Below, in pieces: positions 1 through 64,000 of a DNA stretch of 64,000 bases (positions are counted from its first letter, which is position 1; each line of letters opens with the position of its first letter). The stretch comes from Candidatus Latescibacterota bacterium (lineage in GTDB: Bacteria > Latescibacterota > UBA2968 > UBA8231), in contig OY730476.1 of assembly GCA_963422735.1 (NCBI GenBank), positions 1,312,001-1,376,000 on the forward strand. The letters run 5' to 3'. The notes beneath the pieces were generated by a model, which worked only from the letters and a program-made list of their open reading frames with translations, did no database searches and was not told the DNA's origin. The translations under genes were made by a program, and so were the position numbers.

Positions 1-221
1 TCCGCCCCTTGGCGGCGGGTACCCGGCGACGGGCCCTAGAACATCGACGCGGGGGACCGCGCTGGTCCGGACGAGGGCTACGGGCAGGCCGAGTGAAACC
101 GCCTAAATGAAACCTGAATGCCCAACCGTACACTAGGAAATTCCGATGACGTATAACATATCTTGGCTACCCGCGCAGCAGATCCCGAAGGGCCGGGCAA
201 AGCCCGAGCGGATAGACGATG

Positions 222-1094
222 TTATGTGCCGTAGCCCCCTGGGATCTGCCAATCAGTACTGCAACCAGACTGCTTTAGTATTGCGATCCCTTTTTCGATA
301 TTCAATCCAACTCCCGCGACGCCATGTGAATCATCTCCCGGGACGCAGGGGACTCCAAGATCCAGTGCCGTTTCCAAAATAGATCTGGATACATAGGGTT
401 CAGATCCCCCCTTTTCGAAGGCTCTGACATTGAAATCTAAAATCGATCCAAGATCCTTGATCTTCTCAAGATTTCTCCGGATTCTCTCCTTGATTTTTGA
501 GGTCTCTAAGCGCTGACGATAGTCCGTGTCGTGCATGCGAATCAGATCAAAGTGTCCGACCACCTCGGGCTCAAGTTTCTCTAGTAGCTCGTACTGTTGG
601 TCGAAGTACTCACAGAAAAGCGCATCGATTCCTCCGACCTCCTCAATGGCTTGGGCATACCATTCTGGCGGACCATCGATACATATATCTTTCACGTGAT
701 GAACCGAGCCTACGATGTAGTCAGGTTGAAATCGATTCCGCAGACTGTTTACGTGCGCTATATAGCCCGTGTAGCTCTCTGTTTCGAGCCCAACTAAAAT
801 CCGAACGGAATCGCGATACTCCTTTTGTAGCTTGCGGGCGACGGAGAAATAGTTTTCGAATCGCCTGAACATTGACTGCACTGTGTGTCCTTCCTCAATA
901 TCCCAAGGAAACAGAAAATCTGCTGAAACGGGAGGGATATGTTCAGTCACTCCTACCCATTTAAAGCCTTTGCGAACGTAAGCGTATATGATCTCCTCAA
1001 GCGAGGAATCATTTGCATCGCCGAATTCTTTGCTATGTCCACCGTGGATGGATACAAGAGCAGCAGATGGAGGTTTTGGCCTTGGCTTCAGCAT
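222..1094 (-). CDS. PHP-family histidinol-phosphatase (HisJ/HisK-like)
   Basis: N-terminal HGGHS, TEH, GSVHH, GHFDLI and GDDSH metal-binding motifs of the PHP fold; visibly lower GC than neighbours. Confidence 0.85.
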   Translation of the reverse strand: MLKPRPKPPSAALVSIHGGHSKEFGDANDSSLEEIIYAYVRKGFKWVGVTEHIPPVSADFLFPWDIEEGHTVQSMFRRFENYFSVARKLQKEYRDSVRILVGLETESYTGYIAHVNSLRNRFQPDYIVGSVHHVKDICIDGPPEWYAQAIEEVGGIDALFCEYFDQQYELLEKLEPEVVGHFDLIRMHDTDYRQRLETSKIKERIRRNLEKIKDLGSILDFNVRAFEKGGSEPYVSRSILETALDLGVPCVPGDDSHGVAGVGLNIEKGIAILKQSGCSTDWQIPGGYGT

Positions 1095-1419
1095 CGAGGC
1101 GTCTCAAGCCACCGCATCGACAGACCCCGCCCGGGGGCCAGTCCGCTCCAGCCGTCCCCTGCTTAAAGAGTTGCAAAACGGTGCCCACATGGCCTCGCTC
1201 CTCTTGGATTTGCACGCTCTGCTGTGCTTGGGCGGCTAGGGCGCACACTGCCTCGATGTGTCCATCGATCAGTTCGGCTACCGACGTAGTCGAATCCGTC
1301 TCGGTATCGCAGAGACCGCTGGTGCTCGCCCTTTTCGTCGCAAAAAGTATGCGTCGGCTGGATGTGCGGCGTCACTGAGAGGTACATATAGACTGGCTCG
1401 CGCCGAGTGCGGCTCGGAC

Positions 1420-1527
1420 GTCTTATTAACTATCGAAGACTATTTGAAAATTACCGGAAAGAAAAAAAGCATCGTCGAATTGCTGGCCATGCCAGAGGCA
1501 GCCGCGTTTGAATCGAGAAATGTATAA
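1420..1527 (+). pseudogene. C-terminal remnant of a Phd/YefM (StbC-like) antitoxin
   Basis: VLLTIEDYLKITGKKKSIVELLAMPEA matches the C-terminal half of this antitoxin family; N-terminal half absent; directly upstream of a PIN toxin. Confidence 0.7.
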
Positions 1528-1545
1528 AGCGGCGGATTTATCTTG

Positions 1546-1965
1546 ATGTACTTACTCGATACGAATGTCATTGCGGAATTGAGAAAGGCAAGCTCCCGTA
1601 AAAGCCCTTGCGTGGGCAAATAACGTCCCCGCAGCACGGCTCTTTTTGTCGGTTGTCACGATTTTGGAACTTGAAATGGGCACACTGTTGGTTGAGCGTC
1701 GAGATCCAACACAGGGAGCAGTACTCCGCTCTTGGCTCAATGTACATGTAATGCCGGCATTCTCGGACCGCATTTTGCCGGTCGATACCAAGGTCGCCCA
1801 GCGTTGGCCAAGCTCCATGTCCCCGACCCGCGCCTAGACCGCGATGCGCTGATTGCAGCCACGGCATTAGTTCACGGGATGACGGTGGTTACCCGCAATG
1901 TTGACGACTTTGCTCCTATAGGCGTCGAAATAGTAAATCCCTGGGAGTACGCGAAATCTGCTTGA
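1546..1965 (+). pseudogene. vapC: VapC/PIN toxin with two frameshifts
   Basis: MYLLDTNVIAELRK at 1546, LSVVTILELEMG in a second frame, DALIAATALVHGMTVVTRNVDDF...VNPW in a third. Confidence 0.85.
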
Positions 1966-1985
1966 GGCCTGTTTGACAGCGGCTT

Positions 1986-2981
1986 TCAGTCGCGGGTGCA
2001 GGCTGGTCGGCGGCGGAGCAAGCCTTGCTCCCAGTACCAGTTGATCGTCCGCATCAACCCTTCCCCTTGGTCCGTGTAGGCTAGGCCCAGCTCAGCGGTG
2101 GCACGACGTCCGTCGGCGCGGAAGCCGTGTGCGCCTAGGCGGTAGGTTTCCCACGACAGGACCGGCGGTCTGCGGGTCAGGCGCGAAAGGGCCTCGCCGC
2201 CGAGCGCGTAGGGCGCGGCCAGCGGAGCGGGAATGGTCGGCGGCGACCAGCACCCGGCTAGCCGACAGATCTGCCGGCTGAGTTCGGTCAATTCGTTGAT
2301 GGTGCCCGCGAGTATATAGCGTTCTCCGACTCGGCCATTTTCAGCCGCCAGCACGTGTCCCCGAACCGCGTCGTCAATGTACACCAAGCTCAACCAGCCG
2401 GGGAAAAGCGCGGGGACCCGACCGTTGAGCAGGCTAATGAAAAAGCGCCCGGAGGGTTTGCAATCGCCCGGACCGTAGATGGCAGCGGGCTGGACGCAGA
2501 TGAGCGGCATCCCCTTTTCCACATATGTAAACGCCACCTGCTCGGCTGCGTATTTGGCCTTTTCATAACGCGAAAGAAAATAGCCGCGATGGACCGTTGT
2601 CTCGGTGGCGACATGGCCTTTGGCCTCGCCAATACAGGCGGCAGTACTGGTATAGACGACCTTGGCGACGCCGACTGCCAACGCCGCCTCCATGGCGTTG
2701 CGGGTCCCCTCGGTTTCAGTGGCCAAGAGTTCGGCTTCGTCCAACCCCCACAAGTCGTAGAGAGCCGCGGCGTGGAAGAGAGTATCGCAACCTGCGAGCG
2801 CGGCTTCGATGCTCGCACGGACGAGAATATCGCCGCGGACGATTTCGACGCCTAAGGCCTCCAGCGCCTCGGTCTGGCTAGTGGGCCGCGCCAGCACCCG
2901 GACGTATGCACCGCCAGCGACGAGGGCGCGAACCAAAGCCCCGCCGACAAAGCCGGTGCCGCCGGTGACCAAAGCCCGCAT
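1986..2981 (-). CDS. NAD-dependent epimerase/dehydratase (extended SDR, HpnA/DFR-like)
   Basis: VTGGTGFVG, FHAAA, YTST, YEKAK (YxxxK), YGPGD. Confidence 0.9.
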   Translation of the reverse strand: MRALVTGGTGFVGGALVRALVAGGAYVRVLARPTSQTEALEALGVEIVRGDILVRASIEAALAGCDTLFHAAALYDLWGLDEAELLATETEGTRNAMEAALAVGVAKVVYTSTAACIGEAKGHVATETTVHRGYFLSRYEKAKYAAEQVAFTYVEKGMPLICVQPAAIYGPGDCKPSGRFFISLLNGRVPALFPGWLSLVYIDDAVRGHVLAAENGRVGERYILAGTINELTELSRQICRLAGCWSPPTIPAPLAAPYALGGEALSRLTRRPPVLSWETYRLGAHGFRADGRRATAELGLAYTDQGEGLMRTINWYWEQGLLRRRPACTRD

Positions 2982-3835
2982 TAGGCGGCGGCTCCGGCAC
3001 CGAGATGTTGGCGCAAAAAGACGCGCAGTGGCACGTCTTCATCGGTGGGCGAGGTGTACCCGTAGCCGCCGCTAGGCGCGTACCCTAGTAGCTGGCGGCG
3101 AATCGGGTCACAGCGCTCAAAAAGGTGTTCGACGGTCTGGTCGTCGCGGGGGCGGAGCCAGCGATAAGAATAGCCGTAGAAGAGCACCTTGCGGGCGATA
3201 GCCGAGGCGTTGGAACTGGCCGAGTGCCAGATCCGGCGGTCGAAGAGCACCGCCCCACCCTGCGGCACCAACACGGGGACGGCGTTGCGGGGCAAGGAGC
3301 CGTCGTCGGGGATGTCATACGCATCCAGCAAGTGGCTGCCGGGCACAACCCAAAAGTTGGCGCGGCCTGCTGCCGAACAGTCGCTGAGGAAATAGGCCAT
3401 CTTGACCGAGATCCGCGGCCGGGGGCTGGACTCGATCTCGTAGTTGACGCGGTCCGAGTCTTGGTGCCAACCCTGCATCTTGACTCGGCAGTTATTAGGC
3501 TCGGTGGGCGGGCTATAGGCGAGGACGGTGTGGTATATCTGGATATTCCAGCCGAGTGTTCCCCAGACCTTGGGTAGTGCTCGAGGCCAATCGACCAAGT
3601 CTAAGTAGCATTCGTCGCGCCCAATCATGTCGCGCACGGTCAGCCGGGCGTAGAGTCCGACGCCGCGCTTTTCGCGCTCCTCGGCGTCAACCCGGTCGGA
3701 GGCTTCCACGAGTGCGTCAACCGCATCGGGAGGCAGCATCTCGTCGAAGACGAGGTAGCCGCGCTGGGTAAACTCTAGGCGTTCAGCCTCGGTCAACGCG
3801 TACTGCAAGCAAGAAGAATCCATGGAAGCCCCCAT
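2981..3835 (-). CDS. Phytanoyl-CoA dioxygenase (PhyH) family 2OG-Fe(II) oxygenase
   Basis: WHQD, VVPGSH and RIWHS facial-triad motifs; stop overlaps the next start codon. Confidence 0.88.
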   Translation of the reverse strand: MGASMDSSCLQYALTEAERLEFTQRGYLVFDEMLPPDAVDALVEASDRVDAEEREKRGVGLYARLTVRDMIGRDECYLDLVDWPRALPKVWGTLGWNIQIYHTVLAYSPPTEPNNCRVKMQGWHQDSDRVNYEIESSPRPRISVKMAYFLSDCSAAGRANFWVVPGSHLLDAYDIPDDGSLPRNAVPVLVPQGGAVLFDRRIWHSASSNASAIARKVLFYGYSYRWLRPRDDQTVEHLFERCDPIRRQLLGYAPSGGYGYTSPTDEDVPLRVFLRQHLGAGAAA

Positions 3836-3862
3836 CTAAGCAGCGAGCCATTGACCTGCGAA

Positions 3863-5155
3863 TTACAGGTCGTACCCTACTTCGCCGTGCTCGCTCAGGT
3901 CAAGTCCATCAATCTCGGTCTCCCCATCCACGCGCAGGCCGCCTACTAAGTCGATGACCTTGAGAATGACAAACGATACGACTAGGGTATAAACGGCTGT
4001 GCCGACCGCGGCGAAGGCTTGGATGCCGAACTGCTTGCCCATGTCTAAGCCCTCGATAGTGCCGCCCAAGGCGGTCGAGGCGAAGAAGGACACCAGCAGA
4101 ACCCCGACTAAGCCGCCGAAGCCGTGAACCCCCACTACGTCGAGCGCGTCGTCGTACCCGCAGGTGCGCTTGAGCCAAGTGGCGGCCCAATAGGCGACGA
4201 GGCTAGAGCACAGGCCGATGGCAAAAGCCCCCAGCGGCCCCACTGTGCCCGATGCCGGGGTAATGGCCGCTAGACCAGCGATGGCGCCGGTGGCAAAACC
4301 GAGCGCACTAGGTTTGCCGTTTTTAATCCATTCGATAAAAATCCACGTCAGCGACGCGACGCTGGGCGAGATTTGGGTGACCACGACCGCCATAGCCGCC
4401 TGCCCATTAGCCGCCAAGGCACTGCCGCCATTGAAGCCGAACCACCCAACCCAGAGCATGGCCGTGCCGACGAGGTTCATAGTCATGTTGTGCGGGGGCA
4501 TGGGCTGTTCGGGATAGCCAGTGCGCTTGCCGACGAGGATCGCGGCTACCAGCGCGGCTGCCCCGGCGGTGATATGGACGACGATGCCGCCAGCAAAGTC
4601 AAAGACGCCCATCGCGCCCAAGTAGCCGCCCTCTCCCCAGACCATGTGCGTAATGGGCAGATAAACCAAAACACACCACAGCCCACTGAACCACATCACG
4701 GCCGAAAACTTCATGCGCTCGGCAAAGGCACCGACAAAAAGCCCGGGGGTGATGATGGCAAACGTCATCTGGAAGACGAAGAAGAGCAATTCCGGGATGG
4801 TGCCCGCAAGGCTGTCCACAGTGACGCCGTTGAGAAAGGACTTGGACAGGCCGCCGATGAAGGGGTTGTTGGCCGTAAAGGCCAAGCTATAACCGAAAAT
4901 GGTCCATAAGACAGTGATCAGGGCCGCAATCCCAAAGCAGTGCATATAGACCGAGAGCACATTGCGAGTGCGGACCAGACCAGCGTAAAACATGGCCAAG
5001 CCGGGGATCATCATAAAGAGAACCAAGCCGGTGGAAATCAGAATCCAGGCCGTGTCGCCGGTATCGAGCTTGTCTTGGGCGAAGGCGGCATTGGGGATTG
5101 CGAAAAAAACAAAAGCCAGCAGGGCGAGAAGGCCCCCCTTTCTGCGAACTATCAT
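3863..5155 (-). CDS. amtB: Ammonium transporter
   Basis: FQMTFAIIT, ERMKF, DFAGGIVVH, LWVGWFGFNGGS, DDALDVVGVHG; both pore His retained; signal peptide. Confidence 0.97.
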   Translation of the reverse strand: MIVRRKGGLLALLAFVFFAIPNAAFAQDKLDTGDTAWILISTGLVLFMMIPGLAMFYAGLVRTRNVLSVYMHCFGIAALITVLWTIFGYSLAFTANNPFIGGLSKSFLNGVTVDSLAGTIPELLFFVFQMTFAIITPGLFVGAFAERMKFSAVMWFSGLWCVLVYLPITHMVWGEGGYLGAMGVFDFAGGIVVHITAGAAALVAAILVGKRTGYPEQPMPPHNMTMNLVGTAMLWVGWFGFNGGSALAANGQAAMAVVVTQISPSVASLTWIFIEWIKNGKPSALGFATGAIAGLAAITPASGTVGPLGAFAIGLCSSLVAYWAATWLKRTCGYDDALDVVGVHGFGGLVGVLLVSFFASTALGGTIEGLDMGKQFGIQAFAAVGTAVYTLVVSFVILKVIDLVGGLRVDGETEIDGLDLSEHGEVGYDL

Positions 5156-5512
5156 GTCGAACCCCTTTTAGGTGCGATAGGTGGAATGCGTGCAGGAGGA
5201 AGTTTATATAAATAAGAAAACTTGGGCCTTTGCCCAAGCGTTGATCGCAAAGTTGTCAGATTGAGACGACAAAAATGGCGGAGAAGGAATGTAATTTTTG
5301 CAGCGACAGGTGCGGCGTTAGAGGAATAATAGTTCGCTAATCGCCTGCTGCCGATAGCCAAAAATGCGTTTGAGCTGAAGTTTGACTAGGGGCGGACCGA
5401 TAGGCGGCAGAGGGGGCGAGTAATGCGCTCTAGATTTTGCGCCTCGGCGAAGAAGGCGAAGACCTCCTAGCGTCCGAGGGACAAGGTCATCGATGCTGCG
5501 AGGACGTGGGGT

Positions 5513-6484
5513 TTAGGCGGCATGGCCGTGAATGATTTGGTCCATGACTCGGCTAGTGCGGGCGGCGCTTGCGCCGGTGCTGGGGCATTCTCCCCGGCCC
5601 AACAGGGCATTGACTACCGTCTGGATCAGGGGCTGCTGGACGTGTTCGGGCGGGTCGATGGCGAAGGTTTGGGTCCCGGCGTTGGTAGTCAATTCGACCG
5701 GGGTAAAGGCGAAAGTGGAAAAGGCGATTTGGCCCTTGTCGCCGACGACTTCGATCCGGTCGCGGTGCTGGTCGGCGGCGAAGTTCCAGACTCCCGCGCC
5801 GAGTGCGCCGGACTCAAAGGCGAAGCTGGCGGTAACGGCATCTTCGGCCCGGTAGAGCTTGGCTTGGTTGGTCGCGTGGCCCGAGGCGTGGGCGATGGGG
5901 CCGAGCAGAAAGTCGAGGAAGTCGAGCTGATGCGAAGCTAGGTCGAAGAAGTAGCCGCCGCCCGAGATCTGTGGGACGACGCGCCAAGGCAGGTCGTCGG
6001 GATTCTCTGACGCGGGTTGACAGAGTGCGATGGAGGCGAAGCGCACCGCGCCGATGGCCCCTTCCTCGACCAGCGACTTGACCTTGAGGAAAGCGGGCAG
6101 GGCGCGGCGGTAGTAGGCGACGAAAAGCGGCACCCCGGCCCGGCGGCAGGCGTCGATCATCGCCAAGCACTCGCCGTGGTTGCGCGCCATTGGTTTTTCG
6201 ACGTAAACAGGTTTGCCGGCTCGGGCGACTTGCGCGGTGTAGTAAGCGTGGGTGTCCGGGGGCGTCGCGATATAGACCGCATCGACGTATGGGCCGCCGA
6301 TGAGTGCGTCGGCTTGGTCGTACCATCTGGGCACGCCGTGGCGCTCGGCATAGTCGCGGGCCTTGTCCGCGTTGCGGCGCATGACTGCCATTAGCTCGGA
6401 ATCGCGGGCCTTGTACAGGGCCGGGCCGCTCTTTATTTTTGCGACGTCGCCGCAGCCAATAATGCCCCAGCGAATTTTATTCAC
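5513..6484 (-). CDS. Gfo/Idh/MocA family oxidoreductase
   Basis: GIIGCG, VEKPMA, GGYFFDLASH; GTG start created by a MITE end (see findings). Confidence 0.92.
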   Translation of the reverse strand: MNKIRWGIIGCGDVAKIKSGPALYKARDSELMAVMRRNADKARDYAERHGVPRWYDQADALIGGPYVDAVYIATPPDTHAYYTAQVARAGKPVYVEKPMARNHGECLAMIDACRRAGVPLFVAYYRRALPAFLKVKSLVEEGAIGAVRFASIALCQPASENPDDLPWRVVPQISGGGYFFDLASHQLDFLDFLLGPIAHASGHATNQAKLYRAEDAVTASFAFESGALGAGVWNFAADQHRDRIEVVGDKGQIAFSTFAFTPVELTTNAGTQTFAIDPPEHVQQPLIQTVVNALLGRGECPSTGASAARTSRVMDQIIHGHAA

Positions 6485-6769
6485 TGATGTTACGCATGGT
6501 TTGAAGAGTGGTCCGTGGTTAGCGGTTAGAATTTAGTGATCGGCTTAAGGAGTAAGGAGTGAGTCCCTGCCTCTGGTCGGGTGTCATTCCCGCGAACGCG
6601 GGAATCCAGCCGGGAGGGATGCGCCGGTCAGGACGGCGCAAGCGGGCTTCACCGCGCCTTTCGGCGGGACATCGAGCTTAACGCGTTGGCCCCAAACAGG
6701 CCGTTCTGGATGCCTGCTTGTGTAGGCATGACACTTGGACGCGCCCGCCTCAACGCTGCCTAACATCAG
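6484..6769. mobile_element. MITE, 286 bp, with 13-bp terminal inverted repeats and 8-bp target duplication
   Basis: CTGATGTTACGCA (6484-6496) / TGCCTAACATCAG (6757-6769), one mismatch; flanks TTTATTCA (6476-6483) and TGTATTCA (6770-6777). Confidence 0.8.
6583..6732. repeat. Inverted pair of GTCATTCCCGC-type REP palindromes inside the MITE
   Basis: GTCATTCCCGCGAACGCGGGAATCCA at 6583 and degenerate inverted TGGATGCCTGCTTGTGTAGGCATGAC at about 6707-6732. Confidence 0.8.
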
Positions 6770-6784
6770 TGTATTCATAAACAT

Positions 6785-8707
6785 TCAGGTGGCCTGTTGG
6801 ACGATAGCTAGCAGGCCGTTGCCGTATTTTTCGGCCTTGGCCGGACCGATGCCGTGCGCCAGCTTGATCTCTTCGAGGTTGGCAGGCCGCAGCAGGACGA
6901 TATCGCGGAGCGTGCGGTCGCTGGCGATGACGTAGGGTGGAACGTTTTCATCGCGGGCCAGTGTCATGCGGTAATGGCGCAGTGCATCGAAGAGGGTTTG
7001 GGCGTTTTCGTCGAATTCCCCGCCGGGATCGGGAGTGCGAGGACGGACGCGCGCAGTGCGGGATGCCGGGACTAGGGCCGATTTCGGCGGCAGCAGCAGG
7101 CGCACGGGCCGCTCGGCGTGAATGACTTGGCGTCCCTCTTCAGTGAGGACGACGACCGGCCGCTCACCGCCAAAGAAATCAACCCAGCCGGCTGTGACCA
7201 ACCGGCGCAAAAGCTGCAAAAGCCAGCGCTCAGAATATTCCCTGAGGATGCCAAAGGTCGGGGTCTGATCTAGGCCATCGCGTGCAAGGCGCATGTCCTT
7301 GGTGCCGCGCAGGAGCTTGGCCGCCATTAGGATGCCGTAGCGTCCGTGCAGGCGGGCCACCGCGCAAAGGGCTTTGCGCACGGTAATGGCGACTTCCGTA
7401 GCATCGCCCGCCTCGGCATGAGAAAGACTACAGCAGACGTCGCAGCGGCCGCAGCCCGAGAGCGTTTCCTCCTCGTCGCCGAAGTAGCGCAGAATCGCGT
7501 CGTGGCGACAGGACCCGCCCTCGCTCCAGCGCATCAGTTCCAAAAAGAGATTCCACTTGTGCTGGACTACCGCTGGGTCGGGGGCGCGGCCGTTGGCATC
7601 GCTTTCGATCAGGTGCCGTCGCAATGCCATGTCGCCGGGGGAGACCAGTAGCAGGCAGTAGGCATCTTGGCCGTCGCGCCCGGCGCGGCCTACTTCCTGA
7701 TAGTACGCCTCAATCGAGTTGGGCGGAGCCAGATGGGCAATGGCGCGCACATCGGCGCGATCGATGCCCATGCCAAAGGCATTGGTCGCCACCACGATTT
7801 GGATTTGGTCTTGAATAAAGGCGCACTGAACTGCGTCGCGGTCTGGCCCCGACATGCCCGCGTGATAGGCGGCCGCCTGCCAGCCGATCCCTTGGAGGCG
7901 GGAGGCTTCTTCCTCGGTGCTCTTGCGGGTAGGTGCATAGACGATGGCGGTACCTGTTTTCTGGCCGGAGGAACGGAGGGCTTCGGCTAGCAGGGCGTCG
8001 ATCTGCCGTCGCCGTTCGGCGGCACTGTTGATTTCGGCGACTCGCAGCGAAAGGTTGGGCCGGGCAAAGCCACGCACTAGCTGTGGGGTGTTGCTCGGCA
8101 GCCCGAGACGCTCGAGGATTTCGTCGCGCACCACCGGCGTGGCCGTGGCGGTGCAGGCGAGGACCCGACAGTCGGGCAGCGCGCGTACCAGCTCGCCAAT
8201 CTGCAAGTACTCGGGCCGGAAGTCGTGGCCCCACTCGCTGATGCAGTGGGCCTCATCCACGGCAATAAGCGAGCACTTGATTTGGCCCAAGAGCGCGCGA
8301 AAGCCGGGGAAGGTCAGCCGCTCGGGCGCGGCATAGACCAGCTTGTACTGGCCTTGGGCCACCCCGTACATGCGGCGACGCAACTCGTCGCCATCGAGGG
8401 TCGAGGATAGGTACGTAGCGGCGAGGCCACGCCGCTCTAGTGCTTGGACTTGATCGTGCATCAAGGCGATAAGCGGCGAGACCACTAATGCCGTGCCCGG
8501 CAGGAGGGCGGCGGGTAGCTGGTAGGTCAAGCTCTTGCCGCCGCCGGTGGGGGCGACCAAAAGCAGGCGACCAATGGCGAGCAGAGTTTCGATGGCTTCG
8601 CGTTGACCGGGCAGAAAACGCTCAAAGCCGAGCCGGGCCAGTGCAGCGTCGAGAACGGCTGGGGGAGGCTTGAGAGAGGAGGCGTCGCGGATACAGGGCT
8701 GGCTCAT
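6785..8707 (-). CDS. recQ: ATP-dependent DNA helicase RecQ (helicase, Zn, RQC, HRDC)
   Basis: PTGGGKS, DEAHCISEWGHDFRPEY, ATNAFGMGID, YYQEVGRAGRDG, CGRCDVC, C-terminal HRDC (VPPYVI). Confidence 0.96.
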   Translation of the reverse strand: MSQPCIRDASSLKPPPAVLDAALARLGFERFLPGQREAIETLLAIGRLLLVAPTGGGKSLTYQLPAALLPGTALVVSPLIALMHDQVQALERRGLAATYLSSTLDGDELRRRMYGVAQGQYKLVYAAPERLTFPGFRALLGQIKCSLIAVDEAHCISEWGHDFRPEYLQIGELVRALPDCRVLACTATATPVVRDEILERLGLPSNTPQLVRGFARPNLSLRVAEINSAAERRRQIDALLAEALRSSGQKTGTAIVYAPTRKSTEEEASRLQGIGWQAAAYHAGMSGPDRDAVQCAFIQDQIQIVVATNAFGMGIDRADVRAIAHLAPPNSIEAYYQEVGRAGRDGQDAYCLLLVSPGDMALRRHLIESDANGRAPDPAVVQHKWNLFLELMRWSEGGSCRHDAILRYFGDEEETLSGCGRCDVCCSLSHAEAGDATEVAITVRKALCAVARLHGRYGILMAAKLLRGTKDMRLARDGLDQTPTFGILREYSERWLLQLLRRLVTAGWVDFFGGERPVVVLTEEGRQVIHAERPVRLLLPPKSALVPASRTARVRPRTPDPGGEFDENAQTLFDALRHYRMTLARDENVPPYVIASDRTLRDIVLLRPANLEEIKLAHGIGPAKAEKYGNGLLAIVQQAT

Positions 8708-8749
8708 AACATCACACTCAAAAACAAGTGGCCAGCCGCGCCCAATCGC

Positions 8750-9020
8750 CGGCGATGAGAAAGAGGACGTTTCTATACTTGGTCATTCGAGGGGTTTGGA
8801 TCGGCGTGGTAGCACCTCGCGGAGCAAAAAATATAACTCGCCGGAGCAGTCGGCCCAAGGCTCTTGCAATTGGCGTACCTGCTCTTTGCAAGCTCAATTT
8901 TCAGAGAAGACAAGCGCGTACCGCAAGAAGCATATGCAGAATACTACACAGCGCTGTATCGCCTGCCGGACTCAGGCGCGGCAAGCCTTAGAGAAAATTC
9001 TTATGGGCTTGGAATGCTAA
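8750..9020 (+). pseudogene. Possible alpha/beta-hydrolase remnant
   Basis: VSILGHSRG then, after a frameshift, WIGVVA, resembling the GHSxGGWI nucleophile elbow; no intact ORF. Confidence 0.35.
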
Positions 9021-10396
9021 CCGTCAGACCGCCGCTGATCCCAAGGGCCGTAGATGGCCAGCGTGGTGCCGGGATGCTGAATATTGACGAAGAGTATTTG
9101 ACCGTCGGGCGAGAAGGTCGCGCCGGCGAATTCGGACTTGTTCATGCGATTGTGCCCGAAGCGGTAAATCTGGCCTGCGGGCGTTATGCCGACTAGGTTG
9201 TTTTCCCCGCCACCGTCTTCGCAGACGATCAAGTCGCCAAAAGGCGAGACCGTGAGGTTGTCGGCGTTGTCGACTAGGTCGCCGTCGTTCGGCTCGACGA
9301 AGAGTTCGAGCATCCCCGGTGCTGTGCCCTCATCGGCCGTGCCCTCGTGAGGGCTAGGCTGGTAGCGGAAAATTTGACCTTTCTTTTTTTTGCCGCCGCT
9401 GGTGCAAGCAAAGTAAATCGCCTCGCCGCCATACCACATGCCCTCGCCGCGGGCAAAGCGGGCGCAGCCCTTGCCGTCAAAGCCTTGGAAGCGCAAGTCG
9501 TCGTCCGGCGACTCGACGTTTTCTATATCGACCCAGCGCACGGCGAGCGGCTCGCCTGGACGCACCAGAGCCTTTTCCCAGTTGCGGGTATCTAGACTGG
9601 GATGGTCGATTACGGCCAAGGCTTGCAGTCGTCCAGCCGTTAGTTTGCCCGGTGCGCCGGGTATGTAGCGGTAGATCAAGCAGTCGCCAGTATCTTCGGT
9701 CTGATAGACGATTCCCGAGCGGGGATCGACGGCGATGGCCTCGTGCCTGAAGCGCCCCATGGCCTTGAGCGGAACCGGCGCGGCGCGGCGGATTTCTGTG
9801 GTAGCGGGGACCTCGAAGTTGTAGCCGTGGTCTTTTTCGAGCGGCTCGTCGATCCGCTGGGTTGTCTCTTCGCAGCTAACCCAGCTATGCCAAGGGGTCG
9901 GCCCTCCGGCGCAGTTGACCGCAGTGCCGGCCAAGCTGAGAAACTCCCGCTCCACGGCACCGGTTTGCGCGTTGTACACGACGGTCGTGGTGCCGCCCAA
10001 GCCCGGCATCTCACCTTGGCCCCAGTCATACAAGTCCTCTTTGGGCAGTTTGCCCAGCCCCTCGTTGTCATCGCCAAAGGCACCGGCCTCCCGCGCCCCG
10101 CTGCTCAGCTCGTGGTTGCGCACCAAAACGATGCGGCCCTCTGGCCCGGGGAAAGCGGCCATCCCGTCGGCTGCGCCCGGCACCCGCAGGCCGTCGTCCA
10201 TGGGTTCGCCAGCGCGAGAGAGAATCCGATAGCTAAACCCCTCGGGCAGGTCGAGGAGGCCTTCGAGGTCGGGCACGAGCGGCCCAAAGCTATTTTCTAG
10301 CACTGGCTCGCCCCACGCGAGGTGGCGGTGGAGGCCGGCAAAACCGATGGAAACGGCCGCCGCGCTTTTGAGGAATTGGCGTCTAGAAACAGGCAT
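9017..10396 (-). CDS. phoX: PhoX-family (DUF839) alkaline phosphatase, Tat-exported
   Basis: SRRQFLK Tat motif, RNHE, NCAGG.TPW..W.SCEE, MGRFRHEA, DN, CEDG, FVNIQHPG. Confidence 0.9.
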   Translation of the reverse strand: MPVSRRQFLKSAAAVSIGFAGLHRHLAWGEPVLENSFGPLVPDLEGLLDLPEGFSYRILSRAGEPMDDGLRVPGAADGMAAFPGPEGRIVLVRNHELSSGAREAGAFGDDNEGLGKLPKEDLYDWGQGEMPGLGGTTTVVYNAQTGAVEREFLSLAGTAVNCAGGPTPWHSWVSCEETTQRIDEPLEKDHGYNFEVPATTEIRRAAPVPLKAMGRFRHEAIAVDPRSGIVYQTEDTGDCLIYRYIPGAPGKLTAGRLQALAVIDHPSLDTRNWEKALVRPGEPLAVRWVDIENVESPDDDLRFQGFDGKGCARFARGEGMWYGGEAIYFACTSGGKKKKGQIFRYQPSPHEGTADEGTAPGMLELFVEPNDGDLVDNADNLTVSPFGDLIVCEDGGGENNLVGITPAGQIYRFGHNRMNKSEFAGATFSPDGQILFVNIQHPGTTLAIYGPWDQRRSDG

Positions 10397-10501
10397 GAAA
10401 TCGTCTCCTAAGAAGGGTTTGTAAACAAAATACTAAGGCGCGCCTCATCGTCAAATGCGAGCTTTCCCATCGCACGACCTTCGTCCATATATTTTAAAAC
10501 G

Positions 10502-11206
10502 ATGCGATTCCAAAAACCTCAGTGGCACGACGAACTGCCCTCGACTAATACGACCTTAGTCGCGTGGCTGCGCGAGGGCCGGGACCTGCCCGACGGCTTC
10601 GTGCTCGCCGCTCGCTCCCAGACCGCTGGCCGGGGCCGCTACGAGCGGCAGTGGCTCGCCCGGCCCGGCCGCAATCTGACCTTTTCCGTGCTGTTGCAAA
10701 GCGCGGCCTCGCCCGAGCGGCTCCTGTCGCTACCGCAGGCTGCAGCCTTGGGCGCGGTGGCCTATTTGAAAGAAAATGGCTTGGTGGCTCAGACCAAGTG
10801 GCCCAACGATGTGCTCGTGGGAGGTCGCAAGATCTGCGGCATTTTGGCCGAGCACTGCAAAAGGGTCGTCCTCGGAATCGGCCTCAACGTCAACATGGAT
10901 GCCGACGAGGCGACGGCCATCGACCAGCCCGCTACCTCGCTGCGGATTGAGACGGGAACCGAGCGCGATGTCGAGAGGGCATTAGACGAGCTGTTAGCGC
11001 ATTTACAGGTGTGGATCGGGCGCTGGGAAAAAGGTGGCTTTGCTGCGCTGAGTGTGGCGTGGGAGTCTCACTGCGCCAACTTGGGCCAGTACGTAGCAGT
11101 CGGCGGGTACACAGGCGTGGTGCTGGGCTTTGGCGCAGCCGGGCAACTGCTGCTGCGCGAAGACGACGGCACGCGGCGAGCGGTGTGGACCGGGGATGTG
11201 GCTTAG
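10502..11206 (+). CDS. birA: Biotin-[acetyl-CoA carboxylase] ligase without HTH
   Basis: STN, QTAGRGR, KWPNDV...KICGIL, GIGLNVN; convergent with a biotin-dependent decarboxylase. Confidence 0.95.
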   Translation: MRFQKPQWHDELPSTNTTLVAWLREGRDLPDGFVLAARSQTAGRGRYERQWLARPGRNLTFSVLLQSAASPERLLSLPQAAALGAVAYLKENGLVAQTKWPNDVLVGGRKICGILAEHCKRVVLGIGLNVNMDADEATAIDQPATSLRIETGTERDVERALDELLAHLQVWIGRWEKGGFAALSVAWESHCANLGQYVAVGGYTGVVLGFGAAGQLLLREDDGTRRAVWTGDVA

Positions 11207-13002
11207 CTTATGCACGCCAACACCTGTCCGTTGGCCACCTGATCCCCGGCATTCACCGAAATATCGGCTACCGTGCCTCCGATGGGAGCCGTTACCGGCA
11301 TTTCCATCTTCATGGCTTCGAGCACGAGGATTCCGTCGCCCGCTTCTACGCGGTCGCCGACTTGGGCAAGGTGGCGGATTACTTTCCCAGGCATCTGGGC
11401 TTGTACCGGCGTACCACCTTCAGCCTTGGGTGGCGGCGGGGGAGCCGCCACCTCTGTCGCTGGATCCAAGCTGACTTGGAAGCGGCGACCATCAACCGTG
11501 GCCGTGTCGCCGTCAATGGCCACTGCATAGCGACGGCCATCGACGGTGATCGCATAGTGCGCCGGACCGTCGGCCGGAGCCTCTTCTTTCTGCTCTCTTT
11601 CCACCTTGCGCACGCCGCTCTCGCCTTCTCCTTTGAGAAAGGCGAGGCCCTTGTCTTGGCAGGTGGCGACGATGAAAATGTTTTCGTCCGTCTCGGCAAG
11701 GCCGGCTTCCCGCAGTTGGTTGCGGGCCGGTTCGGCGCCCTTGTTCGGGTCGGCATCGTTGCGTTCGAGCGGCTTTTGCGTCGTTGGTTCTAGCCCAAGT
11801 TGTTGGGCGGCGATTTCGACGACCGAAGGGTCGGGCGCGACTGGCGTCTTGCCAAAGTAGCCCAAGACCATCTGGCCGTAGGGTGCGGCGATCCGCTCCC
11901 AAGGGCCGAACATGACGTTGTTGAAAGCCTGCTGAAAGTAAAACTGAGAAACCGGCGTCACCGAGGTGCCGAACCCGCCCTTTTCGACGACCTCGCGCAT
12001 GGCCTTGATCATATCCGGGTACTTGTCCATGATGCCGTTGTCTCGCAGCATCTGGGTATTGGCCGTCAGCGCGCCGCCGGGCATGGGGCTCCAGGGAATC
12101 ATCGGCTCCACGGCCACCGCTTCGGGCGGCAGGAAATAGTCGGCCATGCACTCCTTAAAGACTTCCTCGGCGTCGCGGATCTTGTCGATGTCTATGTCGA
12201 GGTCGTACTCGGAGCCGCGCAGCGCGTGCCACATGACGATAATATCGGGCTGACAGGTGCCGCCGGAGCAGGGAGCCATAGACAGATCGATGGCATCGGC
12301 ACCTGCGTTGAGGGCAGCCATGTTGGCACTGACGCCAATGCCGGCCGTTTCGTGGGTGTGAAAGTGGATGAAGGTGTCCTCGGGCAGCATGAGACGCGCT
12401 TGGGAGATGGTCTCATAGACTTTGGCGGGCACGGCCGTGCCCGAGGCATCCTTGAAGCAAACGGCGTCGTAGGGGATGCCAGCGTCTAGTATTTGGCGCA
12501 AGGTGTTGGTGTAAAAGGCCGCGTCGTGGGCGCCGGAGCAACCGGGAGGCAGTTCCATCAGCGTGATGCAGACTTGGTGTTTGAGCCCGGCATCCACGAT
12601 GCACTGCCCCGAGTAGATAAGGTTATCGACATCGTTGAGCGCGTCGAAATTGCGGATGGTCGTGATGCCGTGCTTTTTGAAGAGTTCGGCGTGGAGCTTG
12701 ATGATGTCGCTCGGCTGCGATTCGAGACCGACCACATTGACTCCCCGCGCCAAAGTCTGTAGGTCGGCATCCGGGCCGACCGTTGCGCGAAAGGCGTCCA
12801 TCGCCGCAAAGGCGTCTTCGCCGCAGTAGAAGTAAAACGACTGGAAACAGGCCCCGCCGCCGGCCTCGAAGTAGGAGATGCCAGCTTCCTTGGCCGCGGC
12901 GACGGCAGGCAGAAAATCGGACGTAAAAACGCGCGCTCCATAGACCGACTGGAAGCCGTCGCGGAAGGCGGTACACATGAAGCGAATTTTCTTCTTGTTC
13001 AC
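11203..13002 (-). CDS. oadA: Oxaloacetate decarboxylase alpha / pyruvate carboxylase B-type carboxyltransferase with biotin carrier
   Basis: FRDGFQS, KDASG, HTH metal motif, MPGG, VTPVSQ, EAMKM biotinylation site; GTG start at 13002 behind GAGG. Confidence 0.88.
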   Translation of the reverse strand: MNKKKIRFMCTAFRDGFQSVYGARVFTSDFLPAVAAAKEAGISYFEAGGGACFQSFYFYCGEDAFAAMDAFRATVGPDADLQTLARGVNVVGLESQPSDIIKLHAELFKKHGITTIRNFDALNDVDNLIYSGQCIVDAGLKHQVCITLMELPPGCSGAHDAAFYTNTLRQILDAGIPYDAVCFKDASGTAVPAKVYETISQARLMLPEDTFIHFHTHETAGIGVSANMAALNAGADAIDLSMAPCSGGTCQPDIIVMWHALRGSEYDLDIDIDKIRDAEEVFKECMADYFLPPEAVAVEPMIPWSPMPGGALTANTQMLRDNGIMDKYPDMIKAMREVVEKGGFGTSVTPVSQFYFQQAFNNVMFGPWERIAAPYGQMVLGYFGKTPVAPDPSVVEIAAQQLGLEPTTQKPLERNDADPNKGAEPARNQLREAGLAETDENIFIVATCQDKGLAFLKGEGESGVRKVEREQKEEAPADGPAHYAITVDGRRYAVAIDGDTATVDGRRFQVSLDPATEVAAPPPPPKAEGGTPVQAQMPGKVIRHLAQVGDRVEAGDGILVLEAMKMEMPVTAPIGGTVADISVNAGDQVANGQVLACIS

Positions 13003-13019
13003 GGTCGCATCCTCGTTGT

Positions 13020-14147
13020 CTATCCGACCAACACCGACCACAAGACGCCGGCACCTACCGCCGAGCCGATGACTCCGGCGACATTAGGGGCCATCGCGTG
13101 CATCAAGAGGTAGTTATTGGGGTCTTCCCGCTGGCCCATCATCTGCACCACGCGGGCCGAGTCGGGCACAGCCGAGACCCCGGCAGCGCCGACGAGGGGG
13201 TTGATTTTGTCTTTGGTGAAGAGGTTCAAGAACTTGGCGAAGAGCACGCCGCTGGCCGTGGCGATGGCAAAGGACAGGGCACCAAGGCTGAAGATGAGTA
13301 CCGACTGTGGCGTGAGAAAGGTCTGGGCTTGGGTCGAGCAGCCAACCGAAAATCCGAGGAGGATGGTGACGATATCGACCATCGCGGTGCGGGCGGTCTG
13401 GGCCAAGCGCTCGGTGACGCCGCTTTCCTTGAGCAGGTTGCCGAAAAACAGCATGCCGATCAAGCCGATCGCGCCCGGAGCGAGGAGCGCGCAGATGAGG
13501 AAGGCGGCGATGGGAAAGATGATCTTTTCGCGCTGCGAGACCTCGCGCGGGGGCCTCATGCGAATCAGCCGTTCTCGGCGCGTAGTCAAAAGTTTCATCA
13601 CCGGCGGCTGAATTACTGGTACCAAGGCCATATAAGAATACGCGGCGATGGCGATAGCTCCTAGCAAGTGAGGGGCTAGCTTGGCCGAGAGAAAGATCGC
13701 CGTCGGCCCGTCGGCCCCGCCGATGATGCCAATGGCTCCGGCCTCCGCCGGGGTGAAGCCCAAATAGAGCGCGCCGATCAAGGTCAGGAAAATGCCCGTC
13801 TGCGCTGCTGCCCCCAGCAGCACCAGCCGGGGACTGGAGAGCATCGTCGAGAAGTCGGTCATCGCGCCGATGCCGAGAAAAATGAGCGGCGGGAAAATCC
13901 CTTGGCTGACGCCAAAGTAGATGTAGTAGAGCACACTGCCTTTGTCGTACACGCCGATGGCCATGCTGGAGATAGACGGGATATTACCCACGATGCAGCC
14001 GAAGCCAATCGGCAACAGCAGCAGCGGCTCGTAGTCTTTGCGGATGGCTAGAGAAATGAAGACCGCGCCAATAGCGATCATCAACAGGTTGCCACCCGAC
14101 ATGTTGGCCACGGCCGTGGTAGTGAGAAATTCGAGGAGAATCTCCAT
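13020..14147 (-). CDS. oadB: Na+-translocating decarboxylase beta subunit
   Basis: YEPLLLLPIGFG, IGIIGGADGPTAI, AYSYMALVP, GVSAVP, NVAGVIGSA. Confidence 0.96.
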   Translation of the reverse strand: MEILLEFLTTTAVANMSGGNLLMIAIGAVFISLAIRKDYEPLLLLPIGFGCIVGNIPSISSMAIGVYDKGSVLYYIYFGVSQGIFPPLIFLGIGAMTDFSTMLSSPRLVLLGAAAQTGIFLTLIGALYLGFTPAEAGAIGIIGGADGPTAIFLSAKLAPHLLGAIAIAAYSYMALVPVIQPPVMKLLTTRRERLIRMRPPREVSQREKIIFPIAAFLICALLAPGAIGLIGMLFFGNLLKESGVTERLAQTARTAMVDIVTILLGFSVGCSTQAQTFLTPQSVLIFSLGALSFAIATASGVLFAKFLNLFTKDKINPLVGAAGVSAVPDSARVVQMMGQREDPNNYLLMHAMAPNVAGVIGSAVGAGVLWSVLVG

Positions 14148-14153
14148 GGCCGT

Positions 14154-14399
14154 CTAGTCGTTTTGGCGGCGTGTGTGCAGGGCAAAGCCTATGGCCGCGG
14201 CGATGGCGGCTGCGTCGGTTTCTTGGCTCTGCGTGTGGAGGTGAGCTGGGGGAATATAGGGGTTGATCGCGGCGAGGATCCTCGGCAAGACAGCGATAAA
14301 AACGCTGACCAATACTAGGACGGTGAAGACGATGCTCATGCCTGCGAAGGCTAGGTCTAACCCCTGTACGAGTGGGCTGTCGAGTGCGAGTTGCTTCAT
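14154..14399 (-). CDS. oadG: Decarboxylase gamma subunit (OadG family)
   Basis: GMSIVFTVL transmembrane segment, AAIAAAI...H tail, position in operon. Confidence 0.85.
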   Translation of the reverse strand: MKQLALDSPLVQGLDLAFAGMSIVFTVLVLVSVFIAVLPRILAAINPYIPPAHLHTQSQETDAAAIAAAIGFALHTRRQND

Positions 14400-14603
14400 G
14401 TCTAAGTGGCTATGCGGAAAATGAAATACATTAAGGTAGGGCGGCGGGCCGATAAGTCAAAAGGCGTTAGAACGTCGGTATTGGTCCCTTTGCACAGTAC
14501 CCGGGCGGAGGAGTGCGGACTGGCTATGCGCTCTGCTCTCAACGACGGTGTTCCAAAATCTCTTCTTCCAGTGCTGGGCTACTCTCTGCTTGAAAACGGC
14601 CCC

Positions 14604-15878
14604 CTACCAATAACTCAGCGCGTCCTCAAAAATCGCCGCTAGTTCCTCAGCATCTGCCGCTCGCGGCGAGAGCTTGGTCACTCGGTGCTGTGGCAGCGTG
14701 CCCTCGACCAGCACCGGGATGTGCTGGCTTCCGTAGCCGAGTGCGCTGAGGCCGTTGGGTGCGCCGAGTTGGCGCATCAGCGCGACGATGCGGTCGGCCA
14801 AGATCGCGCCCGCGTCCTCGTCGTTGGCCCCGGTGCAATCGGCCCCCAAGACCGCGGCCGCCCGCAGATGCCGCTGAGGGCAAGCCGGCGCGGTAAAGCG
14901 AAAGACCGCAGGTGCGTTGACGATCACGGCAAACCCGTGCGGCACCAGTGGGTAATCAATAGCGTATCCCTCGGGCACATAGTCTTCCACCATGCCAGCC
15001 ACCGGATAGGACATGCCGTGCGGCAAGTGGACGCCGGCGTTGCCAAAACCAATGCCGGCGAGGGCTGCTGCCAAGCTCATCGCGCTGCGGGCCTCATCGT
15101 CGCTTGGGTCGGCCACAGCGCGGAGCAGGAATTGTGCCACCAACCGCAAAGCCTCCAACGCCCACAAGTCGCTGATGGGATTCGAGCCTTGGTAGGCCGG
15201 TCGCAGTTGGGGCCGGTCGGGTCGGGGCCGCTGGTCAAACGGCAGGGCCGTGTACGACTCCAAGGCGTGCGATAGCACGTCGAGGCCGGTTGAAGCGGCT
15301 ACCTGCGGCGGCATGGAGCGCGTGTTGTCTGGATCGACGATCCCCAAGGTCGGGCGCATGTAGCGGTGGGCCATGCCGGTCTTGGCTTTCATCTCGACGA
15401 AATCGAAAATCGCCACGCCCGTGGTCTCGCTGCCGGTGCCAGCAGTGGTGGGGATGGCAATCAGCGGCTTGAGCGGGCCGGGCACTGGCTCCCCCCGGCC
15501 AATGGGCGCGTTGACGTATGCGAGGAAATCGGCTGGATAGGTGGTGTACACGTTGGCCGCTTTGGCCGTGTCCATCACCGATCCCCCGCCGACGGCGACG
15601 AATCCGTCAAACCCTTGTTGGGCGTACGCAATCGCCGCTTTGAACGAGGCGTCGGTCGGCTCGACGCGCACTTGGCCGAACAGCGCGTACTCGACGCCCG
15701 CCTCCGCAATGGCCGCCAAGGCCGTCTGCACCGGCGCTTGCTCGCGCAGGTTCGGGTCGGTCAATACCATGACCCGCTTCAGCCCCCGGTCCTTTAAATC
15801 CATGCCGATCTCCTTGGTGGTGCCCGGGCCGAAGCGGATGTTGGAGGTGGCGATTTCGTAGGCGGTGTCGAGAAGCAT
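14604..15878 (-). CDS. Hydroxyacid-oxoacid transhydrogenase (ADHFE1/HOT-like Fe-ADH)
   Basis: GGGSVMDTAKAAN, YVNAPIGRG, PTTAGTGSETT, RPAYQGSNPISD, GVHLPHGMSYPV. Confidence 0.92.
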   Translation of the reverse strand: MLLDTAYEIATSNIRFGPGTTKEIGMDLKDRGLKRVMVLTDPNLREQAPVQTALAAIAEAGVEYALFGQVRVEPTDASFKAAIAYAQQGFDGFVAVGGGSVMDTAKAANVYTTYPADFLAYVNAPIGRGEPVPGPLKPLIAIPTTAGTGSETTGVAIFDFVEMKAKTGMAHRYMRPTLGIVDPDNTRSMPPQVAASTGLDVLSHALESYTALPFDQRPRPDRPQLRPAYQGSNPISDLWALEALRLVAQFLLRAVADPSDDEARSAMSLAAALAGIGFGNAGVHLPHGMSYPVAGMVEDYVPEGYAIDYPLVPHGFAVIVNAPAVFRFTAPACPQRHLRAAAVLGADCTGANDEDAGAILADRIVALMRQLGAPNGLSALGYGSQHIPVLVEGTLPQHRVTKLSPRAADAEELAAIFEDALSYW

Positions 15879-15987
15879 GATATAGCAATCCTAAATGACT
15901 GAAAAATGTGCATTGTGTAGCGCTGGTTAATACGCTACGATGGCTATCTGCGTCATCTGTGCTCGTCCTTGACCGACTAGGACGACG

Positions 15988-16263
15988 CTAGCCGCTAAAC
16001 GCCTTGAACGCCAGCCCGGCGATTGCCAAGATCGTCGTTAGCTGGAGCGGTATCACCCAGCGATATAGCTTGTCAATTTTGGCTTCAAGCGACTCGCGGT
16101 TGGCGTCAATTTTGGCCTCGAGCGACTCGCGGTTGGCGTCAATTTTGGTTTCGATGCGGCCCAGCCGGGCGTCGATTTGCTCGACAATGCCCTCCAGCCG
16201 GGCGATGCGCCCCTCGTGGTCTAACGGATACGGCCGCTCCGGCGACGGAAGTTGCTCGCTCAT
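15988..16263 (-). CDS. Small coiled-coil protein with C-terminal membrane anchor
   Basis: AGGAGG RBS then ATG at 16263; KIDANRESLEA repeats; hydrophobic C-terminus. Confidence 0.75.
   Translation of the reverse strand: MSEQLPSPERPYPLDHEGRIARLEGIVEQIDARLGRIETKIDANRESLEAKIDANRESLEAKIDKLYRWVIPLQLTTILAIAGLAFKAFSG
16073..16149. repeat. 33-bp in-frame tandem repeat, about 2.3 copies
   Basis: GTCAATTTTGGCYTCRAGCGACTCGCGGTTGGC twice, plus GTCAATTTTGG. Confidence 0.9.
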
Positions 16264-16481
16264 GCTCCTACCTCCTGTTTGATGGTTAACAGCGCCAAAC
16301 CTTAAAAAATGTCTCTGCGCCTTTCGAGTTCCCCGCCGATCCCGAAAATCCATACCAATCCATCTAAACCGTCTCCCCCTAGCCTTGCAGGAAGGGAGCT
16401 AGGAGGTTGGGCCTAAAATAGGGTTGACTTAGAAGGCCGGGCAAGGTCTAGTTAAAAGAGCTTTGACAATGGGAGATCGTC

Positions 16482-16907
16482 GTGGCTGAACGAATGAATA
16501 TGACGCACGAGGAAGTGGAGGAAGGGCAGCAGTTGGCCTTGGATTTTGGCAAGTTGCAGCGAGCCGCAGCCTGTGGCGAGGGGTTGGTGCCAGTGGCGGT
16601 ACAAGACGTGAATAGCGGCGAAGTGCTGATCGTGGCGTACGCCAATAAAGAGGCCCTAAACTATGCACAGCGCGAGGGCTTGGCCGCGTTTTGGAGCACG
16701 TCGCGCAACGAGTTGTGGGTTAAAGGCGCGACCTCGGGCAATGTGCTTGAACTGGTCGAAATCCGCGTCAACTGCGAGCAAAACTCGCTGCTATATCGCG
16801 TCCGGACCAAAGCAGAGGGGGCCTGCCACACCCGAGACGCAGCCGGTCGGACGCGGTCTGGGTGTTACTACCGGCGGCTCGTGAGGGAACGGCTCGAACC
16901 GGTTTGA
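16482..16907 (+). CDS. hisI: Phosphoribosyl-AMP cyclohydrolase
   Basis: GLVPVAVQD, FWSTSRNELWVKGATSG, C...ACHT...CYYR. Confidence 0.92.
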   Translation: MAERMNMTHEEVEEGQQLALDFGKLQRAAACGEGLVPVAVQDVNSGEVLIVAYANKEALNYAQREGLAAFWSTSRNELWVKGATSGNVLELVEIRVNCEQNSLLYRVRTKAEGACHTRDAAGRTRSGCYYRRLVRERLEPV

Positions 16908-17012
16908 ATTGATCTGTGTGGGTTGGATTGTATTTTTGCGAATAGCGCGGTGTAAACTGCTGTTCCTATTGGGAGTCGTTTCTTCCCCTTTTGCTCACAC
17001 TCATAAGGTTCA

Positions 17013-17204
17013 GTGAAAGGATGCAAACATGGAGTTTGGATTACTTCTTTTCTGGCCATTCCCTTATGGATATTCAGCATGATCGTCGCTACCATGATAG
17101 CCGACAAAAAGAACAGATCGACAATAGCTTGGTTGTTGGCAGGTTTATGGTTTGGGCCTATTGCTTGCTTCTTTGTTTATATCCTCCCTGAGAAGAAACC
17201 TTAG
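17013..17204 (+). CDS. Small two-TM membrane protein, possibly frameshifted at the 5' end
   Basis: IADKKNRS..W...GL.FGPIA pattern; the better RBS/ATG at 17029 is out of frame through a T-run; AT-rich. Confidence 0.55.
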   Translation: MKGCKHGVWITSFLAIPLWIFSMIVATMIADKKNRSTIAWLLAGLWFGPIACFFVYILPEKKP

Positions 17205-17259
17205 ACGTATGGTTCCCATCTGAGAATAGCGCTTGACACCCTAACTGGAGAACTAGACG

Positions 17260-17787
17260 ATGGCTAATGCCGTGATTGTCGTCGATATGCAGAATGGCTT
17301 TATGCGTCCAGACGGGACCCTCTACTGCGGGGACCACGCACGGGCGATCATCCCGCGCATCGCCGCACGGGTCGAGCGCGAAAAGGCCGCTGGGGCCTCG
17401 CTATTTTTTACCCAAGACAGCCACAGCGCAAACGACCGCGAGTTTGAGATGTTCCCTCCCCACTGCATCGAAGGCAGCGAGGAGGAGCACATCATCGCCG
17501 AGCTAGCGCCGTTGGCCCAAGAGGCGCAGATTGTCAAAAAGCGGCGCTACAGTGCCTTTTTCGAGACCGGGTTGGCCGCGATGTTGGAGGAGCTAGCACC
17601 GGACAAGGTCGTGGTGATGGGCGATTGCACGGATATCTGCGTCCTGCACACTGTGGCCGGGCTGCGCAATCGCGACTATCGGGTCGAGGTCCCGGCCGAT
17701 TGCGTCGCCAGCTTTGATCCTCGGCAACACGAATGGGCCTTGGGGCATATAGAAAAAATTCTCGGGGCCCAAGTCACTAATCGCTGA
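17260..17787 (+). CDS. pncA: Nicotinamidase / isochorismatase-family cysteine hydrolase
   Basis: VDMQNGF, DSH, PPHC, K..YSAF, CTDICV; coupled to pncB. Confidence 0.85.
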   Translation: MANAVIVVDMQNGFMRPDGTLYCGDHARAIIPRIAARVEREKAAGASLFFTQDSHSANDREFEMFPPHCIEGSEEEHIIAELAPLAQEAQIVKKRRYSAFFETGLAAMLEELAPDKVVVMGDCTDICVLHTVAGLRNRDYRVEVPADCVASFDPRQHEWALGHIEKILGAQVTNR

Positions 17788-18788
17788 TGGCAGACCGCGA
17801 CCCATACGCGCCCTCAGCTGCTGCGCTGGCGGGAGACAACGCGGATATGTACTTCCGCCGCAGTTGCGACATCCTCGCGGCCGAGCAGCTCAATCCGGTC
17901 GTGGCGATGGAGGTATTTACCCGGCAGCGCGCCCTGCTCTGCGGCTTGCGCGAGGCGCAGGCCCTCTTGCGGCAGGTGCTCGGCGAGAAGGCGGAGGTAT
18001 GGAGCTTGGACGAAGGGGATTGGATCGAGCCGCGCGAGGCAGTATTGCGGATTCGCGCACCCTACCGGCAGTTCGGGCTGTACGAGACGGCGCTGTTGGG
18101 GATGCTCAGCAGCGAGACCGGGTGGGCCACGGCCGCGGCGGAGTGCGTGGCCGCAGCCGACGGGGTGCCGATCATCAGCTTCGGTGCCCGGCACGTCCAC
18201 CCAGATGTCAGCGCCCGGATGGAATACGCGGCTATCGTCGGGGGCTGCTCCGGATGCGCCACCCCGCAAGGGGCCGCCCTTGCTGGCATTGAGGCAAGCG
18301 GAACCATGCCCCATGCCCTAATCCTGTGCTTCGGCGACACGCTCAAGGCGGCCGAGGCCTTTGACCGCCACATCGACGCCAAGGTCGAGCGCATCGCGCT
18401 GGTTGACACCTTTAAGGACGAAGCCGAAGAAAGCCTGCGGCTGGCCGAGGCCCTAGGCGAGAAGCTGTGGGGAGTGCGGCTGGACACTCCCAGCGAGCGC
18501 GGCCGCGTCACGGCTGAGTTGGTCGCGGAGGTGCGCGCACGGCTCGACCAAGCCGGACATAGCCAAGTAAAGATCGCGGTCTCCGGCGGCTTGGACGCCG
18601 AGCGGATCGGCTATTTCCGGGCGGCAGGAGCCCCGGTGGATACCTTTGGGGTCGGCAGCGCCATCAGCGCGGCCGCGCTGATTGATTTTACCGCGGACAT
18701 CAAAGAAGTAGAAGGCCGGCCCCTCGCCAAGCGAGGACGGATACCAGGGCTTACTGAAAACCCCCGGCTTAAGCGATTGGAACTCTAA
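17787..18788 (+). CDS. pncB: Nicotinate phosphoribosyltransferase (short QAPRTase-like type)
   Basis: DMYF, SFGARH.HP, GTMPHAL, LVDTF, VRLDTP, SGG, FGVGS. Confidence 0.9.
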   Translation: MADRDPYAPSAAALAGDNADMYFRRSCDILAAEQLNPVVAMEVFTRQRALLCGLREAQALLRQVLGEKAEVWSLDEGDWIEPREAVLRIRAPYRQFGLYETALLGMLSSETGWATAAAECVAAADGVPIISFGARHVHPDVSARMEYAAIVGGCSGCATPQGAALAGIEASGTMPHALILCFGDTLKAAEAFDRHIDAKVERIALVDTFKDEAEESLRLAEALGEKLWGVRLDTPSERGRVTAELVAEVRARLDQAGHSQVKIAVSGGLDAERIGYFRAAGAPVDTFGVGSAISAAALIDFTADIKEVEGRPLAKRGRIPGLTENPRLKRLEL

Positions 18789-18801
18789 TAAGGAGCATGT
18801 T

Positions 18802-19929
18802 ATGAGCAAATACGACTTTGGCAGTGGACGCACGGATCCCGGCTCGTTTCCCACAAAGGCGCTGGCCGAGGCCGCTAGCACAGCCGTGCGCGAGCTAGGC
18901 GCGGATCTGGTGCGCTATCCCGGTGATATGGGTCACCAGGGCTTGCGCGAGGTCATGGCCGTGCGCGAGTCGCGGCGCGAGGGCGTGGACGTGCCTGCCG
19001 ACCACATCGCGCTGATGAACGGCTCCATGCAGGCAGTTACGCTGATAGCCGAGGCACTGATGGAAGGTCCGGGGGACGTGATCGTCACCGAGGAACTGAC
19101 GTATTCTGGGACGATTGCTGCGTACAAGCGGTTGGGGGCCGAGCTGGTCGGGGTGCCGCTCGACGAGCAGGGCATGCGCGTCGATGCGCTGGCCGACATG
19201 TTGGCGGATTTGCGCCGCAAGGGCACTCGGCCGCGCTTCATTTATACCTTGGCGACCTACCAGAACCCCACCGGCTCGGTCATGCCACGGCAGCGCCGCC
19301 TCGAACTAATCGAAGTGGCTCGCTACTACGAGACCATCGTGGTGGAAGACAACTGCTACGGCGATGTGCATTTTGAGGGGCCGCAAGAGCCGGCGCTCTA
19401 CGCGCTCGACGACAGCCCCAACGTCCTGTACATCGGCTCGCTGTCCAAAATTTTGGGACCCGGGGTGCGGTTGGGCTATTTGTTGGCCCGGCCGCCCATG
19501 CTGGAGCGGATCCTCGACCGCCGCTACGACGGGGGTAACAGCTTGCTGGTGGCCGCTAGCTGTGCGGCCCTGTTCCGCGACCGGCTGTGGCAGCACTTGG
19601 CCGAGACCAACGCCATCCTCAAGGAAAAGCGCGATGCCGTCTTCGCCGGTCTCGAAGAGAGTGCGGGCAATTTATGCACGTGGTCGCGGCCCGTGGGCGG
19701 CATGTTCATCTGGATCGAGTTCCCCGAAGAGGTGGATCGCTTGAGCCTCATGGCCCTGTGCGCCGAGCGCGGTATTGTGGTGGCGCGGGGGCAGGGCTTC
19801 CACATCCGGCGCGAGGATGTGCCGGCCATACGCCTCGCCTTTGGCTTTGCCTCGCTGGAGGCCATCCGCGAGGGCGTGCCGCTGTTGGCCGAGTGCATCC
19901 ACAAGGCGCGGGTCCCCGTGATGGCCTGA
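18802..19929 (+). CDS. PLP-dependent class I/II aminotransferase (LysN/ARO8-like)
   Basis: YQNPTG, VEDNCYG, SLSKILGPGVRLG, GGMFIW. Confidence 0.9.
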   Translation: MSKYDFGSGRTDPGSFPTKALAEAASTAVRELGADLVRYPGDMGHQGLREVMAVRESRREGVDVPADHIALMNGSMQAVTLIAEALMEGPGDVIVTEELTYSGTIAAYKRLGAELVGVPLDEQGMRVDALADMLADLRRKGTRPRFIYTLATYQNPTGSVMPRQRRLELIEVARYYETIVVEDNCYGDVHFEGPQEPALYALDDSPNVLYIGSLSKILGPGVRLGYLLARPPMLERILDRRYDGGNSLLVAASCAALFRDRLWQHLAETNAILKEKRDAVFAGLEESAGNLCTWSRPVGGMFIWIEFPEEVDRLSLMALCAERGIVVARGQGFHIRREDVPAIRLAFGFASLEAIREGVPLLAECIHKARVPVMA

Positions 19930-21881
19930 TGGACCTGCCCGAAATAGCCTTGGTGCAGATGGAGGTCAAGCCCGGGCGACCCGACCTGAACGCGGAACGG
20001 ATCCTAGCCTTTATCGAGCAGGCGCGGGCAGCCGGCGCTGAGGTCGTGGTATTTTCCGAACTGTGCATCAGCGGCTATATCCTCGGCGACTTGTGGGAGA
20101 TGGACGCTTATGTCGAGGATTTTGCCGCGTACAGCGACGAGATTTGCCGGGCTAGCACCGGGTTGACCGTGGTTTTTGGCAACGTGGCGGTGGACCTAAT
20201 CCACAAGGGCCAAGATGGACGGCGGCGCAAGTACAATGCCGTCTATGTATGCTCCAACGGCGAATACGCGGTGCGCGAAGCCGTACCCACCGGGCTGCCC
20301 TGCGGCGTCCAGCCCAAGACCCTGCATCCCAACTATCGCTTCTTTGACGACGACCGGCACTTTTTCTCGCTGCGCCACCTAGCCGAGGCCGAGGGCCGGC
20401 CGCTGGAGGACTGGCTGCACCCGTACAGGGTCCGGCTCCAAGATGGGCGGCTTTTTGACTTTGGTGTGCAACTGTGCGAGGACATCTGGTGCGAGGACTA
20501 CTGCCGCAGTGGCCAGCCTCTCGACACGCTCGCGCTATATCGCCGCCGCGGCGCTGAAGCCGTATTCAATCTCTCGGCTTCGCCCTTTACTTGGCAGAAA
20601 AGCGACAAGCGCAACCGCGTGATACGCCAGATACTGGCGCGCTCACCCCTGCCCTTCTTCTACGTCAACCAAGTCGGGGCGCAAAACAACGGCAAGAACA
20701 TCGTGGTGTTTGACGGCGACAGCACCGCGTACGCGGCTACTGGGCACATTGCATGCCGCGCTCGTCCCTGGCGGGAACAACTCGTGCTCACCGGCCGCGC
20801 CGAGGTCGCGCCGCCCCAGAGTGAGATCGCAGCCCAGTACGCGGGCATCCTCACCGGGCTGCGGCACTTGGACGATGTGCGCGGCGCAGAAAGCAAGTTC
20901 CTCATTGCGACGAGCGGCGGCGTGGATTCCAGCGTGGTTTGCTGTTTGCTGGAGCGCACCTTTGGCCCAGAGCGCGTGTTTGCGGTCAACATGCCGACGC
21001 GCTTCAACGCCGCCGTTACCCAAGACAACGCCCGCTCGCTGTGCGCCGCATTAGGTGTTGATTACCTTTGCTGCCCGATCGAATCGCTGTACGAGGCCGT
21101 AGCCTCCTTCGTGCAGGGTGCGGAATTCTCCGTGGGCCGGGGCGAGTACACTCGGTTGGTGGATGAGAACGTGCAGGCGCGCATCCGCTTTGCCGATGTG
21201 CTCTCTGGTTTAGCGGCCAAATACGGACTCGTGTTCACGTCCAACGGCAACAAGACCGAGGTCGCTTTGGGTTACGCCACGCTCTACGGGGATGTCAGCG
21301 GCGCGGTGGCCCCGATTGCCGACCTGTACAAGGTGCAGGTCTTCGCGTTGGCACGCTTTCTCAACGAGGAGGTCTATGGCCGCACCGTGGTGCCGGAGAA
21401 TCTGCTCGATGGCTCGGTGGTGCCCAGTGCCGAGCTGTCTGAGGCCCAAGACGTGACGCAGGGCTTGGGCGACCCGATCAAGTACGGATACCACGACGCC
21501 GTGCTGCGACAGTTCATCGAATACCGGCGGCACAGCAGCGATTTGTTGCAGTGGTTTATAGACGGCGTGCTGCTCAAGCGGTTGGGGTGGGACGACGCGG
21601 CGCGCTTTCGCGCATACTTCCCGAACGCGCGAAGTTGGATCGAAGACCTCGAATGGGTGGAACGCCAGGTGCGGATCAACTACTTCAAGCGGATTCAAGC
21701 GCCGCCAGTCATCGTCTTGAGCAAGCGCGCCTTTGGCTTTGATTTGCGCGAGACCCAACAGCCCCCCTATGCGCCGCGCCGCTGCGATCAGCTAAAGGCC
21801 GAGGCGGTGAATCAGTGGTCAGTGGTCAGTGGTCAGTGGCCAGTGGCCAGTGGTCAGTGGCCAGTGGTCAGTGGTCAGTAA
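19929..21881 (+). CDS. nadE: Glutamine-dependent NAD+ synthetase
   Basis: Nitrilase domain E/K/C (FSEL, PKTLHPNY, LCEDIW) plus SGGVDS, ENVQARIR, NKTE, PSAEL; ATG overlaps the upstream TGA. Confidence 0.95.
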   Translation: MDLPEIALVQMEVKPGRPDLNAERILAFIEQARAAGAEVVVFSELCISGYILGDLWEMDAYVEDFAAYSDEICRASTGLTVVFGNVAVDLIHKGQDGRRRKYNAVYVCSNGEYAVREAVPTGLPCGVQPKTLHPNYRFFDDDRHFFSLRHLAEAEGRPLEDWLHPYRVRLQDGRLFDFGVQLCEDIWCEDYCRSGQPLDTLALYRRRGAEAVFNLSASPFTWQKSDKRNRVIRQILARSPLPFFYVNQVGAQNNGKNIVVFDGDSTAYAATGHIACRARPWREQLVLTGRAEVAPPQSEIAAQYAGILTGLRHLDDVRGAESKFLIATSGGVDSSVVCCLLERTFGPERVFAVNMPTRFNAAVTQDNARSLCAALGVDYLCCPIESLYEAVASFVQGAEFSVGRGEYTRLVDENVQARIRFADVLSGLAAKYGLVFTSNGNKTEVALGYATLYGDVSGAVAPIADLYKVQVFALARFLNEEVYGRTVVPENLLDGSVVPSAELSEAQDVTQGLGDPIKYGYHDAVLRQFIEYRRHSSDLLQWFIDGVLLKRLGWDDAARFRAYFPNARSWIEDLEWVERQVRINYFKRIQAPPVIVLSKRAFGFDLRETQQPPYAPRRCDQLKAEAVNQWSVVSGQWPVASGQWPVVSGQ

Positions 21882-21952
21882 CCGGCCCCCACCCCGCACA
21901 CCCGCATAATGGAAAAGGTCGGGTGAGGCACTGACCACCGGCCACTAACCAC
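21813..21952. repeat. Heptamer tandem repeat (CAGTGGY)x9 with downstream inverted copies
   Basis: Nine units at 21813-21875 then CAGTAA; inverted CACTGACCACCGGCCACTAACCAC at 21929-21952. Confidence 0.92.
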
Positions 21953-21963
21953 AGGAGATTATT

Positions 21964-23571
21964 ATGACCGACCCGATCCTGCTCACCGACGAGCAGATGC
22001 GCGAGTTTATCGTCAATGGCTATCTGGTCTTTGAGCCGACTGTACCCGAGGGGACGCACGAAGCGTGCTATGAGCGGCTCAACCAAATCATCGACTCGGA
22101 GCTAAATCCGGGTAACAACATTCTGCCGCGCGTACCCGCCATGCGCCACGTGCTCAACTCGCCCGAAGTGCGCGGCGCACTCATCAGCGTTTTAGGCCCC
22201 AATTACTTGGAGCATCCACACCGCTACTGCCATCCCCTCAAGCCGGTGGAGGAAGCCGTGCCCTCGGCCGAGGCCGAGGAAAGGCTGCGCCGCAACTGCC
22301 ATCAGGATGGGTACACGCCTATGGGCCATCCGCGCCAGCACTATTTGCGCTATGCGCGAATTATGTACTACCCGCAGGATTCGCCAGTCGAATTGGGGCC
22401 GACGCACGTGATCCCGGGTACGCAGTTTAACCGGGGACTGACCGACGAGGACCGGGCGCGCGCCTTGCCATTGGCCGGCCGGGCCGGCACGGTGTCTCTG
22501 ACGCACTTCGACGTGGGCCACGCGGCCGGCGTCAGTCTGCTACCGATGCATCGTCACATGATCAAGTTTATCTACATGCGGGCCTCTGAACCGACGGCAC
22601 CCACTTGGGACTGCAAAAGCACACATTGGCAAAAGCCCCAGCTCATTGAGTCCCCCTACGATCTGGAACTGGCTTGGGCGCATACTTGGGACTGGCTCTG
22701 CGGCAAGCGGGATCGCTACGCTAGCTGGCCAAAGGCCGCCGGAGACGTGGCGGCACTCATCGCCCAGATCGATCCAGACGTGGACTTAGCGCAGCGGCTT
22801 GCGGCGGCTCAGCAATTGGCCGGCTGCGGCGTCGATGCGGCCGAAGCTGTGCCAACGCTCGTCGAGTGCTTGGGCACCGATCACCAAGCCATGCGCACGG
22901 CAGCGACCTACGCGCTGGGCGCAATCGGAGCACCAGCGGTCGAGCCGCTGGCCCAAGCCTTGCGCGCAGCGGGTCGCGAGGCCGATCGACACGAGGCTCC
23001 GCCCGCTTGGAACGAAGGGGCGACTAACATGGAAGACGCAGCGCAGGCTCTGGCGGCCGTTGGCGAACCCTCGGTCGAAGCGCTCTGTGCGCTGTTGGCC
23101 GACGAAAGCGAGTGGACTCAAGTCAACGCCGCCTTTGCCCTCGGCGAGATGGATTCGCACGCGGTGGCCGCGGTCGAGGCACTGACGCGGAGCCTTGAAG
23201 AGGGTTCGCATCGCTTGGTGCGCACAGCCCTCGTCGCGCTGGGCAATATCGCGCAAGGCGTACCAGTAGAAGCTTTGGGGCGAATGCTCTCGGCTGATCA
23301 CCCCACTTGGTACAAGGAGGAGAGCCGCTGCTGGGTGCCCCGAGACCAAGTGCGAACCAACGCCGCAATAGCCTGTGCTCAGCTCGGCCAAGCCACGGCT
23401 CCGTTAGAAGCTCAGCTCTTCAGAGCACTCGACGATCCCTGTGGTCACGTGGGCGCGTTCGCGCTCAGTGCCCTGCAACAGATTGGCTCGCCCACAGCTA
23501 CGCAGGCCGCGATGGATTACCTGTACTCGCAGCGCTGGGATGCCGCCATCGACGGCGAGCGGCAGTTTTGA
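21964..23571 (+). CDS. PhyH-family dioxygenase fused to HEAT/PBS-lyase repeats
   Basis: HQD, GPTHVIPGT, FDVGH in the N-terminal half; repeated AAxALG helices in the C-terminal half; AGGAGA RBS. Confidence 0.82.
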   Translation: MTDPILLTDEQMREFIVNGYLVFEPTVPEGTHEACYERLNQIIDSELNPGNNILPRVPAMRHVLNSPEVRGALISVLGPNYLEHPHRYCHPLKPVEEAVPSAEAEERLRRNCHQDGYTPMGHPRQHYLRYARIMYYPQDSPVELGPTHVIPGTQFNRGLTDEDRARALPLAGRAGTVSLTHFDVGHAAGVSLLPMHRHMIKFIYMRASEPTAPTWDCKSTHWQKPQLIESPYDLELAWAHTWDWLCGKRDRYASWPKAAGDVAALIAQIDPDVDLAQRLAAAQQLAGCGVDAAEAVPTLVECLGTDHQAMRTAATYALGAIGAPAVEPLAQALRAAGREADRHEAPPAWNEGATNMEDAAQALAAVGEPSVEALCALLADESEWTQVNAAFALGEMDSHAVAAVEALTRSLEEGSHRLVRTALVALGNIAQGVPVEALGRMLSADHPTWYKEESRCWVPRDQVRTNAAIACAQLGQATAPLEAQLFRALDDPCGHVGAFALSALQQIGSPTATQAAMDYLYSQRWDAAIDGERQF

Positions 23572-23599
23572 GGGGATTCTAATATAGCGAAGGTACCGC

Positions 23600-24178
23600 T
23601 CAGGGTGCCTTGCGCACGCCTTGGAGGAAGATCCGCATGATGGTATCGACCATCGCCTCGACGCTCATGCCCTTTGCGTGGATCATCACCGAGCGCACCA
23701 TACCGCGGAGGATAGCGGCTTCGACCTGCGGGTGCTCGACGGAGAAGACGCCCTGTTCAGCACCGTTTTGCAGGACCTCCTCGATCGCTGCGCGCTGGAT
23801 GCCCCGTTCCTCGCGCCAGCGCTTGCGGTTTTCGCCCTTGCCGTCCTCGCTCTTGCCGTCTTCGTGCCACATCAGGCGGAAGAAGAAGCGGTTCTGGTTG
23901 AAGAAGGAGACGATGGCGTGGACCATCCGGCGCAGTTCCTCTTCGGGGTCCTGCTGGCGATTGGCCTTGCGCTGGAGTTGCTCGTTGAGCCGCCGGATGC
24001 CTTCAAAAACCACCGCAAAGTACAGCTCTTCCTTGTCGGCAAAGTACGTGTAGATCGTCCCCTTGCCGACGCCAGCTTGGTGGGCAATGTCGTCCATGAG
24101 CACTTCGTCGAAGCGCTTGGCCGAGAAAAGACGAGCCGCCTTTTCGAGGATGTGCTTTCTGCGGTCTATTCTGGCCAT
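23600..24178 (-). CDS. TetR/AcrR family transcriptional regulator
   Basis: ILEKAARLF...MDDIAHQAGVGKGTIYTYFADKEEL; ATG at 24178. Confidence 0.95.
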   Translation of the reverse strand: MARIDRRKHILEKAARLFSAKRFDEVLMDDIAHQAGVGKGTIYTYFADKEELYFAVVFEGIRRLNEQLQRKANRQQDPEEELRRMVHAIVSFFNQNRFFFRLMWHEDGKSEDGKGENRKRWREERGIQRAAIEEVLQNGAEQGVFSVEHPQVEAAILRGMVRSVMIHAKGMSVEAMVDTIMRIFLQGVRKAP

Positions 24179-24189
24179 GGTATGAAATT

Positions 24190-24417
24190 TTACGCTGCAT
24201 CCACGGCAGCGTACACCTTGCCTTTTTGGGTCAACCAAGCCACATCTTCCCGTTCGGCGTGCTCCTTGACCTCCCGCAGGAGTTGAATCGTTTCAGATTC
24301 ATAGCACGGCTCGCTTGAGTCATCGGCTGGGACGACCATCTCGACCTCTACCGCAACCACAAACTTGTCCGTCTGAATCAGTCGCGTTCGCTTGATTCGC
24401 TGTCCGAGAATACGCAC
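24190..24417 (-). CDS. Small hypothetical protein, putative partner of a DUF4258 protein
   Basis: GGAGG RBS and GTG start; 75 aa, directly downstream of a DUF4258-like gene. Confidence 0.65.
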   Translation of the reverse strand: MRILGQRIKRTRLIQTDKFVVAVEVEMVVPADDSSEPCYESETIQLLREVKEHAEREDVAWLTQKGKVYAAVDAA

Positions 24418-24420
24418 GAT

Positions 24421-24695
24421 CTAACCTCCATTAAAAAAATGCACGAGACACCCGTTTGACGCAGATGAGACCGAGCGGCTTTGCACTCCGTACCGTCGGG
24501 CAATGATTCGCGCACTTCGACAGCCGGGTTGGGCATCGCGTCTGGCCGCTCGGTGATCAATTCGCCGTCCTCCACCCCTGCGACCACCTGCCACTCCGTG
24601 GTACCGAGATCTTCCAAGCACTCGGAGGCGTGTTGACCGACGATATAACATTCCTCGGCAACTGGCCGCCGAGGAACGTTAAAGAGTGGTCCCAT
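24421..24695 (-). pseudogene. DUF4258-like putative toxin, frameshifted near the C-terminus
   Basis: Y.VGQHASE.L...EWQVVAG; the terminal LVHFF lies in another frame. Confidence 0.55.
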
Positions 24696-24716
24696 CGGCT
24701 CCTACACCCCCAAGAC

Positions 24717-25349
24717 TTATTCTTCAAGAAACACATACCGTTCCAGTCTCGCTAGTTCGTCGTCATTGACGTATTTGCCGATTTCTCGTCGCCATTGGGC
24801 CATGCTCTTGTAGGGACGGTATTCTTCAAACTCGTGCGCCATCCGCTTGCCAACCCCCGGGATTGTGAGGAAATCCGCCTCGCTGGCACTGTTGAGTTCG
24901 AGTGGCACGAAGACGTATTGCTCCAGCCGCGCTAGTTCGTTGTCATCGGCGTATTTGCCGATTTCTCGTCGCCATTGGGCCATGCTCTTATAGGGACGGT
25001 ATTCTTCAAACTCGTGCGCCATCCGCTTGCCAACCCCCGGCACCAGTTTCATTTTGGCGTCGCTGGCGGTATTGAGGTTGATCGGCAGGAAGAGCTTGAC
25101 ATACAGTTCAGCTTGGACCGAGTCCGCTAGGGTCGAATCCAAATAGGCGTCGAACGCTTCCATACCGATAAAAGGTCGCCGCGCCATGATCCGATCGACC
25201 AATGCCGAATCGAGTTGCGCTAGGGCCAATAGCTGTTCGACGCCGGCCCGGTTGGGGTTGAGGACCGTTTCGTTTTTACCTACCTGCCCTTGGGCACTGC
25301 TGCCGTAAAGGCCGACGGCTAAGATCGCGGCTAAAATGACTCGCTGCAT
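24717..25349 (-). CDS. Secreted helix-hairpin-helix repeat protein (ComEA-like HhH)
   Basis: Signal peptide; LNTAS/LNSAS...PGVGKRMAHEFEEYRPY twice, plus a divergent first unit. Confidence 0.8.
   Translation of the reverse strand: MQRVILAAILAVGLYGSSAQGQVGKNETVLNPNRAGVEQLLALAQLDSALVDRIMARRPFIGMEAFDAYLDSTLADSVQAELYVKLFLPINLNTASDAKMKLVPGVGKRMAHEFEEYRPYKSMAQWRREIGKYADDNELARLEQYVFVPLELNSASEADFLTIPGVGKRMAHEFEEYRPYKSMAQWRREIGKYVNDDELARLERYVFLEE
24751..25040. repeat. 180-bp-period internal duplication in the HhH gene
   Basis: 24771-24860 and 24951-25040 differ at one base (24810 versus 24990). Confidence 0.93.
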
Positions 25350-25352
25350 GGC

Positions 25353-25814
25353 TTAATCCTCCTCGATTGTTTTCCGGCTCAGCACCGGATGTTGGTGCGT
25401 GTAAAGGAACCCGACCAATCCCAACTGGACCAGCGCTCCAGGTGCCAATGCCGGCATAGCACCGCTCAATGCCTTAGACAGCAGTTTTAACCCAGTCAGC
25501 GTTGGGTACATCTCCAATTCAAATTCCATATTGGCACTAAGATGCAACCAAAGGCCGACCATGCCGCCTAAGACGAAAGCCAGCATAGTCAAGCGAAACA
25601 GGCGCAGGATGACCGCGCCTCGGTAGAGCGTCCACGCTGCCAATAAGACCAATCCGAACCCCAACAACGCCAAGGGCACCTGTTGGCGCCATTCTTCAAA
25701 ATGTCCTAACAGCAGTAGCTCGCTACCTAGCCCCACAGATCCTAGGACAAAAATCAGCAGGACACCCCGCCGCAAGGAAATGGCCCCACGGTCTTTTTTA
25801 TTGTCGAACGTCAT
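25353..25814 (-). CDS. Four-TM hypothetical membrane protein
   Basis: Four hydrophobic segments; ELLLLGH, H...N.EFELEM.P and PALAPG motifs. Confidence 0.75.
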   Translation of the reverse strand: MTFDNKKDRGAISLRRGVLLIFVLGSVGLGSELLLLGHFEEWRQQVPLALLGFGLVLLAAWTLYRGAVILRLFRLTMLAFVLGGMVGLWLHLSANMEFELEMYPTLTGLKLLSKALSGAMPALAPGALVQLGLVGFLYTHQHPVLSRKTIEED

Positions 25815-25955
25815 GGATTTCCAAGCACCGCCCGCGACTGATCACATTTTCCAATTGGGCGCCGATAAATACTGGAATGGTCCAGCCTGTAGATGGGACC
25901 GTCAGAGCGATTTTGCACGGGGCGGCGATAGAATATCTCTTGTGTACATGTTAAT

Positions 25956-26855
25956 TTACTCAGCGTTCAACGTTTCGTTGAAGAAACGGATGGTGCGCTC
26001 CCAAGCCAGTTTGGCGGCCTCTTCGTCATAGCGGGGCGTGGTGTCGTTGTGGAAGCCGTGGTTGACGCTTGGATACATCTGCATCGCATAGTCGATGTCA
26101 GCTTCTTTTAGCGCGGCTTCGTACGCCGGCCAACCGACGTTGATTCTCTCATCTAGTTCGGCATAGTGAATCAGCAGCCGCGCCTTGATCTTGGGGACAC
26201 CTTCAGCCGCTGGTTGTCGGCCGTAAAAGGGCACGGCCGCCGAGATTATATCTGGTATCCGCACGGCCAGCGCATTGGACATGCCACCGCCAAAGCAGAA
26301 ACCGACGACGCCTACTTTGCCGCTACAGGCAGGATGCGTTTTGAGGTATTGGGCAGCCGCAATAAAGTCTTGCGTCATTTTCTCCCGGTCGAGTTGTCTT
26401 TGCAATGCTCGCCCTTCGTCGTCAGAGCCTGGATAGCCACCCAGTGGTGCCAGCGCGTCTGGTGCCAGCGCCAGAAAACCGGCCATAGCCACGCGGCGTG
26501 CGACATCTTCGATATAGGGGTTTAGCCCTCTATTTTCGTGGATGACGAGGACGCCTGGTATTTTGCTTTCCTCGGCAGCCGCGGGCCGTACGAGGATTGC
26601 TCGCGTCTTTTCGTGTCCCTGCGGCGAAAGATACGACACGTACTCGGTGGCAACGCGTTCATCATCTGCGGCCACTTGCTGAGCAAAGGCGTAGTTGGGA
26701 CTGAGGCTGTCCAGCAGCGCGGCAGCAGTCAGGCCGCCGATGGCAAAGCGGGCCGCATCGTCGAGAAACTGGCGGCGGTCCATGTCGCCGTGGACATAGC
26801 GATCGTACAAGTTGAGCAGTTGCGGATCGAATTCAACTGCGGTTTTCCGTTCCAT
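25956..26855 (-). CDS. YghX-like dienelactone hydrolase family protein with Tat-like leader
   Basis: [43 protein letters not shown]. Confidence 0.93.
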
Positions 26856-26888
26856 AATTATCCCCTAGCTAATGGATAGATATGTGAT

Positions 26889-27325
26889 TCACAAGGTCAG
26901 TCGCGCCTTATTCCATTGTAAAAAGCGGCGGCGCACCTCCGCGACCATTTCTGCTGAGAAAGCGCGACAGTTTTGCTCGCGGTTCTCGTCGTGCAGCGCA
27001 TAGTCTAGCAAGCCCTTTTGTGGGTCGTAAATGAGGCGGTGTTCTTCTTTTCCATCGCTATAATAGATCTTGTTGATGATGCGGCATGTGGTCGTATCCT
27101 CGACGCGCCGCCGAGGGGGATTGCCGCCCTCGAGATAAATGAAAACGAGCAGGCTAATGGCGCGGAACTGCACTTCGGGTACTTGGTTGATTTCGACAAT
27201 CTAGTGGTAGAGCTTATTGAAGTCATCGGCGTGGATATTACTGACTAGAGTGTGCCCGGCTTTGCCTAAGGCAAAAAAAGTGTGCAAGTCGTCACCCCAC
27301 AGATAGGTCGGGATGATGTTAATAA
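26889..27325 (-). pseudogene. C-terminal remnant of a putative secretion-type (VirB11/CpaF-like) ATPase
   Basis: YLWG...FF..GHTL.SNIHAD...VP...RRV read across an in-frame TAG at 27201-27203; 5' end cut by a MITE. Confidence 0.4.
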
Positions 27326-27524
27326 CTGGCGTTACGCAGCGGTTTGTCGCGGACGAACCCGTCCATGCGAGCGGTCCCCCGCTGGCTTCCTGCTTCCGCA
27401 GGAATATCCGTTGGGGGCCCGCCATTGCCGCACAGGCGGGCTTCACCGCACCTTTAGGCGTGACATATAGCAGGGGGGAGGCGAGGCGAAACCACGCAGG
27501 GTGCGGCAAACTGCGTAACATCTG
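27326..27524. mobile_element. MITE, 199 bp, same TIR family as 6484-6769
   Basis: CTGGCGTTACGCAG / CTGCGTAACATCTG termini; shares GCGGGCTTCACCGC (27436-27449 versus 6642-6655) and flanks. Confidence 0.72.
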
Positions 27525-27640
27525 TTAGTGCGTTACGCACAGGCTTCTTAGGTATCAGATGCGGAGCGGGCGGCTCGCGTCTAGCACAGGCTCTGACGAT
27601 GCGATTAGTGAGCCGGTATATTCGCTATTGTCCGTAGCCT

Positions 27641-28153
27641 TCATAGCATTTCCTCGACCAAGACCCTACTCGTCGGTTCCAAGATCTGGTAATCGGGAAT
27701 CTCGTAACGGTTGCCGTCGGCGTCTTGTACCAGTATCCGGCCATTGCCCAAATGGCGCACGTCGCGGCGACTGGAATAGATTTCAAAGAAGCGGGGTCCC
27801 CGGTCGGTCTCTACCTCCCAGCGCGGCACTCGGTTGGTCGTTGTCACCTTGACGATGCGCTGGATACGCGGGGTGAAATAGGCCCGCTCCAACTCGTCTT
27901 CCACAGCTTGGCGGCTGGCCTGGTCTAGCGCGTCGAGCCGGGCCAGCGAGCCAATCTCCTTGTCCTCGCAGTCTTGGACGACGATAAAGCGGTCGTCGCA
28001 GGTCAGTGGAAAAGCCCGTTTGACCCGGACCCTTGCATAGGTTCGATCCCCGGCTAACTCCAAGTTCAAGTCCTCGAAAGCATCGACGAAAAACCGCGCT
28101 TTGCCCGGGTCGAGATAGGTCACTTCAGCGGCTAAGTTATGGCACTGCTGCAT
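27641..28153 (-). CDS. DUF1854 domain protein
   Basis: RAFPLT, EIG, EL..AYFTPRI, WEVETDRG, DADGNRYEIPD; follows the cognate ABC transporter. Confidence 0.88.
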   Translation of the reverse strand: MQQCHNLAAEVTYLDPGKARFFVDAFEDLNLELAGDRTYARVRVKRAFPLTCDDRFIVVQDCEDKEIGSLARLDALDQASRQAVEDELERAYFTPRIQRIVKVTTTNRVPRWEVETDRGPRFFEIYSSRRDVRHLGNGRILVQDADGNRYEIPDYQILEPTSRVLVEEML

Positions 28154-28157
28154 GATT

Positions 28158-30482
28158 TTACCAAGCCCTCAGTTTGGACATTTCGGTCTGCATGCGGCAC
28201 AGATTGGCGTAGATGCCTTCCTGTGCAATCAGCTCGTCGTGGGTGCCTATCTCGGCGAGTTTCCCCTCGTCGAGGATGAGCAGGCGGTGTGCGTTTTTGA
28301 GGGTCGATAAGCGATGGGCAATAGCAAAGGTGGTGCGCCCTTGGACGAGCCGCTCCAACGCATCCTGAATCTGCGATTCGGTCTGGGTATCGACGTTGGA
28401 GGTAGCTTCGTCGAGGATGAGAATGCGCGGGTCGCGCAAAATGGCCCGGGCAATGGACAGCCGTTGCCGCTCGCCTCCGGACACGCGGGTGCCGCGCTCG
28501 CCTACCAAGGTGTCGTAGCCATCGGACATTTTCATGATGAAGTCGTGCGCATTAGCGGCCTTGGCCGCGGCCACGATCTGTTCGAGAGAAGCTGCGGGAT
28601 GGCCGTAGGCAATGTTGTCGGCCACCGTGCCGTTGAAGAGGAAAGGATCCTGCAAGACCACGCCAATCTGCTCGCGCAGCGATTTGAGGTTCACTTGGCG
28701 GGTGTCGTGGCCGTCGATGAGGATGGCCCCCTCCTGCGGCTCGTAGAAGCGGCAGATGAGGTTGATCAAGGTGCTCTTGCCAGCGCCGCTGTGGCCGGCC
28801 AAGCCGATCATTTCGCCCGGCTCGACGGCGAAGTTCAAATCCTCAATGACCGGCTTGTCTTCCTCATAGCCGAAGTGGACGCCACGAAATTCGACCCGGC
28901 CCTCGATGGGCGGCGTGATTAAAGCTCCAGGTTGATCGATCACCTCTGGGTGCGTATCGAGCACTTCAAAGACGCGCTCGGCCGAGGTGGCGGCGCGCTG
29001 GAAGCGGTGATTGAGGCGGCACAAGCTCTCCACTGGCCCGTAGAAGCGATACATGTAACTAGTAAAGGCGACAAAGGCCCCCAACGTCAGCTCACCGGCT
29101 AAAATATCGCGACCGCCGACCCACCAGATGATGATGGTGCCGATGGAGGTTATAAAGGCCATGACCGGGCCGAACAGGCTGCGCATCCACGCCACCCGCA
29201 ATTCGCCCTGCAGCAGATCGAGGTTGCGGCCCTTGAATTTGCCCACTTCCCGCTGTTCTTGGGCAAATGCCTTGACCACGCGCACCCCTGGGATGGTATC
29301 GGCCAACAGGGAGCTAAGGCCGGCCCAGCGGTGCCACAAAGGCCGGTAGATGGCGTGTAGCTTCCGGCCAAAGCGCAGCGTCGCCCACACCAACAGAGGC
29401 GTTGGCAGCAACACGAGGGCCGCCAACCCAGGATTGAGCGCAAAGAGGATGACGCAGATAATGACCAAGGTGAGCACATCGCGGATGGCTTCTTGCAAAC
29501 CGTCGCTGATAAAATCCTGCAAGCGGCCCACGTCTTGGGTGACGCTGGCCATAATGCGCCCGGTCTCGTTTTTGTTGTAATAACTAAGCGACAGCGCGTG
29601 GAGATGAGTGTACACCTCGTTGCGCAGACCGTAGGTGACGCGCTGGCCAATGCGGGCCATGATGTAGCCGCGCAGCCCCGACAAGCCGCTGACGGCGAGG
29701 TTCATCCATATCAACAAGCCCACCAGCCAAGCCAGCGCAGCGACTTTATCGTCTTCGGACACAGGCAGAAGAGCTAGCAAATCAAAGCCCACTCCATCGC
29801 TCGTAGACGAAAGGGCGCCGGCATTCAAAACATCGTCAATGAGAACTTTCATTAGCAGCGGCTGGCTCAAACCAATGGTCGTGGCCACCACCATGAGCAG
29901 CAGGCTCAGAGTAATGAGCTGCCAATGCGGCTTGGCATAGCCCAACAGCCGAAACAGCAGCTTGCCCTTTTCCAGACAGGCCGGGCATACTCCGTAGTGC
30001 CGCGGAATTACTTGGCCGCAGAGGTCGCAGCGCTTGCGCCCAGCCCGCGCCCCAGCCAACCGCCCGTGGAGTACTTGGCCATCGGTCTCCGCCGAGCGGG
30101 CTTGCTTGACCAAGCGCTCGACCTGATTGGGCAGTTCAGAAAGCGCTGGCACCAAGCTCTTGGAGAATACGGCCACGGTCGCGCCCCGCTCCTCGGTGCG
30201 GACCTTGAGAGCCGCGGTTCCCCAATCCTCGCGCACCTCCACCCCGCTTATTTCGTTCAGGGGCAAGCAGACCATATCGGGCGTCCCACCGCTGTCGGGG
30301 CTGAAAGCCAACAGCAGGTCGTCGGTGGCCATTAGCCACGCCTCGCCGTACTGGCCGTCGAGCTTAATATCGGTAGTTACCGCCAAGCGGAACTCTTCGT
30401 CGGGGCCTACTACCTCGGCCAGTTCGCGCCGAACCTGTGCTGGCACCGCCGTGCGAAAAGGCGGTTCTGCGTTTTCTGCCAT
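28158..30482 (-). CDS. ABC exporter (TMD+NBD) with N-terminal extension and Zn-ribbon
   Basis: GHSGAGKST, SGGERQR, ILDEATS, IAHRL; CDLC...CPAC before the TMD. Confidence 0.95.
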   Translation of the reverse strand: MAENAEPPFRTAVPAQVRRELAEVVGPDEEFRLAVTTDIKLDGQYGEAWLMATDDLLLAFSPDSGGTPDMVCLPLNEISGVEVREDWGTAALKVRTEERGATVAVFSKSLVPALSELPNQVERLVKQARSAETDGQVLHGRLAGARAGRKRCDLCGQVIPRHYGVCPACLEKGKLLFRLLGYAKPHWQLITLSLLLMVVATTIGLSQPLLMKVLIDDVLNAGALSSTSDGVGFDLLALLPVSEDDKVAALAWLVGLLIWMNLAVSGLSGLRGYIMARIGQRVTYGLRNEVYTHLHALSLSYYNKNETGRIMASVTQDVGRLQDFISDGLQEAIRDVLTLVIICVILFALNPGLAALVLLPTPLLVWATLRFGRKLHAIYRPLWHRWAGLSSLLADTIPGVRVVKAFAQEQREVGKFKGRNLDLLQGELRVAWMRSLFGPVMAFITSIGTIIIWWVGGRDILAGELTLGAFVAFTSYMYRFYGPVESLCRLNHRFQRAATSAERVFEVLDTHPEVIDQPGALITPPIEGRVEFRGVHFGYEEDKPVIEDLNFAVEPGEMIGLAGHSGAGKSTLINLICRFYEPQEGAILIDGHDTRQVNLKSLREQIGVVLQDPFLFNGTVADNIAYGHPAASLEQIVAAAKAANAHDFIMKMSDGYDTLVGERGTRVSGGERQRLSIARAILRDPRILILDEATSNVDTQTESQIQDALERLVQGRTTFAIAHRLSTLKNAHRLLILDEGKLAEIGTHDELIAQEGIYANLCRMQTEMSKLRAW

Positions 30483-30517
30483 GCTGCGTTCCGTCTCCTT
30501 CGGGCATTTGCCCCTTA

Positions 30518-30678
30518 GAAGCTGTCTGAAAACCCACCTTGGGGCGCGTTGAGCAAGCCGTAGAAACCCTCTTCGTCATTCCCGCGAAAGAACGTCGCCC
30601 CGTGCCCTGGCACGGGGCGGGAATCCAGCCGCTATCGTCTGTACCAAGGGACGGCCGCCAGAGTTTTCAGACAACTTC
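30518..30678. mobile_element. MITE, 161 bp, with 16-bp TIRs and TTA target duplication
   Basis: GAAGCTGTCTGAAAAC / GTTTTCAGACAACTTC, one mismatch; TTA on both flanks (30515-30517, 30679-30681). Confidence 0.8.
30575..30628. repeat. GTCATTCCCGC-type REP with a second hairpin nested in its loop
   Basis: GTCATTCCCGCGAAAG-AACGT-CGCCCCGTGCCCTGGCACGGGGCG-GGAATCCA. Confidence 0.8.
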
Positions 30679-30707
30679 TTAAGCTATGCGACACCAGTTG
30701 CGTCGGT

Positions 30708-30817
30708 TCTAGGACGCCCACAAGGGACGCCCCTACGTTCCATGATATGGCCATTCTGTGCGACGGTCTCTAGGATGTCCACAAGGGACGCTCCTACATA
30801 TGGGCCATTCTGTGCGA
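30708..30817 (-). repeat. Two GTAG-type REP copies in a tandem duplication
   Basis: Minus strand GTAGGRGCGTCCCTTGTGGRCRTCCTAG twice, each next to GGCCATTCTGTGCGA on the + strand. Confidence 0.8.
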
Positions 30818-33800
30818 TGTGCGCATCACCCGCTTGCTCCACAGCGCCAGATCGTCCAACAGCGAATAGAGGGTTGGGGCCAGCATCAAGGTTAGCAGCG
30901 TCGAGGTGGCCAAGCCGCTGGCGACGACCAAGCCCACCGGTCCCCAGCGGCGGGCAAAGCCCTCAGACGTGCCATAGACCATCGGCAGCACGATCGGCAT
31001 CAGGTTGAGGATGGTGGTAAAGGCGGTCATCAGGATGGGTCTGAGTCGGTGCTGGCCGCCGAGGCAGATCGCCTCGCGCCGCGACAGCCCGCTCGCCCGG
31101 AGGTGGTTGATATGGGCTATTAGCACAATGCCGTTGTTGACGACGATGCCGAAGAGGATCAAAAGCCCCAAGGCACCGTTGTTGTCAAAGGGCACATCGA
31201 GGACATATAGCCCCAAGACCACGCCGATCAGGGAGAAAGGGATGGCGAAGATAATGGTGAAGGGATGGATCAGGGACTCGAAGAGCGAGGCCATAATGAG
31301 GTAGATTAGCAATACGGCAAAAATGGCGGTGAAGTTATTGTCGCTAGCCTCCTCTTGCTCCCAGCGCGCCGCCCGGCCCAAATCCCAGCTATAGCCGGGG
31401 GGTAGCTGCATTCCGTCCATCATCTGGCGGATCGGTTCCATCAGCGCACGGGCTGCGTTGCGGTCTTCGGTGTTGGCAAAGATGGTGATGTTGAGGACCC
31501 GATTCTCGCGTCTGAGATCGCGAGAGCCGCGGCCAAGCTGGAAGTCGGCCAACGACGCGAGCTGGACCGAGCTGCCATCGCGGCTCTCGTAGCGGCTGTT
31601 TTTGAGTTGTTCGAGGGAGGTGCGGTCGCCTTCGTTGAGCTGCATGACGATGTCGATTTCGCGGTCGTCGCTTTTGAAGCCGCTCGTGCGGCGGGTGCCC
31701 AACGCTGCAGAGATGCCTTGGGCCACCTCGCGCGGCGACAGTCCATAGCTGAGCGCTTGGGCGCGGTTGATCTCGACGCGGACTTCCTCCTCGCCATCTT
31801 CGAGGCTGCTATCGACGTCTTGGACCCCAGGGAGCTGTTCGAGACCGGCTTTGACGTCCTCCATCAGCACTGCTAGGACTTCTGGATTGCGGCCGTGGAG
31901 TTGGACTTCGACGCCGAGCTGGTTGCCGCTCCAACTGCGCGAGCGGCCCATTTTGTACGTGTAACCCACCTTTTCTGGCAGCAGTTCCTTGATCGCGTTG
32001 CCCGCCTCCATGGTCGACAACTTGCCGGCGTCGGCATCGACGAGATAGGCGCGAATGCCGCCTCGGCGCTGGCCGAAGCGGGTAGTGAGCGATTCGAGGT
32101 CGAGCGAATCCTTTTGCGCTAGGAGAATATCTTCGATTTGGTCGAAGTGCTCTCGGATTTCCTCCAGACTGTAGCTGCGGTCAATGAGCACCGACATATC
32201 CACCCGGCGCTCCGGGGTCCAGGGGGTGCCGCGCTGTTCGATTTGGTCGTAGAGGTAATAGCCGGTGCCGGTCAGCACCACCGTGGCCAATAGCGCGACC
32301 CAGCGGTGGTCGAGGGTCCAGTTGAGCAGGCGGCCGTACGAGGCGCGCAGGCCGTGGCGAGAACAGTACCAGCCGAGCGCGGCCCCGGCCAGCGCAGTGA
32401 GCGCACAGCCGACGATGGTCTGCCACTGCATCCCGCCGACTGAGGTGGCGATCAGCCCCGACCAGCGGACCCACCAAAACTGCAACCCGCTCCAGCCAAC
32501 GGCACTGACCTCCCAGTAGGCAATGCCCACCACGACCGCGACTACTAGTAGCTTGAGCCAGCGGTCGTAGCGCTCGATCCCAGTGCGGAGCAGCCGGGAG
32601 GAAGCCAGCGGTATCAGCGACAACGCGACGATCATCGACACCACCACGGCGAGGCATATAGCGATCCCGGCGTCCTTCATCCACGCGGCCGAGCGGCCAT
32701 CGGAGAGGAAGAAGAAGGGGACGAAGACGCAGATAGTCGTCAGTGCCGAGGCTAGGACCGCCATACCGACTTCGCGGCTGCCGACGCGGGCGGCCTCATC
32801 GGCTTCGAGGCCGTCTTCTTGGCGGCGGCGGAAAATGCTCTCCAGCACCACCACCGCCGGATCGACCAACATCCCCACCGCCAGCATCAGTCCCATCATC
32901 GAGACCATATTGAGGGTGATGGTCGATTCAAAGACCTCGCGGGCGACATACATGCCAATAAAGACGCACAACGCCGAGGTGGGGATGGCGAGAGCAATGA
33001 CGATAGTCGAGCGGATATTGCGCAGGAAGACGAAGATGATAATCATCGCCAAAAATGCGCCCAGCAGCGCCGAGTTGAGGAGGGTGCCGGCTTCCGCGAG
33101 CACGGACTCGGCGCGGTTGCGGACGATGGCAATCTCAAGTTGGCCCGCGTATTCGGCTTCGAGCGTTGCAAGCTCGGCGACGACGACCTCGCCGACATCG
33201 ACGACATTGGCGGTAGAGGCTTTGAAAATTTCCAGTTGCAGTGCGTCGATGCCGTTGAGCCGCTCATAGCTGCGCTTTTCGGGGAAGCCGTAGTTGATCT
33301 CGCCGATGTCGCCGAGGCGAAACTGACTACCCAAAAGCGGCATGCTGGCAATATCCTCGGCGCGGGAGAACTCGCCGATGGCGCGGACCATATAGCGCTG
33401 GTCGCCATCCATGACCCGGCCCAAAGAAATGTTGGTGTTGTTTTGGTTGAGCTGCCAGCCGAGCGAGGGCAGCGATATATTGTGGGTCTGCAGGCGCTCT
33501 TGGTCGAGCTCGACGATGAGTTGTTTTTCTTCGAGATCGTCGATGACCACGTTGGCGACGCCATTGAGCCGCAACAGTCGCGGCTCAATGACTTTCTGGA
33601 TTACGTCGAGCAGGCGATCGCCGTCGCCGCGCCAAGCCAGATTGGCGTACACAATGGGGCGCTGATCGGACTGCCAGCGGCGCAGACTGACGCGATCGAC
33701 ATCTGCGGGGAGGAGGGCGCGGGCTTGGTCGAGTTTTTCGCGCATCTCCATGTTGGCCAAGTCCATGTCGGTGCCGGCCTTAAAGTCAACGCGCACCTCC

Positions 33801-34066
33801 CCTCGATTGCGCCCCGAACTCGAACTAATGCGGTCGATATTGTTGAGCGTGCCCAGCGTCTGCTCCAGCGGCAGGGTCACCAAGCGCTCGATCTCTTCGG
33901 GAGAGGAGCTGTTGTACTGAACTCGAGCCGTGATCCCCGAAGAGGAAATACTCGGCAACTGTTCCATGGGCAAGCGGTCTAAGGCGACGAAGCCCACCAC
34001 CAAGGCACAGAGGGTGATCATCAACGTGGTCACGGGCCGTTTGAGCGAGCACTCCGACAGGGACAT
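30794..34066 (-). CDS. RND efflux permease (AcrB/MdtC-like)
   Basis: KRPVTT, GMLVDPAVVVLESI, GIVVNNGIV, RLRPILMT. Confidence 0.95.
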   Translation of the reverse strand: MSLSECSLKRPVTTLMITLCALVVGFVALDRLPMEQLPSISSSGITARVQYNSSSPEEIERLVTLPLEQTLGTLNNIDRISSSSGRNRGEVRVDFKAGTDMDLANMEMREKLDQARALLPADVDRVSLRRWQSDQRPIVYANLAWRGDGDRLLDVIQKVIEPRLLRLNGVANVVIDDLEEKQLIVELDQERLQTHNISLPSLGWQLNQNNTNISLGRVMDGDQRYMVRAIGEFSRAEDIASMPLLGSQFRLGDIGEINYGFPEKRSYERLNGIDALQLEIFKASTANVVDVGEVVVAELATLEAEYAGQLEIAIVRNRAESVLAEAGTLLNSALLGAFLAMIIIFVFLRNIRSTIVIALAIPTSALCVFIGMYVAREVFESTITLNMVSMMGLMLAVGMLVDPAVVVLESIFRRRQEDGLEADEAARVGSREVGMAVLASALTTICVFVPFFFLSDGRSAAWMKDAGIAICLAVVVSMIVALSLIPLASSRLLRTGIERYDRWLKLLVVAVVVGIAYWEVSAVGWSGLQFWWVRWSGLIATSVGGMQWQTIVGCALTALAGAALGWYCSRHGLRASYGRLLNWTLDHRWVALLATVVLTGTGYYLYDQIEQRGTPWTPERRVDMSVLIDRSYSLEEIREHFDQIEDILLAQKDSLDLESLTTRFGQRRGGIRAYLVDADAGKLSTMEAGNAIKELLPEKVGYTYKMGRSRSWSGNQLGVEVQLHGRNPEVLAVLMEDVKAGLEQLPGVQDVDSSLEDGEEEVRVEINRAQALSYGLSPREVAQGISAALGTRRTSGFKSDDREIDIVMQLNEGDRTSLEQLKNSRYESRDGSSVQLASLADFQLGRGSRDLRRENRVLNITIFANTEDRNAARALMEPIRQMMDGMQLPPGYSWDLGRAARWEQEEASDNNFTAIFAVLLIYLIMASLFESLIHPFTIIFAIPFSLIGVVLGLYVLDVPFDNNGALGLLILFGIVVNNGIVLIAHINHLRASGLSRREAICLGGQHRLRPILMTAFTTILNLMPIVLPMVYGTSEGFARRWGPVGLVVASGLATSTLLTLMLAPTLYSLLDDLALWSKRVMRTSHRMAHM

Positions 34067-34076
34067 AACTAACCTC

Positions 34077-37000
34077 CTAAGCGCTGCGATCCAGTAGGGT
34101 ATAGACCACGGGGATGAGCACCAGAGTCAACAAGGTGGATACCAAAAGCCCGCCGATGACGGTAATGGCCATGGGCGCGCGGATCTCGGCTCCTTCGCCC
34201 AGCCCTAGGGCCATGGGCAATAGCCCGAGGACGGTGGTTGAGGTCGTCATTAGGATCGGCCGGAAGCGCACCTCGCCGGCGCGCAGCACGGCAGCAAATT
34301 TTTCCATTCCTTCGTCGCGGCGCAGGTGGTTGATATAATCGACGAGGACGATGGCGTTGTTGACGACAATACCGGCGAGCATGATCAGCCCAATAAGCAC
34401 TACCACGCTGATGGTGGTGCCGGTCGCGAGTAGGCCGAGGGCGCTGCCGATCAGCCCCAAGGGAATGGTGAACATGATGACTAGCGGGTGCAAAAGCGAT
34501 TCAAATTGCGAGGCCATCACCAAGTAAACTAGGAATACGGCCAACAGCAGGGCGAATTTCATGCTGTCAAAGGAGCGGACCATTTCCTCGTTCTGGCCGC
34601 CGATCGACACGGTGAAGCCCTCGGGCAGGGGCAAGTCGGCAAGGGCCGCTTCGATCTCTTCTACTACGCCGCCCAGATCTCGTCCTTCGAGGTTGGCCGA
34701 GATGACGGCAACGCGCTCTTGGTCGAGGCGGCGGATCTCGGCCGGGCCGTCCACAGCCCGCACTTCGGCGACTGATTCGAGCGCGACCGGCACGGGGTAG
34801 GAGGTCGGGCTGACGATCATCTGCTCGAGGTCGGCGACCGTCCGGCGCTCCTCGTCGAGCGCGCGAACTCGGATATCGACTTTGCGGTCGCGGCGCGCTA
34901 GCTCGGTGGCGACATCGCCTTGCAGCTTGTTGCGCAACAGCTCGCCGATATTCTGCACGGTGGTGCCCAGCTCGGCGACGCGCCGGCGGTCGAAAAAGAT
35001 CTGGACTTCGGGTTGGCCGCCGGCCGTGCTCGAGCGGATGTCGGTCAGCCCGGCGATGGGGTGCAGACGCTCGATCGCTTGATCGGCCAACAGATCGAGG
35101 GTGTTCAGACTGTAGCCGCTGATTTCCACTTCTATCGGGGTGCGGAAGGAAAAATAAGCTGGCCGCGAGAACTTGAACTTCAGGTCGGGAATGCGGCCGA
35201 GGAGGCTGCGGGCTGCTTCGATGGCTGCGTCTTCGCCGACCTCCGGCGCGAGCCGCACGTGGAGATGGGCGGTGTGCTCCTTTTTATCCGCAGCCGTGCC
35301 ACCGGTCTGGGCGCTGCTGCCGACGAGGGCAAAGACCGAGGCGATTCCATCGAGACCGCGGATCTGCCTGTCGATGGCGGCGACTTGGGCGGCGGTCTGC
35401 TCTAGCGGGGTGCCAGCGCGCCATTCGAGATCGACGAGGAATTCGCCTTGGCTCATCTCCGGGATCAGCTCTAGCCCCAAGCCGCGCGCCCGTTCGAGGA
35501 CTAAGGCCCCTAGCACAATAAAAATTGCGAGGACCAGCAAGCGCCGGCGCAGCGCCCAGCTCAAAAGGAGCGGATACGTTTTGTTAAGCGCGTTGAAGAC
35601 AAGATCGAAGAGCCAGTACAGCGGGAAGAGCAGGGTGGAAAAAAAGCGGCCGCCACCGCCGGCTGTGGCGCGGATCAGGCGGATGAGAAGGGCCGGGCCT
35701 TGGACGCCGCGTTTGGGGCCGCTCTCTTCTGCCTCGGCAATCATCCTCTCGAGGCTCAGCGACGAGAGCATGGGGATCAGCATCAGCGCCACCACGAGGG
35801 AGGCGACCAACGAATAGGTGACGGTCAATGCTTGATCGCGGAAGAGCTGGCCGGCGACGCCCTCGACGAAGACGATGGGCAAAAAGACGCAGATGGTGGT
35901 GGTGGTGGCGGCGATGACGGCGCGGCCGACTTCGCTGGCTCCGCGCACGGCGGCGGCCAAGATATTAAGCCCTTGATCGCGATAGCGCTGTACGCTTTCC
36001 AAGACCACGATGGAGCTATCAACCAGCATCCCGACCCCCAACGCCAGCCCGCCCAGCGACATGATATTGAGGCTTACGTCCGACCCGAACATCAAGAAAA
36101 AGGTCGCTACCACCGAGAGGGGAATCGACAGGCCGATGATGGCGGTGCTTTTGAGGTCGCGGAGGAAGAGGAAGAGCACGACGACGGCGAGGATGCCGCC
36201 GATGATGGCGGTGTTGAGCACCTCGTCAACGGCTTGTTGGATAAAGGTCGCTTGGTTGAAGACAACCTCCATGCCGCTGTCCTGAAGCAGCGAGGCGTTT
36301 TCTGCGAGAAATTCGTCCAAGCGCTCCTGTACCGCCGTGCTGACTTGGACGGTATTGGCGTCGCCTTCCTTGAAGACTGAGACCTCGACGCCCTCGCGGC
36401 CGTTAATGCGGGTCACGAGGTCGCGCTCGCGGTGGCCGCGGAAGACGCGGGCCACATCCTTGAGCTTGATCGGTGCGCGGTCGATCTGACCGATGACGAT
36501 CTCGCCGATCTCGTCTATGCCTTGGAACTCGTTGAGGGTCCTGACGAGAAACTCGGCCGCGCCGTCTTTGAGCACCCCGCCAGTTAGGTTGACGTTTTCC
36601 GCGGCGAGGCGGCTGGTGACCTGATTGATGGAGATGCCGAGGTGAGCTAGGCGCTGGGCTTCGACCTCGACTTGGATCTCCTCCTCTAGGCCGCCGTTGA
36701 TCCTGACAGCTGCTACGCCTTCGAGACTCTCGAGGTCGGGGCGCAGCCGCTCTTCGGCAACGCGCCGCATCTCCATCAGGCTCAACTTGCCGTAAAACGC
36801 CAAGCGCATTACCGGGTCGAGCGAGGGATCGAAGCGCAAGAGGATGGGCTTTTTGGCGTCGCGCGGTAGGTTGGCCAAATCGAGCTTTTCGCGGATGTCG
36901 AGCGAGGCAAAATCCATATTGGTGCCCCAGCCGAACTCGACGACCACATCTGAGATGCCCGGCCGCGAAATTGACGAGACGCGGACCACGTTGCTGACCA

Positions 37001-37217
37001 CGCCGACTAAGCCCTCGACCGGCTCGGAAATCAGGCGCTCCATCTCGAGGGGAGCCACGCCCTCGTATTCGGTGCGGACGGTGATCGTGGGATAGGTGAT
37101 GTCGGGGAGGAGGTTGACCGCTAGGCGCGAAAAGCCCACCCCGCCGAAGGCGATGATCGCCACCATCAGCATCGCCACCGTGACGCGGCGACGAGTGGAA
37201 AACTCGACTAGTTTCAC
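34077..37217 (-). CDS. RND efflux permease (AcrB/MdtB-like)
   Basis: GMLVDSSIVVLE, GIVVNNAIVLVD, RFRPILMT, PMAITVIGGL. Confidence 0.96.
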   Translation of the reverse strand: MKLVEFSTRRRVTVAMLMVAIIAFGGVGFSRLAVNLLPDITYPTITVRTEYEGVAPLEMERLISEPVEGLVGVVSNVVRVSSISRPGISDVVVEFGWGTNMDFASLDIREKLDLANLPRDAKKPILLRFDPSLDPVMRLAFYGKLSLMEMRRVAEERLRPDLESLEGVAAVRINGGLEEEIQVEVEAQRLAHLGISINQVTSRLAAENVNLTGGVLKDGAAEFLVRTLNEFQGIDEIGEIVIGQIDRAPIKLKDVARVFRGHRERDLVTRINGREGVEVSVFKEGDANTVQVSTAVQERLDEFLAENASLLQDSGMEVVFNQATFIQQAVDEVLNTAIIGGILAVVVLFLFLRDLKSTAIIGLSIPLSVVATFFLMFGSDVSLNIMSLGGLALGVGMLVDSSIVVLESVQRYRDQGLNILAAAVRGASEVGRAVIAATTTTICVFLPIVFVEGVAGQLFRDQALTVTYSLVASLVVALMLIPMLSSLSLERMIAEAEESGPKRGVQGPALLIRLIRATAGGGGRFFSTLLFPLYWLFDLVFNALNKTYPLLLSWALRRRLLVLAIFIVLGALVLERARGLGLELIPEMSQGEFLVDLEWRAGTPLEQTAAQVAAIDRQIRGLDGIASVFALVGSSAQTGGTAADKKEHTAHLHVRLAPEVGEDAAIEAARSLLGRIPDLKFKFSRPAYFSFRTPIEVEISGYSLNTLDLLADQAIERLHPIAGLTDIRSSTAGGQPEVQIFFDRRRVAELGTTVQNIGELLRNKLQGDVATELARRDRKVDIRVRALDEERRTVADLEQMIVSPTSYPVPVALESVAEVRAVDGPAEIRRLDQERVAVISANLEGRDLGGVVEEIEAALADLPLPEGFTVSIGGQNEEMVRSFDSMKFALLLAVFLVYLVMASQFESLLHPLVIMFTIPLGLIGSALGLLATGTTISVVVLIGLIMLAGIVVNNAIVLVDYINHLRRDEGMEKFAAVLRAGEVRFRPILMTTSTTVLGLLPMALGLGEGAEIRAPMAITVIGGLLVSTLLTLVLIPVVYTLLDRSA

Positions 37218-38503
37218 TCGCCTCTACCTCGACCTTGCCCGCGCCTCGGTGGGGGCCCGCCGCCCTGCTCGCGCAGTGCGCGCAGACGTTGGCGCAAGCT
37301 GTCGGGCAGGGGTTTGCCCTCGCGGCGGTACTCGGCTATGACTTGGCGCAAGCTGTCGGGCAGGCCACCGCCCCAGCCGCCTCTAGCCCCGGGCGGGCGG
37401 GCGCCTTCGCCAGACCCTAGGCTGGCCAATTCCGCCGGGGCCGGTAGCCCCTCGCCGGCCAGCCGCACGGCCACTCCGTCCTTGAGGCCCTCGTGGCCGA
37501 TGGTCACTACTTGGTCGCCTTCTTTGAGGCCGGAGACGATCTCGACTTGATCGCCCTCGACAAAGCCCAACTCGACGGCGACCCGGCGCACCTTGCCGTC
37601 CTCGATGAGGAAGACATCGTCCTCGTCGGTTTCGAGGATTAGGGCCTTCTTGGGGATGATCAGGGTCTGGGGGCGACGCTCGGTAATAATGCGCACCGTA
37701 GCGAACATCCCCGGTTTGAGTACGCCGCCACTGGCAACTTCGAGGGTGACCTTGACGGTGCCGCTGGCGGGATCGACCTCTGGACTAATCATGCGGATGC
37801 GGGCGCGGAAGCTCGTGTCGGGCAGGGCCTCGACCGCGATGGTTGCCTCTTGGCCGGGGTGCAACTGGTACATGCGCTGCTCGGGCGCGAAAATTTTCAC
37901 CAGCAGCGGGCTGAGGTCGGCGACGACGAAAACTTCTTGATTGCCGCGCACTAGGTCGCCCAATTCGACCAACCGCTGGGTGACAATGCCGGCAATCGGC
38001 GCGGTAACGTCCGCGTACGCGAGATTGAGCTGGGCTTCTTCGAGGGCTATCGTGGCGTTGTTCAATCGGAGGTGAGCCGTATCGTATTCGGATTGGCTGA
38101 CCATGCTGCTCTCGTGCAGCGCCTTGATGCGGTCGTAGTTGGTACTGGCGTCGGCAAAAGTATCTTCGGCTTGACGCGAGTTCAGGATCAGTTCGTCCTT
38201 GTTAAGGCGGACCATCACTTGGCCTTGGCGCACGCGGTCGCCCTCTTCGGCTGCTAGCTCCTCGACTAGACCGGTCGTTCGCGCCAAGACGCTGACTCGG
38301 CGCTCGGCTTCGAGGCGGGAGTACGTCTCAATGTATGCGTTCATGTCGCCGCGAGTGACCTTTTCGCCTTTGACCGGAATGGCTGCTGCTTCGCGCCCGC
38401 CCCAACCGCCGCGCCGGGTGTTCTGTGCTGCTTGCTCCTCGCCGCAGCCTAGCGCGAGGAGCAAGACGCTGCCGATGTACAACGCATATTGGCGAGCTGT
38501 CAT
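37214..38503 (-). CDS. RND membrane-fusion (periplasmic adaptor) lipoprotein
   Basis: LALGC lipobox, EEGDRVRQGQ, APIAG, LKPGMF, GLKEGDQVV. Confidence 0.94.
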   Translation of the reverse strand: MTARQYALYIGSVLLLALGCGEEQAAQNTRRGGWGGREAAAIPVKGEKVTRGDMNAYIETYSRLEAERRVSVLARTTGLVEELAAEEGDRVRQGQVMVRLNKDELILNSRQAEDTFADASTNYDRIKALHESSMVSQSEYDTAHLRLNNATIALEEAQLNLAYADVTAPIAGIVTQRLVELGDLVRGNQEVFVVADLSPLLVKIFAPEQRMYQLHPGQEATIAVEALPDTSFRARIRMISPEVDPASGTVKVTLEVASGGVLKPGMFATVRIITERRPQTLIIPKKALILETDEDDVFLIEDGKVRRVAVELGFVEGDQVEIVSGLKEGDQVVTIGHEGLKDGVAVRLAGEGLPAPAELASLGSGEGARPPGARGGWGGGLPDSLRQVIAEYRREGKPLPDSLRQRLRALREQGGGPPPRRGQGRGRGE

Positions 38504-38569
38504 CTGGAATAGGCCCTAGTTGTGTGTGTTTTGTCCACAGCGTTCCTTTCTTTCGCGGGTGTCGTCAAG

Positions 38570-38598
38570 AAGTTAGATGAGGCTTCGATCTTTGTCAA
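38570..38598 (-). promoter_or_regulatory. Sigma70-type promoter of the RND operon
   Basis: Minus strand TTGACA (38598-38593), 17 nt, TAACTT (38575-38570). Confidence 0.7.
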
Positions 38599-38620
38599 TA
38601 GAACTGACTGGTCAGTTCTA
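38599..38620. promoter_or_regulatory. Palindromic operator (TetR-like) abutting the -35 box
   Basis: TAGAACTGAC-TG-GTCAGTTCTA, perfect 10-bp arms. Confidence 0.75.
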
Positions 38621-38838
38621 ATCAGTTGGACGATAGGCCGCCAATCGCTCCGCCGCAGACGAATATCATGGCCCGGTCCTTCTTGCCCGTTTTGAGGATG
38701 CCGAGGATTTTAACTCCCGGATGCGTTGCATAGTCAGAATTAGTAGTCGCCCCATTAGACCATCGATTGAATCTATTCATTCCCATGCGGTTTCATTTTT
38801 TGTGCCGCTGCCGTCTAAAGGTGATAATGTCAATGAAT

Positions 38839-38861
38839 TACTAATTAATACTGAATTAGTA
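38839..38861. promoter_or_regulatory. AT-rich inverted repeat, candidate regulator site
   Basis: TACTAATT-N7-AATTAGTA between divergent genes. Confidence 0.4.
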
Positions 38862-38920
38862 TATTAAACGCCCGTGCGAGCATCGCTGTCGAGGGACTGG
38901 CATAAGCGTCTCGTTCACTT

Positions 38921-38949
38921 TTGCAGGCCGCGGCTACAGCCCCTATAAT
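38921..38949 (+). promoter_or_regulatory. Sigma70-type promoter
   Basis: TTGCAG, 17 nt, TATAAT. Confidence 0.65.
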
Positions 38950-38996
38950 TGGGCCGTATGCAAAAAAATCAAACACCGCAAAACAGGAGCAACGTG

Positions 38997-39464
38997 ATGC
39001 GACAGCTCCTCGTGGCCTTGGCGGCCTTGGCGCTGGCAGCCTGTGGCCGAGAGCCCCCTGCTGACCTCATCCCCGCCCAGATTGTCGATGTGCGCGACTT
39101 CGGTGCCGATGGGGTGGCTGTCGTGCTCAAAGGGGACGATGTGCCGCCGTTGCCCATCATCATCGGCCACTGCGAGGCACGGGCGTTAGTCGGGGCCATG
39201 CGGGACGAAGATTTCCCGCGCCCGCTCGCGTACGATCTATTGGAGGCGATGCTGGAGAAGCTGCAAGGCGAGGTGATGCACCTCGTCGTCCACAGCATCA
39301 AGGACAACACCTTTCGCGCCAACTTGTACATTGAGACCGCAGCTGGCGAGTGGGTACTCGATTGCCGGCCCAGCGACGGCATGGTGCTGGTGACGCGCCT
39401 CGGAGCACCGATTTACTTGCGACCGCGGCTCTTTGAACCCAAAGACCTAAGCCCACAGGTATAA
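38997..39464 (+). CDS. Bifunctional nuclease (DUF151/BFN) domain protein with lipoprotein signal
   Basis: LPIIIGHCEA, RPLAYDL, DCRPSDG..L....APIY; N-terminal MRQLLVALAALALAAC; AGGAG RBS. Confidence 0.85.
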   Translation: MRQLLVALAALALAACGREPPADLIPAQIVDVRDFGADGVAVVLKGDDVPPLPIIIGHCEARALVGAMRDEDFPRPLAYDLLEAMLEKLQGEVMHLVVHSIKDNTFRANLYIETAAGEWVLDCRPSDGMVLVTRLGAPIYLRPRLFEPKDLSPQV

Positions 39465-39487
39465 CCAACAACCGCGAGGAGGGTGCC

Positions 39488-40489
39488 GTGGCCTATCGAG
39501 TCGGCCTCGTGGGCACGGGTGGCATCGCCCGCGCCCACGGCAAGGCCTGCAAGCAGATCGCCGAAGCTGAACTCGTCGCCATCTGCGACGTGTCCGCCGA
39601 GCAACTAGCGCGCTACGGCGAGGAATTTGGCGTTGCAGCGCGCTATACCGAGCTGGACACCATGCTCCACGAGGCCGAGCTGGACATTGCCATCATCTGC
39701 ACTTGGGGTGCCTTTCACGCGGAGACCGGGATTCGGATCTGCGATTCGGGGCGGGTAAAGGCCGTGCTTTGCGAAAAGCCCTTCACCCAAAATGCTACCC
39801 AAGCAGCGGCCTTTGCCGCAGCCGGCAGGAAAAACCGCGTCCTCGTGGCCGAGGCGTTTAAGTTTCGCCATCACCCCATGCACTTGCGGGCCAAGGCCAT
39901 GATCGACGCCGGCGCGATCGGCGACTTGGTCGGCGTGCGGAGCACCTTTTGCACCAGTTCAGGAGGCGCACTCAAAGAACGCTCGCCCGAGTCGAATTGG
40001 CGCTTCAACAAGGCCAAAGGCGGCGGCAGTATCTATGACTTGGCCTGTTACAACATTCACCACGCGCGGTTCGCGTTTGGCGAGGAGCCGGAGCGGGTGT
40101 TTGCCGCGCAGCAGCCGGGCTTGGAGACCGACGATGCCGCGTCGATTGTGCTCGTCTTTTCCGGGGGCCGCACCGCGCAGATCGCCGTGGGTTTTAATGC
40201 GTTCAACTCGCAGTACGCGGAAATTTCCGGGCACCGCGGGATGCTGCGGCTAGACCAGGTGTGGAACAACGAGAATCGGGCCGTCACCATAGAGCACCGC
40301 ACGCCGAGTGGGGTGGAGGTTGTCGAATTCCCGCCCTGCTTTCAGTTTGCATTGCAGTTACAGCACCTGTGCAAGTGCTTGGCCGAGGGAGGGGAGCATC
40401 GGATCATGCCGGAGCACAGCGTGCGGCAGATGCAGGTATTAGATGCGGTGAAGGAGTCTATGGAGACAAGACGGGCGGTGGAATTGTAA
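39488..40489 (+). CDS. Gfo/Idh/MocA family oxidoreductase
   Basis: GLVGTGGI, CEKPF, EAFKFRHHP, GGSIYDLACY. Confidence 0.93.
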   Translation: MAYRVGLVGTGGIARAHGKACKQIAEAELVAICDVSAEQLARYGEEFGVAARYTELDTMLHEAELDIAIICTWGAFHAETGIRICDSGRVKAVLCEKPFTQNATQAAAFAAAGRKNRVLVAEAFKFRHHPMHLRAKAMIDAGAIGDLVGVRSTFCTSSGGALKERSPESNWRFNKAKGGGSIYDLACYNIHHARFAFGEEPERVFAAQQPGLETDDAASIVLVFSGGRTAQIAVGFNAFNSQYAEISGHRGMLRLDQVWNNENRAVTIEHRTPSGVEVVEFPPCFQFALQLQHLCKCLAEGGEHRIMPEHSVRQMQVLDAVKESMETRRAVEL

Positions 40490-40598
40490 TACCATTCTGA
40501 CCTAGACGCACGACCCCCATCTGCACACCCTTCTTGTGGTTGCCCTGGTGCTGTAACGAAATCCGGGGGCTGCCTTTTAACGAAAGAAAGGATGAATC

Positions 40599-41687
40599 AT
40601 GCGCGTTGGCATTATTGGACACACTGGCCGCGGCAACTACGGCCACTACCTCGATATGGCTTTTGTCGGGGTAGAAGGCGCGGAGATTGTGGCGCTGGCC
40701 GATCCCGACGAGGCGGGACGCCAAGCCGCCGTCGCCAAGACCGGAGCGCCCAAGGGATACGCCGATTACGTACAGATGTTAGAGGCGGAGAAGCCGGATG
40801 TTGCGGTGGTAGCCTCGCGGGAGATCGGCGATCATCTGGCGTTGGTGCTCCATTGTGTGGAGCGCGGGGCGCATGTGTACCTCGAAAAGCCGGTGGCGGC
40901 TTCGGTCGCCCAAGTTGACCAGATGATCGCAGCGCGCGATAAGGCAAAAGTGACGGTGGTGGTGGCGCATCCTTGGCGAGGGCATCCGCCGATCCAGAGG
41001 GTGGCGATTCCAGCACTTAAGGCGGGGAAAATCGGCCAGCCGAGGCTGTGCCGGATCTATGGGATGGGCGGCGCGCACGGCGGGGATCAACTGTTTTTGG
41101 ACTTGTATCCACATTTTTTTGACTTTCTCTGGCAGTCGTTTGGGGAGCCGCTGTGGTGTCATGCACATCTGACGCAGGGTGGGCGCAGCGCGACGCCAGC
41201 AGATGTACAGGAAGGCGTTGAAGGGATGGGCTTGGTGGCCGGAGACGGGATCAAGGCGTACTACGAGTTCTCAGGCGGAGTGGCTGCCGATTTTGAGTCC
41301 TACCGGGGGGATGGGAAGGAGAATCCCTATCGCATCGACATTCACGGGACGGAAGGGACTTTGTCACTGCCCGGGCCGATGGTCAATCTGCCGGATATTT
41401 ACTACCACCCGCTGGTCAACCCCGGGCTGATCGGCGATCCGCGCTGGGAGGTTGTGCCCTCGTCGCCGCCGCCGGACGAGCACAAGTGGCTCAACGCGCA
41501 CCGCCGCATGGCGCGGTCCATGATCGACCTGATCGAAGGCCGCAAGCCAGAATGGGAGCTGGTAGAGCTGGAGAATGCGCGGCTCTATCTAGAAATGGCG
41601 ATGATGGCCCACGCCTCGCATAGGGCCGGAGCGCGGGTTGGGCTGCCGCTCGAGAGCACGGCAAACCCGTTTGACGACTGGAATTAG
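40599..41687 (+). CDS. Gfo/Idh/MocA family oxidoreductase
   Basis: GIIGHTGRGNYGH, YLEKP, D...H, IHGTEG. Confidence 0.9.
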   Translation: MRVGIIGHTGRGNYGHYLDMAFVGVEGAEIVALADPDEAGRQAAVAKTGAPKGYADYVQMLEAEKPDVAVVASREIGDHLALVLHCVERGAHVYLEKPVAASVAQVDQMIAARDKAKVTVVVAHPWRGHPPIQRVAIPALKAGKIGQPRLCRIYGMGGAHGGDQLFLDLYPHFFDFLWQSFGEPLWCHAHLTQGGRSATPADVQEGVEGMGLVAGDGIKAYYEFSGGVAADFESYRGDGKENPYRIDIHGTEGTLSLPGPMVNLPDIYYHPLVNPGLIGDPRWEVVPSSPPPDEHKWLNAHRRMARSMIDLIEGRKPEWELVELENARLYLEMAMMAHASHRAGARVGLPLESTANPFDDWN

Positions 41688-41692
41688 CCGCC

Positions 41693-42120
41693 TCAATCCC
41701 CGTCGCGTTCATACCAGTAGTGCTGCATTTTGGGTACGTAAAGGACGCCGACCACGCAATCAGCCCCAGCCCGATCAGCGATTCAATACCCGCCAACAGC
41801 CGCGCCGGCCCCAACGGCGCGATGTCGCCGTACCCCAGCGAGGTGTACGTGACCAGCGAGAAATACAGGATGTCGGTTGGCCCGGACACTACGCCGGAGA
41901 GAGTGGCTATGTCGACGGCGAGTAGGTAGTACCAGCCAACGGCAAAAATCGCGACCTCGACGAAGTGGGCGCAGAGAGTCAAGAACACGACGAACAACAC
42001 TCGGATGCGCGAGGCAATCGGCCGCTTCTCCAGCTAGCGCGAACCAAAGGCGATCGCCTCGTAGTGGACGCCGATGGCGATCAGGATTGGTACAATCAAA
42101 ACAGGTAGTATGATTGCCAT
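41693..42120 (-). pseudogene. Small K+ channel (Ion_trans_2) pseudogene
   Basis: YFSLVTYTSLGYGDIAP filter; in-frame TAG at 42034-42036 and a frameshift near 41730. Confidence 0.82.
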
Positions 42121-42125
42121 TACAA

Positions 42126-43571
<1,446 letters not shown>

Positions 43572-43574
43572 AAG

Positions 43575-44087
43575 CTACTCGTCGTTATGTACATCCTCTG
43601 CGCCGCCCAAGCCCACCCACTCCCCGTGGCCAGCCGTGCTGTGGCAGTGAACGCAGTGCCGGGCTTCGGCCTCGACGATTTGGTGGACAAAGGCACTGTG
43701 ACACGCGAGGCAGTTTTGCTGCAAGATGCGGGCGTTTTTCTCTTTGATGAAGATCGGCTCGGAGAAGTTTTGCAGCACAAAGGCTGTAGAGTGATTCCAG
43801 CCGTTTTCGGCCTTAGCCAGATACTTGCTCAAGAAGCTGCGCGGCAGATGGCAATCGACGCAAGTGGCCGCGGCATGGTGACTGGATTTGCGATAGGAAT
43901 CTAGCTGGGGCCGCATGATATGGCAGTTGGCACATGCGGCCGGATCCGTGCTGAAATAGGATAGCCCCTCTCCGTAATGAAAGGTAAAGGCCCCCACCCC
44001 GATTAGGGCGGCCAGCCATAACAAGCCGATCTGCAAATAGGGACTTGTTGAACGCATGGATGCTTTTTCGGCCGCCTTGTAAGTCAT
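43575..44087 (-). CDS. nrfH: Tetraheme quinol dehydrogenase, small subunit
   Basis: TM anchor, CANCHIM, CVDCH, CLACH, CVHCH; upstream of nrfA. Confidence 0.93.
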
Positions 44088-44268
44088 TTGCCGAGTCGGT
44101 ATTTTGGGTGACTAAAAATAATACATGGATAGAGGGATGGGAACAGACCCCAATCCCCTGCGGTTAGTTATCCTTGCTTTCGACAGGCACAGGGGAGAAG
44201 CGAATCGCCGTCGTCCGATGGGCAACGACGGCGATTCAACTCAGGTTATGACCTATGCAGGGTGGGCG

Positions 44269-44523
44269 TTACGGGAGCTTATACAGAATCACGCCGAGGA
44301 TCGATAGTCAACTAGCGAACAACAGGCCGAGAAACCAATTCATGCGGCGGTCTATACTCTCGATCTTGCGTTCAACCGCGTCAAAGCGGGCGGCTGTGTT
44401 CCTCTCCAAGCTGTCGATCTTGCGTTCAACAGTGTCAAAGCGGTGGTCATGCTGCTCAATTAGCGTTTCCAAGCGGGCCAAGGTGATGTCGTATTGGTGA
44501 ACTTTGGTTTCAACTTCGTTCAT
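44269..44523 (-). pseudogene. Small coiled-coil tail-anchored protein with premature TGA in the anchor
   Basis: RFDxVERKIxS repeat (54-nt period); frame continues past TGA at 44308 as LSILGVILYKLP*; AGGAG RBS. Confidence 0.65.
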
Positions 44524-44615
44524 CTGACTTCTCCTTTCCCATTCGCGGGCGGGCCGATCCTGTCTGTTGACAAAAGATAGCGGCTGTGCTCCTAATTAAA
44601 AAATTCCAAGCGGCG

Positions 44616-46197
44616 ATGATAGCAATGTGCTGGATTTTCGCGCTGCTCTGTCTGTGGGGCGTAGCTGCGGCCGCCCAACCCCGGTACGTGGATGTGCCGC
44701 GGTGGCTGGCATTGAATTCGAGCACTGCAATGGGGCTAAGGGGCAGAAGCAATTGCCCGAGACTATGGGGTCGGGCGTGGCCTTTTTTGACTATGACGCC
44801 GACGGCTGGCTCGACCTGTATTGGGTCAATCTCGCGGGTCCAGCCGCGCTCTACCACAACGAAGGGAATGGCCGTTTTGCCGAGCAGACGCGAGCGGCCG
44901 GGGTGGGGAATTCCGGGTGCGGCATGGGCGCGGTAACTGCTGACTACGACAACGATGGCGACCCGGACTTGTACATCACCTGCTACGGCGCGAACATTCT
45001 CTACCGCAATCGCGGCGATAGCCGCTTTGTCGACGTCACGGCTGTGGCTGGCGTAGGCGACGAGGGCTTCGGCACGGGCGCGGCCTTCGGCGACTGGGAT
45101 CTCGACGGCGATTTAGACTTGTACGTGGCCAATTATCTGGACTTTCGCGCCGACCCGGACCGCGCCTGTTTTCGCCAGGATAGCGTCCGGGTCTATTGCG
45201 CGCCCTGGACCTATGCGCCCGAAGCGGATGCGTTCTAACGCAACGACGGCGGCCGCTTCGCCGAGGTCGGCGCGGAAGTGGGACTTGCTCCGGGTCGGGC
45301 GCGGGAGTTGGGCGCGGTTTTTGCCGATTGGGATCTCGACGGCGACTTAGACCTGTTCGCCGCGGGCGATGGCACACCCAATTTGCTCTACCAGAACGAG
45401 GGCGGCCATTTTGCGGAAATGGGTTTGATCGCCGGGGTTTCCCACAATAGGCAGGGCCAATCCGAAGCCGGCATGGGCGTGGCCGCGGGCGATTACGACA
45501 ACGACGGGGCCGTTGATTTTTTCGCGACTAATTTTTACTTGGAGACCAATACCCTGTACCACAACGAGGGCGAGGGGGTTTTTCGCGACCGGACGACGGA
45601 CGCCAAATTAGGCAAGCCCTCGCTGGCGTACCTGTCTTGGGGCACGGCTTTCTTCGACTGGGATCTCGACGGCGATGAGGATCTTTTCGTGGCCAATGGC
45701 CCCATCGACGACAACGTAGAGTTTTTCGCCGAGACCACGTACGCGCAGCCCAATCAATTGTTCAGAAACGACGGCGCTGTTGGGTTTGTCGATGTCAGCG
45801 CTGCGGCCGGGCTTGGTGCTGTGCAGTCAAGCCGGGGGGTGGCCTTGGGCGATTGCGACAACGACGGCGACCTCGATATTGCGGTGGCCCACATCAATGC
45901 GCCCCCCTCGCTTCTGCGCAACGACATGGGCGGCAAGCACAACTACTTAGCCGTCCGCACGGTAGGCGTGGAGAGCGCGTCGGCACTCGCATCCGCGTAT
46001 GCACCGGGCCTCGGGTACAAGTGAGGGAGGTGCGACGCGGCGGCAGCTATCTGTCGAGCCACGACCCACGCGTCTTTTTTGGTCTCGGCGCCAGCGCACA
46101 GGCCGACGAAGTGGAGATTCGCTGGCCCAGCGGCAAGGTGCAGCAGTTCGACGGAGTGCCGGCCGGACAAGTGTTGACCGCGGAGGAGCCGCGATGA
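44616..46197 (+). pseudogene. CRTAC1-family FG-GAP/VCBS repeat plus ASPIC/UnbV protein, disrupted
   Basis: DxDxDGxxD repeats and GGSYLS...FGLG...WPSG; frameshift near 44695, in-frame TAA at 45236, frameshift near 45975. Confidence 0.88.
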
Positions 46198-47368
46198 TTA
46201 GGGCTGCGGGCCTAGTGCTGTTGCTCATCGGCTGCCAAGAGCAGGAGCCGCCCTTAGCTACAGGACGCGCGTATTTCGAGCAGGGGCTTGAACACGCCCA
46301 AGGCGGGCGTTTCCACGCAGCCATTGTCGCGTACAAGCAAGCGGCCGTGCAGATGCCCGGCGCGCCCCAAGTCCATTACAATCTGGCCAATGCCTATTTT
46401 TTGACCGATGCCCTCGACCAAGCCGAAGCCGCGTACCAAAAAGCCATAGCACTCAAGCCCGACTACGCGGATGCGTACTACCAGCTCGGTGCCGTGTACA
46501 TTCGGCAAAAAAAGTACGAGGCGGCCTACGCGCCGCTCCGCCAAGCATTGGAAAGCGACCCGAGGCACATTTCCGCCTACAATGCCTTGGGTCTGTTGCA
46601 CATCCGGCAGGGCGCATACCAAGAAGCCGCCGTCCTGTACGAGCGCGCCTTGCAGGCCGATTCGACGCACTATGAACTCTGGTACCATCTCGGCCAAGTC
46701 GAAGTCAAGCGCGGCGAGCGCGAAGCAGCGAAAACAGCGTTTGTCCATGCGATTTGCACGGACACAACCCAAGCGGGTGCGTACGCGGGCTTGGGTGCCT
46801 TGTATGTGGAAGAGCGGCGCTACGAGGAGGCCGAGAATCTTTTGCTGCGGGCCGTTGCACTGCGCCCGTTTTGGGCGCGCCCCCACTACGACTTAGGCCA
46901 GGTCTATATGCGCTTAGGCGAGCGGGAAAAGGGCCGCGAGGTGTTGGAGCAATTTGCGCGCCTCGAAGAAGAAGAAAAGATGATCAAGAGTTTGGAGTTT
47001 ACGCTCTTGAGCGAGTCCGAGGACGCGCGCCGCCACTACGACTTGGGCGTACTTTACGGCCAGCGTCGCCAATTCGCCAAGGCCGCTGCACGCTACCGCC
47101 GCGCCCTCGCGCTCGACTCGACTTTTGCGGCGGCCTATGGCGCGAGGAGCACTTCGACGCGGCCCAGCGGCTTTTTGACCAAGCACTCGCCGCGGATTCG
47201 ACCCACGCCAACGTGTACAATAGCCTCGGCAACCTGCACCTGATGCGTCGGGACTTTGCGGCCGCCGCCGCATTTGCCAGCGCGGTGCGCTTGGCCCCAG
47301 AGGACCAAGGATTCCGCGAAAATTTAGACATCACTCGGAGATTGGAGGTTGGGGAAAGCAAAAAATAA
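46194..47368 (+). pseudogene. TPR-repeat lipoprotein, frameshifted near 47140
   Basis: LLIGC lipobox; many TPRs (YNLANAY, YQLGAVY, YNALG); the last TPRs are in another frame. Confidence 0.8.
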
Positions 47369-47468
47369 GGGCTGTTACTCTATATATGATATGTTTTTGG
47401 ACCGGGATGCCCGCGCCTCTAGGGGAAGTCGTCAGCACCAATTTACATCTTCGTCAACCGCCTTATCC

Positions 47469-47960
47469 ATGCGACCAAGTATGTTGCCGCCGATTGAGAA
47501 TCTGTTAGCCATGCCGCCGGATGCAGTAACTGAGCTTCTGTTGGCCGAGCCGGAAGGTCAATGGTTTGACCGCAAAAGCGCGCGTATTTCAGCCCACAGC
47601 TTGGCCGAAACGCTGGTGGCCATTGGCTTTCACGCCGGCGCTTGTGAGGGGATTGACGCCCGACCACAGGCGCAGAATGAATGGCGGCAGGCCGGGATCG
47701 ACTTTGCGCTGCCGCCGGTGCGCTTCGAGCCGATCTTTTTGAAGTGTCGCATGGTGGCCGTGATGGAAGCGAGTGGACTACAGCAGGCGTCGTGGAAATG
47801 ACCCTGTCAAGCGCGATGGTCCAGCCGTGTGCATTGCGCGGCATTTGTTCGAGCAGATCGCGCTGGCCGGCCGGTTGCGGACTGGCGAATTGGTGGCCCG
47901 GTGGTGTTGAGAAATCTGTACGCATTCGCGTCCCGGAGCTTGGTGCGGCGCGTGGGCCAT
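47469..47960 (+). pseudogene. AlbA_2 (Schlafen-like) domain / RecG-C protein remnant
   Basis: EGQWFDRKSARI...LAETLVA with the usual ANxxGG segment missing; truncated. Confidence 0.6.
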
Positions 47961-48004
47961 AGAGCGAGAGACCCACAGGCATATTGGACGGCGAATAAAG
48001 GGAA

Positions 48005-49288
48005 TTAGGCGGCCAGTTCTTTCATCGCTGCGACGAACAGATCTAGTTCATAGGACGTCGTGTATATGTTCGGACAAATGCGCACCGCCCCGGGATAACC
48101 CGGCGGCACAGTGAATATCTTGTATTTGTCGTACAGGGCGTTGGTAATATCCGCGGGATCTTGCCCCTTGATGCCAACGGCGGAAATGGCGCACGAGCGA
48201 TGGGCCTCGCAAGGCGTGTAGAAGACGATGTTGGGCACATCGATCAGGCGATCGACCCAATAGTTTTTGATGTAGCGCAGGCGCGCTTCTTTGCGCTCCA
48301 AGCCGATGGTTTGGTTAAAGCGAACGGCCTCGGCTAAGGCCAGTTGCAAGTAGGCCGGATAGGTGCCGATGTGGGCGAACTTGTGGATCGAGTCCGAGGC
48401 GTACCCACTGTCGCCGAATAGCGGCCACACGTTCTCGATGTTTTCCTTTTTGATGTACAGTATGCCCGTGCCCAGCGGTGCCAACATCCACTTGTGCAAA
48501 CTCGCTCCGTAGTAATCGCAGTGTAGGTCGGAGATTTTGGCGGCCAAATGGGCAAAGGCATGGGCGCCATCGACGATGACTTCCACCCCTTGCTCGTGGG
48601 CCATGTCGCAGATTTCTCGCACAGGCAGCACTTGGCCAGTTAAATAGACGATGTGGGAGACGAGGATCACTTTGGTGCGCGGCGTAATGGCCTTTTTATA
48701 GGCCGCGACGATCTCGGCATTATCCATGGAGGCGATGGGCAGGTCGAGTACCTTGTTGACTATGCCTTCGCGGGCGGCGCGCTGCTCAAACGCGACTTTC
48801 ATACTGCCGTATTCGCAGGTTCCCCACAAAGCCTCGTCTCCGGGTTGTAGCTTCAGCCCCATGATGACGATGTTGAGCGATTCGGTCGTGTTGCGCGTCA
48901 GGAGGATTTCTTCGTCCGAGCAACCGGCAAAGTGCGCTAGCAATTGGTGCATCTCGCGGGTGTCGTCCTCCAGCTTGCACCGCATGTAAAACGAAGGACT
49001 CTCGTTGATCGCACGGGCGTTTTTGCACACCTCATCGACCCCGGCTTCCGGCTGCGGACTGAAATATCCGTTCTCGAAGTTGATAAACTGGGGCGACAAA
49101 TTGAACGCCCCGCGCACGCTGTACCAAAAAGGTTCGTCCGACGCACTGGCCTCTGGAGAGGCTTGGCCGAGGCGTTCAGAGGCCGCGTGGACCTTTTGCA
49201 GGCTATCGGATACCCATATAGACGCAGTCGCCGCGCCGAGTGTGAGGTTGCCCGCCTTTCTAAAAAAGTCCCTTCTCGAATCCGCCAT
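48005..49288 (-). CDS. Class V PLP aminotransferase (isopenicillin N epimerase-like), Tat-exported
   Basis: SRRDFF, RNTTESLN, VDGAHA, SLHKW; likely start ATG 49288. Confidence 0.9.
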   Translation of the reverse strand: MADSRRDFFRKAGNLTLGAATASIWVSDSLQKVHAASERLGQASPEASASDEPFWYSVRGAFNLSPQFINFENGYFSPQPEAGVDEVCKNARAINESPSFYMRCKLEDDTREMHQLLAHFAGCSDEEILLTRNTTESLNIVIMGLKLQPGDEALWGTCEYGSMKVAFEQRAAREGIVNKVLDLPIASMDNAEIVAAYKKAITPRTKVILVSHIVYLTGQVLPVREICDMAHEQGVEVIVDGAHAFAHLAAKISDLHCDYYGASLHKWMLAPLGTGILYIKKENIENVWPLFGDSGYASDSIHKFAHIGTYPAYLQLALAEAVRFNQTIGLERKEARLRYIKNYWVDRLIDVPNIVFYTPCEAHRSCAISAVGIKGQDPADITNALYDKYKIFTVPPGYPGAVRICPNIYTTSYELDLFVAAMKELAA

Positions 49289-49331
49289 TTCCGTGCTCCG
49301 CACGTTGTGATTGGTGGTTGGTAGAGGCTTG

Positions 49332-49949
49332 CTAGCCGGCCAAAAGCCGCGTGGCGGCGTCGCTGGGGTTGAGGTGGGGAATGGAGCGGTTGAGGAAGGT
49401 TTCGAGGAGTTGGGTCGGCGTTAGGTCGGTGGTATCAATGGCGAATTTGCGGCGGATCCAAGAGGCCCGCACCTCTTGCTGGAAACGATCTGATATTTCT
49501 GGCACATCTTCGGCGGGGACCAACGAGTGCGGGTGTGGGGCTGCGGCCATGCGGGCGCGGATTGCTTCAGGCGCGGCGTACAGGTGGACGAGCATAGTGT
49601 CGTCGGGCATGTCTGGCTCGTATTCGCGGATGTCGATGTCGATGCCCGGGTAGTAGTATTTGGGGCCGTACACCTTTTCCTCTATGTGGAAGCCTCCCAA
49701 CAGGATGTCTCGATAGCGGTGCAGCAAGCGCACGTGATAGACGATCTGGAACCGCTGGAAGCGCTCCTTGATAGCCGGCAACATGGTTAGCATGGCTAGC
49801 TGCTCCTCGTCGCTGAGATGATAGGCATCGGGAATGGTAAAATGGTCGTCGAGATGGGGGCTAATTCCGCGACTCAGCCCCCATTGATGCACCTGATCGA
49901 TGAGGGTACTGACGCCTGAGTACTCGCAGCCGACGGCAATGACGCGCAT
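49332..49949 (-). CDS. Hypothetical P-loop kinase-like protein
   Basis: GCEYSGVST Walker-A-like motif; LVHLYA.PE.I..RM and IDTT resemble NMP kinases. Confidence 0.6.
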   Translation of the reverse strand: MRVIAVGCEYSGVSTLIDQVHQWGLSRGISPHLDDHFTIPDAYHLSDEEQLAMLTMLPAIKERFQRFQIVYHVRLLHRYRDILLGGFHIEEKVYGPKYYYPGIDIDIREYEPDMPDDTMLVHLYAAPEAIRARMAAAPHPHSLVPAEDVPEISDRFQQEVRASWIRRKFAIDTTDLTPTQLLETFLNRSIPHLNPSDAATRLLAG

Positions 49950-49993
49950 GAGCTATATCCTTTGGAATGTCGCGAACCGAGCAGAAACTCTGT

Positions 49994-50542
49994 TTAGAGA
50001 AATATATCGCACACCGGCAGGGTCCAGTTCGTCACCACGTCGCCGCCGTCGAGTACGTCGTCGGTAGTCAGGATGCGGATGTCGCCCCGCGAGTGGTACA
50101 GCGCAACCGTTTGGGTGCTTGGATTGACGACCACGACCAAGCGGGTACCAGCGTCGAGCCAATCGGCGATCTTGTCCTCGACTTCGGCGTAGGTATCGCC
50201 CGGTGAGATGACCTCGGCCGCCAAATCGGGGGCACCGGGCCAGAAGCCTGTGGTCAGGCCCACCGCCTCGACCCGCTCGCGCCGGATGAAGGCCGCGTCC
50301 GGCGCTCGCACCACATCAGGGTCTGTGGCCAGTTTGAAGCCGGTTTCGGCCGCATAGACGGCACCTAGGTCATGCGTCTTTACGTGCTGGAAAAGCGGCC
50401 CGGCCAAATTGAGCGCAATCCTGCCGTGTTGGTGGCCGGCTGGACTCATCTTTATCAATTCTCCTCGGACCAGTTCGCAGCGGAAGCCATCGTCCTTCAT
50501 CTGCAATAACTCATCGGCGGTGATCAAAGCGGTAGTCGTCAT
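49994..50542 (-). CDS. Uma2 (DUF820) family endonuclease
   Basis: ELVRGEL..MSP...H, RAPDAAF, APDLAAEVISP, GTRLVVVVNP. Confidence 0.93.
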   Translation of the reverse strand: MTTTALITADELLQMKDDGFRCELVRGELIKMSPAGHQHGRIALNLAGPLFQHVKTHDLGAVYAAETGFKLATDPDVVRAPDAAFIRRERVEAVGLTTGFWPGAPDLAAEVISPGDTYAEVEDKIADWLDAGTRLVVVVNPSTQTVALYHSRGDIRILTTDDVLDGGDVVTNWTLPVCDIFL

Positions 50543-50721
50543 GGGAGCCTCCACAAGGGCAGGAGGGAAAGGAACTTTCTTCTCCGAACCTAGCAAAAGC
50601 GTCTTACGTGTCAAGCACTCGTTGCTCGGTCCTGCCAATTTTATTTGGTGCCTCGTAAACACTGCGTATATTGGCAATCATGTTTGACTTTGGTACTCAA
50701 CCCCTTAGAAAGGAAATCATA

Positions 50722-51684
50722 GTGGCAGGTTTGAGAGTAGCGGTTATTGGCTGCGGCGGCCACGCCCAGTCGCACTTCCGCATGATTGCCGACGAGCCGC
50801 GGCTGCGCTTGGTGGGCATGGCCGAGTTGGACGAGGAGCGGCTGCACAAAAACGAAGACGAATGGGGGCCGGAACACGCCTTTGCCGACTATCGGAAAAT
50901 GCTCGATGTCTGTCAGCCAGATGTAGTGCATGTGGTCACCATGCCCGGCCACTTGCTTCCCATCGTGCTCGATTGCTTGGAGCGCGGGCTGCACACCTCG
51001 GTGGAGAAAGCACCGGGCATGACCGCGGCCGAGACCGCGCAAATGGCCCAAGCGGCTCAGCAGAGCCAAGGCAAGGCCATAGTATCCTTTAATCGGCGTT
51101 ACTTTCCCCAAGTGCTAGCCGTGCGGCAGCGCATCCAGGCGGCCGGTGGCACAGTGCATTGCGCTGCCACGTACAATAAGCCGGTGACCTTATTGGGACC
51201 GGTGGCACCCGATCCGGTGATATGCGATGCCATTCACCACGTCGATCTACTGCGCTGGCTGGCTGGCCGCAGCGCCGAGGATGCGGCCATTCCGGTAGAG
51301 GTGCAAGGAATGGTACAAGACGGCGAGCGGCCCGGGTGCCACCGCCACAACGCCGTGGTGCGTTTCGATACGGGAGCCTTCGGCGCTATGATGAGCCACT
51401 ACGGAGTAGGCTATCGCATTCAGCGGGCCGAAGTACACGGCGAGGATTTATCAATCTATCTGGATATGACCCGAGGGCTGCGGGTGGAGAGCTACGACAA
51501 GAGACAGCCCTTTACTATAGAGGACGAGGAGATCGAAGCAATGGGCGGGGCCGGCTTCAACGAGGTCGTCCACTTTGTCGATTGCATTCTAGAGGACCGC
51601 ACACCGTGGTCGAACTTGGACGACGCCGTGCATACCATGCGCTTGTGCGAGGCTATTCGCGGGGGGCATCGGGGGGTATTGTAG
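50722..51684 (+). CDS. Gfo/Idh/MocA family oxidoreductase
   Basis: AVIGCGG, VEKAPG, FNRRY, DAIHHVD; GTG start behind AAAGGA. Confidence 0.9.
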   Translation: MAGLRVAVIGCGGHAQSHFRMIADEPRLRLVGMAELDEERLHKNEDEWGPEHAFADYRKMLDVCQPDVVHVVTMPGHLLPIVLDCLERGLHTSVEKAPGMTAAETAQMAQAAQQSQGKAIVSFNRRYFPQVLAVRQRIQAAGGTVHCAATYNKPVTLLGPVAPDPVICDAIHHVDLLRWLAGRSAEDAAIPVEVQGMVQDGERPGCHRHNAVVRFDTGAFGAMMSHYGVGYRIQRAEVHGEDLSIYLDMTRGLRVESYDKRQPFTIEDEEIEAMGGAGFNEVVHFVDCILEDRTPWSNLDDAVHTMRLCEAIRGGHRGVL

Positions 51685-51858
51685 GGGCCATCAGTTCATG
51701 GCGTCACTTCGCACAGTCCCTTTCATCCCATTCAGCCGCAGTCAGGTGGGCATGGTTGTGGAAGAATGGGGTCGCCTTCCTAAAAGAGAAACGAATTGCA
51801 TCTACTGGCCCCCGACAACACCCAAACCCTCGGCGGCTAAAAAACACAGGATTGAACC

Positions 51859-53118
51859 ATGGCCAAAAAACGCGGCAAACAACGTCCCATCCGCGTCGGC
51901 GTAGTCGGCGTCGGTCGCGGCCGCTCCTTCATGCAGGCAGCCGCGGCAACCGGCATGGAACTGGCCGCCATTTGCGACATTTGGGAAGAGCCCCTCATTG
52001 CAGAAGGCAAGGCACTCAGCGTACCGACATTCGTCGATTACGACGAATTCCTCGGCTGCGACATAGATGCAGTCGTGCTGGCCAACTACTTCCACCAGCA
52101 CGCGCCGTTTGCCATCAAAGCACTCAGTGCCGGCAAACACGTAATGAGCGAAACCGCGGCCTGCCACACCTTGGGCGAAGGCGTAGCGCTGGCGCGTACG
52201 GTTGAGAAGAGCGGTAAGATCTACATGTTCGCCGAGAACTACCCCTACATGGTCTTCAACCAAGAGATGAAGCGGCTCTACCAAAAGGGCCGCGTCGGCG
52301 AGTTCAAATACGGCGAGGGCGAGTACGTCCACCCCGACCCGCCCGAAGTGAAACTGGCGCGCAGTTGTGGACGCGACCACTGGCGCAACTGGATTCCTGC
52401 CACGTACTACTGCACCCATTCCATCGCCCCGGTCATGTACATCACCGACACTCGGCCAGTAAAGGTAAACGGATTTGTCGTCCCCTTTGATTTTGCCGAC
52501 CCCACGCAAACGCTGCACGTGAACCGAGGAGACACCGCCGCGGTGATCATCTGCCGGATGGACAACGACGCGGTGATGAAGTCGCTGCACGGCGCATTGC
52601 GCGGCCACGGCAACTACGTCCGCATCCACGGCAACAAGGGGGTGATGGAAAACTGCCGCCACGGCGACAAACAGCGGCTGCGCGTGTGGTACGAGCCGTG
52701 GGAAAAACGCAAGAGCAATCCAATCGAAACCGTGTACAAGCCCGACTTCCCCATACACCATGCCCAAGCCACTCGCACCGGACACGGCGGCGGGGACTTT
52801 TTCACTAGCTACCACTTTGCTGAGGCGATCCGCACCGGCGAGCCTCCCTATCTCGACGTGTACCGCGGCCTCGACATGAGCATCGCCGGGGTTCAGGCCT
52901 GGCGGTCGGTGCTGAACGACTCGGCACCGATGGAAATCCCCGACTTCCGCCGCGAGTCAGTGCGCAAAAGATACGCCCAAGACGACTGGTCGCCCGACCC
53001 CGAGCGCAAAAAGAAAGGGCAGCCACCGAGCAGTATTTTGGGGTCAATCGAACCAGACGCCGAGGCAAAAAAGCTGGCGCGGAAAGTTTGGGCAGCACAG
53101 GGCTATCTGGGCGATTGA
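51859..53118 (+). CDS. Gfo/Idh/MocA family oxidoreductase (GH109-like subgroup)
   Basis: GVVGVGRG, GKHVMSE, AENYPY, EGEYVH, YCTHS, GHGGGD. Confidence 0.9.
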   Translation: MAKKRGKQRPIRVGVVGVGRGRSFMQAAAATGMELAAICDIWEEPLIAEGKALSVPTFVDYDEFLGCDIDAVVLANYFHQHAPFAIKALSAGKHVMSETAACHTLGEGVALARTVEKSGKIYMFAENYPYMVFNQEMKRLYQKGRVGEFKYGEGEYVHPDPPEVKLARSCGRDHWRNWIPATYYCTHSIAPVMYITDTRPVKVNGFVVPFDFADPTQTLHVNRGDTAAVIICRMDNDAVMKSLHGALRGHGNYVRIHGNKGVMENCRHGDKQRLRVWYEPWEKRKSNPIETVYKPDFPIHHAQATRTGHGGGDFFTSYHFAEAIRTGEPPYLDVYRGLDMSIAGVQAWRSVLNDSAPMEIPDFRRESVRKRYAQDDWSPDPERKKKGQPPSSILGSIEPDAEAKKLARKVWAAQGYLGD

Positions 53119-53131
53119 GGCGCTGGGCTGC

Positions 53132-54223
53132 TCAAAAATCCATCGCCGGCGGTCCCGCATAGCCGATGCTTTGCCATCCGGCGACATCGCCGCCTTTGAA
53201 GCGATAGGGGTGCGGATACAGCTTGAGCGTGCGGTCTGCAAAAGGCAGAGACACCCGCTCGTGCTCCCGATGGGCCGAGCGCACCAAGGCAATGGCCACT
53301 TCGAGCGAGTGGCGGTAATCGTCGCCGCTGCTATACGGCTCGGTGCCAGCTTGATGGGCGCGTATCAGGCGCTCGACCGTATAGGCAAAAGCATCCGCCG
53401 CCTGCCGCTCCAAAAAATCGGGATACACCACAGAAGCGGCCGCGCCAGTCCCTTCGATCAACGCGGGCCGCGGGCGTGCTAAAAAGACCTGCCCGCGCTC
53501 GCCAGCGACTGAAACAAAGGTCGGCACGCGGCCATCCGGCTCAGGTGCGACGATCTCGCAGACGATGCCGCCGCTCAGGCCCAAGCGACCGTACGCGGGC
53601 ACATCTCCCTCCTCTGTAGGAGTGCCTTCCGCCACGTACCCCGGCTCCGCCGGCAAGGTATAGCCTTCCACCCACTCCACATCCATCCCGGTGAGGATGC
53701 GCAGAGCGGCGATTTGTACGCAACCTCCGCCCGACACCTCGGTCGGCAGCCCGCCCGGGATCGCTGCTGCCGTCAGCCGACCAATATGCCCCTGCCTCAC
53801 CCACTCGACCACCTCGGGCATATGCGGCGTCGCCCATCCGGCTTGAGCGCAGCCGAACAAGGTGTCGTGCTCCCGGCAGATGCGGATCATTTCGTCGGCC
53901 TCGCGTAGCTGGTGAGAAATCGGCTTTTCGCAGGAAACGACCCGCACGCCAGCGCGGGCGCAGGTAGTGACGCAGGGATAGTTTTGGCTCACTGGGACGA
54001 CTGCGGAGACAATGTCGGGCACTTCGGCCGCCAAGAGGCCATCGAGATCGTCGTACACCTTCTCCACGCCGTAGCGCCGGGCAATGGCGTCCCGCCGCTT
54101 TCTGGCGCGATCGACGAGGCCGACAATCGCGCAGTTGGGATGGGCCGCGTAGGCGCGCGTGTAGTAGCGACCCCACGTGCCGGCCGCGCCGACGACGGCC
54201 ACCCGGTATTGCTTATTGGTCAT
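53132..54223 (-). CDS. Gfo/Idh/MocA family oxidoreductase
   Basis: AVVGAAG, PDIVS, CEKPI. Confidence 0.87.
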   Translation of the reverse strand: MTNKQYRVAVVGAAGTWGRYYTRAYAAHPNCAIVGLVDRARKRRDAIARRYGVEKVYDDLDGLLAAEVPDIVSAVVPVSQNYPCVTTCARAGVRVVSCEKPISHQLREADEMIRICREHDTLFGCAQAGWATPHMPEVVEWVRQGHIGRLTAAAIPGGLPTEVSGGGCVQIAALRILTGMDVEWVEGYTLPAEPGYVAEGTPTEEGDVPAYGRLGLSGGIVCEIVAPEPDGRVPTFVSVAGERGQVFLARPRPALIEGTGAAASVVYPDFLERQAADAFAYTVERLIRAHQAGTEPYSSGDDYRHSLEVAIALVRSAHREHERVSLPFADRTLKLYPHPYRFKGGDVAGWQSIGYAGPPAMDF

Positions 54224-54243
54224 GGTATCTGTCAGCCTCCTGA

Positions 54244-54272
54244 TTGACGGGGATAGAGGTCGCGGTTATATT
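54244..54272 (+). promoter_or_regulatory. Sigma70-type promoter of the tyrS leader
   Basis: TTGACG (54244-54249), 17 nt, TATATT (54267-54272). Confidence 0.75.
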
Positions 54273-54291
54273 TTTGCGCGGAGAATGAATG

Positions 54292-54354
54292 ATGCAAACC
54301 CTACGCACGGATCGCCGCTACCTCTATTATACCGCGTTTCATAGAGAGGGGTAG
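54292..54354 (+). CDS. Putative tyrS attenuator leader peptide MQTLRTDRRYLYYTAFHREG
   Basis: GGAGA RBS at 54280-54284, ATG 54292 (alternative 54289), Tyr codons TAC-CTC-TAT-TAT at 54319-54330, TAG 54352-54354. Confidence 0.78.
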   Translation: MQTLRTDRRYLYYTAFHREG

Positions 54355-54386
54355 TGCGTCCGCTGAATCGTCTAAACCGCGTGTAC

Positions 54387-54413
54387 AAGCCCCTGTAATC
54401 AGGGGCTTTTTTT
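54387..54413 (+). terminator. Intrinsic terminator (attenuator) upstream of tyrS
   Basis: AAGCCCCTG-TAAT-CAGGGGC followed by T7, ending 19 nt before the tyrS ATG. Confidence 0.9.
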
Positions 54414-54432
54414 ATGCCCATAAGGACCAGCA

Positions 54433-55680
54433 ATGAACATCATACCCGATCTTCAATTTCGCGGCTTGATCTACCAAGTCACCGATCTCGACGGCCTCGC
54501 CGAGCGCCTCGCCGCCGGTCCGATCGCGCTCTACAATGGCTTCGACCCGACCGCCGACAGCCTGACGGTGGGCAACCTCGTGCCGATCCTGCTCCTGCGC
54601 CGCTTCCAGCTCGCCGGCCACAAGATCATTGCCTTGGCCGGCGGCGGCACTGGTCTGATCGGCGATCCAGGGGGCAAGACCGAGGAGCGTCAGCTCAATG
54701 CCACCGACGTCGTGGCCGAGTGGACTCAGCAGGTCAAAGCCCAGCTAGAGCGCTTCCTCGAATTCGACGGCCCCAACCCCGCGACCATGGTCGATAATTA
54801 CGACTGGCTCGGCCAACTCGCAGCCATCGACTTTATGCGCACGGTCGGCAAGCACTTTCCCGTCCCCTACATGCTGGCCAAGGACTCGGTCGCCTCGCGC
54901 CTAGCAACGGGTATCTCCTATACCGAGTTCAGCTACATGGTGCTACAGGCGTATGACTTCTTGGTCCTCAACGAAAAATACGGCTGCGAGTTGCAGACCG
55001 GCGGCTCTGACCAGTGGGGCAATATCACCGCCGGCACCGATCTGATCCGCCGCTCCGCAGGTAGCCGGGCCTTTGGCCTGACCTGCCCGCTAGTGACCAA
55101 AGCAGACGGCACCAAATTCGGCAAGACCGAGGCGGGCACGGTCTGGCTCGACGCCGCTAAGACCTCGGCCTACCAGTTTTACCAGTTCTGGATCAACGCC
55201 GAGGACCAGAAGGTTGTCGACTACCTGAAAACGTACACCTTCCTAGAGCAGGACGAGATCCTCCAGCTCGCCCAAACCGTCCGCAACCAGCCCGAACGAC
55301 GCGAGGCCCAGCGCACCCTCGCCGCCGAAGTAACGGCCCTAGTACATGGAGCCGATGCGACGCGCCGGGCCGAAAACATCTCGCACGCACTTTTTTACGG
55401 AGTGTTTCAGGACCTATCCGAGGACGAAATCCTCGAAGGCTTTGACGACGTGCCAACGCACGCGATGGGTCAGGAGGAACTGGGGCTGGTCGATTTGCTC
55501 GTCGCGGCCGGCGTCTCTCCCTCCAAGCGCCAAGCCCGCCAAGATGTGCAAAACGGCTCAATATATATCAACGGCGAGCGCTGCACGGACATGGCGCGGA
55601 GAATGCAGCACCGACATGGCCTACACGGCAAATACCTGATCGTGCGCCGGGGCAAGAAGCAGTACACCCTCGTCTGCTAG
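54433..55680 (+). CDS. tyrS: Tyrosine--tRNA ligase
   Basis: GFDPTADSL, IGDPGG, SYTEFSY..LQAYDF, GGSDQWGNI, KFGKT, C-terminal S4 domain. Confidence 0.98.
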   Translation: MNIIPDLQFRGLIYQVTDLDGLAERLAAGPIALYNGFDPTADSLTVGNLVPILLLRRFQLAGHKIIALAGGGTGLIGDPGGKTEERQLNATDVVAEWTQQVKAQLERFLEFDGPNPATMVDNYDWLGQLAAIDFMRTVGKHFPVPYMLAKDSVASRLATGISYTEFSYMVLQAYDFLVLNEKYGCELQTGGSDQWGNITAGTDLIRRSAGSRAFGLTCPLVTKADGTKFGKTEAGTVWLDAAKTSAYQFYQFWINAEDQKVVDYLKTYTFLEQDEILQLAQTVRNQPERREAQRTLAAEVTALVHGADATRRAENISHALFYGVFQDLSEDEILEGFDDVPTHAMGQEELGLVDLLVAAGVSPSKRQARQDVQNGSIYINGERCTDMARRMQHRHGLHGKYLIVRRGKKQYTLVC

Positions 55681-56145
55681 CTACTCAGGTCGCAAGAGCA
55701 CTAGAAATTGCGCAAAGTCCCGCGCAAAATCGCGCTGGATTCGCGCTGCTTTAGCCGCCAAGTCCGCCACCTTATCGGGATCCAAATCTGCGGCGTACGC
55801 GTGGCGGAACAGATGGCGGAAGCGCCGCAATTCATCTAGGTCGGAAGCGGTTTCTGCAGACAGGAGCGCCGGGCGGATGCCTTGGATTTCTAGCTGCATT
55901 CGCCTAATCATATCCGCGTGATACCTTGCTTCGTCAATTTGGTTCTCAAAGAACCGCGCTACTTCCTCAAACAACTGCTCAAACGCGCCGTAGAGATTGT
56001 GGAGCTGGTATCCCATGCTGTCCACCCCTTCGGCACTATGGGCAAACGTGCTCAGGCGTTCCTCGATGCGACCGCCGATGCGGCTGATGTCCCGAGAACG
56101 CGTGCGCAACTCCGCTTCGAGGACTGCGAAGGCCCCTTTATTCAT
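55681..56145 (-). CDS. HEPN-domain RNase toxin (HepT-like)
   Basis: LHNLY...E, RFRHLFRHAY (Rx4H-type); overlaps the MNT stop. Confidence 0.88.
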   Translation of the reverse strand: MNKGAFAVLEAELRTRSRDISRIGGRIEERLSTFAHSAEGVDSMGYQLHNLYGAFEQLFEEVARFFENQIDEARYHADMIRRMQLEIQGIRPALLSAETASDLDELRRFRHLFRHAYAADLDPDKVADLAAKAARIQRDFARDFAQFLVLLRPE

Positions 56146-56476
56146 ACAACTTGACTCCAGACTGGACAAAGGCTTCGGGGGAAGGATGTCGGTCGAGGTC
56201 AATTACGTCCACCATTCTGCCGGTAGCGTCCTCCAGCGCTTTCATTATTGTGAGCACAACAGGTGAGCAGCCTCCCACGGCCACGTCAATGTCGGACGAC
56301 TCCCGCCAAGAATCAGGTGATCGCAGTGAGCCGACAATGTACGCGGCCTCGATTCCGAGCGGCTGCCGCAGTTCCAACAGGATGCGACGCACACAGTCGA
56401 GCAACTCGGCTTGCTCTGCCGCCAGCCTCTGGCGTCGCGCTCTTATGGCCTCGTCGAAGATGCTGGTGTCGAACAT
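56138..56476 (-). CDS. Minimal nucleotidyltransferase antitoxin (MntA-like)
   Basis: YIVGS...SDIDVAV, VDVIDL. Confidence 0.87.
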   Translation of the reverse strand: MFDTSIFDEAIRARRQRLAAEQAELLDCVRRILLELRQPLGIEAAYIVGSLRSPDSWRESSDIDVAVGGCSPVVLTIMKALEDATGRMVDVIDLDRHPSPEAFVQSGVKLYE

Positions 56477-56493
56477 ACTTTCGCCGCTTGGGT

Positions 56494-58287
56494 TTACTCC
56501 CACTCCACCGTGCCCGGCGGCTTGTGGGTAATGTCGTAGAAGACCGCCTCAATCCCCGCTAGTGCCAACAGCCGCTTGCACACGTCGTCCAAAAACCCCT
56601 GTGGCAACGGACAAAAGCGTGCGGTCATAAAGTCGGAAGTTGCTATCGGCCGCAGCACCACGCTCTCTTGGACCCCATCCGACGACAGCGGCAAAAGCAC
56701 CGTCGGCATCTGGGTTACTTCCTCCATCAGCCCAAAGCACTCCAACGCCTCCATGCTGATGGCATCGGCCTGGCGCAGGAGATCGAGCCGGTCGCGGGTC
56801 AAATACCCCGCTTTGAGGTTTTGCTGCGGTCGCGATGGTGGCCCCAGCAGGTAGATCACCCGATTGATCGACGAGAAGTGATTGGTCAGCTCGGTAGAAA
56901 GCGCCTCTAGCGTCTTCCACTCGCTCTGACCGGAGACCACCGCCGGATGCGCGTAGGTCCGCGCATCGCCCTGTACGCCGACGCTGCGCAACGGCAGCAC
57001 ATCGAGTGCCAAACCGAATGTCGCCGCCACCTTCTGCGCCTCGGCGACCGTATCGAGTGCTAAATTCTCCGCCCTCGGCCCCTCGCTGCACAAGACCCGG
57101 ACCGCCAACCCCGGCCCTGGGAACGGGTGCCGCCAGACCAAGTGGTGCGGCAAGCCGAGCGTTTCGCCCAAAGTGCGCGCCTCGTCCTTGTAGAGCTGAT
57201 CTAGCGGCTCGATGACTTTGCCCTCGGCCAAGAGCTGATCGATGACGCCGACGCGATTGTGGTGCGTCTTGATCACCGCTGCGTTTTCCGTGCCGCCGGA
57301 CTCGATGGTATCCGTGTAGAGCGTCCCCTGGCCCAACAGCCACTCGTCCGGATCCAGTGCCAATGCCGCCAGCGCGCGGTCCCGGACGCGGATGAACTCC
57401 TCGCCGATCCGCCGCCGCTTTTCCTCCGGGTCGGCAATCCCCTCGGTGGCGGCGAGGAATTCCGCGCTGGCATCAACGACTTCCAGATTGTGCAGACCCG
57501 CCTCCTTCATCAGCCGCTCGACCAGCGCGGTCTCGCCCTCGCGCATAAAGCCGTTGTCAATGTGCAAACCCAGCACCCGCTCTGCGCCCAAGGCGCGGTT
57601 GAGCAGGAGGAACGCCACCGACGAATCGACCCCACCGCTGACGAACAAAAAGACATTGCGCCCCTTCGCTTGCTCTTGGATCCGCTCTATCGCCTGCTCG
57701 GTGTAGCGCTCCATTGTCCAGTTTTGCTCTGCGCCACAGAGTGCGGCGAAGTTATCGAGGATTTCCATGCCCCGGACGGTGTGCGTTACTTCTGGATGGA
57801 ATTGCAAGCCGTATATCTTGCGCTCGGCATCGCCCATTGCCGCCACCGGGCAGTCCTCGGTCGCGCCTAAGACGGCAAACCCGGGCGGCAGAGCTGCGAC
57901 GTGGTCGCGATGACTCATCCACACCCGCTCGCGTGCATCCAATCCGGCCAGCACACCCGCTGCCTTGTGGACGTGCAGATAGGCCGCGCCAAACTCGTGA
58001 GTCGCTCCCCGCTCAACTTGGCCGCCTAGGCGGTGGCAGAGCAGTTGATGGCCGTAGCACAAGCCCAGCATCGGCTTGCCCATCACCAAAATCTCGGGAT
58101 TGTACACCGGGGCTTCTGGGTCATAGACGCTGGCTGGGCCGCCCGACAGAATCAGCCCGTCGGCGTCCTGCAAATCGGCGACCGCAGTCTCTGGCGAGCG
58201 GATCTCAGCGTGAACGCGGAGGCGGCGAATGCGATTGGCGATCAAGTGGGCGTACTGCCCGCCGAAGTCGAGAACGACGATGCTCAA
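56494..58287 (-). CDS. guaA: Glutamine-hydrolysing GMP synthase, long form
   Basis: LDFGGQY, GLCYG.Q, QFHPEV, SGGVDS, IKTHHN, RHPFPGPGL, KPPGTVEWE. Confidence 0.97.
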   Translation of the reverse strand: MSIVVLDFGGQYAHLIANRIRRLRVHAEIRSPETAVADLQDADGLILSGGPASVYDPEAPVYNPEILVMGKPMLGLCYGHQLLCHRLGGQVERGATHEFGAAYLHVHKAAGVLAGLDARERVWMSHRDHVAALPPGFAVLGATEDCPVAAMGDAERKIYGLQFHPEVTHTVRGMEILDNFAALCGAEQNWTMERYTEQAIERIQEQAKGRNVFLFVSGGVDSSVAFLLLNRALGAERVLGLHIDNGFMREGETALVERLMKEAGLHNLEVVDASAEFLAATEGIADPEEKRRRIGEEFIRVRDRALAALALDPDEWLLGQGTLYTDTIESGGTENAAVIKTHHNRVGVIDQLLAEGKVIEPLDQLYKDEARTLGETLGLPHHLVWRHPFPGPGLAVRVLCSEGPRAENLALDTVAEAQKVAATFGLALDVLPLRSVGVQGDARTYAHPAVVSGQSEWKTLEALSTELTNHFSSINRVIYLLGPPSRPQQNLKAGYLTRDRLDLLRQADAISMEALECFGLMEEVTQMPTVLLPLSSDGVQESVVLRPIATSDFMTARFCPLPQGFLDDVCKRLLALAGIEAVFYDITHKPPGTVEWE

Positions 58288-58323
58288 GAGGAATCTCCAG
58301 TGAACGAGGGAGACGGCCGTGAA

Positions 58324-58768
58324 TTACAACGATTGTAAATGTGTAAAATTCAATGCTGCCTATCCTTTTGCAAAAGCTGCCCTAAACAACTCCAAATCCA
58401 CGGTGCCTCAGAGATGACTTCCAAGAGCGCGGCGTCGGTCAATCCAAGTCGCACGAATGCGTTGTTGCAGGAGGCAGTCTTACTCGCAACGACGATCTCC
58501 TCGTTTTTTTGATGATGCGGCGGAGTACCGCGAAAAACTGGGAACGTTCTGGGTTCGGATGTTGAGCGAGTAGATTGGAGGCTTCAGTTAACGTGTTTGG
58601 TGTCAAGAATACCTGACCAGCTTGCTCAATTAGCTCGAGCAAACGCCCGCAATCTTCCACTATGAACCTGCGCAATCGACGATGCTTGGGAATCAACGTC
58701 TGATCGGTCTTACCCACAACGAGCAGCACGAGCAAGTTGGCGTCTATGAATATTCCTTTCAAGGCCAT
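58324..58768 (-). pseudogene. PIN-domain protein pseudogene
   Basis: FIDANLLVL, TPNTLTEASNL, then LGLTDAALL and TVDL in other frames, with an internal TAG. Confidence 0.8.
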
Positions 58769-58772
58769 GACT

Positions 58773-59063
58773 TCAATTATGGTCGACTAGATCTCGGTTC
58801 ATAACGGATATGACGTGACCGTCACTTACGCGAACGATCTTGTAGGGGCACCGTGTTAAAGGTGGTGGCGGTTTTGATACTTCAAGCATAGAAAAGAGAG
58901 GCTTAGGCAAACCCCAAGACCGATAGAAACCGATAGTTCTGCTCCAAACGCCCGATAAGTCATCGAACTCAACCTCTTCAAGACCGACATATTCCACACC
59001 TTCATCAGCGAAGAGATTGGCAATGTATTCTCGCGCTGTCCGTGCGGCTTCCTTCGCGTCCAT
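58773..59063 (-). CDS. Hypothetical protein, putative partner of the PIN protein
   Basis: MDAKEAARTAREYI...LEEVEFD...W...GF...YKIV; immediately upstream of the PIN gene. Confidence 0.7.
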   Translation of the reverse strand: MDAKEAARTAREYIANLFADEGVEYVGLEEVEFDDLSGVWSRTIGFYRSWGLPKPLFSMLEVSKPPPPLTRCPYKIVRVSDGHVISVMNRDLVDHN

Positions 59064-59294
59064 TAATGGGCCTCTTTTTTTCGGTAGTCCTAGGTGTTGG
59101 CTGGTTTTGATTAGAGGAAATACCTTTGGCGACGGCACCGCGACAAGCTCGTAAAGTGTTTACATCCGCCCTTTTAGCCCAGTGGTAAGCGGTACGTAAA
59201 GGGGATTTCAGCGCAGAGTCAAGGCTTGTCACTGTTTTCGCTTCCTAGTCGGGCTGATAGGACGCGAACACGCCGCCGGACTATATTTGGTCGC

Positions 59295-60596
59295 ATGACC
59301 TCGGCGCATCCACCCACCCCATCCGAACGCCTGCGTCCCGAACTGGGGTTAATCGGCACCATCGCCCTCGGCTTGGGTTCGATCGTCGGCACCGGCGTCT
59401 TTGTCAGCATTGGCATTGGCGCTGGCATCGCCGGACCGGCGGTCCTAGTCGCCATTGCCATCGCCGCGCTAGTCGCTCTCTGCAACGGCCTGTCCAGTGC
59501 CCAGCTAGCCGCCAGCCATCCGCTCAGCGGCGGCACGTACCAATATGGCTATGAGTACGCTTCACCAGCCCTCGGCTTTACTGCCGGGTGGATGTTCCTT
59601 TGCGCCAAGAGCGCGACCGCGGCCACCGCGGCGATGGGGCTGGCCGGCTATCTGCTCAACGCACTGGATCAGGCCGCATTAATTACCCCAGTCGCCTTGG
59701 CTGCCGTGCTGGTGCTCACCCTCATCGCCCTCTTGGGCATCAACCGCACCAACAAGGTCAACATCGCCATTGTCGCCGCGACGCTTTGCTCGCTGCTCGT
59801 CTTCATCGTCGCCGGCGCACCCAGCGCTCTGCACAACCTGCACCTGACCCCTTTCTTGGGGGACGACGGCTGGTTGGCTCTGTTGCAAGCCAGCACCCTG
59901 ATGTTCGTCGCCTATACAGGCTACGGTCGCATCGCTACGCTTGGCGAAGAAGTGCGCCAACCTCGCAAGACGATCCCCCGCGCCATCGTCGCCTCGCTGC
60001 TCATCGCCATGATGCTCTACCTCGGCGTCGGTGCCGTCGCCATAGCTGCCGTAGGGTCGGAGGCGTTCTACGCGGCCACCATGGACAAGGCCGCGCCCCT
60101 AAAGGTCATCTCCCGGACCTTTGGCGCACCCGGCATCTCCTCGATTTTGGCCTTGGGGGCGATCACTGCTATGGCCGGGGTACTCCTCAACCTAATCCTC
60201 GGTCTGTCGCGGGTCCTGCTGGCTATGGGCCGCCGAGGGGATATGCCCCGGGCGTTTGCCCGCCTCAATCGGGACCAGACCACACCTTCTATTGCCGTGG
60301 TAGTCGTCGGGCTGGCCATCGCCGGGCTAGTCCTCGTGGGCAACATCAAGACCACTTGGTCCTTTAGCGCCTTCTCCATTCTGGTCTATTACGCCATCAC
60401 CAACTTCTGCTCCCTGCGCTTGCCGGCCGACAAGCGGCTCTATCCCCGGTGGGTGGCCTTAGTCGGCCTAGTCGCCTGCCTAGGGCTGGCATTCTTTGTC
60501 GAGCGCACGATCTGGCTCAGCGGATTGGGACTGCTCTTGCTCGGCTGGTGTTGGCACCGCGTGGCACCGCACCGCATGATGAAAGCCCGAACTTAA
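59295..60596 (+). CDS. APC-family amino acid permease
   Basis: GSIVGTGVF, SGGTY.YG, FVAYTGYGRIATLGEEV..P..TIPRAI; about 12 TM. Confidence 0.93.
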   Translation: MTSAHPPTPSERLRPELGLIGTIALGLGSIVGTGVFVSIGIGAGIAGPAVLVAIAIAALVALCNGLSSAQLAASHPLSGGTYQYGYEYASPALGFTAGWMFLCAKSATAATAAMGLAGYLLNALDQAALITPVALAAVLVLTLIALLGINRTNKVNIAIVAATLCSLLVFIVAGAPSALHNLHLTPFLGDDGWLALLQASTLMFVAYTGYGRIATLGEEVRQPRKTIPRAIVASLLIAMMLYLGVGAVAIAAVGSEAFYAATMDKAAPLKVISRTFGAPGISSILALGAITAMAGVLLNLILGLSRVLLAMGRRGDMPRAFARLNRDQTTPSIAVVVVGLAIAGLVLVGNIKTTWSFSAFSILVYYAITNFCSLRLPADKRLYPRWVALVGLVACLGLAFFVERTIWLSGLGLLLLGWCWHRVAPHRMMKART

Positions 60597-60814
60597 GAAA
60601 AGGAACTGCACCGATCTCAGATCCCACTACTTAGCCCAATCAATATCGATGTCAGAAGTGTATGAGTATTTATATTCATACACAGCAAAATAAGTAGATT
60701 GCTCTCTGAGGATAAAGTGAGATTGTACTTACATTTTAGAGTACGATTTTCATTTTTCGAGAATAAGGAGAATCCACAAGTGAACCCCACTTCCTGATGG
60801 GAGTGTGATAACTA

Positions 60815-61366
60815 CTATTCTGGCATATTGACACTTATCGTAAAGAGGCTATCGCTAGTAGAATCGCGTTTGTTGGCTTTTATATTTTTATCCTTTGCCT
60901 TAGACAATGCGACACGCATTCCATCAATCAAGCGCGTCGCCTTTTCTAATTCTTTTTCAATGCCTACTAATTCTCTTAGCATTTCCATTCGACCTTTCTT
61001 GGTGTGAAATTTTTCTGTCTCTCGAAAGAAGCGGTGAATCAGGAAATTTCTTTTTTGAAGGGCATTGTCCAAGCACTGCTCAATGGTATTATCATGGATC
61101 GCTACATGTTTTCTTAATTCCTTAAGTAATGCTCCGCTCGTTTTTTGCTCGATCTTTGTCTCAATATTCTCAAAATCCTGTAGAGTTAAAGATTTTTTGA
61201 AAATTTTATGGTAAACTAGCAGAAACTTGCCAAGTGCATCTTCAAAAAAATAACTATGCTGAGCCGCTGACCCAAAACATGCAAAAACAGCATTGAGCTG
61301 ACCTTCCTCGGATTCTAACATTCTAATTGACTCGCTCGTGTACCCTTTTTCCCTAAATGTATTCAT
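60815..61366 (-). CDS. Hypothetical protein in an AT-rich patch
   Basis: 183-aa open frame; helical, with KRNFLIHRFF (Rx4H-like) motif. Confidence 0.7.
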   Translation of the reverse strand: MNTFREKGYTSESIRMLESEEGQLNAVFACFGSAAQHSYFFEDALGKFLLVYHKIFKKSLTLQDFENIETKIEQKTSGALLKELRKHVAIHDNTIEQCLDNALQKRNFLIHRFFRETEKFHTKKGRMEMLRELVGIEKELEKATRLIDGMRVALSKAKDKNIKANKRDSTSDSLFTISVNMPE

Positions 61367-61451
61367 TTCTTTAATCCATGAGATGACTCCCCTTATGAGT
61401 AAACGTTAATAATGAACAGCAAGGGGATTCACAAGCCATTTGATCCCTCTG

Positions 61452-62984
61452 CTAACGACTAAGCAGCGTCGGTCGCTGCCAGCGGACATCGTCGCACGCG
61501 GGATGGTCGCGGTTGTAGTGGACGCCGCGGCTTTCCAAACGCTGCCGTGCCGAGCGGGCAATAAGCTGAGCCACGGTCGCCAAGTTGCGTAGCTGTACAA
61601 GCTCGGCATCGAGCCGGTGCTCGCTGTACAAAGCTCCAATTTCTCGCGCCATCCGCTCGGTCTCCTCACAAGCCCGCTGCAAGCCTCGGTCGCTGCGTAC
61701 GATCCCCACTTCGTCCCACATCAAGTGCCGCAGCAACTCCCGCCGCTCCTCCAGCGCATCGTGCGCAACGGCATCGCCCGCATGCGCCATCTCGAACCGG
61801 CCCGCCACCACGGGCGCGACTGTCCTAACGTGCTCGACAGCCCGCCGCGCAAAGACCAACCCTTCCAACAGCGAATTGCTCGCCAGCCGGTTGGCCCCCT
61901 GGAACCCGCTCATCGCCACCTCGCCGGCCGCGTATAGGCCCGCGATATCCGTCTGGCCGTGTGCATCCGTCCACACCCCACCGCAGCTATAGTGAGCCGC
62001 GGGTACCACCGGGATCGGCGTCTCGGTCATGTCCACGCCTATCCCCAGACAATGCTGATAGATGTTGGGGAAGCGGCGGCGGGTCTGGGCGGCGTCTTGG
62101 CCAGTGGCGTCCAAATAGACGCACGCGGCACCGCTTTGCTGCATCTGCGCGACAATGGCCCGCGAGACCACATCGCGCGTCTGCAACGGGTCGGTGAAGG
62201 CCGCGCCGCGCTCGTCGATCAGCACGGCACCAAACCCGCGCAAAGCCTCAGTAATCAGGAACGAGGGCCGCCCCGGATCGTAGAGCATGGTCGGGTGGAA
62301 CTGCATAAACTCCATGTTGCCCACCATAGCTCCGGCTCGCCAAGCCATGGCGATCCCATCGCCGGAAGCCACGCACGGGTTGGTGGTGTGCAAAAAAACC
62401 TGCCCGCAGCCGCCTGTGGCCAGCAGCGTAACCGGCGCGAAGGCGGCGATGGGCGCGGCTTGCTCTGAGTCCAATACCCAAGCTCCATAGCAACGCCGTT
62501 GATCGTCCACGATCAGGTCCACGGCCAAATGGTGATCGTACAGGGACACCTGCGGCAGGGCTTGCACGGCCGCGACCAAGGCGCGCGTCACCTCGCGACC
62601 GGTCATGTCGTCCGCATGCACGACCCGCGCATGCGCGTGGCCCCCTTCGCGCCCCAACGCCAACACCCCGGGCCGCGCTTGGTTGAACTGCGCACCAATC
62701 GCCAACAGCTCGTCCACTACCTCCGGCCCTTCGGCTACCACCCCCTCGACGACCGCGCGGTCGCACAGGCCAGCGCCCGCCGCGAGCGTGTCCTGCGCGT
62801 GGCGGGCGACCGAATCGGCCGCATCCATGGCCGCGGCAATGCCGCCTTGCGCGTACTGGGTATTGGACTCGCCCCGCTCGCGCTTGGTCACCACGGCCAC
62901 GGACCCGTGCTGAGCGGCTTTGAGAGCAAAGAACAAACCAGCAATACCGCTGCCGAGAACGAGATAATCCGCCTCGATTTTCAT
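61452..62984 (-). CDS. nadB: L-aspartate oxidase
   Basis: GSGIAGL, AQGGIA, REGGH, QFHPT, LITEALRG, PAAHYSCGG, GANRLASNSLLEG, ESRGVH. Confidence 0.95.
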   Translation of the reverse strand: MKIEADYLVLGSGIAGLFFALKAAQHGSVAVVTKRERGESNTQYAQGGIAAAMDAADSVARHAQDTLAAGAGLCDRAVVEGVVAEGPEVVDELLAIGAQFNQARPGVLALGREGGHAHARVVHADDMTGREVTRALVAAVQALPQVSLYDHHLAVDLIVDDQRRCYGAWVLDSEQAAPIAAFAPVTLLATGGCGQVFLHTTNPCVASGDGIAMAWRAGAMVGNMEFMQFHPTMLYDPGRPSFLITEALRGFGAVLIDERGAAFTDPLQTRDVVSRAIVAQMQQSGAACVYLDATGQDAAQTRRRFPNIYQHCLGIGVDMTETPIPVVPAAHYSCGGVWTDAHGQTDIAGLYAAGEVAMSGFQGANRLASNSLLEGLVFARRAVEHVRTVAPVVAGRFEMAHAGDAVAHDALEERRELLRHLMWDEVGIVRSDRGLQRACEETERMAREIGALYSEHRLDAELVQLRNLATVAQLIARSARQRLESRGVHYNRDHPACDDVRWQRPTLLSR

Positions 62985-64000
62985 TTGATAAAGACCATTT
63001 TTTTGGCGTGGGCAATTGGCCCGACGCGCAACACATAGTAATACATGCCACTAGCCACGCGCTCGCCCCGCTCGTCGCGGCCATCCCAAGAGGTGCTGTA
63101 CAATCCCGGAGCCGCCAAGTCCTCGACCAAGTGCCGCACCAAGCCGCCGGTCGAGGTGCGGACTTCCAGTTCGACCATGGTCTGGCCGGCGACAATGGGG
63201 TCGTTGATCCCGATCTGATAGTCGATCTGCGTAGCCTCGTTGAACGGGTTGGGGTAATTCTGTCCCAAGGCAAAGTCCAAGGGTACGCGCGGGTCGAAGT
63301 TGAGGAAGGGCCGCCAGCTAACATCGCCGCTGATCCGGGCCTCGATCCAGCTCTCGTCGGTTTGCCCCCACCAATTGTTGATCGCCTGCAGCGGTTGCTT
63401 GGAGCGGTTGTCGAGCAATTGCTCGCTATCTTGAACGCCGTTCAAGACCAGTCGCGCCGGCACTACGCTCCCCTCCACCTGCAGAGCCAACGTATTGCGG
63501 GTGAATTGATTGCGGACGATACGCGGCCGCGCGCTTCTAGACCAAAGGCCGACCTCGTGATTGTACAGCGCGTTGCCCTCGATTTCGACTTCTCGCGTCT
63601 CCACGCAGTAAATCCCGATGCCTCCGGCAAACGCATTGCCCATCACCTTGCCGCTGGCCCCCCGCCCCAAGACCAAGTTGGCCTCTTCAGGCGCGGCCGA
63701 GCCGTTGGCGTTGAAGCGGCTATCGAGCAACGACAAAAACCCGCCCTCGCGCCAGAGGCCAGCGCGACCATTGGCGCGCAGCTCGGCTTGGTTTATCCGC
63801 GTCAAGCCCCGGCCTGCAATCCAAATGCCTACCTCACCTGCCGCTTCGACCTGTACGCCATTAAAGCGGATCTCTTCGTCAACCGCCCCTAAGCGAATGC
63901 CATCCGCGCTAGCTTGGTGGACTTCCACCTCTTCCAAGGTCAAGGCTTGGTCGAGCTTCTCGGCCAATAGACCATAGCGGGCGTGTTCGATGCGGGCGCG
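62981..64000 (-). CDS. C-terminal part of a beta-helix protein with FlgD Ig-like domain; 5' end outside window
   Basis: NNWWG, LGQNYPNPFN..T.I.Y, WDGRDERGERVASGMY. Confidence 0.85.
   Translation of the reverse strand, partial: RARIEHARYGLLAEKLDQALTLEEVEVHQASADGIRLGAVDEEIRFNGVQVEAAGEVGIWIAGRGLTRINQAELRANGRAGLWREGGFLSLLDSRFNANGSAAPEEANLVLGRGASGKVMGNAFAGGIGIYCVETREVEIEGNALYNHEVGLWSRSARPRIVRNQFTRNTLALQVEGSVVPARLVLNGVQDSEQLLDNRSKQPLQAINNWWGQTDESWIEARISGDVSWRPFLNFDPRVPLDFALGQNYPNPFNEATQIDYQIGINDPIVAGQTMVELEVRTSTGGLVRHLVEDLAAPGLYSTSWDGRDERGERVASGMYYYVLRVGPIAHAKKMVFIK

Follow-up and report, generated by a model that had tools for sequence, protein, structure and literature searches.

A probable leader-peptide attenuator with tyrosine codons upstream of tyrS in one order of uncultured Candidatus Latescibacterota

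The window analysed here, a 64,000-nucleotide stretch of a Candidatus Latescibacterota genome, contains tyrS, the gene for tyrosine--tRNA ligase, at positions 54433–55680 of the plus strand (TIGR00234, 404.5 bits against a cut-off of 113.8, E = 5.2e-121). The host genome is a single 4.95-Mb contig, 95% complete by marker genes and 59.5% G+C, and its close relatives in public records are metagenome-assembled genomes labelled Candidatus Latescibacterota along with a few labelled Gemmatimonadetes. The upstream gene (53132–54223) is divergent, lying on the minus strand, and weak family matches describe its product as a Gfo/Idh/MocA-type oxidoreductase. An earlier note on this DNA had proposed that the interval between the two genes carries a promoter, a ribosome binding site, a short upstream open reading frame (uORF) rich in tyrosine codons and a terminator, and each of these parts is found in the sequence, all on the plus strand.

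The sigma-70-type promoter (54244–54272) consists of TTGACG (54244–54249) and TATATT (54267–54272) separated by 17 nt, and agrees with the consensus at 10 of 12 positions. It is the sole promoter-like site in a 2.2-kb scan of 53800–56000, where shuffled sequences give a mean of 0.7. Its hexamers are invariant or nearly so in an alignment of the genus, and in a scan of 33 family loci a promoter agreeing at 9 or more of 12 positions lies upstream of the uORF in 28. The predicted Shine-Dalgarno sequence of the leader ORF, GGAGA, is located at 54280–54284, 7 nt 5’ of the ATG at 54292, and its GGAG is kept in the main clade of the genus. The leader ORF itself (54292–54354) comprises 20 codons and the stop codon TAG (54352–54354), would encode the peptide MQTLRTDRRYLYYTAFHREG, and has a homologue in 26 of 26 loci from the same genus; an extra in-frame ATG at 54289 is not conserved. 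Within it lie the candidate regulatory codons TAC CTC TAT TAT (54319–54330), which read Tyr-Leu-Tyr-Tyr and so place three Tyr codons (54319–54321, 54325–54327 and 54328–54330) in four positions, as the earlier note had it. The leader ends in an intrinsic terminator, AAGCCCCTG/TAAT/CAGGGGCTT (54387–54413), with a 9-bp stem and a T7 tract (stem-loop 54387–54408, T-run 54407–54413), whose last nucleotide precedes the tyrS ATG by 19 nt. This terminator cannot belong to the upstream gene, because that gene sits on the opposite strand. The Shine-Dalgarno sequence of tyrS, AAGGA (54422–54426), lies 3’ of the terminator, is not sequestered by it, and is unpaired in the fold of the whole leader.

The leader can form three helices that exclude one another. 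Segment 1 (54308–54330), which includes the Tyr codons, is the 5’ strand of helix 1:2 in both separate and whole-leader folds. Segment 2 (54341–54362) holds a G-run and the stop codon and has two alternative partners, segment 1 or, by way of 54347–54358, segment 3. In the predicted folds segment 3 (54382–54394) is the 3’ strand of an antiterminator and overlaps the 5’ arm of the terminator. Folded separately, the segments give the pairings claimed for them, with energies of -21.7 kcal/mol for helix 1:2 (54308–54330 with 54341–54362), -16.3 kcal/mol for helix 2:3 (54347–54358 with 54382–54394; -15.5 kcal/mol as a duplex) and -16.6 kcal/mol for helix 3:4, the terminator. Helix 2:3, whose instability would have counted against an attenuator, matches the terminator in stability. 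The G-run follows the last Tyr codon at a distance of about 19 nt. As a whole the leader fold is weakly unusual (z = -1.93), with 8 of 200 shuffled sequences folding as well.

Comparison with relatives provides the broadest evidence that this arrangement is maintained. A fixed rule was applied to regions upstream of tyrS, requiring a terminator and an ATG or GTG ORF of 8–40 codons near its 5’ arm, with the ORF end placed between 80 nt before that arm and 3 nt inside it. By this rule a Tyr-containing uORF and a terminator precede tyrS in 26 of 26 same-genus loci; the first 23 genus loci examined all have both, and one of them, L022, whose sequence contains N’s, shows two Tyr codons. The gene upstream differs in four loci (L004, L012, L017 and L018), yet the leader remains, which implies that the unit travels with tyrS and not with the upstream gene. 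The order consists of one family with 76 species-level genomes in 18 genera, 69 of which have a TyrS match, and regions upstream of tyrS were compared for 39 loci from its other 17 genera. The rule is satisfied by 26 of these, and 20 of the 39 carry at least two Tyr codons. The unit is thereby recognized in 13 of the 18 genera, with two more (g14 and g18) added by eye, and was not seen in g10, g11 or g15. Among the 13 loci that fail the rule, one (L116) is cut by a contig end; another (L134) has a terminator and conserved Tyr-Arg-Tyr codons but no ATG or GTG start; six (L130, L133, L135, L136, L139 and L147) combine a uORF with a T-run hairpin overlooked by the strict hairpin rule; and five (L132, L137, L141, L148 and L149) show no convincing leader unit upstream of tyrS. 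Outside the order the unit was seen in 0 of 27 sampled tyrS loci (sets of 7 and 20), which represent four further families of the phylum; two of these families have tyrS directly 3’ of a gene that we take, from its C-terminal motif, to be trpF-like. Conservation in relatives, which the earlier note had named as a test of its proposal, thus extends for the uORF, its Tyr codons and the terminator to all 26 genus loci and at least 12 further genera.

Spacing is also maintained. The uORF stop codon lies 25–45 nt from the terminator in the 52 loci that pass the rule, and three elements recur across genera: in-frame Tyr codons, a G-run at the uORF stop, and the terminator. The leader peptides, on the other hand, differ. 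Between genera they cannot be aligned (compare MTRTIAYRYYYYASGG, MQTSHTYQYYYSHRHLGGC, MKNCYRYYHLEISGG and MALKSYYYRLEKQYGG), yet they retain YY, YYY or Y-R-Y. The number of Tyr codons per uORF varies from one to six across the order, with a single one left in g20 and in most g22 loci, a point against the tyrosine reading, and from two to six in the genus, where it shifts by in-frame steps of 3 nt, and TAT and TAC replace each other synonymously among the genus loci. As far as these comparisons reach, the constraint is on the Tyr codons and not on the peptide. The Tyr arrangement is also beyond what chance would predict from codon usage, with Tyr accounting for 15% of the codons of the window’s uORF against 3.2% in the long ORFs of the genome, and with the codons kept in relatives. 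The leaders favor the rarer Tyr codon (106 TAT and 56 TAC), whereas the long ORFs of the genome contain 17,537 TAC and 9,142 TAT and tyrS itself has 13 TAC and 3 TAT.

The enrichment was compared among amino acids in 13 genera by picking, for each amino acid in turn, the best-positioned ORF that maximizes its count. Tyr then averages 3.23 per leader, while the other amino acids with two codons average 0.22 (Phe), 0.41 (Asn), 0.53 (Cys) and 0.76 (His). These counts bear on the idea that the leader is read in another frame, in which TAT TAT TAT becomes Leu (CUA or UUA) or Ile codons and a different amino acid is sensed. An overlapping ORF starting at 54285 (MNDANPTHGSPLPLLYRVS) does exist in the window and is open in some relatives. 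However, its ATG abuts the Shine-Dalgarno sequence with zero spacing, the amino acids encoded by the other frames average only 0.99 (Leu) and 0.72 (Ile) per leader across genera, and the gene downstream is tyrS. The probability of such an alternative reading is close to negligible.

A different objection is that the UAY repeats might be a site in the RNA itself, recognized by a protein (as with TRAP) or by a tRNA (as with a T-box), with no need for translation of the uORF. Triplet repeats do resemble protein-binding repeats, and many genera conserve a CGAUAY core as nucleotide sequence. Several observations speak against this. First, start codon, frame and stop codon are kept across genera, and among the 52 loci TAY triplets number 162 in the uORF frame against 28 and 31 in the other two, a contrast somewhat inflated by the choice of frame by Tyr count. 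Second, the number of Tyr codons changes by whole codons only. Third, in two genera (g21 and g22) the uORF ATG follows the -10 hexamer at a constant 7 nt (11 of 11 loci), a spacing that fits a translated leaderless ORF. Fourth, the leader measures about 135 nt from start to terminator, which leaves no room for a stem I. Covariance searches agree with the earlier note that no T-box is present: the T-box model (RF00230) gives no match at E up to 10 in 53800–54900 and none at E ≤ 0.001 in the whole 4.95-Mb genome, in a search that gave a signal in 5 of 14 control genomes. No Rfam family reaches its gathering threshold in 53800–54900; the nearest model, Phe_leader (RF01859), scores 26.4 bits against a threshold of 55 and matches mostly the terminator. 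Recognition of the repeats as RNA is thus very unlikely, and the uORF is better regarded as a putative leader-peptide gene.

Similar leaders precede two other synthetase genes of the same genome. The thrS gene (TIGR00418, 677.7 bits) follows promoter-like hexamers, a uORF ending in ...PTPTTATTTTTLCDG, with 8 Thr in 10 codons, and a terminator. All 28 genus loci have a Thr-rich ATG uORF before thrS (at least 4 Thr within 8 codons, usually 7–8), and in all 28 it is followed by a T-run 23–36 nt before thrS. A second aspS (PRK00476, 791.4 bits) is preceded by a uORF with a run of Asn and Asp codons, HNDNDNNP in this genome, and by a hairpin with a T-tract; such a uORF is present at 19 of 21 loci, the other two being cut or not interpretable. 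The aspS leader was found by inspecting regions upstream of synthetase genes and not by a genome-wide scan; the scan, for uORFs with amino-acid runs before terminators, returned mostly noise except for tyrS and thrS. Three independent matches between codon and synthetase (Tyr with tyrS, Thr with thrS, Asn and Asp with aspS) are hard to explain by chance.

These matches also weigh against the possibility that the tyrS attenuator reports general translation capacity, through coupling of the leading ribosome to RNA polymerase, with the Tyr codons incidental or only one contributor, perhaps together with Arg. In the counts described above Arg averages 3.46 per leader and is as enriched as Tyr, several genera keep a single Tyr within R-R-Y-R-R (g22), and the comparatively rare Arg codon CGA (4,621 of about 60,400 Arg codons) directly precedes Tyr in several genera. 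Arg enrichment, however, is expected because Arg has six mostly G+C-rich codons in a genome of 59.5% G+C, whereas the two Tyr codons are A+T-rich and account for 3.2% of codons, and the amino acid fits the downstream synthetase in three separate cases. A general capacity sensor is therefore unlikely, and sensing of tyrosine charging by a leader peptide is the reading followed here.

Evidence at the level of RNA structure is uneven among the three helices. In a 50-sequence alignment, two G’s of the G-run are nearly invariant; if the terminator region and T-tract are set aside, only the A of the start codon varies as little. The G-run and a C-run in the 5’ arm of the terminator are complementary, and the upstream stretch that pairs best with that arm falls between -12 and +18 nt of the uORF stop in 29 of 29 sequences, a position that a ribosome at the stop codon would cover. 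For the terminator, 95.1% of alignment cells pair, against 31–70% in slid controls; two pairs vary in both strands (GC/AU exchange in 12 sequences and UA/CG exchange in 13), and the covariation score is matched by 0 of 500 shuffles. The result is the same on a subset of one same-genus and 25 other-genus sequences. For helix 2:3, 76.2% of cells pair against 36–61% in slid controls, and again 0 of 500 shuffles reach the score, a signal largely contributed by the 26 same-genus sequences among the 50. An invariant GGGG:CCCC core makes up most of the helix, which on the subset just described pairs in 69.2% of cells, compared with 71.4% at a slide of -1, and there does not rise above shuffles; when segments were swapped among 18 representatives, native combinations averaged -16.05 versus -15.09 kcal/mol, and 1514 of 20,000 permutations were as good, which is not significant. 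Helix 1:2 has moderate support, with 74.4% of cells pairing against 38–53% in slid controls, but in the corresponding swap among the 18 representatives 6660 of 20,000 permutations do as well, again short of significance. It is absent in four loci (L021, L023, L050 and L051), where the free RNA already makes the antiterminator. The covariation that the earlier note had suggested looking for is thus borne out for the terminator, while for helices 1:2 and 2:3 the compensatory changes fail the stricter controls, namely the swap and the other-genus subset.

One further pairing was considered. RNAalifold on the genus alignment returned a long-range helix between the Shine-Dalgarno region and TTTATCGTCTC. 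In the adjacent GCGCGG/CCGCGT pairing the two-sided changes of L017 and L018, inspected by eye, do not compensate, and the helix was not adopted.

Folding with a modelled ribosome gives the leader a three-state behavior, subject to how the ribosome is represented. With the full-length leader at equilibrium, the terminator wins in every modelled state, with a probability of 0.94–1.0 in nearly all sequences, so the choice between helices would have to be kinetic, as in classical systems. The same preference could be taken to mean that the terminator is constitutive or vestigial and that the uORF arose by chance and regulates nothing. However, tyrS is an essential single-copy gene with a dedicated promoter, and a strong terminator 19 nt ahead of the gene would silence it; the leader unit has also been kept over 13–15 genera while the surrounding sequence diverged. 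A chance or vestigial arrangement is therefore extremely unlikely. Returning to attenuation, because full-length equilibrium folding does not separate the ribosome states, transcripts cut before the 3’ arm of the terminator were folded instead, and the probability that the 5’ arm is paired was taken as the readout. When the RNA is masked up to the front edge of the ribosome, mean pairing of the 5’ arm is 0.32 in free RNA, 0.88 with the ribosome on the Tyr codons and 0.40 with the ribosome at the stop codon; the window’s own leader gives 0.25, 0.84 and 0.27, and 20 of 29 sequences pass all three thresholds. When only the footprint is masked, most genus members keep the three-state behavior. In the window, the 5’ arm is then paired at 0.76, 0.31 and 0.33 for the three Tyr codons, against 0.25 in free RNA, and pairing is good at the first Tyr only, as the beginning of the leader is a competing partner for segment 2. 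Constrained folding with a ribosome footprint, another check put forward in the earlier note, therefore favors an antiterminator upon stalling at Tyr under the front-edge mask and does not do so at the second and third Tyr codons of the window under the footprint-only mask.

Taken together, these observations suggest that the tyrS leader is, with good probability, a transcription attenuator of the ribosome-mediated (leader-peptide) type, through which the supply of Tyr-tRNA(Tyr) would set the level of tyrS expression. Transcription would begin a few bases past TATATT, and a ribosome would load onto the 20-codon leader ORF. When charged tRNA(Tyr) is plentiful, the ribosome is expected to reach the TAG at 54352 and to cover the G-run segment (54347–54358); with the G-run covered, the terminator at 54387–54413 could form, and most transcripts would stop 19 nt before tyrS. 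When charged tRNA(Tyr) is scarce, the ribosome would stall on the Tyr codons (54319–54330) and melt helix 1:2, leaving free the G-run segment about 19 nt downstream of the last Tyr codon. The free segment could then pair with 54382–54394 before the 3’ arm of the terminator exists, allowing read-through into tyrS. If the leader is not translated at all, helix 1:2 would keep segment 2 and termination would prevail. The trpL/hisL/pheM-type logic claimed in the earlier note is supported by conservation, by geometry, by a stable helix 2:3 and by the lack of a T-box; translation of the uORF, stalling at the Tyr codons, a kinetic choice of helix and tyrosine-responsive read-through are its inferred steps.

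Public sequencing runs were compared as well. Matching sequence was returned for 20 runs, of which 6 are labelled RNA, with small shares. In four metatranscriptome runs the matching contigs are 90–95% identical to the locus in three runs and 95–99% in one, and therefore come from relatives; being assembled contigs from libraries that may include DNA, they carry no transcript starts, ends or levels.

The three synthetase leaders raise a broader and more tentative possibility. The order, which is free of T-boxes in the genome examined, may run its aminoacyl-tRNA synthetase homeostasis on cognate leader-peptide attenuators, of which those of tyrS, thrS and the second aspS have been seen and others were examined in part. 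In two genera the tyrS sensor may be reduced further, to a uORF that is probably leaderless and has one Tyr codon fixed between Arg codons (Arg-Tyr-Arg, CGN-UAY-CGN). This proposal is speculative as a whole, and if it holds, one codon in the right context would suffice for amino-acid sensing. The conserved tyrS leader, together with those of thrS and aspS, could also provide an annotation rule for these genomes, and the tyrS leader would represent a compact natural sensor of tyrosine charging. Its relatives form a natural series for studying how many regulatory codons an attenuator needs, as they differ in Tyr number (one to six) and in whether helix 1:2 and a 5’ untranslated leader are present.

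Attenuators of amino-acid biosynthesis operons, such as trpL, hisL and pheL of E. coli, are the classical form of this type of control. The tyrS leader resembles them in its predicted four segments, with a 1:2 pause helix or anti-antiterminator, a 2:3 antiterminator and a 3:4 terminator, and in the position of the stop codon, at which a terminating ribosome would lie over segment 2. It differs in that a synthetase gene would be regulated and not a biosynthetic operon, and in that helix 1:2, although strong in the window (-21.7 kcal/mol), is not kept throughout the order. In Bacillus subtilis and other Firmicutes, tyrS is controlled by a T-box riboswitch (RF00230). The gene, the signal (charging of tRNA(Tyr)) and the output (terminator versus antiterminator) are the same as those proposed here; the T-box, however, recognizes uncharged tRNA itself, by means of a specifier codon and the T-box sequence, and needs no translation, unlike the leader proposed here.

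To our knowledge, leader-peptide control of synthetase genes is experimentally established essentially for pheST. The pheM leader of the E. coli pheST operon controls an aminoacyl-tRNA synthetase by leader-peptide attenuation and, like the tyrS leader, combines a short ORF rich in cognate codons, a terminator and an alternative antiterminator, predicted in the case of tyrS, upstream of the synthetase for the same amino acid. The two differ in amino acid (Tyr instead of Phe), in gene and in lineage, here an uncultured order whose relatives are labelled Candidatus Latescibacterota, and they have no sequence relationship. The portions of a comparative study considered here cite pheST of gamma-proteobacteria as a classical example of attenuation (PMC1262725), and predict attenuators of the classical kind before the Streptomyces genes trpS2 and leuS (Seliverstov et al. 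2005, PMC1262725). Judging from the same portions, the Streptomyces cases are similar to ours as comparative-genomic predictions of a cognate leader and terminator before a synthetase gene outside the proteobacteria, and differ in amino acids and phylum; tyrosine is mentioned in those portions only as T-box controlled (PMC1262725). A search of the largely open-access literature returned no Tyr-codon leader described for tyrS. Set beside these systems, the tyrS leader is probably a real attenuator of the classical type with a specificity (Tyr, tyrS) that is new as far as that search reaches, as its sequence and modelled folds indicate, and it would carry classical attenuator logic over to another amino acid and another gene, in a phylum that only metagenomes have revealed.

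Upstream of thrS (TIGR00418, 677.7 bits) in the genome that contains the window lies a region, at G000:C1:2167440-2167680 (locus L151:40-280, outside the window), that makes thrS the second synthetase gene of this genome with a predicted cognate leader-peptide attenuator. Promoter-like hexamers are followed by a short leader ORF (uORF) of 35 codons, in which a stretch of 10 codons includes 8 Thr (…PTPTTATTTTTLCDG), and then by a terminator (CCCCGCTGTC…GACAGCGGGG and then T5). The Thr-rich uORF is kept in all 28 loci of the same genus, with the number of Thr codons differing between loci. Another leader region of the same genome, G000:C1:4005920-4006100 (locus L152:120-300), also outside the window, precedes the second aspS paralogue (PRK00476, 791.4 bits). 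It contains a uORF with the Asn/Asp run HNDNDNNP and an imperfect hairpin with T7; the runs in relatives are NNDDNN or QNNNN, and a leader with an Asn/Asp-run uORF is present in 19 of 21 loci. The bias of these uORFs towards Asn suggests that the second AspRS may have a role in Asn-tRNA synthesis.

In the genera g21 and g22 of the order, the -10 hexamer is separated from the ATG of the tyrS uORF by exactly 7 nt in every locus (L129–L131, L135, L136, L138, L139 and L142–L145; n=11), the spacing expected if a leaderless transcript is translated from that ATG. Most of these leaders contain a single Tyr codon, in the context R-R-Y-R-R. Alignments of tyrS leaders from many genera (A2 and A3) reveal a recurrent nucleotide core, (T/C)CGATA(T/C), encoding Arg(CGA)-Tyr; several genera have it directly at their Tyr codons. 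CGA is comparatively rare among the Arg codons of the window's genome (4,621 of about 60,400), and the core may represent either a stalling aid or a constraint at the RNA level. In the window itself, an overlapping ORF in another frame (54285-54344, + strand; MNDANPTHGSPLPLLYRVS) reads the Tyr codons as Leu. Its ATG (54285) directly adjoins the Shine-Dalgarno sequence without a gap, and this frame is judged unused.

Outside the order, tyrS was examined in two families of the same class, f2 and f4 (loci L025–L030, L213 and L215–L223). Neither a leader nor a terminator precedes tyrS in these loci; the stop codon of the upstream gene is followed a few bases on by the tyrS start. The upstream product has the C-terminal motif …GVE.EPG.KDH.K…, by which the gene is putatively trpF-like. 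The f2 and f4 arrangement, possibly operon-based, is distinct from the leader type of the order.
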